The notes under the pieces were generated by a model that saw only the letters and a program-made list of their open reading frames with translations, was not told the origin of the DNA and did no database searches. A stretch of 47,291 nucleotides of DNA from the IMG/VR virus record IMGVR_UViG_3300045988_141056, positions 1 to 47,291 of that record; one strand, 5' to 3'. Origin of the DNA: a virus. The position numbers were made by a program, and so were the translations under genes. Below are positions 1 through 47,291 of the stretch, in pieces (positions within the stretch are counted from its first letter, which is position 1; the number at the start of each line of letters is the position of its first letter).

Positions 1-2071
1 CATTCATAATACTCGAAATGACACTGAGTACTCCGTTAAAGACTGACGACACTACGTTGAAAATAGCTGACAGAATCGGCATCACTACAGACATAATTGC
101 GCTCCAGACTGTCGAAATCACGCTGAAGACTGTCGTCATGACAGTACCGATAACTGAACCTACCATGGTAATCACCTCACCTAAGTGCGTGAAAATAAAG
201 GCGATAGCTGTGCCGAATGGGACAAACACATTATTCCAGATATTCATAATCGTACCGTAAAGCACCACGCCGATAATTTGGACAATCGTAGTAACTACAA
301 TCGTAATAGCCTGAACGATACCACTGAAGATTGTCCAAACAATAGTGCCAAAGCCTACAATCGCGGTAATAATTAAATCAATAATCTGAATCACTGGCAT
401 TAAAATGGTAATAACTGTGCTGATAACGCTGCTGATTATGCCAACAATCGTTCCAATGACGCTAGCAATGACAGCAGCAACTCGGCGAACTACGTTAATA
501 ATTGCACCAACCACGCCAGTAACTACACCAGCTACTACTGAGAAGGCAACACCAATAGGTTTAAGTGCGCCACTAATAGCACCACCCACTACAGTCATGA
601 CTGTTTGCCAATTCTTCACAAGCAAGATAATAGCTGCAATCGGAGCTACAATCGGGGCAAAAATAACACCAAAGACAATGGCAATTGTCTTTCCCCATTT
701 CTTGAAGAAATCAGCCACGCCGTTAAAGATACTCGTAGCAACTGCGCCAATCTTTCCAAATACATCAGCAAAGAAACTACCGACTGTAGAGAACACTGGC
801 TGTAGAGCCTCGAACGCCTTGCCAAAGATATTGAACTTCAGTTGAAGGTAGGTCAACACTCCAGTCAAAACTGCAATCGCTCCAACAATCAAACCGATTG
901 GGTTTGCATTCATAGCGATATTTAGTGCGAGCCAAGCAGCCCTAACAATTCCTAGACCCTGAGCCTGCAATGACATAACGAGAGCTAAACCTCGGCTAAC
1001 AGCTTGATAGGCTGATGTTACAGCTTTGGTAACAGTCAAAGCAACCTGATAGGCTTTCCAGGCAGCAACACCCGACAGAACAGCTACAGCTAACACTTCA
1101 ATGACGGTTCTATTCTGGCTGATAAAGTTCATCAAGCTGTTAAAGGCGTTGAGGACTGTCGGGACTGCCTTTGCCACCATATTCAAAGCGTTCTCCATCC
1201 TTTTGCCACTCTGGCTGATTGAGTTAGCGATATTGCCTTGACCAACTGCGTCAATAATGGACGCAAGACCACGAGACACAGCAGTCTTGGCATTTTCCAT
1301 ACTGGTACTAATACCGCCTGTAGCATTCTTGGCAATACTTGCTAGGCTAGCTAATCCGCCACCACCCTGCTTGTCCATCTTGATAAGCTCATTGACGAAA
1401 TCAGAGACCTTCAATTTTCCTTCACCAAACGCCGCCTTTAGCTGGCTAACGCTCATTCCCATGTCTTTAGACATTGCAACAAGCACTGGCGTCAAACCAC
1501 TGTTGCGAAGACTCATCCATGTCTGAGCGTCCAAAGGACCATCCATCGGCAACTGGCTAAGCTGAGCAATGGCGTTTTCCGCCATGGCAGCAGTACCGCC
1601 AAAGCCTAATACGGCATTATTCAAAGCGGTAAACATCTTTTGACCAAGCTCCACATCACCATACGTAGCAGCTAAAGCCGTCATACCGCGCATAGCCTGG
1701 TCTAATGGCGTCGGTAATCCTAAAATAGAGTTCTTCAACGCCTCAGTGGCTCTGCTAGCAGCCTGAGACGAAAAGCCCATATACTGGAACGTCCTAGCTG
1801 AAGCATGCAACGTGTCAACACGTCTAACAGCACCATCCACCGAATCTTTAATGGTGTTGATAGACCTACTGACAACATTTGACGCAATACCAGAAATCAC
1901 GCCCATCGCAACAGCGAACCTTTTTGAGAAAGTCTCGCTACCACCTGCTGCATCGGACGTGCTTCTGTGGAAGTTGTTGATATTTCGCTGAGCTGCTGCA
2001 ATACCAGTAGTCCAGCCTGTATCTCGTAGTTCCAGATTTGCGTATACTGAGCCTAAAAATACGTTTGCCAT
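1..2071 (-). CDS. tail tape measure protein, N-terminal part (gene wraps across the window ends)
   Basis: ATG at complement 2069..2071 follows a GGAG ribosome-binding site. The frame stays open to position 1. The product is long, repetitive and Gly/Ala/Ile/Val-rich, and the gene sits between the chaperone and Dit genes. The frame is continuous with 46500..47236 once the duplicated 55 nt are removed, giving about 935 aa in total. Confidence 0.8.
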   Translation of the reverse strand, partial: MANVFLGSVYANLELRDTGWTTGIAAAQRNINNFHRSTSDAAGGSETFSKRFAVAMGVISGIASNVVSRSINTIKDSVDGAVRRVDTLHASARTFQYMGFSSQAASRATEALKNSILGLPTPLDQAMRGMTALAATYGDVELGQKMFTALNNAVLGFGGTAAMAENAIAQLSQLPMDGPLDAQTWMSLRNSGLTPVLVAMSKDMGMSVSQLKAAFGEGKLKVSDFVNELIKMDKQGGGGLASLASIAKNATGGISTSMENAKTAVSRGLASIIDAVGQGNIANSISQSGKRMENALNMVAKAVPTVLNAFNSLMNFISQNRTVIEVLAVAVLSGVAAWKAYQVALTVTKAVTSAYQAVSRGLALVMSLQAQGLGIVRAAWLALNIAMNANPIGLIVGAIAVLTGVLTYLQLKFNIFGKAFEALQPVFSTVGSFFADVFGKIGAVATSIFNGVADFFKKWGKTIAIVFGVIFAPIVAPIAAIILLVKNWQTVMTVVGGAISGALKPIGVAFSVVAGVVTGVVGAIINVVRRVAAVIASVIGTIVGIISSVISTVITILMPVIQIIDLIITAIVGFGTIVWTIFSGIVQAITIVVTTIVQIIGVVLYGTIMNIWNNVFVPFGTAIAFIFTHLGEVITMVGSVIGTVMTTVFSVISTVWSAIMSVVMPILSAIFNVVSSVFNGVLSVISSIMN

Positions 2072-2075
2072 TTAT

Positions 2076-2417
2076 TTACTCCTGAATCGTGCCTGTTCCG
2101 CCGAGAGCTGATAAAACATCTCTCAGCAACGGTACTTCATCGTCATGCTCACCCTTTACAAGTGGCTTTGGCTTAGGCATATTTGATACCTGCGCACCGT
2201 TTGATTTCATGATATTTCGCATACCCTCTAGGAGAGCATGCAACAGAGCATTCGTAGCTTCAGCATCTCGTAGTTTTCCTTTATGAGCGATAGCTAGGTC
2301 AAACTCGAAAGCTTGATATTCATCTAACCCTTCGTAAAAGTCACTTGGGCGAACGCCTGGATATCTTTTACAAAGCTCATCGAGTAATTCAGCCTTGCTG
2401 CTGAGGACGAAAGGATT
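2076..2417 (-). CDS. putative tail assembly chaperone frameshift extension (gpT-like), read in the +1 frame relative to 2389..2826
   Basis: I translated this region in three frames. The +1 frame (codon low coordinates congruent to 0 mod 3) has no stop from 2417 to the TAA at 2076..2078, about 105 codons. The -1 frame, which is also the tape-measure frame, contains at least 7 stops. The segment has no start codon of its own. Confidence 0.4.
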   Translation of the reverse strand, partial: NPFVLSSKAELLDELCKRYPGVRPSDFYEGLDEYQAFEFDLAIAHKGKLRDAEATNALLHALLEGMRNIMKSNGAQVSNMPKPKPLVKGEHDDEVPLLRDVLSALGGTGTIQE

Positions 2418-2826
2418 TCAGGTTAGCTACTCCAGTCTGGACATACTCCATAATGAAAGCTTTATCTGTGTCCTCAATATCGTTCAAAGAGATATAACCA
2501 GCTTCATACTGTTCTTCGGTAAGTTCCTTATCGCCCTTCAGGACTTTAGGCTCTACAACAGAGTGGACAGTAATCAAGTCGGTTACTTGATAGTACTTCT
2601 CTAGGTCTCCACCCTTCAAGCCTGCACCGCCAGACGCTTTCTGCAAACTAACAGCTAGGTCTGATGGGATGTGTCCATCACGAATCAGCTTATCAACGCT
2701 TGGTCGTTTCAGGGAAACTACAAGCCCGCTTGGCAATTCGACTGCGACAGCTTCATCTCGCTTTTTACGGCGAAGGAAGAAATCCTTTGCACTTGATACT
2801 ACTTGTGGTTTTGGTTGCTCTGACAT
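2389..2826 (-). CDS. tail assembly chaperone (gpG-like)
   Basis: 145-aa acidic protein directly upstream of the tape-measure gene with an AAAGGAGG RBS. Position and size match the G/GT chaperone pair. Confidence 0.7.
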   Translation of the reverse strand: MSEQPKPQVVSSAKDFFLRRKKRDEAVAVELPSGLVVSLKRPSVDKLIRDGHIPSDLAVSLQKASGGAGLKGGDLEKYYQVTDLITVHSVVEPKVLKGDKELTEEQYEAGYISLNDIEDTDKAFIMEYVQTGVANLKSFRPQQQG

Positions 2827-2865
2827 AATGCCTCCTTTAATCTATCTTACCTTTTCTATCAGGAT

Positions 2866-3411
2866 TTATTCCTGACCTTTTTCTACCTTCAAAGTTGCAA
2901 CTCGGACAGAAGCTAATGCTTGACCCGCAATGTCTTTGGACGCTTGAACTGCTGAACCTGAAATCTCAACAGCAAGCTCATTTCCGTTACCAGCGGTAAT
3001 CTTAGTTTTGTTGAGCTGCACTTTGTGCCAGGTCTTGGTGACCTTGACGGCAGTACCGCCTTCAGTACGGGCGTTGATAACACCTGCCACCTCGACGTAC
3101 GGCGCGTTCAGCTCAGAAACTGTGCCGAGAGGAATCTCAACTCCGTCTGTGCCATTCTTGGTAATCTCGTTACCTGTAATAGCTTTCAGAACGTCCATGC
3201 TGATACCATTTGCGGAAATCGTAATATCTTCAGTACGGTTAGAGCTGAAGGTAGCTTTGATAACATCATCACCCTTGATGGTCGTATCTTCCTGCTGCGG
3301 GTCACCCTCAATATTGATAATCGCGTCAATATCAAAGACTTTTCCATCAGCGGTCTTGACCTGACCATGGCGCATACCAGCACCGTAAACGTGATTGAAA
3401 TCTTCTTGCAT
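2866..3411 (-). CDS. major tail protein
   Basis: 181-aa Thr/Gly/Val-rich protein between the connector genes and the chaperone. This is the typical major tail protein position and composition. Confidence 0.65.
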   Translation of the reverse strand: MQEDFNHVYGAGMRHGQVKTADGKVFDIDAIINIEGDPQQEDTTIKGDDVIKATFSSNRTEDITISANGISMDVLKAITGNEITKNGTDGVEIPLGTVSELNAPYVEVAGVINARTEGGTAVKVTKTWHKVQLNKTKITAGNGNELAVEISGSAVQASKDIAGQALASVRVATLKVEKGQE

Positions 3412-3464
3412 TTACAGCTACTCCTCGGTTAAAGTTAATTTTTGGTAACGGTCTGTGTCCTACT

Positions 3465-3917
3465 TCAGACACGTTGGACGCTGAATCTAGCTTCTCTGTA
3501 TGGAATATTCCATGCCTGGTCAACCGACTCAGCCGACGTTCCTTGCCACTTAAAGTCAATCAACGTGCTTTCCTTGAAAGTGACTCGGCGGTTATGCAGT
3601 AACTGCCTAACCCTGTCTAAAGCCGACGTGATATCCACGTAGGTCTTCTGACTACCATTATAGCACCTAATGTACAATAATGTCTCTACTAAATGTGTGC
3701 CAATCAAGTTATCGTCGCCCATCTGAATCGTGATTACTGGCATCTTCATTTTGTCGTACTGGAACTTGTCGAGCGGAACGATACTCCACTTTCGGTGTGG
3801 CTTGTCGTTGTCACTTTCAGGCTCTGACCATTGTACGTTCTTGTCGCTGAGCATATTGAGCAGCTTTTGGTCTGATTGCAGAATCTCTGCTACTGTTTGG
3901 CGTAGTTCATTGTTCAT
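3465..3917 (-). CDS. tail completion / tail terminator-like protein
   Basis: 150-aa ORF between the gp10-like gene and the major tail protein gene. Assigned by synteny only. Confidence 0.4.
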   Translation of the reverse strand: MNNELRQTVAEILQSDQKLLNMLSDKNVQWSEPESDNDKPHRKWSIVPLDKFQYDKMKMPVITIQMGDDNLIGTHLVETLLYIRCYNGSQKTYVDITSALDRVRQLLHNRRVTFKESTLIDFKWQGTSAESVDQAWNIPYREARFSVQRV

Positions 3918-4255
3918 GATAGCAAACTCCCTAATAGTACTTGCATTTGAGACTTCCCGTAACCAAATACTGTCGGGTCAATAATACGATACTTACCGCC
4001 GTGGTCTAACTCCAGATACACACCATAATGCACACCGATACCGACACTGACTGCGATATTAGCACCGTTTGCTGTAGTCTCGCTGTGAATGGAGCGTCGA
4101 GCGTTTCCTGTGCGGTCTGTCCAAGGTGCACCTCGTTTAGCCTGGGTGACAGTTGCAGCACCTACGTAGCCCATAATAACACCAGCCCTATGCTTGACCT
4201 TCTGGTCGAGGGCTTGCAGGTTTTTTGATACTTCGTCTGTTCCTCTAATCTTCAT
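3914..4255 (-). CDS. HK97 gp10-like head-tail joining protein
   Basis: 113 aa with an N-terminus (MKIRGTDEVSKNLQALDQKV) typical of the HK97 gp10 family. Synteny agrees. Confidence 0.5.
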   Translation of the reverse strand: MKIRGTDEVSKNLQALDQKVKHRAGVIMGYVGAATVTQAKRGAPWTDRTGNARRSIHSETTANGANIAVSVGIGVHYGVYLELDHGGKYRIIDPTVFGYGKSQMQVLLGSLLS

Positions 4256-4263
4256 AATTCCAC

Positions 4264-4620
4264 CTAACTATACTTCAATCCTAGCTCCACGGTATCGCCA
4301 AAGAACGTTACACGATTGACCACCAGCCAATACGAGCGTCCTTGTCGTGTCTTAATGCGGAATCTATCACCCTTTCGGATATCTGTTTCTTCAGCCTTGC
4401 CTACAATATCAAGCTGCTCTGTGCTGCTACCGTTCCATAGGTCTAGGCGTACAGGAATGGTTCTCAAAAATGTTTCAGCCCCGACTTCAGCTGCAAAGCC
4501 AGGGTTCTCTTGGGCTGAACGCACTCCATACTGGCGTGCCGTAATTTCCGTCCACTTCTTGATTTCTTTGTTTACTACTGCGTTTTGGTGGTCTCTCGCA
4601 ATCCAATCCTTGATAACCAT
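4264..4620 (-). CDS. head-tail adaptor / head closure protein
   Basis: 118-aa ORF in the connector gene block. Assigned by synteny. Confidence 0.4.
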   Translation of the reverse strand: MVIKDWIARDHQNAVVNKEIKKWTEITARQYGVRSAQENPGFAAEVGAETFLRTIPVRLDLWNGSSTEQLDIVGKAEETDIRKGDRFRIKTRQGRSYWLVVNRVTFFGDTVELGLKYS

Positions 4621-4629
4621 AACGTCTTC

Positions 4630-5196
4630 CTAAACATTATTACTGCTCCAGATGTCTGAGCGGGTTAAATCTGGACGCTCCGCATGAATCGGTCGGATAT
4701 CTGGCTGGCGACGACCAAACACCAACCCATAGCTTGTAGTACCGTTTGCAGCTTCTTTTGCACTGGCAAGCAAGTCCTTCAAATGGTCGAACACCTGGGA
4801 ACGTTTGTCTGAGGTCTGCCCTTGCTGATAATCATAGAGCCTGGCACTGTCGGCTAACAACTCTTGCAGACACTCAACGGCAGCACCGTTCACGCCGTAC
4901 GTATCAATCATACCCTTTAGCTGTTCATCAGAATATCCAGCATAGCTGTATTCTACATCAACTACTGCGTCCATCTCTGGAGCTGCAAGAAACAGAATCT
5001 GTCCGCTGGAGGCAACAACCTTATAATCGCCATCTGGGCGTTTAGAGCCATTGATACTAACTACTACGTTAAAGACATTGTGGTATGACAAGCCATATTC
5101 AGTGGTGTTCCCGTCGCCCTCGAAGCGGTCAACAAACTTTTTTGAGCTGTCGCCGATACGACGACGTAGTTTTTCGAGCTGTTCCACTGTTGCCAT
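4630..5196 (-). CDS. hypothetical structural protein, possibly a head-tail connector
   Basis: 188-aa ORF immediately after the capsid gene and its terminator. Confidence 0.35.
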   Translation of the reverse strand: MATVEQLEKLRRRIGDSSKKFVDRFEGDGNTTEYGLSYHNVFNVVVSINGSKRPDGDYKVVASSGQILFLAAPEMDAVVDVEYSYAGYSDEQLKGMIDTYGVNGAAVECLQELLADSARLYDYQQGQTSDKRSQVFDHLKDLLASAKEAANGTTSYGLVFGRRQPDIRPIHAERPDLTRSDIWSSNNV

Positions 5197-5375
5197 ATTA
5201 TTATCTCCTTTTCAATATCCCTATTATATCACAAATCGGATGCTCTAGTTAGCATCCGACTATTACGGTAATCACTAAAATGGAGTGGTGGAACTAGCCA
5301 TTGTTTATGCCTAAAAAACTTCAACGCGTGGGAGCGATAACTTATGGCAGGCACTAGCTTTCCCATCTCCATAAT

Positions 5376-5406
5376 AACAAAAAGAGCTGGTTTTATCCAG
5401 CCCTTT
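5376..5406 (-). terminator. candidate intrinsic terminator or attenuator downstream of the major capsid gene
   Basis: On the minus strand: AAGGGCUGG-AUAAAA-CCAGCUCUU followed by a UUUGUUAUU tract, 20 nt after the capsid stop codon. A second hairpin (cggatgct/agcatccg) lies at 5236..5257. Confidence 0.4.
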
Positions 5407-5425
5407 CTGCCCTCTATCCCAACTG

Positions 5426-6484
5426 CTAGGCAGCTGAGATTTTGATTGCACCGTTCTCACCACCAAGTGCAGCCAATGCACCACGGCGAGTACGACCTAC
5501 AACCTGGGAGAGAATCAAACGGCTCAAGTCACCATCACCAGAATCGGTACGCAAGTCGTGCTTGATTTTCTCCTTAAAGTTGAGTTTCGGCACGAGCAGG
5601 TAAACAGTACCTTGTGGCACACCCTGGTAGTCGTAGTGGTCTTCACCTACATCGATTGACGCGCCGTCATATGGTACGAACTTGATGTTAGCGAAGTGCT
5701 GCTGCAGCTGACCTGGCTTGTTGTTTACGTACAAGTCTGACGCAAACACGTTCTGGATAGCCAAGGTGTCAAAGCTGTTGTGCAGAACGACAGAACCCTT
5801 TGGCAAGATTTGCATAGCAGCACGCCATACAGCCTTGTCTGTGATATCACCCTTAATCTTCTGAGCAACACCTGGTTTCTTTACGCCCTGACCCTTCTGA
5901 GCCTTAGCTGCTGCCAAGATATCTGCCTGCGAGCTTGTGCCAGTTGTAGTGCCTGAGTACACACCGTTGACAATCAAGCCAAGGTGCAAGTGGTTCAGCA
6001 AGTGGTTGTATGATTTACCAAAGCTTTCACCGATTGAGGCAACACGCCATGTCTGGTTGTACTCTGCGATATCTTCATCGTATTCGATACCAGAAGCCCA
6101 AGTACGCATGGTGATAGTCTTCTCTTCGCCAGCACCGAATGAACCGAACTTGATTTCACCGCCTTCGAACTTCTCCAAGAATACGGTTTGGACGTTTCCA
6201 ACAGTCTTCTCTTTCATAACTTCTGGGAAGTTTGCGTCGGTCTGAGTGTCGAAAATATCCTTATAGAGCAGTGGAACTTCCTGACGACCTGCTGCCAAGT
6301 CGAACACGATTTTCTCCAAAAACTCTTTCGCACCGTCGCTAGTACCAATCATTTCTCGAATGGTCGAGCGACCGCTGCGGATGTCATCTGAAAAGTCAAA
6401 GGCTTCAACACGACCCTTTTCACGCATTTCCTGGATGACTTTTTTCTCTGCTTCGAGAGCAGCTTCAGCAAAATTGAACTTCAT
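5426..6484 (-). CDS. major capsid protein
   Basis: 352-aa ORF following the protease-scaffold and decoration genes, with a strong RBS. The N-terminus carries a VIQE|M motif matching the scaffold repeats. Confidence 0.75.
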   Translation of the reverse strand: MKFNFAEAALEAEKKVIQEMREKGRVEAFDFSDDIRSGRSTIREMIGTSDGAKEFLEKIVFDLAAGRQEVPLLYKDIFDTQTDANFPEVMKEKTVGNVQTVFLEKFEGGEIKFGSFGAGEEKTITMRTWASGIEYDEDIAEYNQTWRVASIGESFGKSYNHLLNHLHLGLIVNGVYSGTTTGTSSQADILAAAKAQKGQGVKKPGVAQKIKGDITDKAVWRAAMQILPKGSVVLHNSFDTLAIQNVFASDLYVNNKPGQLQQHFANIKFVPYDGASIDVGEDHYDYQGVPQGTVYLLVPKLNFKEKIKHDLRTDSGDGDLSRLILSQVVGRTRRGALAALGGENGAIKISAA

Positions 6485-6500
6485 TTTGTTATCTCCTCTC

Positions 6501-6830
6501 TTATTTCACCTGTGGCAATAATTTTGCCCACACAATGTTGTTACTATCTTTTGCCCGCGTGACTTTACAAAACGGAACGTCTGTACCAGCAGTTGCGGTA
6601 AGCTTACCATCTGCTTTGATGTAAAGCACTGCACCCTTAGCTGCGACTTCTGCTCCAATATTGAACGCGAACTCACGCTGCGTAGTTTCGATAGCTACAG
6701 TTTCGTTGGCTTTAGCGTTACGCATAGCAACACCACACCAACCTTCAGCTAACACTGGGTCACCTTTATGAACATCTCGGGTAACCACAACGTCAACTGC
6801 TTTGCCATCTGAACGTAGATTTTCTGCCAT
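6501..6830 (-). CDS. small head protein (decoration / DUF2190-like)
   Basis: 109-aa ORF between the protease-scaffold and the major capsid gene. Confidence 0.4.
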   Translation of the reverse strand: MAENLRSDGKAVDVVVTRDVHKGDPVLAEGWCGVAMRNAKANETVAIETTQREFAFNIGAEVAAKGAVLYIKADGKLTATAGTDVPFCKVTRAKDSNNIVWAKLLPQVK

Positions 6831-6857
6831 TTTATTAGCTCCTACTTATAGTTTCTA

Positions 6858-7934
6858 TTAGCCCCGTTTCGTGATGAATCGGTGTTTGTCTGCCTTAGCA
6901 GCAGGCTGTGCAATCTTCGGCTGAACGACTGGCTCTACGGCTGTCATTTCAGCGACGACATGCTTGCCCTCTTCACTCGCTAGAACACGGTCTACCGCCT
7001 GGGTAACGGTGAGTGCGTTGTCTTCACGCATTTCACTAACTACCATACGGCGTACCATCTTGCGAGCTACTGAATCGCTAACTTTCGAGGATAGCTCCTT
7101 GTCAAGTTTCAATTCAGCGTTCTCTTTCCGCATTTCTGCGATTGTTTCGAGAGGCTTATCTCCTAGCTGGGCAGTGATATCTGCCATTTCGCTGACGACT
7201 TCACGGGACTCTGCTTTAGCAGCATTGACCGCCTCGCTGGTCATCTCGGAGATTACTTCGGGACTAACGTATTGTTTCAAGTCCTCGAGCGTAGCAGCCT
7301 TCAAGACTTCGGCTTTTTCCATACTCTCTCCTTTACTGTTACTCTCATCGTGCATCTCAGCCGTTACGGCGAAGCTACCTGACGTGCGTACGCCTTCCGC
7401 ACCCCATCGTGCCCAGTCGATACTTTCAAGTTCAATAGCTGCCTGACGGTAAGCCTTAATCGCTGAATCATAGACTTGCCTTGCTGTACCGTAAATGCTT
7501 ACGGAGATACGTTTGCCAGCAGCTTTTGCCCTTTTGATATAGGAACGGCGTTTCGTAGCGTCGGGTAGGACATAGCCTTTAGCAAACAGGCGAAGCTTGC
7601 CATCGACTTCCTTAACTACTGCACCGAGCCAAATCGTTTCGACATCTGGCACTTTACTACTTCGTTCTGACTGTTGGAGGTGTCCAGCATAGCCGTCTGG
7701 GCGGTTAGCGTTAATCTGAGAACAGACTTCAGCTAATGCGTCCGCGTCATAGTAACGACCGTTTGCAGAAACGCCTTCATTCAGCACTTCGAGAGTAACG
7801 AACATTGGGTCGGGGTCACCTTCGGTCACTTTCGCAACCATGTCTTGGTTCAGGGGAATCAAACTGTCAAGTGACGAAGAATCCATCTCAGCAATCGTGC
7901 TGCGACTTTGTTCTGCGAATACCTTTCTGTTCAT
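6858..7934 (-). CDS. prohead protease (HK97/S78-like N-domain) fused to a scaffold-like C-domain
   Basis: The N-terminal half has an S78-like pattern (PDGYAGHLQQ ... RISVSIYG). The C-terminal half is coiled-coil-like and carries seven x[AS]EM repeats. Confidence 0.6.
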   Translation of the reverse strand: MNRKVFAEQSRSTIAEMDSSSLDSLIPLNQDMVAKVTEGDPDPMFVTLEVLNEGVSANGRYYDADALAEVCSQINANRPDGYAGHLQQSERSSKVPDVETIWLGAVVKEVDGKLRLFAKGYVLPDATKRRSYIKRAKAAGKRISVSIYGTARQVYDSAIKAYRQAAIELESIDWARWGAEGVRTSGSFAVTAEMHDESNSKGESMEKAEVLKAATLEDLKQYVSPEVISEMTSEAVNAAKAESREVVSEMADITAQLGDKPLETIAEMRKENAELKLDKELSSKVSDSVARKMVRRMVVSEMREDNALTVTQAVDRVLASEEGKHVVAEMTAVEPVVQPKIAQPAAKADKHRFITKRG

Positions 7935-8073
7935 TTCTCCTTATACCCCTTTCTAAATAAAACAAGACGTGATTTCATGTACGACTTCCACCTCACACAT
8001 AAATCTCTCGTCTCAGTTTTGATAACTTTTCTGCAGCGTATATCGCTTTAATCCTAATATACAGCATTAGCAT

Positions 8074-8529
8074 TTATCTTGCAACTGTTTTCGGGAAGGG
8101 AATTACTACTGCGTTATGACGGCTGAATAGCTCCTGGATGTATGGACGCTGCAAGTCGATAGCCTCTATGGCAAGCATGGCAAGGTTGCGTTCTAGCTCA
8201 TGAGCACGTGGATGGTCAACGGACTTCTCTATGGCGGACATGAGATTATCCATTGACTCTAGCGTGTCTCGCCCTGGTCTGAACATTTGAGCCGTCCTCT
8301 CTAACGAATGAACCGCCAGTAACGGTACTGACGGGCATTCTGAATGAATCAGGTTGTGGAGAGTGCGAGGCATTTCTGGAATCAGTGTTCCTTCTCGGCG
8401 AATCATAGCACCTGCTGGACGCAAGTTCCATTCAGCACGATTGTGAACGATATGGTGGCGGTCTCTCCTATTCTTTTCCACTTTCTTTCTCGCCTTTTTC
8501 TTTCTTGCCTTCGGTGTCGTCACCTTCAC
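8074..8529 (-). CDS. putative HNH-family nuclease; start uncertain (GTG)
   Basis: The N-terminal region reads RDRHHIVHNRAEWNL ... LHNLIH, which is HNH-like. The ORF overlaps the upstream ORF by 62 nt. Confidence 0.3.
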   Translation of the reverse strand: MKVTTPKARKKKARKKVEKNRRDRHHIVHNRAEWNLRPAGAMIRREGTLIPEMPRTLHNLIHSECPSVPLLAVHSLERTAQMFRPGRDTLESMDNLMSAIEKSVDHPRAHELERNLAMLAIEAIDLQRPYIQELFSRHNAVVIPFPKTVAR

Positions 8530-8857
8530 CGTTGTTTTCGCCTTCTTTGTCTTTGCCTTTCATAGCGTCTTCTTCAGTCTCGGTATTGTCTTCAGCGTCT
8601 TTCAAGGCTTGTGCCTGAGCCTCCTTTTCTTCATCGCTCAGCTCTGGTGTATCACGGAACTTGAGGTCATCCTCAATCAGCTTGCCGTCTTCAACAGTGA
8701 GTACCATTTTCTCTTTGCCCGTTGACGACGTACCGATTAGCGTAAAATCAGTTCCCGAAATAATGAACCGCTGCTTCTGACGTACAATCTCGATAGTGTT
8801 CTTGCCCAGCAAGTGTGCAAACACGTGGTCACTATCGTTATCTTTGATTCTCTTCAT
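8468..8857 (-). CDS. hypothetical protein with an acidic/Lys-rich tail
   Basis: 129-aa ORF with an RBS, in the head gene block. Confidence 0.4.
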   Translation of the reverse strand: MKRIKDNDSDHVFAHLLGKNTIEIVRQKQRFIISGTDFTLIGTSSTGKEKMVLTVEDGKLIEDDLKFRDTPELSDEEKEAQAQALKDAEDNTETEEDAMKGKDKEGENNGEGDDTEGKKEKGEKESGKE

Positions 8858-8879
8858 TTCGTCCTCCCTTGTTTCCTAT

Positions 8880-9806
8880 CTAATTACGATTATACAACGA
8901 ATCGCCTCTATCTAGCATAGCCCGCAACTCTTTTGGCGTTTTCAAATGCTCTACCCAATCGCACAAGCAGTGGTTATGGCTGAACGGTCGCTCTGCGTTC
9001 TTCGGGTACGGACTAGCAGCAGCAAGCTCATCGCACATGTCTTCTCTCGGATGACTACGGCTGAGTACCCAATCGTAACCATCTACCCAATCAGCCTTCT
9101 CGTACATCCAGTCTGTCATGTTGCGATACATCTCGGCTGAGCCTGTTCTGGCAATCGAATACAGATTGCTTTGAATCGAGCCAGGCAGAACGTTTTTCGG
9201 CAAGTACTTCATATCTGCTTTCAACAGCTTGCGGGCGATATCATAGGGCTTTCCTGGCTTACCGTCTTTCGGGTTAATGTACGACTGGAGCAGCTTTTCA
9301 ATGTCACGAGAGCCTAAGCCATCTTTGACTCCTAGCTGGATAATGTTTGTGATAGTCTTCTTCGAGCTGAGGTCGATTGCGTCCATCCTGTCTAGGAACG
9401 TTAACTCAAATGAGCCGTACGGTACGCTTTGCCATGTGCGTTTGGCATATTCAGCGAAGTTCTCCATATCAGCTTTGAAACTGTGCAATGCTTTCGTGGC
9501 GTTGACAGAACGCAGCAGCGGGACTGACCGCTCTAGGGCTGATTGTGCACGTAGCTTAGCAATACGACCGACGCTATCGTTCATTGTTTCACCGAACCTC
9601 ACTAGGTAGAGAGTGACGGTTGCGGTGAGGGCTGCAAGCAATCCTGTCGTGTCTTTGATACCGCTAGAGCTGCTATGCTCTAGCATTGCTTCATGGACAT
9701 CAACACCCCAATCATCAAGCAGCTGCTGCAATTCATTCTCAAGCATAATAGCCTGACGCAGATAATCACTCTTTGCTGAGCGAGGGCCTCTCGTAGTAAC
9801 AACCAT
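8880..9806 (-). CDS. minor head protein (SPP1 gp7 / Mu F-like head morphogenesis protein)
   Basis: 308-aa ORF directly downstream of the portal gene, with size and position typical of the gp7 family. Confidence 0.6.
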   Translation of the reverse strand: MVVTTRGPRSAKSDYLRQAIMLENELQQLLDDWGVDVHEAMLEHSSSSGIKDTTGLLAALTATVTLYLVRFGETMNDSVGRIAKLRAQSALERSVPLLRSVNATKALHSFKADMENFAEYAKRTWQSVPYGSFELTFLDRMDAIDLSSKKTITNIIQLGVKDGLGSRDIEKLLQSYINPKDGKPGKPYDIARKLLKADMKYLPKNVLPGSIQSNLYSIARTGSAEMYRNMTDWMYEKADWVDGYDWVLSRSHPREDMCDELAAASPYPKNAERPFSHNHCLCDWVEHLKTPKELRAMLDRGDSLYNRN

Positions 9807-9818
9807 CAGCCGTTACTC

Positions 9819-11450
9819 CTACTCTGTTTCAGTTTCTGTGCCTTCATTGTCTTCGCCTCCTTTAGTTTGTTGCGGTTGATTGGTCTGATTGGTGCGGGCT
9901 AACAGGTCTCGAACTAAACGGTCACTGGAGCTGCTGGAGCTTTCGTTCTTCTTCTGGGCTTCAGCAACAGCACGTTTCACTTCTTCTGGGATATCCTTAA
10001 TCTTATCACCTAGAGCAAGCTCAATGACCTTTTCGGCGGTGAGGATACCGTTTTCATATCCCCACTGAGCAGCAGATAGCGTCATAGTCTTGTCTTCATC
10101 AGCGATAGGCGGAAAGATTACACGAACTGTTGGCATTTCTTCCTTCAGTGGCAAGTACACTGGGTCGCTCATCAAAATACGACGTTCAATGTACGTATTC
10201 ACCATGTCTTGGATGAACTCAGCGAACTCTTGCTGCTTGCGGACAATCTTCATACTGAGAATCGGCTCTTGGGTCTGAGTAGAGGCTTTGGAGCTAGTGA
10301 CTGCTGTACCGAACGAGAACTCTGGAGTCTCTGAGCCTTGAACAATCAGGTAAAAGTACAGCTGGAGAAGAGAGGACACATCACCCATAAAGCTATTGCC
10401 CTGCAGCATTTTAGCGTCGCCCTTATCGCTATCGATATAGATGACTCTATCTTGACCCCACGCTACACCTTCGTTCTGTTCTGTCTGTCCTGCACCGCTT
10501 GTGGCTGGGTCATTAGCTTCTGTTTTGCTTGGGTCTTTCACGCCAATCAGAATCGGAATCGGCACGGCGTTATACTTCACACCACGGGTAGCCTCTCTAA
10601 TGACAGAGCTGTACTGCTCGAATAGGCTCAGGAGGTTCTGGTAGTCACTGTTGCCATAGACTGCTTCTGCTTCTGGCTCGTTATGATACATCTTCAACGG
10701 CAACAATCGCTCACGGATACGTGATGCAGGAACGCCTAGCTGTTGACCTGTTTCTTCATCGACTGGGATTTCAACTGCACCATCATCGGTATAGACTCTC
10801 TCCCATAAAATCTCTGGCTCGTTTGGTGAGTTAGCCTTATAGCGATAGATACGGATTGAATCTGTGCGGTACTGCTTGACGTAAACATACTTGACCTTAT
10901 TCTTATTAGCCGTTAGGTCGGAGCTTTCTACGATATCGACTTCTCGGCGAACGTCTGCACCAATCACTCTACCGCTGATTGGGTCAACCATCACCTCAAC
11001 GCCTTTAGCGTCAACGTCTGTGATACGTCCGAACTCGTCAATATGGATGTATGCGTCACCGTCTCGGTACGCACGCTTGGCTACGTTAAACAGGTGGCGT
11101 TCATTCTTCTGAACCCACTCGTTGATTTCGTTTTCAGCTTCTTGGATTAGGTTATTGCTACCTGCGTTCTCAAGCTCAATCTTCACACCACGACCAATAA
11201 CGAATCCTGCGGTGATGTTGACGATTGGCTTTCCTAGGGCTGCAACAAGCTGGTACACGTCACCTTTGCCATTGATACGGCTGTTGTAATAAATGGAACG
11301 GAACAGGTCGTAGTCATTCCTGTCATAGTCTGTAACTGTAATATTTGGACGGAAAAACGAACCGAGGTAGCGACTCCACAAGCTGTTTGACTCACTAACC
11401 TTGCCTCTCATCTCTGATACAATCCGTCGAACTAATCCTGTTTGCTTCAT
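9819..11450 (-). CDS. portal protein
   Basis: 543-aa ORF immediately downstream of terL with an acidic C-terminal tail. Size and position match a portal protein. Confidence 0.8.
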   Translation of the reverse strand: MKQTGLVRRIVSEMRGKVSESNSLWSRYLGSFFRPNITVTDYDRNDYDLFRSIYYNSRINGKGDVYQLVAALGKPIVNITAGFVIGRGVKIELENAGSNNLIQEAENEINEWVQKNERHLFNVAKRAYRDGDAYIHIDEFGRITDVDAKGVEVMVDPISGRVIGADVRREVDIVESSDLTANKNKVKYVYVKQYRTDSIRIYRYKANSPNEPEILWERVYTDDGAVEIPVDEETGQQLGVPASRIRERLLPLKMYHNEPEAEAVYGNSDYQNLLSLFEQYSSVIREATRGVKYNAVPIPILIGVKDPSKTEANDPATSGAGQTEQNEGVAWGQDRVIYIDSDKGDAKMLQGNSFMGDVSSLLQLYFYLIVQGSETPEFSFGTAVTSSKASTQTQEPILSMKIVRKQQEFAEFIQDMVNTYIERRILMSDPVYLPLKEEMPTVRVIFPPIADEDKTMTLSAAQWGYENGILTAEKVIELALGDKIKDIPEEVKRAVAEAQKKNESSSSSSDRLVRDLLARTNQTNQPQQTKGGEDNEGTETETE

Positions 11451-11492
11451 TCCTTTTGCCCCTTGCTATTCTTTGTTCTATTATACAACATT

Positions 11493-13085
11493 TTATCGCC
11501 TTAAAATATCCCTTCTCGAACCAACAGCGTGACCTTTTGGTCTGTCGGTGTAAATCAGCTTACGCATACCTGTGTTGGCGAACCATAGAGCCATCAGCAA
11601 GTCGTGCGTGTGTCCATCTGGAAACTGCTTCATGGCTTCAACTAAGATGTTTGCCATCTTGACTGAATACGGACTATTAGACGAACAAGGCAATGTCCAC
11701 TTGTCGTTCTCGAACTCTACAGCTAGGGAGTTCAAGCCGACTTCTTCATCGTACTTTTCACCGCCTGTCTGGTAGCCTTCAATCGGCATATCTGAGACTT
11801 CAGCGAGGTCTCGGGTGAGGGCTGCTTGGTAGCCGTTCTTCTCGACAATGATAATCCCTGGCAAAAATCGCCTGTACAAATCAACAATCCTTCTTTCTTG
11901 GTCGGCAAAGGACAACCTATCGATACTCAAATGCAGTGGAATCTTGTCACCGTTCTGGAGGCGACCAATGACTGCGAATCCGCAATAGTCTGACGTGGAG
12001 CGTTCACTAATCGCAAGGTCTACACCCATCGAGACCGTCATACCACCTAAGTCCCAGTTGCTGTAGTCTAGCTGGTAAATGAGTGTCCTGTTGCTTCCAC
12101 GGTCTAATGCACGCTGCAGTGGCTCATCCTTAAACACCTGACTGGCTTTATCAGTAACGAGGTTGCGGTAAGCTTTATTGAACGACGACGTACCCATCTC
12201 TTCCAGTTCTTCTTGGAGCTTTTCCCACGACCAGCGAGACTGCCACAATGTCTTGTGAGCTACAGGGTCTACAATTGCATCATAGCGTCGCCTAATCTGG
12301 TAGGACTTCTTACGCATTAGCTCGTGGTACAGGTCTTTCTTGTGCCACGCCGTACCTACAACAATCATCTGACCTGTTGGCTCTAGGACTGGCTTCAGGA
12401 CTTCAAAGAACCACTCTCGGGTAGCGTCTCGCTGCATAGCGGTGCGGGTATTCTGCTTGTTCAGCAGGTCGTCACAAATAATCACATCGGCACGCTTGGA
12501 CAGAATCGCACCGCCTGTACCTGTTGCGGAGACAGTCGGGTCTTTCAATTCTGGAGCGTCACGTTCAACAATGATTTCCTTCTGAGTCCACTTGTCTGGA
12601 ATCTTTGGCACTAGGTTACCGAACATAACACGGAATCTCTCACTGTTTTCAAGAATCGTCGTAATCTGTCGAAGGAACGACTCTGCCTGCGTAGCTGTGT
12701 TGGAGACTAGGACGATACGAACCTTCTGGTCTTTAGCAATGAGCCATAGCGGATAGGCGACACTGAACATAGCGGTCTTGCTGTGGTTTCGCGGTGCCAT
12801 GAGCATGAGCTGCTGCCATCGGGGAGCGTCATATTCTGGATAGAACACTAGCGGGCATTCACAGATATCATTGCTTCGGTTAGCTAGCCTGGCTGCACAT
12901 GTATGGACTTGGGAGGCACGACCGTCTACAATCATCGCCCATTCTGTCTGGTGAGGGGCGACTTCGTAACCGAACAGGTACTCAAAAAATGCGTCAAAGC
13001 TATTGAGCAATAGCTTACGTAGAGCCTCCCGACCCTGGTACGTGAGCTTCGATACGTCAATATTGCCTAGACTGCCATTATTCAC
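11493..13085 (-). CDS. terL: terminase large subunit
   Basis: 530 aa with an N-terminal ATPase region (deviant Walker A APRNHSKT, DDLL Walker B-like motif) and a C-terminal nuclease-like region. Overlaps the terS stop. Confidence 0.85.
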   Translation of the reverse strand: MNNGSLGNIDVSKLTYQGREALRKLLLNSFDAFFEYLFGYEVAPHQTEWAMIVDGRASQVHTCAARLANRSNDICECPLVFYPEYDAPRWQQLMLMAPRNHSKTAMFSVAYPLWLIAKDQKVRIVLVSNTATQAESFLRQITTILENSERFRVMFGNLVPKIPDKWTQKEIIVERDAPELKDPTVSATGTGGAILSKRADVIICDDLLNKQNTRTAMQRDATREWFFEVLKPVLEPTGQMIVVGTAWHKKDLYHELMRKKSYQIRRRYDAIVDPVAHKTLWQSRWSWEKLQEELEEMGTSSFNKAYRNLVTDKASQVFKDEPLQRALDRGSNRTLIYQLDYSNWDLGGMTVSMGVDLAISERSTSDYCGFAVIGRLQNGDKIPLHLSIDRLSFADQERRIVDLYRRFLPGIIIVEKNGYQAALTRDLAEVSDMPIEGYQTGGEKYDEEVGLNSLAVEFENDKWTLPCSSNSPYSVKMANILVEAMKQFPDGHTHDLLMALWFANTGMRKLIYTDRPKGHAVGSRRDILRR

Positions 13086-13841
13086 TTACATTTTCGTCCT
13101 TCTCTGGTGTTGCATTTTGTGCTGCAATATTGTCTGCCTGTTGCTTTAATCGCGAAAATGCGTTGAGTAGTTCTTGAGCCGTCGTGACCGTTTGTGACGA
13201 ATTATGACTGTTTTGTGATGTATTTTGGCTGTCTGGTGACGGTTTTTGACCATCTCGTGACAAAATATGACTGTTTTGTGGCATATTTTGACTGTCTCGT
13301 GACAAGTTTAGACCGTTTGTGGCGTTTTCTTGATGCAAATGCAAATGCTGATGTAACGCCACATTATCGGCATTTGCGCAACGGCTAATTCCTTTGCGGT
13401 CGAGCATGTTCTGATATTCCACCAAAAGCTTCTGATAAGCCATCAATAGCTTACTCTGTGTATTCACCGACATTTTAGCTTTAACGGCTTTCTCGTATTG
13501 TTTCTTTGCCTCTGTAACGGTTCTCGCCAGTTCTTTGATAGGGTCTAGCTTACGGAGTAGCTTATTGTAATCGGGGGTATATGGCTCAATCACTGCCTGC
13601 TGCTGCAACCTGTTCTTTACGAACCGTTCCAACGCAGGACGACTTGGCACGTGCCACTCTGGTGCGGGAAACTCCTCTAGCAACTTCTTGCGGATACCTT
13701 TAATCGTGTACCCTTCTGTCCGCAACTGCACGAACCGTTCTCTCATTTCAGGCTGAGCATCTAAAGCAGTACGGAAACCCGCCTGCTTAATCCTATTTGC
13801 GATTTCAATGTTTGCTTTAGATGCTACAATATTTGCCATTT
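13078..13841 (-). CDS. terS: terminase small subunit; likely start is the ATG at 13841 with a GGAGAG RBS
   Basis: N-terminal HTH-like DNA-binding region, immediately upstream of and overlapping terL. The C-terminus is encoded by imperfect tandem DNA repeats. Confidence 0.6.
13185..13325. repeat. imperfect tandem repeats of about 55 bp (about 2.5 copies) inside the terS 3' region
   Basis: The units gtgacNgtttNtgacNNNNNNNtgactgttttgtgNNNtattttgNctgtctNgtgac are repeated. They encode the SRDSQN / SPDSQN / SQNSHN peptide repeats. Confidence 0.55.
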
Positions 13842-14188
13842 TTTCTCTCCTTGCTTCCGAGGCAACCCCATTTCCCACCCCTATCACCACTATTCAAACC
13901 CTCTTTTTCCTACGTTGCTTCTCCTACTTTATATATTACCTTGACTTTGGTGCAAAAATCTATAGCAGCAGCAAAGCTATGTGGTTTAGATGATTAGTAG
14001 CTGGTTACGTATAGCTTTTATGTGTTAGGGGAGATATGTTAGTAGCTTTTATGTATTACTTAGTGTTCTTATTCATTGCGGGAACGGTTGCTGGAATCGT
14101 TTTTACGGGACTTTAGCTGCTTAAATGTATAATCTTATGTCTTTTATATTGAAGGCGGAGCGAGGGCTTACACACGGTTTAGTGTGCA

Positions 14189-14500
14189 TTATTCAGCAAG
14201 CTCCCTGATTACTTCTTCAATGTAGCAGACTTGGCAGGTATCTCGCTGCTTTCTAAGGATATCTCTAGGTCTGCGTTTATGAAAACCTAATCTACAGCTG
14301 AGTGGTCGGTCTAGGTAGCTTTGGAGGGCTTTTATCTTGTCACCTAGACGCTCATGTTCGATAATGTCTTCGAAATAGCCATCTTTGTTATTTTTATAGT
14401 TCTCTTCGTTACTGAGTCTGTTCTTGAGCCAAAGTAGCTGTATACGATAACGTGGCGTGTTCTTGGCAATATAGGCTTCTACTAATTTACGATATCTCAT
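14189..14500 (-). CDS. hypothetical protein with a C-terminal CxxC; possible regulator
   Basis: 103-aa ORF and the last gene before the 298-bp intergenic region upstream of terS. Confidence 0.45.
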   Translation of the reverse strand: MRYRKLVEAYIAKNTPRYRIQLLWLKNRLSNEENYKNNKDGYFEDIIEHERLGDKIKALQSYLDRPLSCRLGFHKRRPRDILRKQRDTCQVCYIEEVIRELAE

Positions 14501-14931
14501 TACTTCATCCTCACTATTAGGTTTGCTACGTTTCCAATTCTGGTATCGTGAATATCGTCTATGGCAATAACCTTACGAAGGCTGCATAGCTTTTCATACT
14601 CACCTTTTGAGTACACTCGCCAGACATATTTCTCGAGCTGGAGACGCTCTACCCATTGCTGGGCATATTCTCGACCGCCTGCACTCCAAACAGCTATTTG
14701 CACATTCTTAAAAATGCGAGAAGCTAAAATCAAAAACTCTACCACTTCAAGATTGGCAGAGTCGTATGGGTATAATTCGCCTTGCTTGCGTCGCTCTTGG
14801 ACTATATTTTCGTTGATGTGGCTAATGAGCGTACCGTCAACATCAAATGCTATGACAAACTTCTCCATTCCGTCACCGAACGGAAGATTTCTTTTTTCAT
14901 TTGCCCCTGTTGATACCTGCTTTTTCTGCAT
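14500..14931 (-). CDS. HAD-superfamily hydrolase-like protein
   Basis: Motif I FDVDGTL lies near the N-terminus, with a later K and an IAIDD motif. I chose the start at 14931 because it has an AAAGGAGG RBS. Confidence 0.55.
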   Translation of the reverse strand: MQKKQVSTGANEKRNLPFGDGMEKFVIAFDVDGTLISHINENIVQERRKQGELYPYDSANLEVVEFLILASRIFKNVQIAVWSAGGREYAQQWVERLQLEKYVWRVYSKGEYEKLCSLRKVIAIDDIHDTRIGNVANLIVRMK

Positions 14932-14971
14932 CAATTCGCCTCCTTTTCTTATGTCTTTATTATAGCACAAA

Positions 14972-15190
14972 TCACCACTTGGGTACATCTATCAAGCCAC
15001 GTTTTATCAGCTCATTTATGACATTTTTGTACCAGTGCCTATCGCTGGCAGTACAGGCAAAACCCAATACGCAATTGCCATTTTTATCAATTATCTTTCG
15101 GTGCTTCTTGCCCACAATAACACGAAGTCCAAATGGGCTTATGGTCTTTATTATCTTACGCTCCTCTTTAGACCATTTTTTCTTACTCAT
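14972..15190 (-). CDS. hypothetical basic protein
   Basis: 72-aa ORF within the operon. Confidence 0.4.
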   Translation of the reverse strand: MSKKKWSKEERKIIKTISPFGLRVIVGKKHRKIIDKNGNCVLGFACTASDRHWYKNVINELIKRGLIDVPKW

Positions 15191-15204
15191 TACCCCCTCC
15201 TTTT

Positions 15205-15642
15205 TTATTTTTTATAGTATCCACGACGGCTGAGTACTTTCAGGACTCTACCGAAAATATCCGCAATCAAATTACCGAGGTCTGTAGCATCGATTGATAT
15301 GCAGTCCACAGCCAAATCATCCTTATTTATTTTATCAGCCCTATAGATATGAAGAGCTGCTCTAATACACTCACGAAGAACCACACCCCCAGCTAACCCA
15401 TTTCTATGCAATCGTATAACCGCTATCTTTGCGTTACCATCATATGGTTGAGTGATTGAATCGTAGTCTCGTTTGTATATGTCCAATCCCTTTTGTCTGC
15501 TAAACGACTCTGTGCAACGATAAAGACGCTCCCTGTCACTATATACGAACACCTTGACTATGCGTATTCTCCCGCTCTTGTTTGTCGTGATAGAAAATCT
15601 ATTGATATTAGAACCAGCCATAATATTTTCTACGCTCATCAA
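15205..15642 (-). CDS. hypothetical protein
   Basis: 145-aa ORF overlapping the 3' end of the Fic gene. Confidence 0.4.
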   Translation of the reverse strand: MMSVENIMAGSNINRFSITTNKSGRIRIVKVFVYSDRERLYRCTESFSRQKGLDIYKRDYDSITQPYDGNAKIAVIRLHRNGLAGGVVLRECIRAALHIYRADKINKDDLAVDCISIDATDLGNLIADIFGRVLKVLSRRGYYKK

Positions 15643-16138
15643 AGCGTATTAACGTAGGCTTGCAGCCTATCTTTTTTTCAAACAGCCACATCAACATACG
15701 ACCAGTACGACCGTTTCCATCACAGAACGGGTGAATATGCTCGAAGCGAACATGCAATGCTCTAGCAACCTCCGCAGGAACATCCTGACGCTTTATCCAT
15801 TTGTTCACATCTCTGACCCAGGACTCCATAGCGTCATAGACGAGAGCGGGGGCTAAACCTTCACGGTCACCAACCCACACCCGTTGCCCACTAACATTGC
15901 GATAATTGCCACGCCAAAACAGCTGCAAGTCTGTTTGATGAGACACAACCCATTTCTGAACACGACATATGCTCTGATGAGTAAATGGACTGTCTGAGGC
16001 TACCAATTCATCCCAGGCTATCAAGGAGGCGATATCGGCACGCTCACTGTCATACCCCTCAATGAGATTTGACTCATGGACATGCTGATACATCTCGTGG
16101 CTCTTGTAGTTTTTACTACTGACCATCAACATATTCAA
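15608..16138 (-). CDS. Fic/Doc-family protein (AMPylase/toxin-like)
   Basis: Canonical Fic motif HPFCDGNGRTGR. A candidate inhibitory motif SNLIEG ([ST]xxxE[GN]) lies near the N-terminus. Confidence 0.75.
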   Translation of the reverse strand: MNMLMVSSKNYKSHEMYQHVHESNLIEGYDSERADIASLIAWDELVASDSPFTHQSICRVQKWVVSHQTDLQLFWRGNYRNVSGQRVWVGDREGLAPALVYDAMESWVRDVNKWIKRQDVPAEVARALHVRFEHIHPFCDGNGRTGRMLMWLFEKKIGCKPTLIRFDERRKYYGWF

Positions 16139-17084
16139 TATCCTTTTTGCTCTTTGCCAAGTAGTACTTAGAAGAAGCTAGGCTCTCGACATAGCTGTCT
16201 GAGATAATATCAAGGAAAACTCTTGCATCTTTCTCGTCCATAATGATAATACGCTGGTCATCGGTGACCATAAGCTCAAGACAAAACTTTTGAGCAATCT
16301 TAATGACTTCAGACTGAGGAATCACACCAATCTCTAAGTTCTGCATCTTATTCACAAGCGTACTGCTATCTTTCACAAAATCAGCAAAACCTAAACCGAT
16401 TGTGACAGGGAAGTTGAACTTGTAAAACTCCTCTAACTGCTTGCCCTTCTCTTGGACAACAACCATTTTTCGAGCCTCATATTTGAACATTTTTTCAAAC
16501 TTTGAGAGGTCAAACATAAAAATGTCACTACCTGTAACCAGCACCTGGTTACCTGTTGGAATCTTAAATGCACCACTAGCACCAAGCTTTTTAATAGAGC
16601 CAGCGTGGATAGTCCACGCGGTACTTTCAACCAAGAACGAAGACTTCTGCAACTGTTTAATAACATAAAAAACATCTTTTGGATTTTCAACATTGACATA
16701 CCTAACAATAATACCTCTCATATTCATAACAGCATTCTCGTAGGGGTCAAACTCTTTAATATCCTTCAAACGCTCGAACTGGTCAAGGATTACGTCTACA
16801 CGCATCACCTCACTAACCTTAGCCGTCCAAAAAATCTTCTGCTCGTCCTCACCTTTATAAGAAATATGGCGAACATTAGCACCTGTTCCAGCACCAAGCT
16901 CGACTTCTTTTATAACATCATAAAGAAACAGCTCATCTAAGTCTTTTTTAGACACTTCGTTAGAAGTACCAATCGAATAAACTGTAAAATTATTATTGAA
17001 CAAATAAAGCTCTGGTGCGTACTTATCTCTGTCCGCATCTAGTTTATTTATAAAGAGAAAAATATCTGTTGTGTTCTCTTCCAT
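16116..17084 (-). CDS. hypothetical 322-aa protein overlapping the Fic gene by 23 nt
   Basis: Long AT-rich ORF with an AAAGGAGG RBS. I recognised no motif. Confidence 0.5.
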   Translation of the reverse strand: MEENTTDIFLFINKLDADRDKYAPELYLFNNNFTVYSIGTSNEVSKKDLDELFLYDVIKEVELGAGTGANVRHISYKGEDEQKIFWTAKVSEVMRVDVILDQFERLKDIKEFDPYENAVMNMRGIIVRYVNVENPKDVFYVIKQLQKSSFLVESTAWTIHAGSIKKLGASGAFKIPTGNQVLVTGSDIFMFDLSKFEKMFKYEARKMVVVQEKGKQLEEFYKFNFPVTIGLGFADFVKDSSTLVNKMQNLEIGVIPQSEVIKIAQKFCLELMVTDDQRIIIMDEKDARVFLDIISDSYVESLASSKYYLAKSKKDIEYVDGQ

Positions 17085-17138
17085 TTTCGCCTCCTTTAGC
17101 TTAATTTTAATGTCCTTATTATATCATCAGCTGTTGTT

Positions 17139-17396
17139 TTATTCACCAAATCCAAACGTTTTTCGACGCATCTCGTTCAAATCTTTCTGGGCTGCCGTAA
17201 TATCTCGCAACTCTTTTGGTGTCATATTGACACTAACACCCCCATCCTTCATAACAATCTTATCCTTCAAAATACTGGCTATAGCGTTATCTAGCAAGGA
17301 CACTCGTGCCTTTTCGTCTTTAATAACCTGGCTAGAATCAACCTCTTCATCATTGACGATACTAAGGTCTTCATCAGTGTCTGTGTTCTGACTCAT
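17139..17396 (-). CDS. hypothetical acidic protein
   Basis: 85-aa ORF with an RBS. Confidence 0.4.
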   Translation of the reverse strand: MSQNTDTDEDLSIVNDEEVDSSQVIKDEKARVSLLDNAIASILKDKIVMKDGGVSVNMTPKELRDITAAQKDLNEMRRKTFGFGE

Positions 17397-17655
17397 CTTG
17401 CACCTCCTGGCTCATTTTACTGATAGTATCTTGGACGGCATTTTGCTGCTGTTTTAAGTAAACCTTCTGCATCTCTTCAACAGGGATATTTCTAAGTAGC
17501 AAATCTACTGCACCGTAAATCCTATTACAGGCATCTATGACCAACTCATAGTCAATCGCCTTATTCGTATCTTCAATAGCTACAGAAAATTGCTTGAGAA
17601 TCTTCTTCGCATGCTGTTGAAAACTCTTGATAGTCCTTACTTCGTTTTCGTTCAT
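17374..17655 (-). CDS. hypothetical protein
   Basis: 93-aa ORF. Confidence 0.4.
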   Translation of the reverse strand: MNENEVRTIKSFQQHAKKILKQFSVAIEDTNKAIDYELVIDACNRIYGAVDLLLRNIPVEEMQKVYLKQQQNAVQDTISKMSQEVQDESEHRH

Positions 17656-17657
17656 AT

Positions 17658-17927
17658 TTAGTCTCCTACTTCATCGTATACCTGGTCAACAATGGCGTGC
17701 ATCTGTTGACGTGTTATTTTAGTTTTCTTACGTGTTCCCGCAACCTTAATTTTCTCAGCAGCGTTACGTACAAAATGCTCAGCCCTCATAATCAACTTAT
17801 AGCAATTATCACAACAATAACTACTATAGACATTTGTCTCTGACGGCACATACTCTTTATCACCGATATGGCACGGTGCTTGGCATTCATATTGATTAGT
17901 CATCCTTCTCCTCCTGTATGGATTCAT
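17658..17927 (-). CDS. hypothetical Cys-rich (zinc-binding-like) protein
   Basis: 89-aa ORF with CxxxC ... CCDNC motifs. Confidence 0.4.
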   Translation of the reverse strand: MNPYRRRRMTNQYECQAPCHIGDKEYVPSETNVYSSYCCDNCYKLIMRAEHFVRNAAEKIKVAGTRKKTKITRQQMHAIVDQVYDEVGD

Positions 17928-18162
17928 TTATCATCTCAATCAATTTGGCATTCCTTTTATCTATTTTAGCCAAGTTCTCACGCAATTGTTTATCTATATT
18001 TTTAGCAGCTCTTCTAGTATCTTCATCTACTATCGCTTTGTTCAAAGCTATTTTATTTGCCGTGTGCAGCTCGGCAGATATAGCCTCAAGTGCTGCTCCG
18101 CATTTGATTAGCCCCACAAATAACCAATAATTTTCATTCATTTTCTTCTTCCTCCTTCTCAT
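17896..18162 (-). CDS. hypothetical protein
   Basis: 88-aa ORF. Confidence 0.4.
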   Translation of the reverse strand: MRRRKKKMNENYWLFVGLIKCGAALEAISAELHTANKIALNKAIVDEDTRRAAKNIDKQLRENLAKIDKRNAKLIEMINESIQEEKDD

Positions 18163-18895
18163 CTTGTTCTTTTTCTAATTGCTCAAGCCTTTCAGATGCA
18201 AGGTCTAGCATATATGACATAATCCCAGCGATATTTCTGATATCTTTATACTTGCTAATACGCTGGACGGTTTCAGCAAACTTATTGAACTCTTCTCTGT
18301 CTGCCATATATTTCTTTGCAGAAGGCTCTAGCTGGTCAATGAAATCTTCAAACCTATCAGCTCCGCTCTTCATGAACATGATATAGATTGGTTCAAAATC
18401 AAACTCTACATCAATATCATCTGTTGGGATACTCGGCACTTCCACGTTGATTTCTAAATCAGTCAAGCCACTTGCTAATTTAGCGTTGATATCTTCAATG
18501 CTATCATACAGCTGTTTTAATAGTTCTTGGTTGTCGTAACCAGACAACGCATTGTGTGCAAGCTGCTTTGAGATAATCTCATCCTCACTCAGCTCTCGTT
18601 CGATAACCAGTACAGGGATAACCATCAAGCCAGCAGAACGACTAGCACGTGTTCTATGGTGACCAGAAATAATCATAAACTCATGACGGTCTCCTGGCAT
18701 TTTCCATACCAACGGCAAGCTTTCGAGCATGCCTTCATCTCGGATATTTTCGGTCAACCGACGGAACTTGTCATCATCCATGACACGTGCGTTGACATCT
18801 CGCTCTCGCAATTGGTCAAGGTGAACCTTCCAAATTGCTAACCCAGGCGACAGTTCCAACAATCGCTCTGGCTCAGGTATATCAGTTTTTGCCAT
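18134..18895 (-). CDS. ParB-like nuclease-domain (ParB/Srx fold) protein
   Basis: N-terminal region with the motif MIISGHHRTRAS resembling the ParB N-terminal domain. Overlaps the upstream putative methyltransferase gene by 14 nt. Confidence 0.45.
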   Translation of the reverse strand: MAKTDIPEPERLLELSPGLAIWKVHLDQLRERDVNARVMDDDKFRRLTENIRDEGMLESLPLVWKMPGDRHEFMIISGHHRTRASRSAGLMVIPVLVIERELSEDEIISKQLAHNALSGYDNQELLKQLYDSIEDINAKLASGLTDLEINVEVPSIPTDDIDVEFDFEPIYIMFMKSGADRFEDFIDQLEPSAKKYMADREEFNKFAETVQRISKYKDIRNIAGIMSYMLDLASERLEQLEKEQDEKEEEENE

Positions 18896-20378
18896 TCTTT
18901 TGCTCCTTTTTTAGCCTTAACTTTTCTAAATACTCTTTCTCTTCTTCTAAAAATACCTTCACAACATCAGAGAATGTATCGTCACGAAAATCAGCCCAGT
19001 ACATAATTTTATACATACCATTAGGCATCCTTTCCCTCTTCTCAATCTTCAAGATACCACTATTCAATTTCACATGACGGTACTTGGCTAAGCATGTAGT
19101 CCTCAGCCCTTTTACAGTCCAATACCTATTTACCTTTGCAGTAGTATTCCTAATCACTTCACCAAACTCAGCAGACGTGATAGCCCACATCAACAGCCTA
19201 TTAACTCTTGGATACCTTTTTGAAGGTGCAGAAAAGCCATAATTCTCAAACACGTAGTCACTCTGTAGCCTGTAGAGCTGCCCCAACATCACAGCTAGCG
19301 TAGAAAAGACCTTGCCATCAACCAGCATTAGATAATACGCCTCGCCTTTCGTGTTACCCAATTTATGAGCCCAAACATCACGATAATACAAAGCAACCTG
19401 TTCCTTCACAGGTACAAACATGATTTTGCTGTCCTCTCTTATTTCATCATTTGCACCAAACATCGGTGCTTTATACGGCACAAACTTCTTACGTCCAAAC
19501 GATTTAATCGAACGATTGCTCTCAAAATCGTCAAGCAGTTCTGGCTTAGTCATCAGCCAATAGTCCACCTTATTGACCTTATACTCTTTGGCATAGATAA
19601 CCTCTCTCGGGTCAAATCCATCTACACTACGGCTACGATACCAGATAAACGGTGTACTCAGCTCACGAGACTTCTCATAAATACCCTTGTATTCCTTGCT
19701 AAAATTGAACTCGGCAATCTGCGGGTCAAACTTGATACGTTCACCGAAGTCAAACATTTTTGTGTAACCTTTAGCGAATACTGGAGGGTTCACGACTACT
19801 AAATGACCTTCTGGCTTATCTTCAACGTCATCTCGCAGGTCTTTGATTTCATAATGAATACCCTTAAAGTACTTAACCATCTCTTGAATCTGACCCCTCA
19901 TCCTGTCAATGTGATAATCTTTACGCATTTTTAGGTCATCAAGCTGAGGTTTCATATAGTGGATTTTCTCCATCTGACAAACCTTCATAATCCACATCAA
20001 AAAAGCAGCTTTATCGATATCAGAATCGTACGTGTCATATTCTATCTTTAGGTTAGGCTCTAGCTCAAAGTCTATACAATCAATACCTACACCGCTAAAC
20101 AAATACCCCAGCAAAGAAGAAAACAGCGACACGTCGCTGGTATAAATATTCTCCCTGTCATACCCAGCTTCTATAGCACACCTAGCTAGCGTGAACTGCC
20201 CAACGGCGGGCAGATGAATTACTGGATGAGTCTTGACGAGATGCTTCAGCACTGCAACGAGGTAACGCCGCTGGTCTGCGGGCGTGTGTCCAAGGAAAAT
20301 TGACTCTGCTTTGCTGACTGCCATCTTCGCCTCCTTTTGTTCAAAATAATTTCTTGGCTGAGGGGGAAGGATTTGCAC
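18882..20378 (-). CDS. putative DNA N6-adenine methyltransferase-like protein (alpha-class motif order) with a long C-terminal extension
   Basis: A motif I-like segment (AVGQFTLARC, about aa 58) and an NPPV segment (HLVVVNPPVF, about aa 205) are spaced like FxGxG and DPPY in Dam-type enzymes. The match is weak. Confidence 0.35.
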   Translation of the reverse strand: MQILPPQPRNYFEQKEAKMAVSKAESIFLGHTPADQRRYLVAVLKHLVKTHPVIHLPAVGQFTLARCAIEAGYDRENIYTSDVSLFSSLLGYLFSGVGIDCIDFELEPNLKIEYDTYDSDIDKAAFLMWIMKVCQMEKIHYMKPQLDDLKMRKDYHIDRMRGQIQEMVKYFKGIHYEIKDLRDDVEDKPEGHLVVVNPPVFAKGYTKMFDFGERIKFDPQIAEFNFSKEYKGIYEKSRELSTPFIWYRSRSVDGFDPREVIYAKEYKVNKVDYWLMTKPELLDDFESNRSIKSFGRKKFVPYKAPMFGANDEIREDSKIMFVPVKEQVALYYRDVWAHKLGNTKGEAYYLMLVDGKVFSTLAVMLGQLYRLQSDYVFENYGFSAPSKRYPRVNRLLMWAITSAEFGEVIRNTTAKVNRYWTVKGLRTTCLAKYRHVKLNSGILKIEKRERMPNGMYKIMYWADFRDDTFSDVVKVFLEEEKEYLEKLRLKKEQKNGKN

Positions 20379-20472
20379 CCGCCATTGCCTGTTTCAGAAA
20401 CAGGTAGCCTACTATTAGCTGACCCCTCAATAGTAGCTGTGCTACGTTTTAATATTAGCACAGCTTTTTGAT

Positions 20473-21333
20473 TTAGTCTACAACTAAACCGTATTCAGCA
20501 CATTTTTCAAAACCGCCGTGATAGGTAACCCAATCACCAGCCTTGCTGATAACCTCATCAAACAGTACCGTCTTCTTTGAGCCATCCTCAAACACGAACG
20601 TAACAGCACAATCGCCGATTGCACACCTTGCTTTCACTGCCATATTTTTCTCTTGTGCAAGCATAAAGCAGTAGATGTTCACACTAACGTCTGCCTTGGT
20701 TAGGTCTTTGTTCCACATCGCACCACCGCCAAGCGGGCATTCAACTGAATAAAAATCACAAGCCAGCTTCCTGCCTGTTAGTCCAGTATCCACGTCGATA
20801 CCACCCGTCCATTCTCCAATCGGATTGACAAGCAGCTTGTAGCCTAGCTTTTGGCAAAAATCATCCAAGTCAGCTGTCTTAACATTAGACCAGGATACGA
20901 CTCCATCTCCGCCAGAAGTCAATACAAGCTTTCCATCAAATGGATATTTCTGGTAGATTTTCTGAGCTAACTGCTTAGCTTCCATGTGAGTTTTCGGCAT
21001 TGGATAACCAGCAAACAATCCCTGGTCTCCGCAATAACTGTGTTTCTGGGACTGATTTTTTGCAAGCTTCTCATCCTGCTTGTAGTAATCAAACTCAACC
21101 GACTTAATATCTGGGCAAATCCTTTGACAAATGAGAATAACCTCCATCTGCTTGATATCTTCACTCGTCTCAACAATCACATAAGCCTTGCCATGACCGA
21201 CCATAACCTCGGCTGCCATTGTTGCTTTATGATTCTTTGAATAAGCCAAATCCACTAACGCACCAGCAATCCTATCGGCGATACGGTCTGGATGAGATGG
21301 ACTAACTACTTCGCTATATTCAGTTTTGTTCAT
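20473..21333 (-). CDS. metK: S-adenosylmethionine synthetase (MetK-like, truncated 286 aa)
   Basis: Matches MetK signature blocks: SHPDRIADRIAGALVD (GHPDKIADQISD), CGDQGLFAGY (GAGDQGLMFGYA), GGIDVDTGLTGRKL (GGPMGDCGLTGRKI) and GGGAMWNKDLTKADVS (GGGAFSGKDPSKVDRS). Confidence 0.8.
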   Translation of the reverse strand: MNKTEYSEVVSPSHPDRIADRIAGALVDLAYSKNHKATMAAEVMVGHGKAYVIVETSEDIKQMEVILICQRICPDIKSVEFDYYKQDEKLAKNQSQKHSYCGDQGLFAGYPMPKTHMEAKQLAQKIYQKYPFDGKLVLTSGGDGVVSWSNVKTADLDDFCQKLGYKLLVNPIGEWTGGIDVDTGLTGRKLACDFYSVECPLGGGAMWNKDLTKADVSVNIYCFMLAQEKNMAVKARCAIGDCAVTFVFEDGSKKTVLFDEVISKAGDWVTYHGGFEKCAEYGLVVD

Positions 21334-21343
21334 TTTACACTCC

Positions 21344-21775
21344 CTATACTAATTTACTTTGCTGAGAGAACACAACAGGCTCTTTATCGTAGAGCAAATG
21401 CACAACCTTCAAACCTCGACTATCGAACTCTGGAGCTAGAACAGAGCTACGGTGACAATTCTTCGGGTCTTTTTCTGAGCAGCAAAGAGCCATAATTTCA
21501 CCTTCTTCTGCTCGTGCGGTGATTTCGTCGTATGTTTCTTCAACATCTACGTTACCCGCTAGACCACCCATATTCCTACCTCGGTGCTCATATTTTATCC
21601 CGTTAGCCTCAAGTACTGGCTTCATCTGGTTATGGTTGAACCACGGACACCATCGGCTGTACGGCTTTGTACGACAATCGATTAGAGTTTCTACACCCCC
21701 GCTTTTTAGCAGTTCGACAAACTCGTTGATAGTCTTGTTGCTGTGACCTATTGTAAATATTGTTGGTTCTGTCAT
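21344..21775 (-). CDS. DUF488-family protein
   Basis: The stretch TIFTIGHSNKTINEFVELLK ... LIDCR matches the conserved DUF488 (YeaO-like) N-terminus. Start at 21775 with a GGAGGCG RBS. Confidence 0.5.
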   Translation of the reverse strand: MTEPTIFTIGHSNKTINEFVELLKSGGVETLIDCRTKPYSRWCPWFNHNQMKPVLEANGIKYEHRGRNMGGLAGNVDVEETYDEITARAEEGEIMALCCSEKDPKNCHRSSVLAPEFDSRGLKVVHLLYDKEPVVFSQQSKLV

Positions 21776-21844
21776 TTTTTTCGCCTCCTTTAATCTTAAT
21801 GACTTATTTTTATTATAGCACATTCTCGCACATTTTAGAATATG

Positions 21845-22123
21845 CTAGAATGGGATTTCTGACAAATCAATCTCTTGGCTGGAATCAACAATCTCAGTAG
21901 ATTGACCATCTGTAGCTGCCTTCTCTTCAGCAAAATCTCGTGGTGGTAAAGCTGTCAACCAACCATCGAACTCTTTACCGATTGGCACTACATCCAGCTT
22001 GATACTAATTTTGTCTGGGTCTTCCTCATCAACAAGAACAGTTCCGACTCTGTTCCATCGAGTTTTTGGGTCATTCACGTCTCCGTATTTCTGTGCCCAA
22101 AGCAGATTCAATCTTTTTTTCAT
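21845..22123 (-). CDS. hypothetical protein
   Basis: 92-aa ORF with a GGAGGCG RBS, directly downstream of the inverted-repeat element. Confidence 0.45.
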   Translation of the reverse strand: MKKRLNLLWAQKYGDVNDPKTRWNRVGTVLVDEEDPDKISIKLDVVPIGKEFDGWLTALPPRDFAEEKAATDGQSTEIVDSSQEIDLSEIPF

Positions 22124-22150
22124 CTCGCCTCCTTGCGATTATTTTATATT

Positions 22151-22356
22151 CAACATGTGCGTACGGCTGCTGCTTATGGATAGATTCGCTCTCGTTGCTC
22201 AATATGGGAATAGCACTATCCGCATCACGACTCGACCACTACTTGAGTATTTGGTGCGCTAGACAAGTAACCCAGGTGCGCATAGTTACTTGAATCTTCC
22301 AAACACTCGTTGGCTACCATATTTTTAGCTCGGAGGCAGCAGCCGTACGCACATGT
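22151..22356. repeat. 22-bp perfect inverted repeat (aacatgtgcgtacggctgctgc / gcagcagccgtacgcacatgtt) enclosing 162 bp in a 5'UTR
   Basis: Exact reverse complements at 22151..22172 and 22335..22356. An inner inverted repeat caagtaac/gttacttg is also present. No ORF lies inside. Confidence 0.6.
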
Positions 22357-22364
22357 TTATGATT

Positions 22365-22547
22365 CTATCTTACACTCTTTCGGTTCTTTTTTCGCCTTCT
22401 CCTTTCATTTTTCTGCTTAGACTTTCTAATTGCTGGTGGCAATTTTCCCTTTCGATGACGACTAGTCATTCCAGCAAATAGGTCTACCTTCTTCTTAAAT
22501 TGGGCTTGATAGGCTTTTTCGGCATCTTCCACAGTGTTACTTGACAT
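22365..22547 (-). CDS. small highly basic protein (R/K-rich C-terminus)
   Basis: 60-aa ORF. Confidence 0.4.
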   Translation of the reverse strand: MSSNTVEDAEKAYQAQFKKKVDLFAGMTSRHRKGKLPPAIRKSKQKNERRRRKKNRKSVR

Positions 22548-22860
22548 TATCTAGCCTCTTGACCTTTCTGTACCACGGTGCATTCTGCTTGATGTCATCC
22601 AGACGTTTCGTAGCTTTATCTCGCTGCTCTTCTGATAACGTCGCAGGCAAGGCTTTGGTGGTCGGCTCACTCACGGTGTACTCGCCCCATTTCGCTCGTG
22701 TGATTAGAGCTATATAACGAGGGTCTACAAAATCTCTACCCGATTGATGATTAAGCCAAAACGGTTTGCCTTTTGCCTTCATCTGAGAAACCTTTTCGAC
22801 TTGAGTTTCATCGATAATGGCATAGCTCTTGTCAAAATACTGGACTTTGTAATACCTCAC
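22537..22860 (-). CDS. hypothetical protein
   Basis: 107-aa ORF. Confidence 0.45.
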   Translation of the reverse strand: MRYYKVQYFDKSYAIIDETQVEKVSQMKAKGKPFWLNHQSGRDFVDPRYIALITRAKWGEYTVSEPTTKALPATLSEEQRDKATKRLDDIKQNAPWYRKVKRLDNVK

Positions 22861-23414
22861 TGTTTTTTCTCCTTACAGACAGTCCAGTCTGCGTTGCACT
22901 CAATATTAGCTGGCGGATAGCAACCTTTCTCACCTGCCATTTCATAGAACGGACACTGACCAACTGTTCCAGCGTATGACTCTGGATTACCAGGAGTTAC
23001 AGGCTTATTCGTGAAGGGAATGTGACCGCCGTCCTTTTTAGGAGTCTCGGCTGGCTTTGGAGCTGGTGCTGGAGCAGGTGCAGGTACTACTGGTTGCGGT
23101 CGGACTGCTGCTCTCGGTTTTGATACGGGAGCAACACCACTACCATTATTAGTGACATCTTGAACGCCGTCAACGCCATCTGCGATATTGCTATTATCGG
23201 CTGAGGAGCTATCATCAGACTTAACTGACTTATCCTCGCTTTCTACCTTTTTAGGGGTTTCATTTTTTGACTTCGCTTCAGCAGCTCGGTTTGCTTCGAC
23301 TTGAGCGTTGGCTGCGATAGCCGTGTACACAAATACTGCAAAACTGATTACAGCAATCACGCTAAATGTTAGAATCAGTTTAGATTTCAAAAACTTTACT
23401 TTTTTCATACTCAT
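22857..23414 (-). CDS. exported/membrane-anchored protein with a Pro/Ala repeat and a C-terminal Cys-rich domain
   Basis: N-terminal signal or TM segment, a PAPAPAPAPKP tract, and four C-terminal Cys residues. Confidence 0.5.
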   Translation of the reverse strand: MSMKKVKFLKSKLILTFSVIAVISFAVFVYTAIAANAQVEANRAAEAKSKNETPKKVESEDKSVKSDDSSSADNSNIADGVDGVQDVTNNGSGVAPVSKPRAAVRPQPVVPAPAPAPAPKPAETPKKDGGHIPFTNKPVTPGNPESYAGTVGQCPFYEMAGEKGCYPPANIECNADWTVCKEKKQ

Positions 23415-23844
23415 CCTTTACTTGAGGTAGCAAATTGACCTCAAATTGCTTATTAAACTTTGTCGCACTCCTGATATTCCGTGACCAAAAGTCGCTTTCT
23501 TCAAAAACCCATTTCATCACAGCTTCAATAAGTGCATAGCTGTATCCTCGCTTATGGATACGCTGAATCTGGATTGCCCATTCTAGTGGTTTGTAGTTCC
23601 GCTCCAAGAACGGGTATTTTGCTGTTACGTAATTATTTAATTTCTCTGCTAGGTCTTCTGCCTCCAAATCACAATCACGATTAGTTTTTACAATCACAAC
23701 CTCTTGCTGAGCTTGCTCCATCAAATTGAAAATCTCATCTATGGCATCTTTAGCCCCCACACTAACCTTATCACAAACATATTTTGCTTGGTCGGCGTTC
23801 AAGTTATTGCGAAGAATCTTATATAACTTTTTCTGCAAAATCAT
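23380..23844 (-). CDS. hypothetical protein
   Basis: 154-aa ORF. Confidence 0.45.
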   Translation of the reverse strand: MILQKKLYKILRNNLNADQAKYVCDKVSVGAKDAIDEIFNLMEQAQQEVVIVKTNRDCDLEAEDLAEKLNNYVTAKYPFLERNYKPLEWAIQIQRIHKRGYSYALIEAVMKWVFEESDFWSRNIRSATKFNKQFEVNLLPQVKDEYEKSKVFEI

Positions 23845-24146
23845 AAATACGGCACTCCACTAAAACCAAGGGCTAACAATGCTTCATTAAACTCATACCG
23901 ATTGCCTTCAATATTTCGCAGATAGTCCATCAGGCTTTCAACAGAGGACTCAACTTCACCCATCAACTCACACCTGCAACCAGCGTCAATCTTAACGTCA
24001 AGCGAATCACCATCAACACAGATTAGATAACTCTTCTCATAATCACACTTCTCGCACTTAGCTATGGGGAGAGTAGCCAACTGGATACCCTTCCGACGCA
24101 TAGCTATGACGATAAGTTCTTCAGCCACATCGATAGCGTTTATCAT
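23841..24146 (-). CDS. hypothetical protein
   Basis: 101-aa ORF. Confidence 0.45.
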   Translation of the reverse strand: MINAIDVAEELIVIAMRRKGIQLATLPIAKCEKCDYEKSYLICVDGDSLDVKIDAGCRCELMGEVESSVESLMDYLRNIEGNRYEFNEALLALGFSGVPYL

Positions 24147-24406
24147 TATTCGTCGTCCCCCTCTTCAAGTACTCGTTGAAAAGTTAATTCCTCTGCCTCA
24201 GCCATACTGCTTTTCTCTGGATAACTACGTGGAATAAAATAACCTTGGTATAAAAGCCTCATACTGTTAGTGAAGTCGTCATAAACAACTGTACATTCAT
24301 CAAGATGCTCGTAAGCAAACTCTTTGAACTTTTCTTCAACATTGTTGTATGCAATCTTTCTGAGATATGGCTTGAAGCTGTCAATGTTTGATATATTTCC
24401 AATCAT
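24146..24406 (-). CDS. hypothetical protein (first gene after promoter P6)
   Basis: 86-aa ORF carrying the conserved leader and RBS. Confidence 0.5.
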   Translation of the reverse strand: MIGNISNIDSFKPYLRKIAYNNVEEKFKEFAYEHLDECTVVYDDFTNSMRLLYQGYFIPRSYPEKSSMAEAEELTFQRVLEEGDDE

Positions 24407-24454
24407 GGGTTCGCCTCCTTTGATTGATTTAATTTGATATTATTAGTATAGCAA

Positions 24455-24483
24455 AGTCTGCGAGAATATGCAAGAGTTTACTA
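24455..24483 (-). promoter_or_regulatory. sigma-70-like promoter P6 (TTGCAT, 17 nt spacer, TATACT) with the conserved 5'UTR cassette
   Basis: -10 at 24455..24460 and -35 at 24478..24483, both on the minus strand. The conserved AAACTCTTG lies upstream and the leader AATAATATCAAATTAAATCAATCAAAGGAGGCGAACCCATG downstream. Confidence 0.6.
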
Positions 24484-24494
24484 GAAGATTATCT

Positions 24495-24821
24495 CTATTT
24501 TTTCAAACTTTCGTACTCAATATCAGTATCTCTACCGACATCGTAAACTTCTTTTTCTTTGGCTTTGATAAAATCGTACATATCTGACAAATTATTTTTT
24601 GGGTCTTGACCCATAAACTCAAAACAATCATTCAAAGCCTCGACCTGGGCTTTCTTTAGCATTCTCATCAAGGCAATTGTAGCTCTCTTAATTCTTTTAT
24701 CCGTATAACTTTCAAAAAGCCTGATGTCTATAGCTTCTTTCATGAACAAAAAATAATCATTACGTGTTCGCTCATCAAAACCTTCTAATAGCTTCATGAT
24801 ATCGTAAACATTACTCTTCAT
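24495..24821 (-). CDS. hypothetical protein
   Basis: 108-aa ORF. Confidence 0.45.
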   Translation of the reverse strand: MKSNVYDIMKLLEGFDERTRNDYFLFMKEAIDIRLFESYTDKRIKRATIALMRMLKKAQVEALNDCFEFMGQDPKNNLSDMYDFIKAKEKEVYDVGRDTDIEYESLKK

Positions 24822-24972
24822 TTTTCGTTGCCCCCATAATTTCTGCTAGCTGTTGTCGCAAAATCGTGTTAGTCACTTTTGCAACTGACATTTTACTCTG
24901 CTCGGCAATTTTAACAATAGAATCGTACACATCCTGGTCTATCCTAATCATTGTGGTTTTTCTTCTAGCCAT
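24811..24972 (-). CDS. ribbon-helix-helix (CopG/Arc-like) small DNA-binding protein
   Basis: 53-aa ORF absent from the track because it is under 60 aa. Sequence MARRKTTMIRIDQDVYDSIVKIAEQSKMSVAKVTNTILRQQLAEIMG has a beta-strand plus two helices. RBS AGGGAGCATCCATGG. Confidence 0.45.
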   Translation of the reverse strand: MARRKTTMIRIDQDVYDSIVKIAEQSKMSVAKVTNTILRQQLAEIMGATKNEE

Positions 24973-24990
24973 GGATGCTCCCTTCTACTA

Positions 24991-25254
24991 TCAAACACTG
25001 CGTTCATCTTTTAAGCCAAACAGTCCGCCAATCAACCAATAATCAGCGTTGTTCAGGCTGTCTCGTTTCTCAAGCCAGCCATGCTCTACTATCCAATCAC
25101 GCATTAGCTGCTTCTCCCACTCTGGCGACTTCAGATAATAATCTGAGTAGTGCCTATAGCAATAGAAAGCTCGGCGTAGTTTATCATGCTCAGTGATAGC
25201 ATCTTTCTTTGATATCTTCTTACTAATCCTTTGAAAAACTGATTTTCTATTCAT
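24991..25254 (-). CDS. hypothetical protein
   Basis: 87-aa ORF. Confidence 0.4.
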   Translation of the reverse strand: MNRKSVFQRISKKISKKDAITEHDKLRRAFYCYRHYSDYYLKSPEWEKQLMRDWIVEHGWLEKRDSLNNADYWLIGGLFGLKDERSV

Positions 25255-25598
25255 TACTTTTCTCCATTGGTTGGTTTTCCCAACTCTTCTACAAAATATT
25301 CATAAACCATTTTTGGAATATCTAGGAATCCGCCATCAGAAAAACACGCCATGTAAACAGTTTTCCTTGCGTCCTCCATCTCTTCCACTTCACCCGCAGA
25401 TAGCCTGAGTTGCTCTTTCTTTCGGCTAATGTACTCCCAGGTATATTTCGGTCTGCTTGCCTTAACAAAACTTACGGCATTCTTTTCTAGATACTCACCT
25501 AGCTTACAATAAATCGGGCTGTCTGTATCAGATTCAAACCTATAGGTAGTGTTCAATGACTTTTCAAGCCGTGCTCGATTGGCTGCCGTCAAACTCAT
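25254..25598 (-). CDS. hypothetical protein
   Basis: 114-aa ORF. Confidence 0.4.
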   Translation of the reverse strand: MSLTAANRARLEKSLNTTYRFESDTDSPIYCKLGEYLEKNAVSFVKASRPKYTWEYISRKKEQLRLSAGEVEEMEDARKTVYMACFSDGGFLDIPKMVYEYFVEELGKPTNGEK

Positions 25599-25915
25599 TT
25601 TCTGACCTCTTGATATTCCCTAATTTCTCTTATGAATCGTCTGGTAACCGCACCAGCTGGCTGATTTATCACTTCAAAACCATCAACTGGCTCAGCGTCA
25701 ATGTATTTATCCAGAAACTCATTTAGCTTTTTAGCATTTCTAACGAGCAATCCGTGAGCTCTGTCAAATATACCACTATTTGGAAGGGTGTTTTTGTAAA
25801 CAAGTATATTCATCTGAATACCACTAGCAGCAAACTCGCTAGTTATTCGGATGAACGTTTTGTCTTTTGCTTCTTGATACGCCATTTTCGCCTCCTGTAT
25901 CTTAATGTTGTTCAA
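25595..25915 (-). CDS. hypothetical protein
   Basis: 106-aa ORF with a GGAGGCG RBS, the first gene after promoter P7. Confidence 0.45.
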   Translation of the reverse strand: MNNIKIQEAKMAYQEAKDKTFIRITSEFAASGIQMNILVYKNTLPNSGIFDRAHGLLVRNAKKLNEFLDKYIDAEPVDGFEVINQPAGAVTRRFIREIREYQEVRK

Positions 25916-25978
25916 GCTAAAGTGTTGACTGTCGCACCTTGTAATTTATTTGTGCCGTTTCTTATTTAACTTATCCTT

Positions 25979-26007
25979 ATTATAGCAAAGTGTATACACT
26001 TTTGCAA
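25979..26007 (-). promoter_or_regulatory. sigma-70-like promoter P7 (TTGCAA, 17 nt spacer, TATAAT) whose spacer and -35 are occupied by an 18-bp perfect palindrome
   Basis: -10 at 25979..25984 and -35 at 26002..26007. The palindrome CAAAGTGTATACACTTTG lies at 25986..26003. A second TTGCAA is at 26014..26019. Confidence 0.5.
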
Positions 26008-26034
26008 TAGTTTTTGCAATTTTACCTCTGTTTT

Positions 26035-26070
26035 TCATAAAAAATAAACTACACAAAATCGTGTAGTTTA
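26035..26070 (-). terminator. intrinsic terminator
   Basis: On the minus strand: UAAACUACAC-GAUUUU-GUGUAGUUUA (10-bp stem) followed by UUUUUUAU, 22 nt after the stop of 26092..26298. Confidence 0.55.
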
Positions 26071-26091
26071 CTTCACTAGCCAACAAATCAG

Positions 26092-26298
26092 CTACAATTC
26101 CTTACCCCATCTGTAGCACTTAGTAGCTCCCATCTCGCCGTTGAGAGACCTGCACATAGCTGCTGCATCCTGATACTCTCTTTCCTTCCTCATGCTACCA
26201 TCCACACAGAATGCCAGAATCATGCCACACGCTATAATTAACCAATAAATAATAGCTTTTACAGCAACACTGGTCTTTTTACTTGATAGATTGCTCAT
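26092..26298 (-). CDS. small membrane protein
   Basis: 68 aa with one TM segment. Confidence 0.45.
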   Translation of the reverse strand: MSNLSSKKTSVAVKAIIYWLIIACGMILAFCVDGSMRKEREYQDAAAMCRSLNGEMGATKCYRWGKEL

Positions 26299-26530
26299 TC
26301 TCGTCCTCCTTATTTTCTATAATTTTAATATCATCAATATTTATAAGCTCTACTCCAGCAGCTGCAGCTACTTGGAGATAGTCATCAGAGAAACAAACCT
26401 CATCAAGTTGCACTCTCTCAAGGAGAACATCAGTATACTCATCTGGAGAAGAAATCAATACAGCCCTTTTTGTCTCAGCGTTATCACCTGAGTAAATAAG
26501 TACTTTTGGATGATAATATCTACTTCTCAT
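26279..26530 (-). CDS. hypothetical protein
   Basis: 83-aa ORF. Confidence 0.4.
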   Translation of the reverse strand: MRSRYYHPKVLIYSGDNAETKRAVLISSPDEYTDVLLERVQLDEVCFSDDYLQVAAAAGVELINIDDIKIIENKEDENEQSIK

Positions 26531-26754
26531 AACACGTCCTTTGCGTCAATAACCTCTGCACCGTCAACCTCATCATCAAATACTTCTAATGCATCCCCAA
26601 CATCATAACCCCAAATCTCGTCGAAATCGATATTTGCGACATTTGGCTCATCTTGAATATATTTCTCAGCAGCTTCTTCTGCCTGTTTATAGCCATCGGC
26701 TTCAACAAAAATAATACCCACAACTGTCTGCCTAATTTCTACTTTATGAATCAT
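26527..26754 (-). CDS. hypothetical acidic protein
   Basis: 75-aa ORF. Confidence 0.4.
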   Translation of the reverse strand: MIHKVEIRQTVVGIIFVEADGYKQAEEAAEKYIQDEPNVANIDFDEIWGYDVGDALEVFDDEVDGAEVIDAKDVL

Positions 26755-26993
26755 TGCTCGCCCTCCTTATTATTTTTTACATCATCTACTAATTCCTGAT
26801 AATGCTCAAGTGCCTTTCTCGTAACATAATGGAAATGAAAACCTAGACCAAACAGAGCCACATCAAAACCCCAGTCTCCAGCGATTTTGTCTCGCTCCCA
26901 CGCAATAGTAATTAAATCAAACTCACTCCAATTCCATGAGCCTGTTTCAATCCACTGTCGCCATTGATTGAAAAATGTAATACTCATCAGCAC
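26751..26993 (-). CDS. hypothetical protein
   Basis: 80-aa ORF. Confidence 0.4.
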   Translation of the reverse strand: MLMSITFFNQWRQWIETGSWNWSEFDLITIAWERDKIAGDWGFDVALFGLGFHFHYVTRKALEHYQELVDDVKNNKEGEQ

Positions 26994-27036
26994 CTCCTTT
27001 TCTACATTCCATTGCTATAGCTTTTACTACTCATAT

Positions 27037-27255
27037 TTACTCCTCGTCAAGCATCTTGTTTACAACTTTTTCTACCTGCTTGATTCTCTTGATAAACTGG
27101 TTAGCTGCGTCATGCAACTCCTGTCGGGCTAAATCTTTTGCACCCTCGCCCTGAAGGCACAAAGCAAAAATGCTATTAACTGTTTCTTCAAAATCTCTAC
27201 TAGCGTTATCAAACTGCTTACAGACACGCAATACTTCTTTTTCTAATTTGCTCAT
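27037..27255 (-). CDS. hypothetical protein
   Basis: 72-aa ORF. Confidence 0.4.
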   Translation of the reverse strand: MSKLEKEVLRVCKQFDNASRDFEETVNSIFALCLQGEGAKDLARQELHDAANQFIKRIKQVEKVVNKMLDEE

Positions 27256-27272
27256 ATCTCACATACCCTTCC

Positions 27273-27605
27273 TTAACTAAAATCACCATCCATAAAACGA
27301 TAGCCATCAATATCCATTTCGTATAAGCCGTCATTATAAGGCTCTCTGCCTATCTCTTGTTTTTTGGCGACCATCTCCCAAAAGTCTTTATGGCTTACTC
27401 TCTCACCGCACTCGTTATAAATTAGCCTGTTTTTTAGCCACTGCCTCATACTGCTGACATCTTTGTAGTATTCACCGCCATTGAAGGCGAACAGAAAACG
27501 CCAGCCAGCACTAGATTTGCCGAGATGAACTCCATTCTTACAGAGGTGCTCTTCACCACAGTTATAGCACTCTACCATGCCTTCAGTATAATAATTCATT
27601 CCCAC
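27273..27605 (-). CDS. hypothetical Cys-containing protein (GTG start)
   Basis: 110-aa ORF with an AAGGAGG RBS. Confidence 0.45.
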   Translation of the reverse strand: MGMNYYTEGMVECYNCGEEHLCKNGVHLGKSSAGWRFLFAFNGGEYYKDVSSMRQWLKNRLIYNECGERVSHKDFWEMVAKKQEIGREPYNDGLYEMDIDGYRFMDGDFS

Positions 27606-28337
27606 TTTTCGCCTCCTTCTTTAGTATTGAGTATTTGCACATCTTACACAGTGCAATCTCGCAGAAAAGCACTGTATTATTCAACCGCATAACTGGTACT
27701 GGCAAGAGCGGTGGATACTTTAAGGCTGCTTCTTTTAATTCCTGACGGTCAAGCTAACACTTTGGTACGCAACCTCGCACGCAGAGCTGTCTCGTTACGG
27801 CAGATGCTTCAACTATTGCCAGTATCGGCTATATAAGATGATGATTTGCCGAGTTTTAATTTCCTCGAATGTGAGGGAATTAGGTTTCGTAAAGTCACAT
27901 CACACGCCACGTCGCTTTGCTTTAAGTCGGATTTGGAACTCCCGTCACCGCACATTCCACATTCTGCCTCAAATGCGCTTTTTGAGGGCTTACCGTCGGG
28001 TATAGCGTCTACTATTCCGCCACTTATATAGCCAGTTGATAGCACCAAGCGCAGCGTATCGTAATACAATGAGGTAACGTTATTCATTGTACTGTAATAC
28101 ATTGGTGCTACCAGTTGAACAGATGATACACGTTGCACTGCGTTGAGAATATTAAAGAACCGACTCACAACGTTTCACGATTTGTTTTCTGTTTATACGC
28201 TGGGTGGGCTAGCTCATAAACAGCGAAGTCTCCCTGTGCATATCACCTGTCCAGTTATACGGTTGAAAATGTTAATGTTCTATTGGGTACGTTTCGTACC
28301 CGTTTGAGCAGTTTAACGACTTGCTCAGGTCAACTAG
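27606..28337 (-). ncRNA. candidate large structured non-coding RNA, or an otherwise unexplained GC-rich non-coding island
   Basis: About 730 nt with no credible ORF. The only ORF is 119 aa with a GTG start and no RBS. GC is visibly higher than in the flanking sequence. Several local hairpins are present, for example gggtacg-ttt-cgtaccc at 28287..28303 and gcctcaaa...tttgagggc at 27966..27989. It is transcribed downstream of promoter P5. Confidence 0.3.
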
Positions 28338-28520
28338 CTAATCTTCTGGATTTTCCAAATCTTCTTCTGCCTCTTCTCTGGTAAGATACACATTGCCTTC
28401 TCTGAGGGCTGCGTTGTCATTCATTGTATCATACCAAGTCCAGGATAAAATTATCTTACGGTCTTCTGAGAGAGAAAAGTATTGTTGACCGATTTCTGGT
28501 TTAGTTGCTTGATTGTTCAT
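28338..28520 (-). CDS. hypothetical acidic protein (first gene after P5)
   Basis: 60-aa ORF with the conserved leader. Confidence 0.45.
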   Translation of the reverse strand: MNNQATKPEIGQQYFSLSEDRKIILSWTWYDTMNDNAALREGNVYLTREEAEEDLENPED

Positions 28521-28554
28521 AGGGTTCGCCTCCTAGTTAATTATTTATATTATT

Positions 28555-28583
28555 ATTGTAGCAAACCTTACTAGAATTGTCAA
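28555..28583 (-). promoter_or_regulatory. sigma-70-like promoter P5 (TTGACA, 17 nt spacer, TACAAT) with the conserved cassette
   Basis: -10 at 28555..28560 and -35 at 28578..28583. CGTAAACTCTTGACA, with an upstream T-tract. Confidence 0.65.
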
Positions 28584-28613
28584 GAGTTTACGAGAAAAAA
28601 GTCTACAATTTTT

Positions 28614-28844
28614 CTAGTCGTCTAAATCCAGCAAATTGTCTACGTCTTCCTTGCTCATCTCATCTACCGCTTGCTGGACAACACCCTTGGCTAGTTTCTT
28701 CTCAACGATTCGCAATGTCTTGATAAGAGCACGAACTCCACTAATATCCAATTCCATTTCATCACTTTTGATAGAACTAGAGTAGCCTTCTTTGACCTTA
28801 AATAATGTAATTGTAATTTTTCCTACTTGCTCTTCTTTACTCAC
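28614..28844 (-). CDS. hypothetical acidic protein
   Basis: 76-aa ORF. Confidence 0.4.
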   Translation of the reverse strand: MSKEEQVGKITITLFKVKEGYSSSIKSDEMELDISGVRALIKTLRIVEKKLAKGVVQQAVDEMSKEDVDNLLDLDD

Positions 28845-28857
28845 TTCTTTTCTCCTT

Positions 28858-29067
28858 CTAATTTACTGATTTTATTGCGATAGCTTTTCCACGACGGCTA
28901 ATACGTCCACCTTTTGCACCAGCCTTTCTAGCTAGTTCACGGTTTGCGTAAAAACCACCTTTGGTACTTCTCTTGCCACCAATAGCCCCAATCTCTCTAT
29001 AAAAATTAGGGTTGTTAGCTAAGTTAGCCTTAGCTGCCTTCCTTCCGCCTTCTACAGTCCCTGCCAT
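28858..29067 (-). CDS. KGG-repeat stress-protein-like small protein
   Basis: The motifs GGKRSTKGGF and AGAKGGR resemble the KGG stress-induced repeat. Start at the ATG at 29067, which overlaps the upstream stop (TAATG). Confidence 0.45.
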   Translation of the reverse strand: MAGTVEGGRKAAKANLANNPNFYREIGAIGGKRSTKGGFYANRELARKAGAKGGRISRRGKAIAIKSVN

Positions 29068-29516
29068 TACGCCTCCAATCTTATGACATTTAGGATTGAT
29101 ATCGAAATACACGCAATCGCTACAAGGACGATTACAACAATTACCCACGCTGGTATCGGAAACTTCTTTGATGAATCGTAGAAGTGCCTACGAAACAGCT
29201 TGGTATTCTCGTACTTCAACTGCAAGTCATCCAGCACGGATTTCTTGTAGTTATTGCGATGCTCAGCCAGCCACTGGTTGACTACGTTTTCGGTGCAAAT
29301 ACCTATCTTATCTGGGCGACCAGGCTGCACTTTCACATAGTTAGTAGTGAGATGACCAAGCTCTTCGCGTTTTAGTAGCTCATAAGCTGAAAACTCTTCC
29401 AGGGCAATCCTGTAAGCTGTCCTCGGGCTTTTGGCTTCTATCAATCGGGTGAAGTTTCCGTTGCTATATTGCAACTTATACTTCCTCGATGAATCTTTAT
29501 TTTTATTGAATAACAT
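29067..29516 (-). CDS. hypothetical protein with a C-terminal TM anchor (first gene after P4)
   Basis: 149-aa ORF with a hydrophobic C-terminus. Confidence 0.45.
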   Translation of the reverse strand: MLFNKNKDSSRKYKLQYSNGNFTRLIEAKSPRTAYRIALEEFSAYELLKREELGHLTTNYVKVQPGRPDKIGICTENVVNQWLAEHRNNYKKSVLDDLQLKYENTKLFRRHFYDSSKKFPIPAWVIVVIVLVAIACISISILNVIRLEA

Positions 29517-29562
29517 TTTGCTCGGGTTTCGCCTCCTTTAAGCTTAAAATTGTTATGTTATT

Positions 29563-29591
29563 AGTATAGCAAATGTTACTAGAATGTGCAA
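29563..29591 (-). promoter_or_regulatory. sigma-70-like promoter P4 (TTGCAC, 17 nt spacer, TATACT) with the conserved cassette
   Basis: -10 at 29563..29568 and -35 at 29586..29591. TAGTAAACTCTTGCAC. A small hairpin (gtagca/tgctac, 29612..29628) lies just upstream. Confidence 0.6.
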
Positions 29592-29707
29592 GAGTTTACT
29601 ATAAAAATATCGTAGCAATTTCTGCTACGGTACATACTACTTTAAGGCGGTACAAGGCGGAGGCGAATCCCTGCAATGCAGTCTAAAGATAGAACCTTGC
29701 ACCATGT

Positions 29708-30244
29708 CTATAATAACACAATATTGTCGTTCTCTCTACTGTTTTCTTCGGTTATTTTCTGCAAATAGTCCAATTTCTTCTTCACATTTTCAGGCAAGCT
29801 GGCTCTGTCGATTTTTTCGTACCATTTATCACCGCCGACTAGCGACAGCAACCGCCACTGCAAGTCTTTGTGTCTGTGAGCTATTTCATGATGAGCATAT
29901 CTGCATAGCGTAATCAAGTTCCAGTCTTCATCCACGCCCCCTTCTGACAAATACAAGATGTGATGTGAATCTAGGAACGGGCTGCACTTGTGCGGAATAA
30001 CTCCAGCTAGCATACACTTATACAAATCACGCTTCTTGGTTCTGGCTTTAGCCTTGACCCGACGCACAGGCTCTTTGGTCTGCAAAGCTTTACGATAAAT
30101 CCTACCGTTACGCTGCTTGTGCGTTTTCTGCTTCTCAGCTGCCATTGCACACTTCAAAGAGCAATACTTGTCTATCGAACGATACAACACAAACTCAGTT
30201 TTACACAACGCACACTTCTTAGTCTTTACCACCTCTTTTTTCAT
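29708..30244 (-). CDS. HNH endonuclease
   Basis: HNH motif HHILYLSEGGVDEDWNLITLCRYAHHEIAH, preceded by Cys pairs (CALC ... CSLKC). Start at 30244 with an AGGAGGGG RBS. Confidence 0.7.
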   Translation of the reverse strand: MKKEVVKTKKCALCKTEFVLYRSIDKYCSLKCAMAAEKQKTHKQRNGRIYRKALQTKEPVRRVKAKARTKKRDLYKCMLAGVIPHKCSPFLDSHHILYLSEGGVDEDWNLITLCRYAHHEIAHRHKDLQWRLLSLVGGDKWYEKIDRASLPENVKKKLDYLQKITEENSRENDNIVLL

Positions 30245-30252
30245 AACCCCTC

Positions 30253-30786
30253 CTATCTTAAATACAAACGATACTTTCCATTCAAATACATAGACCAAGC
30301 TCGGTAGCCCTGGCTCTTCCATATTCTATAGCCACAATCGATGTTCACCTCTGGGTCGTGAGAATCGCAAGCCTCACGACCCTCGAGTATTCTCACTTGC
30401 AACAACGAAACCGAATAGCCATAGGTACGACCGTTCTGCTGATAGGTCAAGTCTGTATCACCAGTAATTGTAGACTGACACTTCACGCCCGTTATCGGAT
30501 TACTGCTTTCAGCTTCCATAATAGCCATCATAGTACGAACGTCCCAATCATATTTAGCTATCAACGGTCGGTATTGTTCACAGCCTCCTTCTACTGAATA
30601 TTTAGGAGCTGGGGCTGTTTTTGGCGGTGCAGGCTGCTCTTTAGCTTCGGCTTTGGTAGTGATTACATCTGCGACCTTTTCAGCCACTACAGGAGCTTCT
30701 ACGCGGGCTTTTGGCTCTGGCGGTACAGACAACACCGTAACCGCCACAAAGCCAATCGCTACTAAAACTGGTGCAAACTTCTTCAT
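30253..30786 (-). CDS. secreted protein, possibly lysozyme or transglycosylase-like
   Basis: Signal peptide plus a Pro/Ala-rich linker. The MAIMEAESSNP segment weakly resembles the SLT catalytic region. Confidence 0.4.
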   Translation of the reverse strand: MKKFAPVLVAIGFVAVTVLSVPPEPKARVEAPVVAEKVADVITTKAEAKEQPAPPKTAPAPKYSVEGGCEQYRPLIAKYDWDVRTMMAIMEAESSNPITGVKCQSTITGDTDLTYQQNGRTYGYSVSLLQVRILEGREACDSHDPEVNIDCGYRIWKSQGYRAWSMYLNGKYRLYLR

Positions 30787-30801
30787 AAATCAACCTCCTG
30801 G

Positions 30802-31032
30802 TTATTTCGATAGCTTGTTCAAAACTTTTGATGTCAGCAAAATTACCAGACACACAGCAATCGCTATGCAGAGCTTTGAGTCACCGAGCAATGCAATAAT
30901 ACCGTACACTGCGAATGCTGCAAGTGCGGTCAATGACACTAATGCGGTAAAAATTGAATTGAAAAGAGCGTTGTTCAACTTGACGTACCAAGCTTTATCA
31001 CTTTTATTTGTCTGTTTATTTTTTACAATCAT
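30802..31032 (-). CDS. small membrane protein
   Basis: About 76 aa with two TM helices and an AAAGGAGAAAAT RBS before the ATG at 31032. Confidence 0.35.
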   Translation of the reverse strand: MIVKNKQTNKSDKAWYVKLNNALFNSIFTALVSLTALAAFAVYGIIALLGDSKLCIAIAVCLVILLTSKVLNKLSK

Positions 31033-31102
31033 ATTTTCTCCTTTGTTTATTTTAATTGATTGTATCTTTATCTTATCACAATCTGTCTCGTTTGTCAATA
31101 GT

Positions 31103-31576
31103 TTAGTTATCATTATCCCAGCGAGTATACCTGTCTGCCTCTTTTTGAGCGTCCAACTGTTTCTCAACAATAGTGGCTGCTTTTCTGACCGCAATAAACA
31201 AATCATCAGCATAACCAAACTGCAATTTAGCAAACTCATAATCACCCGTGGCTTCAACGACAGCGACCTCAGCTTCAATAACCTTCTTGTCATTCATGGC
31301 GTAGGCTTTACGGTCATCAGCACTGGACAGATTCAAACTATCCTTATAGGTATTTGCCTCTATATGAGCGGTAGCCATTGCTCTCTTAAGCTCAAACTTC
31401 TTTTCATCAAGGATTTTTCCCTTCTCGATGACTTCAGCTCCGTAAACATATTTTGTTTTCGGAAGTGAGGCTAGCAACCTTAGGATTTCTACTTCTGTAT
31501 ATTGCCGCAAGCTGCTGGTATCTAATTTCTCAGCAAGCTCGATATCTGGCAAACTAATTTTACTATTCTTTGGCAT
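31103..31576 (-). CDS. hypothetical protein (Gp157-like size and position)
   Basis: 157-aa ORF. Confidence 0.4.
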   Translation of the reverse strand: MPKNSKISLPDIELAEKLDTSSLRQYTEVEILRLLASLPKTKYVYGAEVIEKGKILDEKKFELKRAMATAHIEANTYKDSLNLSSADDRKAYAMNDKKVIEAEVAVVEATGDYEFAKLQFGYADDLFIAVRKAATIVEKQLDAQKEADRYTRWDNDN

Positions 31577-31607
31577 AGGATTCGCCCCCTTTCTATCCTA
31601 CCTTAAA

Positions 31608-32087
31608 CTAATCTTCTTTTCGCAGCACAGCCACTGGGTACACACGAGTTGCACCGTCATAGCCGACAACATCAACAGTACCATCACCCACTCCGCGGAC
31701 AGTACCAACCAAACGGTCACCGTGGACACCCTTGAAAGGATACGATACACGGTCGCCAACTTGCAGCTCAGCTTCATCCTCAGTCTCAAACGGTTGAGTG
31801 GCTGGGTCTGCTGGCTCTTCTGGTTCTGGCTGACCTACGGCTGGGTCATAGCTAGCGTCCTGAGCAGCACCTTCTAGGACTTCCTCTTCCAGAGATGCAC
31901 CACCAGCGGTCTTTGAGGCGATAAACTCCCCAAGCTGTTCTGGCGTGACTTTTGGCGAAAGCTCAGTAGCCAAAGCCTCCTTAGTTTTGTATACCTCGGT
32001 GTCTGCTGCATTCTCAATGCCATGAGACAAAGCAAACTCATTCAAATCACTTCGATTGAGCTGCTTCAAGTCTTCTACACTTGCCAT
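31608..32087 (-). CDS. hypothetical acidic protein with an N-terminal SAP/Rho-N-like helix
   Basis: 159-aa ORF with the N-terminal motif LKQLNRSDLNEFALSHGI. Confidence 0.4.
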   Translation of the reverse strand: MASVEDLKQLNRSDLNEFALSHGIENAADTEVYKTKEALATELSPKVTPEQLGEFIASKTAGGASLEEEVLEGAAQDASYDPAVGQPEPEEPADPATQPFETEDEAELQVGDRVSYPFKGVHGDRLVGTVRGVGDGTVDVVGYDGATRVYPVAVLRKED

Positions 32088-32181
32088 TCTAGCCTCCTTA
32101 TTAGCTTTAGTTTACATACTAATTATATCAATAAGTTAAGAAAATAGCTCGGTTTATGTGCCGAGCTACTCCCTACTAGAG

Positions 32182-32835
32182 CTAGTAAATGGACTCTTCT
32201 TCTCGAACGGTCACACCCTCGATAGCAATTGGTGCGATTCCTTGAGCTTTATTGCCGAGAGCATCTTTGCGGATTTCTACAGTTAAGACATCACGAACCT
32301 TCTCCCGTGTTAGCAACTCAGCCAAATACTTCTTATCCAGCTTCTCCCAATCAATCTCGACAACCTTTCGAGTGGTGGTTGTAATTCCAGCACCAGCATT
32401 ATCTGGCGTTTCAATTTTCTCGATATTACGCAAAATGGTTTCTGGATTCTTGATAGTGCCACGTTCAATTTTCTCTTCAAGCTTGCGTTGCTTCTCGGCT
32501 GCAATTCGGTCTTGCTCACGTTTGAAGTCGCCCATCACAGTGAGCAGATTTCGCTTAGCAGTAGCTACCTTTTCTTCGGTTGGCTTAAATAAAGCACGGG
32601 CTGCCTTGAGGGCTTCGTTCAATGGTTTGGTGATAGCCTCCTTGCCAGCCTTGACAGCTTTTTCCGCTGCTTTAATGTCGGTTAAAATCGCACCTGCTGC
32701 GACATACTGCTCGTTAGTTTCAATCTTAAGCTCAGTTACAGCCTGCACAACTGGAGCAATCTGTGCCTCCACCTGCTTGACTCTTGCTTCACTTGTTAAT
32801 GCGTTAATGTCTGCCATTTCAATACTCCTTTTCAA
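32182..32835 (-). CDS. hypothetical coiled-coil protein
   Basis: 217-aa ORF. Confidence 0.45.
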   Translation of the reverse strand: MKRSIEMADINALTSEARVKQVEAQIAPVVQAVTELKIETNEQYVAAGAILTDIKAAEKAVKAGKEAITKPLNEALKAARALFKPTEEKVATAKRNLLTVMGDFKREQDRIAAEKQRKLEEKIERGTIKNPETILRNIEKIETPDNAGAGITTTTRKVVEIDWEKLDKKYLAELLTREKVRDVLTVEIRKDALGNKAQGIAPIAIEGVTVREEESIY

Positions 32836-33076
32836 TGACTAAGTTGAATGTTTCATTTGTTAGCGGTCGCACCGCTTGGCGAACCAACTCTGTCTTAATG
32901 GTCGAAATCTCTCTGATTCCGTTATCTTGAACCAATAGCTTGACATCCTTGCTAACATATTCATCTGTACTTACTAGCATAAAGCTATACACAGTGCCAC
33001 TGATGTCAATTATTGTTACCACGTACAAATTGAGTTCGTCCATATCTTTATGCCATCGCTGCAATCCTACGACCAC
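32819..33076 (-). CDS. hypothetical protein
   Basis: 85-aa ORF. Confidence 0.4.
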   Translation of the reverse strand: MVVGLQRWHKDMDELNLYVVTIIDISGTVYSFMLVSTDEYVSKDVKLLVQDNGIREISTIKTELVRQAVRPLTNETFNLVIEKEY

Positions 33077-33096
33077 AGCGACGACTACCTATTGTT

Positions 33097-33546
33097 CTAT
33101 TTAATTTGGCTCAACTCCTTTCTTGAGGTTATTTCCCAATCATATTCATCACTCTCTTGCTGGTAAATCTCTCGTAACAAATGCTTACGCATAGCAAGGA
33201 TAATCTCGCGGGCTTCAGATTGCGAAAAGCCTTCGCTTTCGCATGACTGATATTCAAGGCAATCCAAAGCTTTTGCGATTTCACCTGCACTGTAGGCTCG
33301 GTGAACTTCTGGGAAAAACTGGAACTTGTACTCCTTCAGCTCAATCTTCTCATTGTATCGATTGGCAACACTTTGAGCATTTTCGTTCCAAAGTATTTTT
33401 GCCAAAGCGTCAGCTGAGGCATCTTCAAGACCGATAGCCTTCCACTGACCGTTTACCTTAACATGCAATTTATTATCAGTTACTGGTGTTATGAAATAAC
33501 TCACAATCGTATTGATGTGGTTCTCGTTTACTAGAAATACACTCAT
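33097..33546 (-). CDS. hypothetical protein (first gene after P3)
   Basis: 149-aa ORF with the conserved leader. Confidence 0.5.
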   Translation of the reverse strand: MSVFLVNENHINTIVSYFITPVTDNKLHVKVNGQWKAIGLEDASADALAKILWNENAQSVANRYNEKIELKEYKFQFFPEVHRAYSAGEIAKALDCLEYQSCESEGFSQSEAREIILAMRKHLLREIYQQESDEYDWEITSRKELSQIK

Positions 33547-33584
33547 GGATTCGCCTCCTTTGATTGATTTAATTTGATATTATC

Positions 33585-33613
33585 ATTGTATCAAAGTGGA
33601 CAAGAGTTGTCAA
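33585..33613 (-). promoter_or_regulatory. sigma-70-like promoter P3 (TTGACA, 17 nt spacer, TACAAT) with the conserved cassette
   Basis: -10 at 33585..33590 and -35 at 33608..33613. The sequence is nearly identical to P1 over about 90 nt. Confidence 0.65.
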
Positions 33614-33640
33614 GAGTTTACGAGAAAAAAGCAAAAGATT

Positions 33641-33970
33641 TTACCTATTATCCCCAGAGCCACTCAAGACGTTACGTTTCTTTCTGTCTTGCAACTTCTC
33701 TACGTTCATGCGGGCTACGTCATCAAACTCAATACCTAAATAATCAGCAAAGACCGCCATATACCATAAAATATCGCCAAGCTCTTTTTGCAGCTCGGTG
33801 GCTTTTTCTGGCGTGATAACTGCGTTGTTGTCACGGACTACTTTCTTGAGCTTTTCCATCACCTCACCAGTCTCGCCAGCCAATCCCAGAGCCAAATGAT
33901 AAATCTCATTCGGACTGTCGTGATTGATTGCCGTGGTCAAAGCTAACTTCTGATATTCGTTAAAGTTCAT
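33641..33970 (-). CDS. MazG-like nucleotide pyrophosphohydrolase
   Basis: The pattern GLAGETGEVMEKLKK ... ELGDILWYMAVFADYLGI is the typical MazG/NTP-PPase EExxE/D helix pattern. Confidence 0.7.
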   Translation of the reverse strand: MNFNEYQKLALTTAINHDSPNEIYHLALGLAGETGEVMEKLKKVVRDNNAVITPEKATELQKELGDILWYMAVFADYLGIEFDDVARMNVEKLQDRKKRNVLSGSGDNR

Positions 33971-34239
33971 TTGTTACCTCCTGTTCTAAATAAATCTATA
34001 CCTGCTTCAATTATAGCTGCTTCTGCGTATCTTGTAACCGTCGGCAGAGACAATTCCATAAATGGCTTAAAGCCATGAATATCAACTGCCTGTAGTCGTT
34101 TTACGACCTCTTCAACCATATCGGCTGGATTACTTGGCAAATCATCAAGCGACAGGGCATACTTATCGACTATGGTTTGACGCAAAACTATCTTTCCATT
34201 CTTGTACGAAACAGACCAATCTCCGACTTTAGTACTCAC
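33967..34239 (-). CDS. hypothetical protein
   Basis: 90-aa ORF. Confidence 0.4.
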   Translation of the reverse strand: MSTKVGDWSVSYKNGKIVLRQTIVDKYALSLDDLPSNPADMVEEVVKRLQAVDIHGFKPFMELSLPTVTRYAEAAIIEAGIDLFRTGGNK

Positions 34240-34532
34240 ACCTTATTCCTTTTTCTTTGCTGTGCATAAGTAGCAGCAACCATAATGTTTGTGACACCTG
34301 GTATTTCTTCGCCAATAACTACGTTGCCATGAGCGACCTTCTGCTCGTTAATAAATGCTAATAATCTCTCGGCACAATCATAAACTTCTGAGTTCTGTTC
34401 TCGGATTGTATCCTCGGCATCTTGTCCAGAAAAGACACCAGCTGTCATAATAGCACCAGAAACTGTAACTAGACCCTTAAGCTCTTTGAGCAAATAACGA
34501 TAAACCTGTTTATTCGTCAACGGCTTTTTCAT
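34236..34532 (-). CDS. hypothetical protein
   Basis: 98-aa ORF. Confidence 0.4.
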   Translation of the reverse strand: MKKPLTNKQVYRYLLKELKGLVTVSGAIMTAGVFSGQDAEDTIREQNSEVYDCAERLLAFINEQKVAHGNVVIGEEIPGVTNIMVAATYAQQRKRNKV

Positions 34533-34746
34533 TCTCAGCCTCCTTCATGTCTTTAATTGCAGCCTCATATCCAACAGCCACACCTTTAGTAAAACCTTTG
34601 CCAAACGCTTCATTCAATAACATCGTGATGAGACCTTTGGCTTTGGTGATTTCACCACCGACCTCTCGCTTATCTCCTCGATTAGCCATGGCTTCATGTT
34701 CCCTACCAAGCAAATACTGAGCAAACAAAATGTCTTCAAGTTTCAT
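34510..34746 (-). CDS. hypothetical protein
   Basis: 78-aa ORF. Confidence 0.4.
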   Translation of the reverse strand: MKLEDILFAQYLLGREHEAMANRGDKREVGGEITKAKGLITMLLNEAFGKGFTKGVAVGYEAAIKDMKEAENEKAVDE

Positions 34747-35363
34747 TTTTTGCCTCCTTTCAAGACGTTAATCGCAACTACCAATCGCTCACATCTGTCC
34801 TTGAGCCACTCGTTTCTAAACTTCAGCAAATCTTGAATCGTGATTTCTTTTTGCATTTGGCAATATCCTAGTGGCTTCTCTCGTTTTGCGTCCCAGATTT
34901 CACCAAGATACAAAGCACCCTTCACTGAAAAACCTTTATTCATGAGCTGCAAAGCATACATCAGGTGCTGACGAGAGTTTTTGTACTTGTTGATGTCTTC
35001 AGCCCTGGTGCAGGTCTTGTAGTCAACAACCATTTCAATATCTGGAGCATAGCCATCAGTTCGGCTATGCACGACAACTCCTGGAAAAACCTCCATCTCA
35101 AACTCACGTTCAATACAACGCAGAGATAGCTCCACATCAAGCTCACGGAAACATTCTGGAGTGCGTCCAGTCTCTAGCGACTCTTCGGCAAACATCTCAT
35201 GACGGACTCTACCAAAACTGGTAACTGAACCATTGAATCGCTGCCTACCACAGAGCATTTCTTCAGCGACAGTCAATACCTGACCTTCGGTACAACGGAC
35301 TAAATCAGTGTAGCGTGTGTGGATTTTTCCATCGTTATGGTTGTAGTCGTAGCCTTCCATCAC
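34743..35363 (-). CDS. PD-(D/E)XK nuclease (RecB/YqaJ-like recombination exonuclease)
   Basis: Motifs D ... IEMVVDYKT ... QHLMYALQL match D-EYK plus QxxxY. Located immediately downstream of the RecT-like gene. Confidence 0.6.
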   Translation of the reverse strand: MMEGYDYNHNDGKIHTRYTDLVRCTEGQVLTVAEEMLCGRQRFNGSVTSFGRVRHEMFAEESLETGRTPECFRELDVELSLRCIEREFEMEVFPGVVVHSRTDGYAPDIEMVVDYKTCTRAEDINKYKNSRQHLMYALQLMNKGFSVKGALYLGEIWDAKREKPLGYCQMQKEITIQDLLKFRNEWLKDRCERLVVAINVLKGGKK

Positions 35364-36259
35364 TTCGCCTCCACCGTTTCTGCTTCAAACACTCCGCCGT
35401 TCAACCGCCTCTTAGCCAGCTCTTCAGCAATACGATTTTTCATCTCATCTCCACTATGGTCGATATTTTCTTCTGGCGAAACTGTCTGTAAATGCTCAAT
35501 CTCTTGAGAGACGTACAGACCGCCAGTGTCCTCAGGGAACATACGGCGGATAGCAAGAGCCTGTGCACATTTTTCAAGCTGCCCACGAGGTCGCCTGCTC
35601 CACGTACTGTTGATTCTCTTCTTCCCAGTTTTGTTTCCGTCCTCATCGTAAACATCAACTAGCGGGACGTACTCATCAAACCACACAGTAGCTGTAGTTA
35701 CAATCTCTCGCTCTCCAGTGACTGGATTATAGCCGAACATATCAACAACAGCCTTCTTTGGATAGCCAGGATATTTTCCATCCTCCTCGTAGTCCTCAAA
35801 CCTAGTCTCACTAAATCCAGCAAACTTGTTAGTTCTTTGAGCTATTGCGACGTAGCCGTTAATTCCTGTAACAGGAACGAGCTTCTCGCCCTTAATTGAG
35901 CTGTCGTAAATGTAAACTGCATGAATCTGACCGCGAAATGGGTTCAGATTGCGTTGCACTGCCTCCACAAAAAACAACCGCAAATCCTCGACTGGTCGCT
36001 CCTCACCTTTTTTGGTCAATCCTAAAATATTGCGGTGAATCGTTCTCATCAGCTCCACCTTGTCTGAACCAATCGCCCACGTGTCGGGAATGGACTCAGC
36101 TAAAGCAGCCAGCTTTGCATTAGTTTCTTCGACCTTTTGCTTGGCAGCGAGCGTTCTCCTGCGACGTTCTATTGCCACAGCCTTCCTATCCTCGCTAGCA
36201 GACCTTGTAGTTTTTTTGACCGCCTTGACCACGGCTTTCGTTTGACTTTTTCTAGCCAT
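35360..36259 (-). CDS. recT: RecT-family single-strand annealing protein
   Basis: NLNPFRGQIHAVYIYD ... VTGINGYVAIAQRT is the RecT core. The gene is paired with a nuclease. Confidence 0.65.
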   Translation of the reverse strand: MARKSQTKAVVKAVKKTTRSASEDRKAVAIERRRRTLAAKQKVEETNAKLAALAESIPDTWAIGSDKVELMRTIHRNILGLTKKGEERPVEDLRLFFVEAVQRNLNPFRGQIHAVYIYDSSIKGEKLVPVTGINGYVAIAQRTNKFAGFSETRFEDYEEDGKYPGYPKKAVVDMFGYNPVTGEREIVTTATVWFDEYVPLVDVYDEDGNKTGKKRINSTWSRRPRGQLEKCAQALAIRRMFPEDTGGLYVSQEIEHLQTVSPEENIDHSGDEMKNRIAEELAKRRLNGGVFEAETVEAK

Positions 36260-36329
36260 TTTGTTCCTTTCTGAGCGTCCGCTGCACCGATTTCTATCTA
36301 AGATGGTGGGGCTTAACCGCTCTTACTTC

Positions 36330-36587
36330 TTACTTTAGCAACCTATCGGGATTTCGTCTAGCATACTCATCTTTGAAAATCTGCGGAATATCTAAACCAC
36401 GACGGCGATAGTCCATCATAGCTCTAACAAGCATTGCACTATCTAAATCAGCGACAAGGTACGCCGTCTTCTTTCTTCGGTAAACATAATACTTTCCGCA
36501 TAAACCGTCGCACTTCTCGTCAAGTACACCGTCTTGAATGAGCTGCAAATACAATTCCTTTGCCGACTCCTTATTGCTATGCTCCAT
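36330..36587 (-). CDS. hypothetical protein
   Basis: 85 aa from the ATG at 36587 with a GGAGGAAAACG RBS. Confidence 0.4.
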   Translation of the reverse strand: MEHSNKESAKELYLQLIQDGVLDEKCDGLCGKYYVYRRKKTAYLVADLDSAMLVRAMMDYRRRGLDIPQIFKDEYARRNPDRLLK

Positions 36588-36718
36588 CGTTTTCCTCCAC
36601 TGTCGTCTCCCAGCCAGGATAAAATCCTTCTGTTGCACCATTATCAATCTGCAAGGCAATATGGCGGAGCAGCTCAGCTAACTGCTGATAGCTCTCTGCT
36701 GACTCCAATATTGATATT

Positions 36719-36994
36719 CTAATCTTTTGCATTTGGCGTTTTCCCCTGTTGCTTCTTTGACTCTGTAACAGTTCTCGCTAGCTCTTTGATGGGTTCAAAC
36801 GCACGGAGCAGCTTATTATAATCAGAGATATCACACTCAGACTCAACGTAAACCACCGTAATCAAGAATGGTGAGGTAATTGATTTTATCAGATGAAACT
36901 TTCCTGGCTGAAAATTACATATAGTCAAAAAATGTGCGAGGTCTCCAATTTTAATGTCAATAGTTTTCCAAACAACTTCTTTTATCTCACTCAT
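36719..36994 (-). CDS. hypothetical protein whose C-terminus is a diverged copy of a terS segment
   Basis: SDYNKLLRAFEPIKELARTVTESKKQ resembles PDYNKLLRKLDPIKELARTVTEAKKQ in terS. DNA identity is about 75% over about 90 nt. Confidence 0.4.
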   Translation of the reverse strand: MSEIKEVVWKTIDIKIGDLAHFLTICNFQPGKFHLIKSITSPFLITVVYVESECDISDYNKLLRAFEPIKELARTVTESKKQQGKTPNAKD

Positions 36995-37527
36995 AGCTCA
37001 CCTCTCGTTAAAATTAGATTAGTAATGTCTTCAGATTCAGCATCCTCAATCTCTGTACAGATTTGACGCCTAACCTCTTGAGAATTAGAGGTTCTCGCAT
37101 CAACGTCGAACCAATCGACGATACGCTCACGGTCAATACCCATCTTTCGTAGCATTCGGTAAATATCAAGACTCTTGAGAAACCTCACAGTTCTAAAACC
37201 GCCCCATGGCATATCTCGACTATATACAACAGCTCTAATCACGTCTGACTCTTCGCGGATTGGCTCATCAATCCTCAACCTAAAACTACCACCAACTCCA
37301 GCAATCTCACTCCAGAGATTCTGCATTTCGTCCAATCTCAAAAACTTGAAACCGCTATTACTCATCCAGTCTATATTACGCCCGCATATGTATGCAAAAA
37401 GATAGCCTCGCCTCTGAGCATTTTCTATTATCTGGTAGCTCATCGTGTTAAACGCAAGCTCGTCATCTTCATTATAGTCAGGGGAATACTCTGTACCCTC
37501 AGCTACCAGTTGTTTTGTCCTTGCCAT
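36991..37527 (-). CDS. hypothetical protein
   Basis: 178-aa ORF with a GGGGGCG RBS. Confidence 0.45.
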   Translation of the reverse strand: MARTKQLVAEGTEYSPDYNEDDELAFNTMSYQIIENAQRRGYLFAYICGRNIDWMSNSGFKFLRLDEMQNLWSEIAGVGGSFRLRIDEPIREESDVIRAVVYSRDMPWGGFRTVRFLKSLDIYRMLRKMGIDRERIVDWFDVDARTSNSQEVRRQICTEIEDAESEDITNLILTRGEL

Positions 37528-37538
37528 TTTCGCCCCCT

Positions 37539-37799
37539 TTAATTGTCTTGGTTTGGATTGTTAAAGCGACGGATTTCATCAATATGTACCATATAGTACG
37601 GCTTAGTGAAACCATCAGCGACACCTTGCTCAGCCCAAATCTTCGCCTTGAGCTGATTCGTCTTAATCAATCGCAGGATGTAGCGATAGCTCTTGTTACC
37701 GCTTGGGTCTAAAATCAAACCCTCATCTGCGATTTGCTTTGGCTTATACCATACTTGCTCTGCCATTCTCTCTCCTTTCTCCATTATTAGAACAACCAC
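37539..37799 (-). CDS. putative HTH (excisionase/AlpA-like) DNA-binding protein
   Basis: KQIADEGLI ... SYRYILRLIKTNQLKAKI resembles an HTH_17 recognition helix. The N-terminal extent is uncertain. Confidence 0.35.
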   Translation of the reverse strand: MVVLIMEKGERMAEQVWYKPKQIADEGLILDPSGNKSYRYILRLIKTNQLKAKIWAEQGVADGFTKPYYMVHIDEIRRFNNPNQDN

Positions 37800-38099
37800 T
37801 CATACAGGAAAACAAATCCTTTAATCATAAACATCAAGCCAGCTACGGCAAACGCTGCAACTAGCACATAGCCAATCAGCTCACCTAATTTCTCAGCTGA
37901 TGTATATTTTTTACTATTTCGTGTAGCCATTTTTTCCTCCTTATCTACTTAAAAATAGCCTTGCTAATAATTGAATAAACGCTGCAAACACTGCTTCGCC
38001 GAACATGAAAATCACGACAACTACCAATGCATAAATTGCACCGATAATGAACATATCTTCCTGCTCCTGATTCTCTAGTTTCAAGCCCCGCATGATTGT

Positions 38100-38336
38100 T
38101 TACCGCAATTCTGCAAATGTTAATGGTCGGTACTGCTTCTTGTGCTTTTTAGCAATGAGACTGCCCCGCCGATTGATTTCTTCGATAAAAACCATCATCT
38201 CAGCTTTATAGACTTCGTATGGCTTATTGGCACTTTCTTTTTGCAAAATCTCAATAGCCTCTCTAAGCTCATACCCTTTCATTTTTTTGATGTCTCTGAT
38301 TTCGACCTTTTCCATTATGGATTCGCCTCCTTTCAT
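38100..38336 (-). CDS. hypothetical protein (first gene after P2)
   Basis: 78-aa ORF with the conserved GGAGGCGAATCCAT leader. Confidence 0.45.
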   Translation of the reverse strand: MKGGESIMEKVEIRDIKKMKGYELREAIEILQKESANKPYEVYKAEMMVFIEEINRRGSLIAKKHKKQYRPLTFAELR

Positions 38337-38349
38337 GTTTATATCTTAA

Positions 38350-38378
38350 TGATAGCAGATGCTTCAAGAATTGCCAAG
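38350..38378 (-). promoter_or_regulatory. sigma-70-like promoter P2 (TTGGCA, 17 nt spacer, TATCAT) with the conserved cassette
   Basis: -10 at 38350..38355 and -35 at 38373..38378. Upstream AGCTCTTGGCA. Confidence 0.5.
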
Positions 38379-38573
38379 AGCTTTCGAGGCATCCTCAGAA
38401 CTAACACCATTTTGAACAATTACTTCTTGCATCTCAATCAACGTCTCCTGCATTTTTTCCTCGCTTTTAATAACCTCATTCAAGGCATCGCTGAGTTTAT
38501 CTAGCTCTCTGTTCATTTGCTCAAACAAACTAACAGTTTCTTCATTCATAATACTCACCTTCCTGTGATTCAT
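38364..38573 (-). CDS. hypothetical protein
   Basis: 69-aa ORF. It overlaps promoter P2, so either this call or the promoter is partly wrong. Confidence 0.35.
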   Translation of the reverse strand: MNHRKVSIMNEETVSLFEQMNRELDKLSDALNEVIKSEEKMQETLIEMQEVIVQNGVSSEDASKALGNS

Positions 38574-38727
38574 TTAATATCTTTCCGCAGCTCTCACAAA
38601 CAACGTAATCGACTCTCTCGTCATGGTCTGTACCTTCGTCGATTTGCTGCTGAGTGGGATTATACTCCCACTCAGTCTCTACGACGCAGTTTTCATGTTC
38701 ACATTCGAACTGGTCTATTTTGCTCAC
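38542..38727 (-). CDS. zinc-ribbon small protein
   Basis: 61 aa with CEHENC ... CESCGK. Confidence 0.4.
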   Translation of the reverse strand: MSKIDQFECEHENCVVETEWEYNPTQQQIDEGTDHDERVDYVVCESCGKILNESQEGEYYE

Positions 38728-38737
38728 CTACAACCTC

Positions 38738-39061
38738 CTACTTAGCGTCCTCGGCTAACTTTTTAGCCAAGTTTGGTTCTGCAATGAACCTGTCAAAGAT
38801 AACATCGTCAACGATTTTAGCTGCTATACAAGTGCCGTTTGGCATAATTGGGCTAATAGCAACGATATCGCCACGCTCTTCACAACGTTTTTCTAGTTCG
38901 CGTCGGATAGTTCCTTCAATCAAAATGATGCTCTCATGGAACTTATCTAGCCCCATATTATTGCGAGCTCTTACAAGCATAGCCATCAAATCTGCTGTAG
39001 GCTCGTTTTCCCAGAGCTCCATATTTGTTATATCTTCTATTGCTGGTTGATTTTCACTCAT
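38738..39061 (-). CDS. hypothetical protein (first gene after P1)
   Basis: 107-aa ORF with the conserved leader. Confidence 0.5.
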   Translation of the reverse strand: MSENQPAIEDITNMELWENEPTADLMAMLVRARNNMGLDKFHESIILIEGTIRRELEKRCEERGDIVAISPIMPNGTCIAAKIVDDVIFDRFIAEPNLAKKLAEDAK

Positions 39062-39099
39062 GGATTCGCCTCCTGTGATTTATTTAATTTTATATTATC

Positions 39100-39128
39100 A
39101 TTGTATCAAAGTGGACAAGAGTTGTCAA
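39100..39128 (-). promoter_or_regulatory. sigma-70-like promoter P1 (TTGACA, 17 nt spacer, TACAAT) with the conserved cassette
   Basis: -10 at 39100..39105 and -35 at 39123..39128. It lies directly after the lysis-cassette terminator. Confidence 0.65.
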
Positions 39129-39138
39129 GAGTTTACGA

Positions 39139-39181
39139 GAAAAAAAGCAAAAAAAGAGCTACAGAATTACCTGCAGCTCTT
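39139..39181 (-). terminator. strong rho-independent terminator ending the late/lysis operon
   Basis: On the minus-strand RNA: AAGAGCUGCAG-GUAAUU-CUGUAGCUCUU, an 11-bp stem including one G-U pair, followed by UUUUUGCUUUUUUU. It starts 15 nt after the holin stop. Confidence 0.7.
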
Positions 39182-39195
39182 TCTTTAATTCTTGT

Positions 39196-39423
39196 CTATT
39201 TTAAGAACGAAGCAGTACCCTTATCCCCCGAACCAGATGCTGCAATACTTGTTAATAGCGAGATTGCACCCGCCAACACAGCTGCGGAAAGCATTTTTCC
39301 CCAATCAATCGTATACAAAGAAATACCATTGACGGTTAGTAATGCTAACAACGATTGTGCCACTGTCCGAACAGCACGCTCAATTGCATCTGCCCAAAAT
39401 GATTTTGATGTTAATGCTGACAT
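39196..39423 (-). CDS. holin
   Basis: 75 aa with two TM segments and a charged C-terminus (GDKGTASFLK). Located immediately downstream of the endolysin. Confidence 0.65.
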   Translation of the reverse strand: MSALTSKSFWADAIERAVRTVAQSLLALLTVNGISLYTIDWGKMLSAAVLAGAISLLTSIAASGSGDKGTASFLK

Positions 39424-39435
39424 TTTAGAACCTCC

Positions 39436-40611
39436 TTATTTTACTCTTACTTTGTCACCTGCCCAAATATTGTACCAAACGCCATTGTGTCCACAACCTG
39501 GATTCATAGCTTTGAACGCTTCATAGTCATTATCAATGCTAATTCCGAATTGACGACAAATACCATCTACAGTATCACCTGACACAACTGTGTAATATTC
39601 ACCTTCTGACGGTGCAGGAGAAACAGCTGGTGCTTTTCCACTCGGTACGTCAAGTACTTGTCCAGCCTTAATCTTGTTAGGGTCTTCACCGACTGTCTGG
39701 CGATTGCCACCAAAGTTATACAGCTGCTGCCACGACCAACCAAAACGGGCTGCAATCACGGACAGGTTCTCGCCACTAACAACAGTATGCTTACCAGTCT
39801 CCATTCCTTTAGCAGGCTCGCCACTCGGTACGTCAAGTACTTGTCCAGCCTTAATAACATTTGGATTATCACCGATTGTAGCTCGGTTGTTGCCGTAAGC
39901 ATACAGAGCCTGCCAGGTAATCCCAAACTTGGCAGCAATCTTGGACAAGTTGTCACCACTTACAACGGTATACTTTCCGACAACTGACGGCTGAGGAGCT
40001 GCAGACGGTGACGGCGGATTGACAACAACACCGCTCACACTATGCTGACCAAACTCAGATTTCACCGCCTTGGTAAAGTCAACAGCTTGTCCAGCAATCT
40101 CTTGAGCATTGCGATACTGATACAAATGGTTGTGTTCACTAATCTGTCCACCACTCCAGGCGTATGTTTGCCAGAACCAGCGAGCTGTATCAGCAGCTTT
40201 ACATCGCTCAATAACATAGAAACTTCCGTAAATACCGATACGCTCGATACCTAGGACAGAAGCAGCACCACGACAAGCCTCATCAATGGCAGCTTGGTCT
40301 TCTGGTGTGCTGTCCCAATCTACAGCGAAATAAATCGGCAAATCTTTTGGCAAATCTAAATGATTGAGAGCTGCTTGAGCGCGATGAGCCTGAGCAGCAC
40401 CAGCTTCGCGTCCACGAAAACTATTAGCATACTCTTCGTAAACAACGGCAATATCAATACCATTAGCTCGCAAATCAGCAATCTCACTCTGGTCTAAACC
40501 CTTGCCACCTTGTCCATCATCGAACAAATAGCGAACAACAAAATCTTTTCCAGCTGCTTTCAAAGCAGCACCGCTAGGACGACCCCAGCTATAATCTACA
40601 CCTTCTCTCAT
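39436..40611 (-). CDS. endolysin: GH25-family muramidase domain plus three C-terminal LysM repeats
   Basis: N-terminal GVDYSWGRPSG ... FVVRYL and FAVDWDSTPED fit the GH25 pattern. There are three repeats of the form YTVVSGDNLSKIAAKFGI ... IKAGQVLDVP, which are LysM. Confidence 0.85.
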   Translation of the reverse strand: MREGVDYSWGRPSGAALKAAGKDFVVRYLFDDGQGGKGLDQSEIADLRANGIDIAVVYEEYANSFRGREAGAAQAHRAQAALNHLDLPKDLPIYFAVDWDSTPEDQAAIDEACRGAASVLGIERIGIYGSFYVIERCKAADTARWFWQTYAWSGGQISEHNHLYQYRNAQEIAGQAVDFTKAVKSEFGQHSVSGVVVNPPSPSAAPQPSVVGKYTVVSGDNLSKIAAKFGITWQALYAYGNNRATIGDNPNVIKAGQVLDVPSGEPAKGMETGKHTVVSGENLSVIAARFGWSWQQLYNFGGNRQTVGEDPNKIKAGQVLDVPSGKAPAVSPAPSEGEYYTVVSGDTVDGICRQFGISIDNDYEAFKAMNPGCGHNGVWYNIWAGDKVRVK

Positions 40612-40613
40612 GT

Positions 40614-40762
40614 TTATTCATCCTCTTCTTTCAAAAAATTGATAACTCTTTTGATTATTGCTTTTGCTGCCGACCACAGCATAGAACCTACGAACGCACC
40701 AAGCAAAGCTCCGCCGAACCAATAGAACAACCACGCTTCCCATAGTGCGTTTGAAATGTCCA
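40614..40762 (-). CDS. small single-TM protein (holin/antiholin-like), below the track threshold
   Basis: 49 aa: MDISNALWEAWLFYWFGGALLGAFVGSMLWSAAKAIIKRVINFLKEEDE. RBS GGAGGAGGCAAAAATG. The stop lies 2 nt before the endolysin ATG. Confidence 0.45.
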
Positions 40763-40808
40763 TTTTTGCCTCCTCCCTCTTATAGTTTCCTGATTTAATT
40801 ATAAGCTA

Positions 40809-41168
40809 TCAAGCTGCTTTTGCATATTCCTTGCGCATGGCTTCTAACTGGTGACGAAGACTTTTGTTCTGTTTCTTTGACTCATTAAGCTCAGTTCTAG
40901 CTTCATCAAGCAACATCCTAGTCCTGGTCAATTCCTGCTCTAATCGGTCAACGACATTTTCTAACGACTGGATAACCATACTCTTGCGGTCGATTTCTGA
41001 CTGCTGTTGCACAATTAGCTTTTCATAACCATCAAAAATAGTGTCCATCCTATCTTTAGGCTTGGACGGCTTCTTGACTTTATCCTTAAAACGGATAGAA
41101 AGCCACGTGGTGATAACTGCGAAAATACCCGTGACTATTGCGGTTGCTACAGCAGAATCTACCATCAC
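40809..41168 (-). CDS. membrane-anchored coiled-coil protein
   Basis: 119 aa with an N-terminal TM segment followed by a coiled coil. Confidence 0.4.
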   Translation of the reverse strand: MMVDSAVATAIVTGIFAVITTWLSIRFKDKVKKPSKPKDRMDTIFDGYEKLIVQQQSEIDRKSMVIQSLENVVDRLEQELTRTRMLLDEARTELNESKKQNKSLRHQLEAMRKEYAKAA

Positions 41169-41665
41169 TTCTTTACCTCCAGCTTCTCTAACGGCAAAAA
41201 GTTAGTGTAAAGTTCTATCTGCACGTAAATCAGAAAAACCCATAAACAAAGCATCATCAAATTATCTGGAACACCCATTGCCATACGAACTGCCAATGTG
41301 AATAAACACCAGGTATTTAGAAATGCTCCAACTATCAATGTTCTTCTGATTACATGCCACGCATTACTTTTAATTGCAAGTAGGATTACTACACCTAGCA
41401 CAAAAAATAAGATGCTCCAAAAACGATATGTAAACAAATCATTAGCTGATAGCAAGCTTCTTTCTTCAGCCTGGACTACAAAAAGCAGAGTACCAAGAAC
41501 TACATCCAGCACACCATAACCTACACAAATAGCAGCTGTCAATGGAGCAACAGCACTTAGGCGTGGACGCACTGTTCTAATTCTGCGATAACTGCTCTTC
41601 ATATTCGGTTTAGCTTTCTGGGAACGGGTCTCCTGTTTGCCAAATACCAGTACCATACCATTCAT
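41165..41665 (-). CDS. polytopic membrane protein (four predicted TM helices); start is probably internal, near 41602
   Basis: Hydrophobic segments. Located between the tail fibre genes and the lysis cassette. Confidence 0.45.
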   Translation of the reverse strand: MNGMVLVFGKQETRSQKAKPNMKSSYRRIRTVRPRLSAVAPLTAAICVGYGVLDVVLGTLLFVVQAEERSLLSANDLFTYRFWSILFFVLGVVILLAIKSNAWHVIRRTLIVGAFLNTWCLFTLAVRMAMGVPDNLMMLCLWVFLIYVQIELYTNFLPLEKLEVKK

Positions 41666-42389
41666 TATGCCCGTTATTAGCTACATAAACGACAACACCG
41701 TTTGAATAGACTTTCATTGAGCCGACAGCGTTATACCTATTACTATTCCATCCAGATAAAGCAATAAGAGCTTCTGTCTGTTTTTTCTTATCTGGCGTAT
41801 AAGGTCTAAAACCTTCAGGGAAAATAGCACCAAGATTTTGTGAAGCAACAGGCATAACAGCTGTTGAGATAATCTGACACATTACGATGTTGCCCCACCT
41901 GGTAAGCGTGGCAAACAAAACTCCAATTGGTACTTTCTCTTTAATGATAAATTGCGCTAATCTAGGGTCTGTAAAATCAATAGAATCTTTCGTAGCAGGC
42001 GCAAACTCTGTCGAATATTGAGGCGTCTTGATAATTCCGCTCTCAATCTTTTTATAGTCTAAAATCTGAATCTTTAGGCTATTATTGCCAACTTCTCGAA
42101 TCAAACCATACTTTACGGTATCTTCGTACACGAACTGGACACGCATCTCTTTTGAGTATTTCTCTTTTGGCGTACCGCTAACACCTACAGTAAGCAAACC
42201 ATCATCTGTACAATCTGTATAAACCCATGTACCTACTGCAGAAAGCCACCCAGCTGTCGGCATACCAACAATATCTCCAATACGAACCTTTTTATCTTTC
42301 TGTGCGCTAACGTCACGAACAACAAGCAAGTCATCCACCGATAGCTCGGTTGCGACAATCGATGTTAAGTCTACAATTTGTTTTGCCAT
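41610..42389 (-). CDS. putative tail fibre/baseplate (receptor-binding) protein
   Basis: 259-aa ORF downstream of the Tal-like gene. Assigned by synteny. Confidence 0.4.
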   Translation of the reverse strand: MAKQIVDLTSIVATELSVDDLLVVRDVSAQKDKKVRIGDIVGMPTAGWLSAVGTWVYTDCTDDGLLTVGVSGTPKEKYSKEMRVQFVYEDTVKYGLIREVGNNSLKIQILDYKKIESGIIKTPQYSTEFAPATKDSIDFTDPRLAQFIIKEKVPIGVLFATLTRWGNIVMCQIISTAVMPVASQNLGAIFPEGFRPYTPDKKKQTEALIALSGWNSNRYNAVGSMKVYSNGVVVYVANNGHNEWYGTGIWQTGDPFPES

Positions 42390-42420
42390 TTTTCTACCTC
42401 TCCTTTTCTTAATTATAGCA

Positions 42421-45324
<2,904 letters not shown>

Positions 45325-45325
45325 C

Positions 45326-45697
45326 TTATTCCTCTCTAATAATCAAATCACCTGCGCCAATTTCTTTTTCAACACCTGGGGCAATAACCCAATCAAACTG
45401 GAGCTTGAAGTACTCCAACAAATTGCCACCTGTTAGCGCATCATACAATCCCCAATATTTAATCGTCACATTTGGCAGCTTCGGAAAAACGATAGCTTCG
45501 CTGCTCCTCGAAATACCATTGTCCGAGGGAGCAAACGACACTTTCTGGCGTGTATAGTTTTCAACTTCACCTTTATATGGAGCGTATCTTCCTGGCTCTT
45601 CGGTAAACAAAGCTAAATACAAACCTTCTGGCTGCTGACATTGTTCTACTTTCGTAAAATGGTTAAGAGCCTTATTCGCATAGTAAATCGTCTTCAT
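45326..45697 (-). CDS. hypothetical protein between Dit and Tal
   Basis: 123-aa ORF. Confidence 0.4.
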   Translation of the reverse strand: MKTIYYANKALNHFTKVEQCQQPEGLYLALFTEEPGRYAPYKGEVENYTRQKVSFAPSDNGISRSSEAIVFPKLPNVTIKYWGLYDALTGGNLLEYFKLQFDWVIAPGVEKEIGAGDLIIREE

Positions 45698-45710
45698 CTT
45701 CGTCTCCTTT

Positions 45711-46499
45711 CTACAAATATCTTGCGTTATAGCTTACATTAGCAGTAATTCTACTAACAGTTGCGTTATCTTGAATCGTGAGCGTCGTCTCACCTAGTAA
45801 TTTTGGCTGCTGTCCAGAATATGCTACTTTCTCGCCGTTGAGCATTACATGATTGTTTGAAACATCAATAACTAGAGTGCTTCCACCTTGGAAAACTTGC
45901 TCAATATCCATACGACGCGTAAGACCGCCGTACTGTGAAATAATCGAGATTGTTCTTGGCTCGTTAGCTGGCTCAAACCTTGCAATCGATAACGTAATAT
46001 ACGGCTTAGCGTGGATACTTCCACGAACTAAGAACGTTTTTACTAATGAACCTTGATACTCGACACCTTCAATCGGAACTGTCAAAGAGGTCTCAGTGCC
46101 AAATGCTTGAGTAGCTCGATACGTAATCACTACAAGAACTAATCCACGTTCTTTATACGTAAAAGCAATTGTCTCGTAAACACCAAAATACAGGCGATTT
46201 GAACCAGCCTGCTCAAACTCCATAGCCACCTCATCTTCACTATTGAGCATTTGGAGCAGCTTATCACGAGCCTCTTCATAATCCCAACGCTCTGGAGCGT
46301 TAAAGTGAGCGTTCACGATAATTTTGCGACTACCATATTTGCTATCAAGGAAATACTCGCCGTCTTCTTCCGCCATTTTAGCGGTCGCAATATTTCTATC
46401 TGGGACGGCGTCTGGTCGAACGGAATCCACTTCAAAATATGGAATACTGTCAATATCCAACCCACCGATAAATACATGCCTGTCATATCTGTTTTCCAT
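45711..46499 (-). CDS. distal tail protein (Dit)
   Basis: 262 aa immediately downstream of the tape-measure stop, the typical Dit size and position. Confidence 0.6.
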   Translation of the reverse strand: MENRYDRHVFIGGLDIDSIPYFEVDSVRPDAVPDRNIATAKMAEEDGEYFLDSKYGSRKIIVNAHFNAPERWDYEEARDKLLQMLNSEDEVAMEFEQAGSNRLYFGVYETIAFTYKERGLVLVVITYRATQAFGTETSLTVPIEGVEYQGSLVKTFLVRGSIHAKPYITLSIARFEPANEPRTISIISQYGGLTRRMDIEQVFQGGSTLVIDVSNNHVMLNGEKVAYSGQQPKLLGETTLTIQDNATVSRITANVSYNARYL

Positions 46500-47291
46500 T
46501 TAGACCTCCGTCGCCATTCCTTTACCTGATAATACCACGCCTCTATCAAGCTCTTCAAGGATAGTCTCGTCGTCATTTTTGGAATCAACGTGGATATCTC
46601 CATAGATATTTGTCTGGCTGCCACCACCTGGATTGACACTATCTGGGGTCATAGCTCGGGCAGCCTGCGCGCCGTAATTTACGGTAGCACCAATAGTCGG
46701 CTCAGCTACTAATTCTGGAAGCATATTGAACGTGGAATCAAACGCCTCTTTAAGCAATCCTGCATTATTATGGAGACCTCTGACACCACCTTCAACGACA
46801 TAACCAAACATCTTTGCCATAACTCGCGACGGCGATTTGATACCGAAAAAGCTTTTAACAGCGTTAAGCGCACCACTACAGATTTCTTTAATCTTGTTAA
46901 TAACTGCATCTTTAGCACCAACAACACCTTTGACGATACCATCGATAATATTCTTACCTGCACTGGTGAAGTTTCCAACAAAACCTACGACCGCATTGTA
47001 GGCGTTTCTGACAGTATTTCCAATAGCTGTAGCAATCTGACCTACTGTGTTTACAACGTAGCTCACAGCAGTAGCTACAGGCTGGATAATGTAGTTTCTA
47101 ACAGCATTCATTACTGAGCTAACTACAGCGGAAATACCACGGAAAACAGAACCGATAACAGCACTCATCACATTCAGAATTGGCTGAATAAATGGTAGCA
47201 CCGCACCCCAGATAGCCGAAATAACACTCCAAACCGCATTCATAATACTCGAAATGACACTGAGTACTCCGTTAAAGACTGACGACACTAC
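46500..47291 (-). CDS. tail tape measure protein, C-terminal part (continues from 1..2071 on the circular map)
   Basis: Stop at 46500..46502 and the frame is open to the window end. The Gly/Val/Ala-rich repeats continue from the N-terminal part. 47237..47291 duplicates 1..55. Confidence 0.8.
   Translation of the reverse strand, partial: VVSSVFNGVLSVISSIMNAVWSVISAIWGAVLPFIQPILNVMSAVIGSVFRGISAVVSSVMNAVRNYIIQPVATAVSYVVNTVGQIATAIGNTVRNAYNAVVGFVGNFTSAGKNIIDGIVKGVVGAKDAVINKIKEICSGALNAVKSFFGIKSPSRVMAKMFGYVVEGGVRGLHNNAGLLKEAFDSTFNMLPELVAEPTIGATVNYGAQAARAMTPDSVNPGGGSQTNIYGDIHVDSKNDDETILEELDRGVVLSGKGMATEV
47237..47291. repeat. 55-nt exact duplicate of window positions 1..55 (circular-assembly overlap or terminal redundancy)
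   Basis: Base-by-base identical to 1..55. Confidence 0.95.

Follow-up and report, generated by a model that had tools for sequence, protein, structure and literature searches.

A tRNA gene, a Dam-like/GNAT fusion enzyme and a ParB-like partner as a conserved phage module with a candidate role in DNA hypermodification

Layout of the locus and its conserved core

What is achieved by a phage gene block that places a SAM-synthetase homologue and a DUF488 protein beside a putative DNA-modifying enzyme and a ParB-like protein? The question is raised by a viral sequence of 47,291 nucleotides (IMGVR_UViG_3300045988_141056; the whole stretch analysed is called the window), in which a first-pass annotation had described a SAM-centred epigenetic or anti-restriction module of four genes. 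An ORF reading of the window confirms the four contiguous genes of that annotation at 18134..21823 and puts all of them on the minus strand; the MetK-like gene, listed there as the first, is the second in transcription order, which runs DUF488 (21823/21775..21344), MetK-like (21333..20473), a 498-aa ORF (20378..18882) and ParB_N (18895..18134). The features of the locus are as follows.

21344..21775, minus strand: DUF488 gene, 143 aa (PF04343, 57.9 bits vs 22.2, E = 2e-15); longest ORF from 21823
20473..21333, minus strand: short SAM-synthetase homologue, mini-MetK, 286 aa (PF00438 E = 1e-10, PF02773 E = 1e-9)
20435..20465, minus strand: hairpin with a 10-bp stem (AGCUGUGCUA...UAGCACAGCU), read directly from the sequence
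20355..20429, minus strand: tRNA gene (Rfam RF00005, 41.3 bits vs gathering score 29, E = 2e-6)
18882..20324, minus strand: Dam-like/GNAT-like fusion, 480 aa (RBS AAGGAGG 5 nt before ATG 20324)
19569..20297, minus strand: Dam-like domain, with F10-x-G12 (motif X-like), P39-x-x-G42-x-F44 (I-like), S63-D64 (II acid), D162 (III-like) and N179-P180-P181-V-F (IV-like)
18939..19433, minus strand: GNAT-like domain, with Y313, Y314, R315, H320, L322, G323 and K419 invariant and E360 nearly so
18134..18895, minus strand: ParB-like partner, 253 aa (PF02195, 37.8 bits, E = 2e-9; phrog_7405, E = 2.9e-55)

In a comparison of about 40 distinct lineages for which upstream sequence is available, the cultured phages FP_Brigit and ValentiniPuff among them, the conserved core is the tRNA gene, the Dam-like/GNAT fusion and the ParB-like partner, usually with DUF488 upstream. 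The Dam/GNAT enzyme is found in phages of many phyla (1203 cluster representatives at 50% identity), and in many loci terminase genes lie one to two genes beyond the module. Conserved neighbourhood, which the first-pass annotation had seen as a check on its grouping, holds for the DUF488 superfamily, linked in about 30 of 43 lineages, and fails for MetK, found in two lineages only. As a SAM synthetase is absent from the other ~40, the module is not SAM-centred.

The Dam-like/GNAT fusion enzyme

The third gene had been read as encoding a single methyltransferase-like protein of 498 aa. The GTG start of that ORF, at 20378, lies inside the tRNA gene, so that the gene start is placed at ATG 20324, giving 480 aa; an AAGGAGG stands ahead of this ATG, and the homologue P0001 likewise has 480 aa. 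In Pfam searches the DUF488, MetK-like and ParB_N assignments were recovered, and the fusion protein matched no standard Dam family, giving instead PF22555 (DAM-like-phage1, 112.7 bits) followed by PF22559 (GNAT-phage-like, 64.2 bits, E = 1.7e-17; cut-off 27), a second domain missed earlier. Both domains are present in 71 of 73 homologues, and the AF2 model of the fusion has a pLDDT of 92.

The Dam-like domain has a Rossmann fold with the motif order X-I-II-III-(helical insert)-IV of Dam and the alpha-group N6-adenine methyltransferases. Its nearest structures are DNA Dam enzymes rather than RNA m6A methyltransferases, and hhalign to EcoDam was not significant. The NPP motif, D64, D162 and PxxG are kept family-wide. 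The NPPV segment noted earlier as motif IV is a conserved family feature, and the proposed FxGxG motif I is in fact PxxGxF: the family consensus is PAxGQF (PAVGQF in the window), in which a near-invariant Phe replaces the second Gly, and in motif IV, NPPx[F/Y], the aromatic residue is displaced one position later. The sequence thus departs from both FxGxG and (D/N/S)PP(Y/F/W), by which the Dam/alpha group is defined. The GNAT-like domain lacks the Q/RxxGxG/A CoA-pyrophosphate loop, the glycines of the CoA P-loop being missing. Nearly every full-length homologue among those listed has this domain, and its polar residues are invariant, which argues for catalysis; a two-domain fusion of this kind that comes with a tRNA of its own points towards acyl or aminoacyl chemistry and not only methylation.

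A tRNA gene tied to the enzyme gene

In about 32 of 40 lineages the Dam/GNAT gene has a tRNA gene just upstream of it, typically about 20 nt off; no adjacent tRNA was seen in about 8 of the 40. Among 30 viral or metagenomic lineages, 25 have a same-strand tRNA within about 400 nt upstream, typically at about 20 nt; six of nine genome-derived loci have one as well, and in ValentiniPuff the tRNA and Dam/GNAT are joined across the genome termini. This one position accounts for 27 of the 34 tRNA matches in 552 kb. In two lineages the tRNA is placed differently, 8 kb from Dam/GNAT in L018 and upstream of DUF488 in L055.

The cloverleaf is well supported on alignment A4, with 88.7% of cells paired and compensatory changes in 18 of 21 pairs (0 of 500 shuffles match). 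The adjacent tRNAs keep the acceptor, D and T arms as well as U8, A14, A21, G53, A58 and C61; U1-A72 is present in 20 of 26, and about 16 encode CCA while about 10 do not. About two-thirds have a NUN (U35) anticodon, mostly CUG or CUC, and CUA and UUA occur at four loci. By general tRNA identity rules, the body and the CUN anticodons suggest charging by GluRS or GlnRS. Outside the window's lineage, U33 is missing in 11 of 26 adjacent tRNAs and position 37 is a pyrimidine in 11 of 26, which argues for a non-decoding role.

The window's tRNA, the only one detected there, fills the gap between MetK and the enzyme ORF, its 3′ end 30 nt from the Dam/GNAT start codon. It was not detected by ARAGORN and scores 78.3 bits with our own covariance model R1. 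It has U1-A72, discriminator G73, an encoded CCA, the T-loop UGCAAAU and a Gln-type CUG anticodon in a canonical 7-nt loop, UUCUGAA, with U33 and A37. With this loop, and with CAG as the phage's preferred Gln codon (272 vs 177), this particular tRNA could simply be a decoding tRNA. The hairpin at 20435..20465 separates the MetK stop codon from the 5′ end of the tRNA and is not followed by a T run; it may serve in processing or act as a weak terminator.

ParB-like partner and DUF488

The ParB-like gene shares 14 nt (18882..18895) with Dam/GNAT, in agreement with the overlap first described. Its ParB_N domain, of the NTP-binding type, carries SGHHRTRA (box II, GxxRxxA), and SGHHRxRA is conserved in 30 partners. 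No HTH was found by Pfam, and NCBIfam models of partition-type ParB families score far under their cut-offs. A ParB gene occurs in 31 of 32 lineages, directly downstream of Dam/GNAT in nearly all and 6 kb away in two, and also at 9 of 11 genome loci.

For the DUF488 gene the probable start is ATG 21775, which makes the product 143 aa long, like those of P0194 and L043. The protein has a Rossmann-like fold, resembling Cys-phosphatases that include RNA 5′-phosphatases, in which C107-H108-R109 are invariant and C99 and E101 almost always conserved. A divergent DUF488-N3a-like subfamily holds the same slot in nine lineages. The C-terminus carries a Qxx[LM][FL] motif, the window copy (...QQSKLV) ending in V rather than F or L, and by its sequence this tail may be a sliding-clamp binding motif. 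In one case the DUF488 gene is immediately next to a phage gene for DnaN. In archaea, ParB-fold/DUF488 fusions are known, and fusions of the ParB fold to RNA-related domains also exist (PMC12704722).

A short MetK as accessory

The earlier designation of a clear SAM synthetase homologue needs qualifying. Homology is evident, with PDB MetK matches down to 5.5e-18 and phrog_1569 at E = 1.3e-50; at 286 aa vs 384 aa in E. coli, however, the protein is roughly 100 residues shorter, does not match the MetK central-domain Pfam model and, at 68.2 bits, falls under the 309.4-bit equivalog cut-off of NCBIfam TIGR01034. The entry phrog_1569 itself is annotated 'unknown function'. HPD, E42, GDQG, DGK, GLTGRK, GGGAxxGKD and SKxD are invariant among 13 short MetKs and E. 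coli MetK, with the equivalence of K165 (DGK) depending on the alignment. At Dam/GNAT loci the short form is confined to the window's lineage, where L043 has it in the same position, and FP_Brigit has a full-length MetK; MetK has joined the module independently in two distant lineages, and may well be a lineage-specific accessory. Elsewhere, short phage MetKs adjoin N6_N4 methyltransferase, ParB and terminase genes.

SAM synthetases beside DNA methyltransferases are already known in phages, with K00789 carried by 58.9% of the genomes of Ca. Heliusvirales (PMC11283538). The window resembles these auxiliary systems in having a MetK homologue near DNA-modification genes and differs in that its protein is roughly 100 residues shorter and below the metK equivalog cut-off, with a putative activity.

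Proposed function and alternative readings

The reading that we favour, with a probability of roughly 45%, is a ParB-assisted, tRNA-dependent hypermodification of DNA at adenine N6 before packaging, by a post-replicative module located just ahead of the packaging genes. A host synthetase, GluRS or GlnRS as suggested by the tRNA body and CUN anticodons, would charge the phage tRNA; the Dam-like domain would bind DNA and flip the target adenine into the NPPx[F/Y] pocket; and the GNAT domain would transfer the tRNA-borne aminoacyl group to adenine N6, comparable to phage Mu Mom with Gly-tRNA(Gly). The ParB-like protein would load or activate the enzyme on double-stranded DNA, as with ParB-dependent phage thymine dioxygenases, and DUF488, perhaps tethered to the sliding clamp through its C-terminal Qxx[LM][FL], may be an accessory Cys-dependent enzyme on DNA. 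That the Dam-like domain retains SAM-type motifs and that two lineages have acquired MetK suggests a SAM-dependent step, either in addition or as an alternative, and in this phage the short MetK would increase the SAM available for it; the SAM-supply idea of the first-pass annotation is plausible to this extent, with SAM no longer at the centre of the module. The complete scheme is put forward more tentatively: a tRNA with a Glu/Gln-type body and CUN anticodon, acting largely outside translation and charged by the host, would be the aminoacyl donor for the Dam-like/GNAT enzyme, and with ParB as clamp or activator and clamp-tethered DUF488 would yield a novel amino-acid-derived N6-adenine hypermodification of phage DNA just before packaging, in phages of many bacterial phyla and more than 1000 clusters at 50% identity.

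A rather unlikely reading, that of the first-pass annotation, is plain SAM-dependent methylation of adenine N6 in DNA by an enzyme with a ParB loader; the GNAT-like domain would then be structural or protein-modifying, and the tRNA would serve in ordinary decoding, in suppression or as an RNA-processing signal at the early/late boundary. The Dam fold with its conserved motif X/I/II/III/IV-like residues, the recruitment of MetK in two lineages, the N6_N4 methyltransferases beside short MetKs elsewhere and the failure to find another methyltransferase among the 30 window ORFs scanned are all in its favour, and simple m6A methylation by the Dam-like domain is possible, given the motifs retained in its sequence. 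The nearly universal GNAT domain with its invariant polar residues, the loss of the second glycine in motif I, the displaced aromatic residue in motif IV and the lack of a standard Dam Pfam match speak against it. For the tRNA, the canonical loop and CAG-matching anticodon of the window fit decoding, and the CUA and UUA anticodons could read stop codons; a position conserved across many phyla, combined with a variable anticodon and frequent loss of U33 and R37, is nevertheless a poor fit to decoding.

It is improbable that the tRNA or its amino acid is the substrate rather than the donor. The Dam-like/GNAT enzyme would then modify a tRNA adenine or the aminoacyl group, and an NTP-dependent partner of the ParB/Srx fold, comparable to the serine kinase SerK, would contribute to a modified tRNA or a tRNA-borne metabolite. 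The tight coupling of the enzyme and tRNA genes (typically about 20 nt), the occurrence of kinases within the ParB fold, with a weak NCBIfam match to SerK (E = 6e-6), the fusions to RNA-related domains (PMC12704722) and the phosphatase-like fold of DUF488 are consistent with this. They are countered by the similarity of the N-terminal domain to DNA Dam structures, the position of the module directly before terminase genes in many phages, the resemblance of the DUF488 tail to a DNA-clamp binding motif and the precedent of ParB proteins acting with DNA-modifying enzymes (PMC13229309).

Least probable is a tRNA-like element serving as a cis-acting leader of Dam/GNAT expression, for instance by enzyme feedback binding or RNase P/Z processing near the RBS, rather than as a trans-acting cofactor: the tRNA end lies 5-30 nt ahead of the RBS in most loci, CCA is unencoded in about 10 of 26 and a hairpin is directly upstream in the window, but the full cloverleaf, the universal tertiary nucleotides, the 7-bp acceptor stem and CCA in about 16 of 26 are kept, and the placements in L018, L055 and ValentiniPuff (past the genome end) indicate that the tRNA need not belong to an mRNA leader.

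Relation to known systems

Use of tRNA as an aminoacyl donor outside translation is familiar from Fem-type transferases, which employ non-proteinogenic tRNAs, and Glu-tRNA-dependent LanB dehydratases, and such tRNAs deviate in features from decoding tRNAs. The acceptors in these systems are peptidoglycan precursors or peptides, not DNA, and there is no Dam-like or ParB component. To our knowledge, Mu Mom, established only recently, is the sole enzyme that modifies DNA with a charged tRNA.

Mom is a GNAT that modifies adenine N6 in dsDNA with Gly-tRNA(Gly) (PMC13219725), and the GNAT fold is common to it and the window enzyme; homology was not detected by hhalign (probability 0.1%) or as a Mom-family Pfam match. 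Mom works as a single-domain dimer with a tRNA of the host, whereas the window enzyme is a Dam-like fusion with its own adjacent tRNA gene of Glx rather than Gly type, has a ParB partner that it needs or that accompanies it, and is linked to DUF488. Activation of a phage DNA-modifying enzyme on dsDNA by ParB homologues that have no DNA-binding domain is known (PMC13229309): in 5mYOX176/ParB176, as in the window, a ParB homologue with no evident DNA-binding domain adjoins the gene of a post-replicative DNA-modifying enzyme, and in that system it is required for activity on dsDNA. That enzyme, in contrast, is an Fe/2OG dioxygenase acting on thymine, without a tRNA, DUF488, Dam or GNAT domain. 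The ParB-methyltransferase-terminase (ParB-Tls) loci of phages (Iyer/Aravind; cited in PMC4738411) are predicted to perform packaging-connected DNA modification and have a ParB-domain gene and a Dam-group enzyme in the same slot immediately before terminase; the enzymes described there are active N6A methyltransferases, often ParB-fused, whereas that of the window is divergent and Dam-like (PxxGxF, NPPx[FY]), GNAT-fused and preceded by a tRNA.

If the favoured reading is correct, the module would be a second solution to DNA modification by charged tRNA, of another architecture and far more widespread than Mom, set apart by a tRNA of its own, a Dam-like domain that flips bases and a ParB partner. 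It would provide a biochemical context for DUF488 and the phage ParB-terminase loci and account for an orphan phage tRNA without an obvious decoding need, and new DNA adducts bear on phage resistance to restriction and CRISPR and on sequencing and enzymology tools. The module is directly testable, since it is carried by two cultured phages, Faecalibacterium phage FP_Brigit and Microbacterium phage ValentiniPuff.

Organization of the gene block

Essentially all genes of the window, a segment of a phage genome, are on the minus strand, and RecT, endolysin, portal, capsid and tail genes lie downstream of the block on the same strand. The ORF map and Pfam matches bear out the four contiguous genes recognized in the first-pass annotation, and the ORF coordinates bear out the overlap between the last two. 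The 148-nt gap between the MetK and methyltransferase-like genes was examined for known RNAs, a SAM riboswitch among them; Rfam gave a tRNA and no riboswitch.

Features of the block
18134..21823, minus strand: four contiguous ORFs, transcribed in the order DUF488, MetK homologue, "498-aa" ORF, ParB_N
First in transcription order, minus strand: DUF488 gene (PF04343, E = 2e-15)
Second in transcription order, minus strand: short MetK homologue of 286 aa (PF00438 and PF02773)
20358..20429, encoded CCA at 20355..20357, minus strand: tRNA gene (Rfam RF00005 at 41.3 bits; gathering score, 29)
Last in transcription order, minus strand: ParB_N protein (PF02195), overlapping the preceding gene by 14 nt

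A Megablast comparison of the block with 50,697 phage records gave no match, and promoter and terminator scans stayed at chance level. A perfect 10-bp hairpin (window 20435..20465, minus strand), with no T run after it, is located 8 nt past the MetK stop codon and 5 nt 5′ of the tRNA.

The Dam-like/GNAT-like fusion protein

On its sequence, the methyltransferase-like protein is not a simple methyltransferase, as Pfam assigns its N-terminal domain to "DAM-like-phage1" (PF22555, E = 2.5e-32) and its C-terminal domain to "GNAT-phage-like" (PF22559, E = 1.7e-17). The GTG at 20378 that opens the 498-aa ORF falls within the tRNA gene, and the ATG at 20324, 5 nt past an AAGGAGG, is the real start of this Dam/GNAT protein; the resulting 480 aa is also the length of the homologue P0001, which is 99% identical. 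The Dam-like motif spacing was recognized correctly at first pass; the length was wrong and the GNAT domain and tRNA had been missed.

The AlphaFold2 model, built from 39 homologues, is a confident one, with a pLDDT of 92. Foldseek returned EcoDam as the best match of the Dam-like part, and for the GNAT part it ranked ordinary acetyltransferases ahead of Mom, so that the GNAT assignment is solid and likeness to Mom is a lead; the proposal that the C-terminal domain is specifically Mom-like was downgraded for this reason. As hhalign found no significant sequence similarity of the two domains to EcoDam and Mu Mom, the relations to Dam and Mom are drawn solely from Pfam and structure comparison. 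Profile searches of PDB sequences with the Dam/GNAT alignment and with the DUF488 alignment gave no meaningful match.

Several Dam-like motifs are kept family-wide, including F10-x-G12, placed as Dam motif X; P39-x-x-G42-x-F44, which follows β1 of the model and corresponds to motif I without its second glycine; S63-D64 at the end of β2, in the position of the ribose-binding acid of motif II; D162, following β3; and N179-P180-P181-x-[F/Y], following β4, which corresponds to motif IV with the aromatic residue displaced by one. Given these changes, the predicted pocket for an adenosyl-containing ligand and a flipped adenine looks retained but altered. In the GNAT part Y313, Y314, R315, H320, L322, G323 and K419 are invariant and E360 is near-invariant, and the Q/RxxGxG/A pyrophosphate loop is absent.

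The family is a large one: at E ≤ 1e-3 it counts 1203 cluster representatives (50% identity), a number that falls to 885 at E ≤ 1e-10, and the full-length representatives among the matches listed are mostly 450-500 aa. Members occur in Bacteroidota, Acidobacteriota, Desulfobacterota, Planctomycetota and Patescibacteria MAGs and in Amorphus coralli. The proteins of locus L042 (8510-10894), P0250 and P0270 (746-749 aa) extend about 270 residues further at the N-terminus and carry an extra domain, since the Dam/GNAT match opens only near residue 450.

A tRNA gene upstream of Dam/GNAT

The collected loci comprise 42 on viral or metagenomic contigs, the close relative L043, two cultured phages and 11 genome-derived loci; neighbouring genes were identified with iterated HMMs, and dereplication left 32 and 11 lineages. 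ARAGORN called no tRNA in the window and single-sequence folding of the window tRNA was not better than that of shuffles (z = -0.99); the call is supported by covariance models and covariation. ARAGORN did find a tRNA immediately 5′ of Dam/GNAT in 15 loci, and our own covariance model was trained on 16 of these upstream tRNAs. The cloverleaf is paired in 88.7% of cells with compensatory changes in 18 of its 21 pairs, a result equalled by none of 500 shuffles. The model places an upstream tRNA in 25 of the 30 viral or metagenomic lineages having upstream sequence and in 6/9 genome-derived loci, typically about 20 nt from the start codon, and 27 of its 34 matches in 552 kb fall in this slot.

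In the module tRNAs the tertiary nucleotides U8, A14, A21, G53, A58 and C61, universal among tRNAs, are retained together with an acceptor stem of 7 bp, and CCA is encoded in about 16 of the 26. The first pair is U1-A72 in 20/26 and the discriminator G73 in 15/26, both present in the window tRNA (T-loop UGCAAAU), and the D-arm consensus is GUCGUCUA..GGUAGGAC. GluRS identity elements include U11-A24 and U13·G22, and U1-A72 and G73 are features of tRNA(Gln) read by GlnRS and GatCAB. These D-arm and acceptor elements point to predicted charging with glutamate or glutamine.

The anticodons tabulated are CUG (7), CUC (7, probably 9, as two loops are mis-registered), CUA (2), UUA (2), CUU (1) and a few others. 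In 11 of the 26 tRNAs a base other than U occupies position 33, and a pyrimidine stands at position 37 in 11 of the 26; to our knowledge, decoding tRNAs almost never lose U33 or purine-37. Conservation of the body, the acceptor end and C34-U35, with the rest of the anticodon loop relaxed, fits a tRNA whose selected roles are charging and use of its acceptor end, and not service on the ribosome. The window tRNA itself may serve as a decoding tRNA in its own phage, as its loop UUCUGAA is canonical and its CUG anticodon is matched by the preferred glutamine codon, CAG (272 vs 177).

Suppressor-looking CUA or UUA anticodons occupy the slot in L008 (9908-9983), L009 (1994-2067), L011 (1544-1619) and L006 (5755-5862), and could reflect stop-codon recoding by an amber or ochre suppressor, or drift of an unused anticodon. 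Two tandem tRNA copies precede Dam/GNAT in L015 (8621-8790) and L025 (1519-1675).

ParB-like and DUF488 partners

The ParB pairing noted at first pass holds in 31 of 32 lineages, where the gene is nearly always directly 3′ of Dam/GNAT and mostly overlapping (about 6 kb further in two), and in 9/11 genome loci. The ParB partners retain EQDxNARVM, SGHHRxRA (box II) and KQLAHNAL, and Pfam identified no HTH in them. Terminase genes are found one or two genes past ParB in many loci.

Linkage of DUF488, expected from the outset to be informative, proved so: classical DUF488 is present in 14-15 lineages, a divergent cluster (DUF488-N3a/DUF488 by Pfam) fills the slot in nine more, and a gene of the superfamily occurs in about 30 of 43 lineages when ValentiniPuff, a cultured Microbacterium phage, and five genome loci are included, mostly immediately upstream. 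Nearly all module-linked DUF488 proteins (alignment A2) end in a Qxx[LM][FL] pentapeptide behind a variable linker, a tail that we take to resemble the β-sliding-clamp binding motif; the window protein ends in ...QQSKLV (21344..21364). Among individual loci, L015 has two DUF488 genes in tandem, one lineage (L002, 5315-5773) has a NADAR-domain gene separating DUF488 from the tRNA/Dam-GNAT pair, and in the L004/L022 lineage DUF488 is directly upstream of a phage DnaN homologue (DNA_pol3_beta).

MetK as a lineage-specific addition

The first-pass annotation had placed MetK at the centre of a SAM-based module of four co-occurring genes. A conserved operon of this kind is rejected, as 42 related loci and 11 genome loci lack MetK; it accompanies Dam/GNAT only in the window lineage, with identical gene order in L043, and in the cultured Faecalibacterium phage FP_Brigit, where a full-length methionine adenosyltransferase is encoded four genes upstream of gp21. 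The window protein is a member of a large phage family whose proteins are about 274 aa long (phrog_1569, "unknown function"). It was initially called a clear SAM synthetase homologue, and its sequence does keep the catalytic set common with E. coli MetK, but it is about 100 residues shorter and scores below the metK equivalog cut-off.

Phage MetKs beside DNA methyltransferases have been reported as common auxiliary genes (PMC11283538), and short MetKs of other phages adjoin two N6_N4 methyltransferases, or ParB_N and terminase genes. A scan of 30 ORFs of the window found no further methyltransferase, leaving the Dam-like domain as the sole candidate SAM user among the ORFs scanned. One phage with a short MetK by terminase and no Dam/GNAT (L046) has a CAU-anticodon tRNA (5853-5928) with the same unusual T-arm, GGUGCAAAUCC, as the window tRNA. 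In another (L044, 3547-8318) the order is ParB_N, a 306-aa protein with no Pfam match, the short MetK, a small ORF and a large terminase that contains an intein; the protein of 306 aa might act as a DNA-modifying enzyme of another kind.

Proposed function of the module

Architecture, folds, conservation and synteny are observations of this analysis, and each step of the chemistry is inferred. The favoured reading, at a probability of roughly 0.45, is that adenine in phage DNA is modified just ahead of packaging in a reaction that depends on the tRNA and is assisted by ParB. The Dam-like domain would bind DNA and flip the base, the GNAT domain would transfer the aminoacyl group borne by the tRNA, and ParB would aid a modification timed just before packaging. 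Mom provides a precedent for tRNA-dependent modification (PMC13219725), and ParB-activated phage thymine dioxygenases provide one for the role of ParB (PMC13229309). The SAM-type motifs and two independent MetK recruitments leave room for a SAM-dependent step.

Action as a plain m6A methyltransferase, to which the Dam-like motifs would be suited, is doubtful, as it treats as unrelated a tRNA that recurs in the same slot across lineages. That the tRNA is instead the substrate is unlikely; the Dam-like fold and the ParB and terminase neighbours point to DNA. A tRNA-like cis-regulatory leader would suit the position before the start codon and is quite improbable for an element with conserved tertiary nucleotides and, often, CCA.

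With adenine modification as proposed, the module groups with two known kinds of system: DNA-modification loci of phages that are linked to ParB, and modification of DNA by a GNAT that depends on tRNA. No paper on the Dam-like/GNAT architecture was found in the literature search, the two Pfam families are unmentioned in searchable papers, and the Aravind-lab papers checked do not mention the architecture. The module is widespread, has no description in the literature that could be searched, and is open to testing in two cultured phages.

Cultured phages and mobile contexts

FP_Brigit has the order gp21 Dam/GNAT, gp22 ParB, gp23 TerS and gp24 TerL, with a tRNA at L049 4738-4814 (NC_047909 13917-13993). 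ValentiniPuff carries DUF488 (gene 112) and the tRNA (L051 4856-4929, MH825712 62355-62428) at its extreme right end and Dam/GNAT, ParB and terminase (genes 1, 2 and 4) at its left end, so that the halves are contiguous in the circular or concatemeric form. Both tRNAs are unannotated in GenBank. An NCBI MAG contig (L001, 4851-5972) has a tyrosine integrase separating DUF488 from the tRNA, with a serine recombinase downstream, indicating that integrative elements can carry the module.

Five genes downstream of ParB, the window encodes a KwaB-like protein (PF16162, 322 aa) followed by a Fic-domain protein (PF02661, motif HPFCDGNGRTGR) at 15608..17084 on the minus strand, a pair also kept in L043 that may have an anti-defence or host-modifying role.

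Follow-up and report, generated by a model that had tools for sequence, protein, structure and literature searches.

What occupies the interval 27606–28337, in which the ORF listing has no credible reading frame on either strand, between two small minus-strand genes of the viral record IMGVR_UViG_3300045988_141056? By the window we mean the whole analysed stretch of this record, 47,291 nucleotides in length, in whose numbering all positions are given. A preliminary description, made from the letters and their open reading frames, had proposed a large structured RNA of the GOLLD or ROOL class or a novel one. The gap does contain a large structured RNA, and it is the second option that holds: it is a member of an apparently undescribed family of noncoding RNAs from phages and prophages of Candidatus Saccharibacteria, lying in the sense of the early genes. 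The preliminary interpretation is thus partly supported, and the covariation among homologues that it had named as a test is positive.

The gap lacks a protein-coding gene

Protein coding was ruled out by six-frame translation, single-stop recoding, a Pfam search with the 119-aa GTG-initiated ORF and non-conservation of its frame. The earlier remarks that the gap is ORF-free and that the 119-aa ORF is not credible are both borne out, as this ORF has no Pfam match and is interrupted by 2–7 stops in 17/17 homologous elements with tblastn alignments of at least 100 residues; the ORF is not conserved. TAA, TAG and TGA each occur in all three minus-strand frames of the gap, so recoding of a single stop codon opens no frame, and stop-free runs across the family have a median of 61 codons versus 58 in shuffled sequence. 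A decayed or recoded protein gene, to which the mere presence of a 119-aa ORF could point, is therefore scarcely credible, and we place it at the same level as the guide-RNA array considered below.

The composition of the gap was described as GC-rich, which is correct relative to the immediate flanks (0.440 vs 0.391 and 0.410) but not relative to the window, whose average is 0.433 and in which the gap stands at the 56th percentile. Loss of the coding-strand GC skew is a clearer signal than GC content (−0.04 vs a median of −0.17; 94th percentile). Minimum free energy (MFE) z-scores for the gap are −3.8 (minus strand) and −4.0 (plus strand).

The promoter reported earlier has a counterpart in a strong sigma-70-like site upstream (Table 1), which probably drives an operon comprising the 60-aa ORF and the RNA; the two would presumably be co-transcribed from it. 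The interval separating the 60-aa ORF from the RNA yielded no dedicated promoter, and inspection of 83 upstream regions by eye gave no convincing −35/−10 pair at a fixed distance in the leader. The 110-aa downstream gene has its own Shine-Dalgarno sequence and start, and the RNA is therefore embedded in an operon, with no terminator found between the RNA and this gene. The transcription, ends and stability of the element RNA are predicted here from the DNA. A group I or group II intron was considered and rejected, since there is no Rfam intron match, 70 nt separate the end of the upstream ORF from the helix described below, and the downstream ORF has its own Shine-Dalgarno sequence and start. 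Relatives of the 60-aa upstream protein were not found in viral contigs.

A terminal helix surrounds four hairpin arms

The RNA lies on the minus (gene-sense) strand and has a core of 588 nt, in which a 16-bp terminal helix encloses four hairpin arms, M1–M4; the first two arms are each followed by an exact UCAACUGG linker, and a leader with hairpins precedes the core (Table 1). The extent of about 730 nt given earlier is replaced by this core plus a structured leader of about 60 nt, and the molecule is a ring of separate arms and not a monolithic structure.

Table 1. Features of the gap and its surroundings, in window coordinates.
Feature	Position	Strand	Remarks
Sigma-70-like promoter, TTGACA, 17-nt spacer, TG-extended TACAAT	28555..28583	minus	11/12 matches; upstream of 60-aa ORF
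60-aa ORF	28338-28520	minus	flanks the gap upstream in gene sense
Leader hairpin 1, GAGCA-GUCGUUAAAC-UGCUC	28306..28326	minus	also precedes the element in L102, L113 and L131
Leader hairpin 2, GGGUACG-AAA-CGUACCC	28285..28301	minus	in most relatives, with compensatory changes
Single-stranded leader block GAACAUUAAC	28271..28280	minus	conserved; directly 5' of terminal helix
Core of the element	27680-28267	minus	588 nt
Terminal helix, 5' strand UCAACCGUAUAACUGG	28251..28266	minus	16 bp
Arm M1	28119..28250	minus	three-way junction with two variable hairpins; junction strands UAUGCACA, GUGAAACGUUGUGAG and GCAGUGCAACGUGUAU invariant
Linker 1, UCAACUGG	28111..28118	minus
Arm M2, closing stem UAGCACCAA / UUGGUGCUA	28040..28110	minus	holds the TGTAATACA repeat as an imperfect palindrome
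Direct repeat TGTAATACA(A/T)TG	28056-28071 and 28089-28104		in arm M2
Linker 2, UCAACUGG	28032..28039	minus
Arm M3, stem GCUAUAUAAG / CUUAUAUAGC	27827..28031	minus	stem takes in the last G of linker 2
119-aa GTG ORF	27809-28168	minus	no Pfam match
Arm M4, stem UACUGGCAA / UUGCCAGUA	27697..27824	minus	last slot; seven near-identical copies
Terminal helix, 3' strand CCAGUUAUGCGGUUGA	27681..27696	minus	first three bases are CCA
Hairpin ACAGUGC-14 nt-GCACUGU	27648..27675	minus	just 3' of the element; no U-tract
Shine-Dalgarno AAGGAGG and GTG start of the 110-aa gene	27603..27618	minus
110-aa ORF	27273-27605	minus	flanks the gap downstream in gene sense

The two local repeats singled out in the preliminary description both exist. 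The gggtacg-ttt-cgtaccc hairpin corresponds to leader hairpin 2 and so belongs to the leader, not to the core; its variants in relatives carry compensatory changes (GGGTACAAATTGTACCC, GGGTACGATTTGTATCC and CAGGTACAAAACGTGCCC), and in many relatives it starts 2 nt past the stop codon of a gene for a KGG-repeat protein. The direct repeat forms part of the palindrome of arm M2. Arm M3 is a mosaic in which, across 39 aligned unique homologues, a conserved frame (GUGGCGGAAUAG.AGACGC ... GUGAUGUGAC ... GCAAAUCAUCA) carries swappable sub-domains. We take its 5' part to resemble the D-arm of a class-II tRNA (tRNA-Leu), a likeness not confirmed by the tRNA model; the D-arm-like 20-mer of this part occurs in 25 unique arms. 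No tRNA was found inside the window element with either the tRNA covariance model or ARAGORN. The hairpin just 3' of the element is shared with the relative L001 and is not general to the family.

The window copy has every part by which the family is defined, namely the leader, the 16-bp helix, two exact linkers and four arms with closing stems. Its helix strands show 0 and 1 mismatch to the family pattern, and the window contains one such helix. The M1 covariance model R1, whose seed alignment includes the window copy, gives a single match in the window (106.8 bits, E=1.7e-23). The unconstrained MFE structure of the window copy recovers 16/16 pairs of the terminal helix and all closing-stem pairs of M1 (10/10), M2 (9/9) and M4 (9/9), and the structure string also shows the M3 stem.

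A constant frame carries a variable set of arms

Pattern searches yielded at least 214 homologous elements, at least 176 of them unique, ranging from 126 to ~860 nt with one element per locus. The elements were gathered with exact patterns taken from the family, so that their total is a lower bound that misses divergent members, and the counts in related sequences do not represent independent events. What is constant among them is a frame composed of the leader ACAUUAAC, the 8-nt linkers and the terminal helix, which joins the 5' and 3' ends (consensus UCAACCGYAKAACUGG / CCAGUUMUGCGGUUGA). ACATTAA lies at most 16 nt upstream of the helix in 168/176 unique elements. Inside 82 unique elements there are 192 copies of NCAACTGG, compared with ~2.3 expected and none of the reverse complement, and the linker reads exactly TCAACTGG in 187 of the 192, making it far better conserved than the arms. 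The number of internal linkers per element is 0–5; four unique elements have none and 18 only one.

Between the linkers stand 1–6 self-contained hairpin arms per element, 34–335 nt long, whose closing stems of ~9–13 bp are flush with the linkers. The repertoire comprises ~41 arm families, occurring in differing combinations between elements. M1 is the commonest type. The early search patterns were derived from M1, and the later, independent search used the helix; among the 99 unique elements recovered by the helix alone, 66 contain a full M1. M1 was accordingly rejected as the defining core, as one third of the elements lack it.

Some slots are occupied by tRNAs or tRNA-like structures. These arms sit at fixed slots in 18/176 unique elements and are absent from the window copy. 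The last slot, held by M4 in the window, contains a tRNA-Tyr or an 89-nt arm in other members. Imperfect tRNA-Tyr arms (46–48 bits) are always in the last slot and share their CCA with the helix, as in L002, where the tRNA-Tyr ends in the CCA of the helix 3' strand; the remaining ones, Met-like or tRNA-like with a 6-nt anticodon loop, are always in the first slot. All of them are non-canonical, either without U33 or with acceptor mismatches. Since they are imperfect and the window copy has no detectable one, the tRNA theme may reflect ancestry and not function.

Hosts and genomic setting

All nine genomic copies that were confirmed come from MAGs of Candidatus Saccharibacteria / Nanosynbacter, which does not agree with the Lactobacillales context suggested at first. 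The one copy whose surroundings were examined (L131) is inside a prophage that adjoins host rluD-like and holB-like genes.

The genes downstream of the elements vary: at least 10 unrelated genes are found across the family, with the start usually 10–80 nt past the helix. The elements are followed by a Shine-Dalgarno sequence and a gene start, and terminators are rare. This setting bears on the possibility of a cis-regulatory 5' leader, i.e., a riboswitch or attenuator controlling the 110-aa gene. In the window, 74 nt and no terminator separate the end of the element from the GTG start of that gene, and the L001 copy also precedes a gene 96% identical to it. However, the 110-aa gene is linked to the element in only 2–3 loci and its homologue in L002 is 2.7 kb away, conservation halts exactly at the helix end, short of the Shine-Dalgarno sequence, and no Rfam riboswitch matches. 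Together with the diversity of downstream genes, this makes control of the 110-aa gene very unlikely.

On the upstream side, a gene for a small basic KGG-repeat protein directly precedes 95/196 elements. An obligate protein partner was sought and rejected, as clustering of flanking ORFs gave only small phage proteins and the KGG gene is not universal. The KGG gene, present at about half of the elements, and the near-perfect linker, repeated 0–5 times per element between hairpins, would both suit a sponge, in which repeated single-stranded UCAACUGG sequesters an RNA-binding protein, as CsrB and RsmZ do with CsrA, and the arms serve mainly as spacers. We consider a sponge unlikely, though less so than the other alternatives, because four unique elements have no internal linker and 18 have only one, the other half of the elements lack the KGG gene, and no binding protein was identified. 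The arms are also more than spacers, given that the M1 junction strands are invariant and some arms are tRNA-like.

Covariation and mismatches support an RNA on the gene-sense strand

The terminal helix shows 97–100% pairing at its 16 positions and background pairing immediately outside. In the formal test 98.1% of its positions were paired versus 21–40% in slid comparisons, with 16 U:A to G:C double changes, all at one position. The fold of arm M1 (alignment A1, RNAalifold) was 96.8% paired versus 22–52% slid, and it contains 55 double changes compared with 18.3±3.3 in shuffles, none of which (0/500) reached the observed number. The closing stem of arm M2 was 96% paired versus 21–48% slid, with double changes at 5/9 pairs (0/500 shuffles). 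More generally, of 284 unique arms, 88% have a run of 7 or more unbroken pairs where they meet the linkers; the median run is 10, and 0 after shuffling. Arm M4 provides no covariation power because its seven copies are near-identical. Much of the interior of arm M3 is likewise without such power.

The mismatches point to the strand. In the arm stems there are 285 G·U-type against 70 A·C-type mismatches (~4:1), and in the helix ~40:7; this excess indicates an RNA of gene-sense (minus-strand) polarity. Conservation of the helix and linkers is mainly at the level of sequence, a single helix position being the one that clearly covaries, and a pattern of this kind would likewise be consistent with recognition of DNA or of a specific protein.

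A DNA-level element, with RNA structure only incidental, was also weighed, either as a MITE-like non-autonomous transposon with 16-bp terminal inverted repeats or as a recombinase or cassette site (CAACTGG repeats). The helix strands are highly conserved in sequence and resemble terminal inverted repeats, the 8-nt repeats are the exact points at which the arms are shuffled, and the flanking genes vary between phages. Against this, there is no target-site duplication, the 5' flank being the constant leader and the 3' flank variable, and no transposase or integrase is adjacent. Each locus, the window included, has one copy. Among 80 KGG-bearing relatives no empty sites were found: 72 have the complete frame, 7 have the leader and the 5' strand before the DNA ends, and one (L380) has no trace of the frame in the available stretch. 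Moreover, the linker is strictly strand-specific (192 to 0), the mismatches are of the G·U type, and internal arm stems covary. A DNA-level explanation is thus quite unlikely.

Comparison with known RNA families

No Rfam 15 family matches the element. The window was scanned at the gathering threshold and the gap region 27300–28700 at E≤10, without a match to the element in either. Across the 25 relatives' loci scanned in all, some of them permissively with relaxed filters, only tRNAs were matched, apart from an unrelated DUF3800-I RNA elsewhere in some relatives. The thresholds were E≤1 for L001 and L002, E≤0.5 for seven loci rich in diverse arms, E≤10 for a minimal member and gathering for 16 loci. 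The element is accordingly not GOLLD, ROOL or an intron. A BLAST search of 50,697 deposited phages with the gap plus its flanking sequence, run in near and distant modes, gave no DNA match, and no description of the RNA was found among 8 million papers by topic or by literal sequence. The family is novel as far as checked.

GOLLD is a large phage and prophage RNA with a variable region and, in some members, nested tRNAs (PMC12286853), and ROOL RNAs average 581 nt and occur in phage or prophage context near tRNAs with no known protein partner (PMC5737381). A divergent member of either class is the reading closest to the preliminary class assignment, and the likeness is real: the 588-nt core is close to the ROOL average (PMC5737381), the context is phage and prophage, and some members contain nested tRNAs, a feature also of GOLLD linkers (PMC12286853), although tRNA-type arms in 18/176 unique elements are a shared feature and not a diagnostic one. 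In contrast to the conserved large 3' domain of GOLLD, the constant part here is the leader, helix and 8-nt linkers, and the host phylum is Saccharibacteria. The ROOL model (six multistem junctions, three pseudoknots) is unmatched, and the frame with swappable arms is unlike the fixed multi-pseudoknot cores described for both classes. GOLLD and ROOL assemble into homo-oligomeric nanocages (PMC12286853). The interchangeable arms, which behave as cassettes, argue against one conserved global fold of the ROOL kind, and their free shuffling, by speaking against one global tertiary fold, also speaks against a ROOL- or GOLLD-like cage. With no match at gathering or permissive E, in the window or the relatives' loci, membership is refuted as far as sequence and structure models go, and we regard a divergent GOLLD or ROOL RNA as highly improbable.

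Short repeats that interrupt variable sequence, in a phage whose host is a parasitic bacterium, also recall guide-RNA arrays of the TIGR or CRISPR type, as TIGR-Tas occurs in phages of CPR bacteria (PMC12045711). However, TIGR units are ~36 nt long, with two alternating 8–12-nt repeats and 9-nt spacers, beside a Nop-domain gene (PMC12045711), whereas the arms here are structured, 34–335 nt long, separated by a single repeat type (UCAACUGG) and enclosed by a closing helix. Neither a Nop nor a Cas gene lies next to the element, and no Nop-domain match was found among the neighbouring ORFs, 10 large and 10 further window proteins and the recurrent flank families. A guide array is hence hardly conceivable, on a par with the decayed or recoded gene.

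Two processing systems offer further parallels. Polycistronic tRNA arrays and tRNA-punctuated precursors are exemplified by phage tRNA islands and by viral precursors of tRNA-like and small RNAs such as the MHV68 TMERs. They share with the family structured units with acceptor-like closing stems, short spacers and a single transcript; some slots here hold real or near-real tRNAs, and CCA follows the last arm. They differ in that neither the covariance model nor ARAGORN recognises most arms of the family as tRNAs, a single invariant 8-mer serves as the spacer throughout, and the conserved 16-bp closing helix is absent from tRNA arrays. The second parallel is the processing stalks of rRNA operons, in which the sequences on either side of 16S and 23S rRNA pair, 5' flank with 3' flank, into long helices that RNase III cuts. 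There too a long-range helix pairs both ends of an RNA within a longer transcript, and boundaries are sharp at the helix base, but the helix here is only 16 bp, its cleavage is hypothetical, and it encloses swappable arms instead of a single conserved RNA.

Possible role of the frame

Taken as a whole, a framed modular family of phage noncoding RNAs, with the excised-scaffold mechanism that we infer included, is probably the best explanation of the locus. The mechanism by itself is put forward tentatively: the RNA would act in early infection as a scaffold, co-transcribed and then excised, on which tRNA-like and other structured RNAs are presented or from which they are released. It would be co-transcribed with early genes, and the terminal helix would act as a processing and stabilising stalk that allows the RNA to be cut out of the mRNA, in the way that ribosomal RNAs are cut out of their precursors. 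The frame could then present the arms around a flexible multi-helix ring; alternatively, tRNA-maturation enzymes may release the arms at the linkers. The cargo, tRNA-like and other structured RNAs, might act on the host tRNA and translation machinery or serve as decoys for tRNA-directed defences.

A further reading, possible yet somewhat more doubtful than this mechanism, is that the frame is an RNA "cassette holder", a phage platform for expressing, excising and displaying exchangeable structured-RNA cargo, with new arms gained, and arms shuffled, by recombination at the invariant 8-nt linkers. The cargo could comprise tRNA mimics, decoys and perhaps aptamers or ribozymes. If so, the holder would be an RNA-level analogue of integron or CRISPR-array modularity, and phages of ultra-small parasitic bacteria would use the frame to manipulate or evade tRNA- and translation-linked functions of the host.

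Few large structured RNAs of unknown function are known from bacteria and phages, and OLE, GOLLD, ROOL and raiA each opened structural and functional research. The present family is abundant (>200 copies) and, as far as seen, confined to phages and prophages of Saccharibacteria; its combination of a near-invariant frame and interchangeable arms has no counterpart among the families compared. It provides a testable system for phage delivery of several structured RNAs together and a possible link between phage tRNA islands and large ornate RNAs. The frame could also serve as a natural scaffold for expressing multiple folded RNAs and as a marker for recognising Saccharibacteria phages in metagenomes. 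Saccharibacteria are a CPR lineage of the human mouth, the biology of their phages has hardly been explored, and some of the metagenome contigs with the element are labelled human oral.

Coding potential and folding of the gap

The 60-aa ORF (28338-28520) and the 110-aa ORF (27273-27605) are separated by 732 nt in which, as the preliminary description had it, neither strand carries a credible ORF. The sole sizeable frame is indeed the one noted there (119 aa, GTG start, 27809-28168) and has no Pfam match. It is broken by 2-7 stops in every homologue where it can be aligned, which excludes protein coding of the gap. Stop-free runs in the related elements are no longer than in shuffled sequence. 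TAA, TAG and TGA all occur in each frame of the minus strand, the gene direction in this part of the window, so reassignment of one stop codon cannot rescue a gene.

Compositional and folding signals mark the same stretch. The "GC-rich island" stands against the 2-kb flanks (GC 0.440 vs 0.39 and 0.41) but not against the window average of 0.433; the collapse of coding-strand GC skew in the gap (94th percentile) is the more telling signal. Its folding energy is ~3.8-4.0 SD below shuffles on both strands, and it contains long-range inverted repeats, notably 27680-27696 with 28251-28267. The previously noted hairpin (leader hairpin 2 in the table) and TGTAATACA repeat (28056-28104) were both recovered, and the minus strand carries a strong sigma-70-like promoter at 28583-28555.

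None of the 4227 models of Rfam 15 matched the gap, whether at gathering thresholds or with permissive filters and E<=10; GOLLD, ROOL, introns and riboswitches are excluded in the form in which Rfam models them. The suggested GOLLD or ROOL identity thus fails, and the other option offered, a novel large structured RNA, is very probably right: the RNA belongs to a structured family without an Rfam 15 match whose stems covary in homologues. A search of 50,697 deposited phage records gave no match to the gap or its flanks, even when blastn was run with a word size of 11. We found no Rfam family for the RNA, none of its conserved sequences in the published full texts searched (subscription journals aside), and in the same texts no account of an RNA of this kind from Saccharibacteria or from phages of these bacteria.

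Homologues and host

Two related viral contigs, L001 and L002, were reached through the 110-aa protein. L001 has a 645-nt gap at the position equivalent to that of the window, and L002 carries homologous sequence 2.7 kb from its 110-aa homologue. Common to all three copies are several identical blocks and an inverted repeat that closes the element; the stretches between the blocks vary in length. These blocks served as exact patterns on four collections: IMG/VR was scanned with two blocks of arm M1 and again with the 3' strand of the closing helix only, and GTDB species-representative genomes and metagenome contigs were also scanned. After orientation and de-duplication, at least 214 elements (at least 176 unique) of 126 to ~860 nt were obtained, one per locus. 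The family is larger than the 214 recovered.

The Lactobacillales context proposed earlier is wrong. A complete element is present in 9 of 12 GTDB genome matches, all nine being Candidatus Saccharibacteria / Nanosynbacter MAGs. In the remaining three no helix is present, and the pattern matched by chance. Some element-bearing metagenome contigs are labelled "human oral metagenome", and the window, a tailed-phage genome (terminase, portal, LysM endolysin, RecT, ParB-like protein and others), has flanking gene families in common with element-bearing contigs. In locus L131, the element lies ~3 kb inside an integrated prophage abutting host rluD-like and holB-like genes. Separately, window positions 27273-27697 (element 3' end and 110-aa gene) are 93% DNA-identical to L001 3910-4333, while hardly any DNA similarity to L001 exists across the remainder of the 47-kb window; the segment looks like a recently exchanged module.

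A constant frame with exchangeable arms

The invariant part of the family is a frame consisting of a leader, a 16-bp terminal helix joining the two ends, and 8-nt linkers UCAACUGG that separate self-contained hairpin domains (arms). Comparison of the copies shows a discrete module of structured RNA that is strand-specific, has sharp boundaries and is predicted to lie in early operons, and a structured RNA family with this frame-and-cargo architecture is very likely. The leader block GAACAUUAAC lies at most 16 nt upstream of the helix in 168 of 176 unique elements and may be preceded by optional covarying hairpins, including the hairpin noted earlier. Pairing is 97-100% at helix positions 1-16 and 15-60% immediately outside; in a formal test, 98.1% was paired vs 21-40% with partners slid by 1-3 columns. 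One position swaps U:A (19 rows) for G:C (16 rows), and the covariation score was never reached by shuffles. Conservation stops exactly at the last base pair. At least 10 unrelated genes occur next to it in different copies, their Shine-Dalgarno sequence and start codon following within 10-80 nt and usually with no terminator.

Features of the element copy in the window
Feature	Position	Strand	Length
Leader hairpin 1	28306-28326	minus	21 nt
Leader hairpin 2	28285-28301	minus	17 nt
Leader block GAACAUUAAC	28271-28280	minus	10 nt
Terminal helix, 5' strand	28251-28266	minus	16 nt
Arm M1	28119-28250	minus	132 nt
Linker 1	28111-28118	minus	8 nt
Arm M2	28040-28110	minus	71 nt
Linker 2	28032-28039	minus	8 nt
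Arm M3	27827-28031	minus	205 nt
Arm M4	27697-27824	minus	128 nt
Terminal helix, 3' strand	27681-27696	minus	16 nt

Each element holds 1-6 arms between linkers. Both ends of 88% of 284 unique arms lie in at least 7 uninterrupted pairs flush with the linkers (median 10 closing pairs vs 0 in shuffled arms). Crude clustering gives ~41 arm families, and the same arm recurs in varied combinations and orders. For the window copy, the unconstrained single-sequence MFE contains 16/16 terminal-helix pairs and the stems that close M1, M2 and M4; its structure string also shows the M3 stem.

Covarying base pairs among homologues were found in the terminal helix, M1 and the M2 closing stem. M1 is a three-way junction in which invariant junction strands (UAUGCACA, GUGAAACGUUGUGAG, GCAGUGCAACGUGUAU) are surrounded by a long stem that closes the arm and by two variable hairpins. 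Across 43 distinct sequences, 96.8% of its cells are paired vs 22-52% when slid, with 55 double-sided changes vs 18.3±3.3 in shuffles (0/500 reach the observed value). Its covariance model scores the window copy, a member of the seed alignment, at 106.8 bits and recovers 8 further copies that are truncated by the ends of the stored loci. The M2 closing stem has double changes at 5/9 pairs, again reached by 0/500 shuffles. M3 is a mosaic with a conserved frame of its own carrying swappable sub-domains; its 5' end (GUGGCGGAAUAG.AGACGC) resembles a class-II tRNA D-arm, which is only a lead because the tRNA model gives no match. The seven copies of M4 are nearly identical, leaving no power to detect covariation.

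Our initial view of M1 as the family core was owed to the M1-derived search patterns and was rejected after the helix-only search. There, full M1 occurs in only 66 of 99 unique elements, so the frame and not M1 is invariant; a plain hairpin with an M1-type closing stem replaces it in 21 elements, and others, such as those of loci L285, L271 and L293, miss it altogether.

Two irregularities were noted around the frame. Locus L064 (IMGVR_UViG_3300009962_000111) has a second copy of the helix 3' strand ~407 nt past the end of its 864-nt element, which inflated its parsed length to 1271 nt and may be a remnant of a second frame. Four loci (L045, L091, L031, L070) have a different upstream leader 150 nt upstream of the element, a ~150-nt region closed by the long inverted repeat ACATACACAC ... 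GTGTGTATGT that looks like a further structured domain outside the frame.

RNA, DNA element or guide array

Four observations favour an RNA that is read in the same direction as the genes. Inside 82 unique elements, NCAACTGG occurs 192 times (~2.3 expected) and its reverse complement 0 times. G·U-type mismatches exceed A·C-type mismatches by 285 to 70 in arm stems and by ~40 to 7 in the terminal helix, and internal stems covary. A transposon-like DNA element would fit poorly with single copies per locus, including one frame in the window, with flanks free of target-site duplication, and with no transposase or integrase found adjacent. The search for empty sites covered 80 relatives with the KGG gene, whose product is a small, basic protein with KGG repeats. 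The frame is complete in 72 of them; in seven, the leader and 5' strand are visible but the stored DNA stops before the rest, and in one (L380) the stretch covered contains no frame. None of the 80 is a clear empty site. A TIGR array, a type found in phages of CPR bacteria (PMC12045711), does not fit: such arrays have 36-nt units with dual repeats and 9-nt spacers beside a Nop-domain gene (PMC12045711), whereas the unit geometry here differs and no Nop-domain match occurred among the proteins scanned.

tRNA-type arms and a possible mechanism

A tRNA or tRNA-like arm is present in 18 of 176 unique elements (ARAGORN or Rfam), and each type keeps to a fixed slot. The last slot takes tRNA-Tyr(GTA), which has the first three bases of the helix 3' strand as its CCA; the first slot, beginning 3 nt past the helix, takes tRNA-Met(CAT)-like arms and a tRNA-like arm whose anticodon loop has 6 nt. 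All are non-canonical, the Met-like arms without U33 and the Tyr arms with conserved acceptor-stem mismatches. The remaining arms matched no Rfam family. Elsewhere in the window, 20358-20429 (minus), between ORFs 18882-20378 and 20473-21333, scores 41.3 bits with the Rfam tRNA model (gathering score 29); it has no ARAGORN tRNA, a fold z-score of only -0.36 and an anticodon loop that would read CUG (Gln), and may be a degenerate or unusual phage tRNA.

A scaffold or processing mechanism is a tentative proposal, possible rather than probable. The element would be co-transcribed from the promoter at 28583-28555, and the terminal helix would act as a processing and stabilizing stalk through which the module is excised from the mRNA, with arms radiating from a flexible multi-helix ring. 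The free shuffling of arms makes one global tertiary fold or a ROOL/GOLLD-type cage seem less likely than independent arms. These could be displayed by the intact ring, or they could be cut apart at the linkers: U-CAA follows the acceptor-like closing stem of each arm, and CCA follows the last arm, so RNase P, RNase Z and CCA-type enzymes could release tRNA-like small RNAs. The tRNA flavour of many arms suggests that the cargo acts on tRNA or the translation apparatus, or serves as a decoy for defences directed at tRNA; an ancestral phage tRNA cluster could just as well be its source. In kind, the nearest known RNAs are GOLLD and ROOL, large phage RNAs with links to tRNAs, and individual features recall tRNA arrays, rRNA processing stalks and repeat-punctuated arrays; the element is a member of none of them.

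Gene neighbourhood

Among flanking gene families, no conserved enzyme-like partner was found beside the element. The commonest gene directly upstream is a KGG homologue: 95 of 196 elements have one on their own strand, and in 76 of these it ends within 120 nt of the helix. Its protein (e.g., in locus L036) belongs to the family of the window ORF 28858-29148, minus (Pfam PF10685, E=2.5e-7), 594 nt upstream of the element. The association looks like clade-level synteny; a functional link, with the KGG protein as a candidate RNA-binding partner, is possible.

Other features were observed nearby or elsewhere in the genome. The 60-aa ORF at 28338-28520 (minus) has 38-40% identity to the middle of a ~200-aa protein family, the other common upstream neighbour in relatives, and looks like a truncated remnant or single domain of it. 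Some related phage contigs (L044 4362-4481, L046 9610-9729, L053 12595-12714) carry a DUF3800-I RNA (RF02969, ~81 bits) at 1-2 kb from their element; the window has none. A second long stretch of the window (~846-2388) has no ORF of at least 100 aa on either strand, only ORFs of 40-89 aa, and no Rfam match; it may contain non-coding features, regulatory or otherwise, or include the genome ends. KwaB-like (PF16162), phage DAM-like/GNAT-like and SAM-synthetase-like proteins encoded on the minus strand of the early/middle region (16116-17084, 18882-20378, 20473-21333) may have counter-defence or methylation-related functions in a Saccharibacteria phage.
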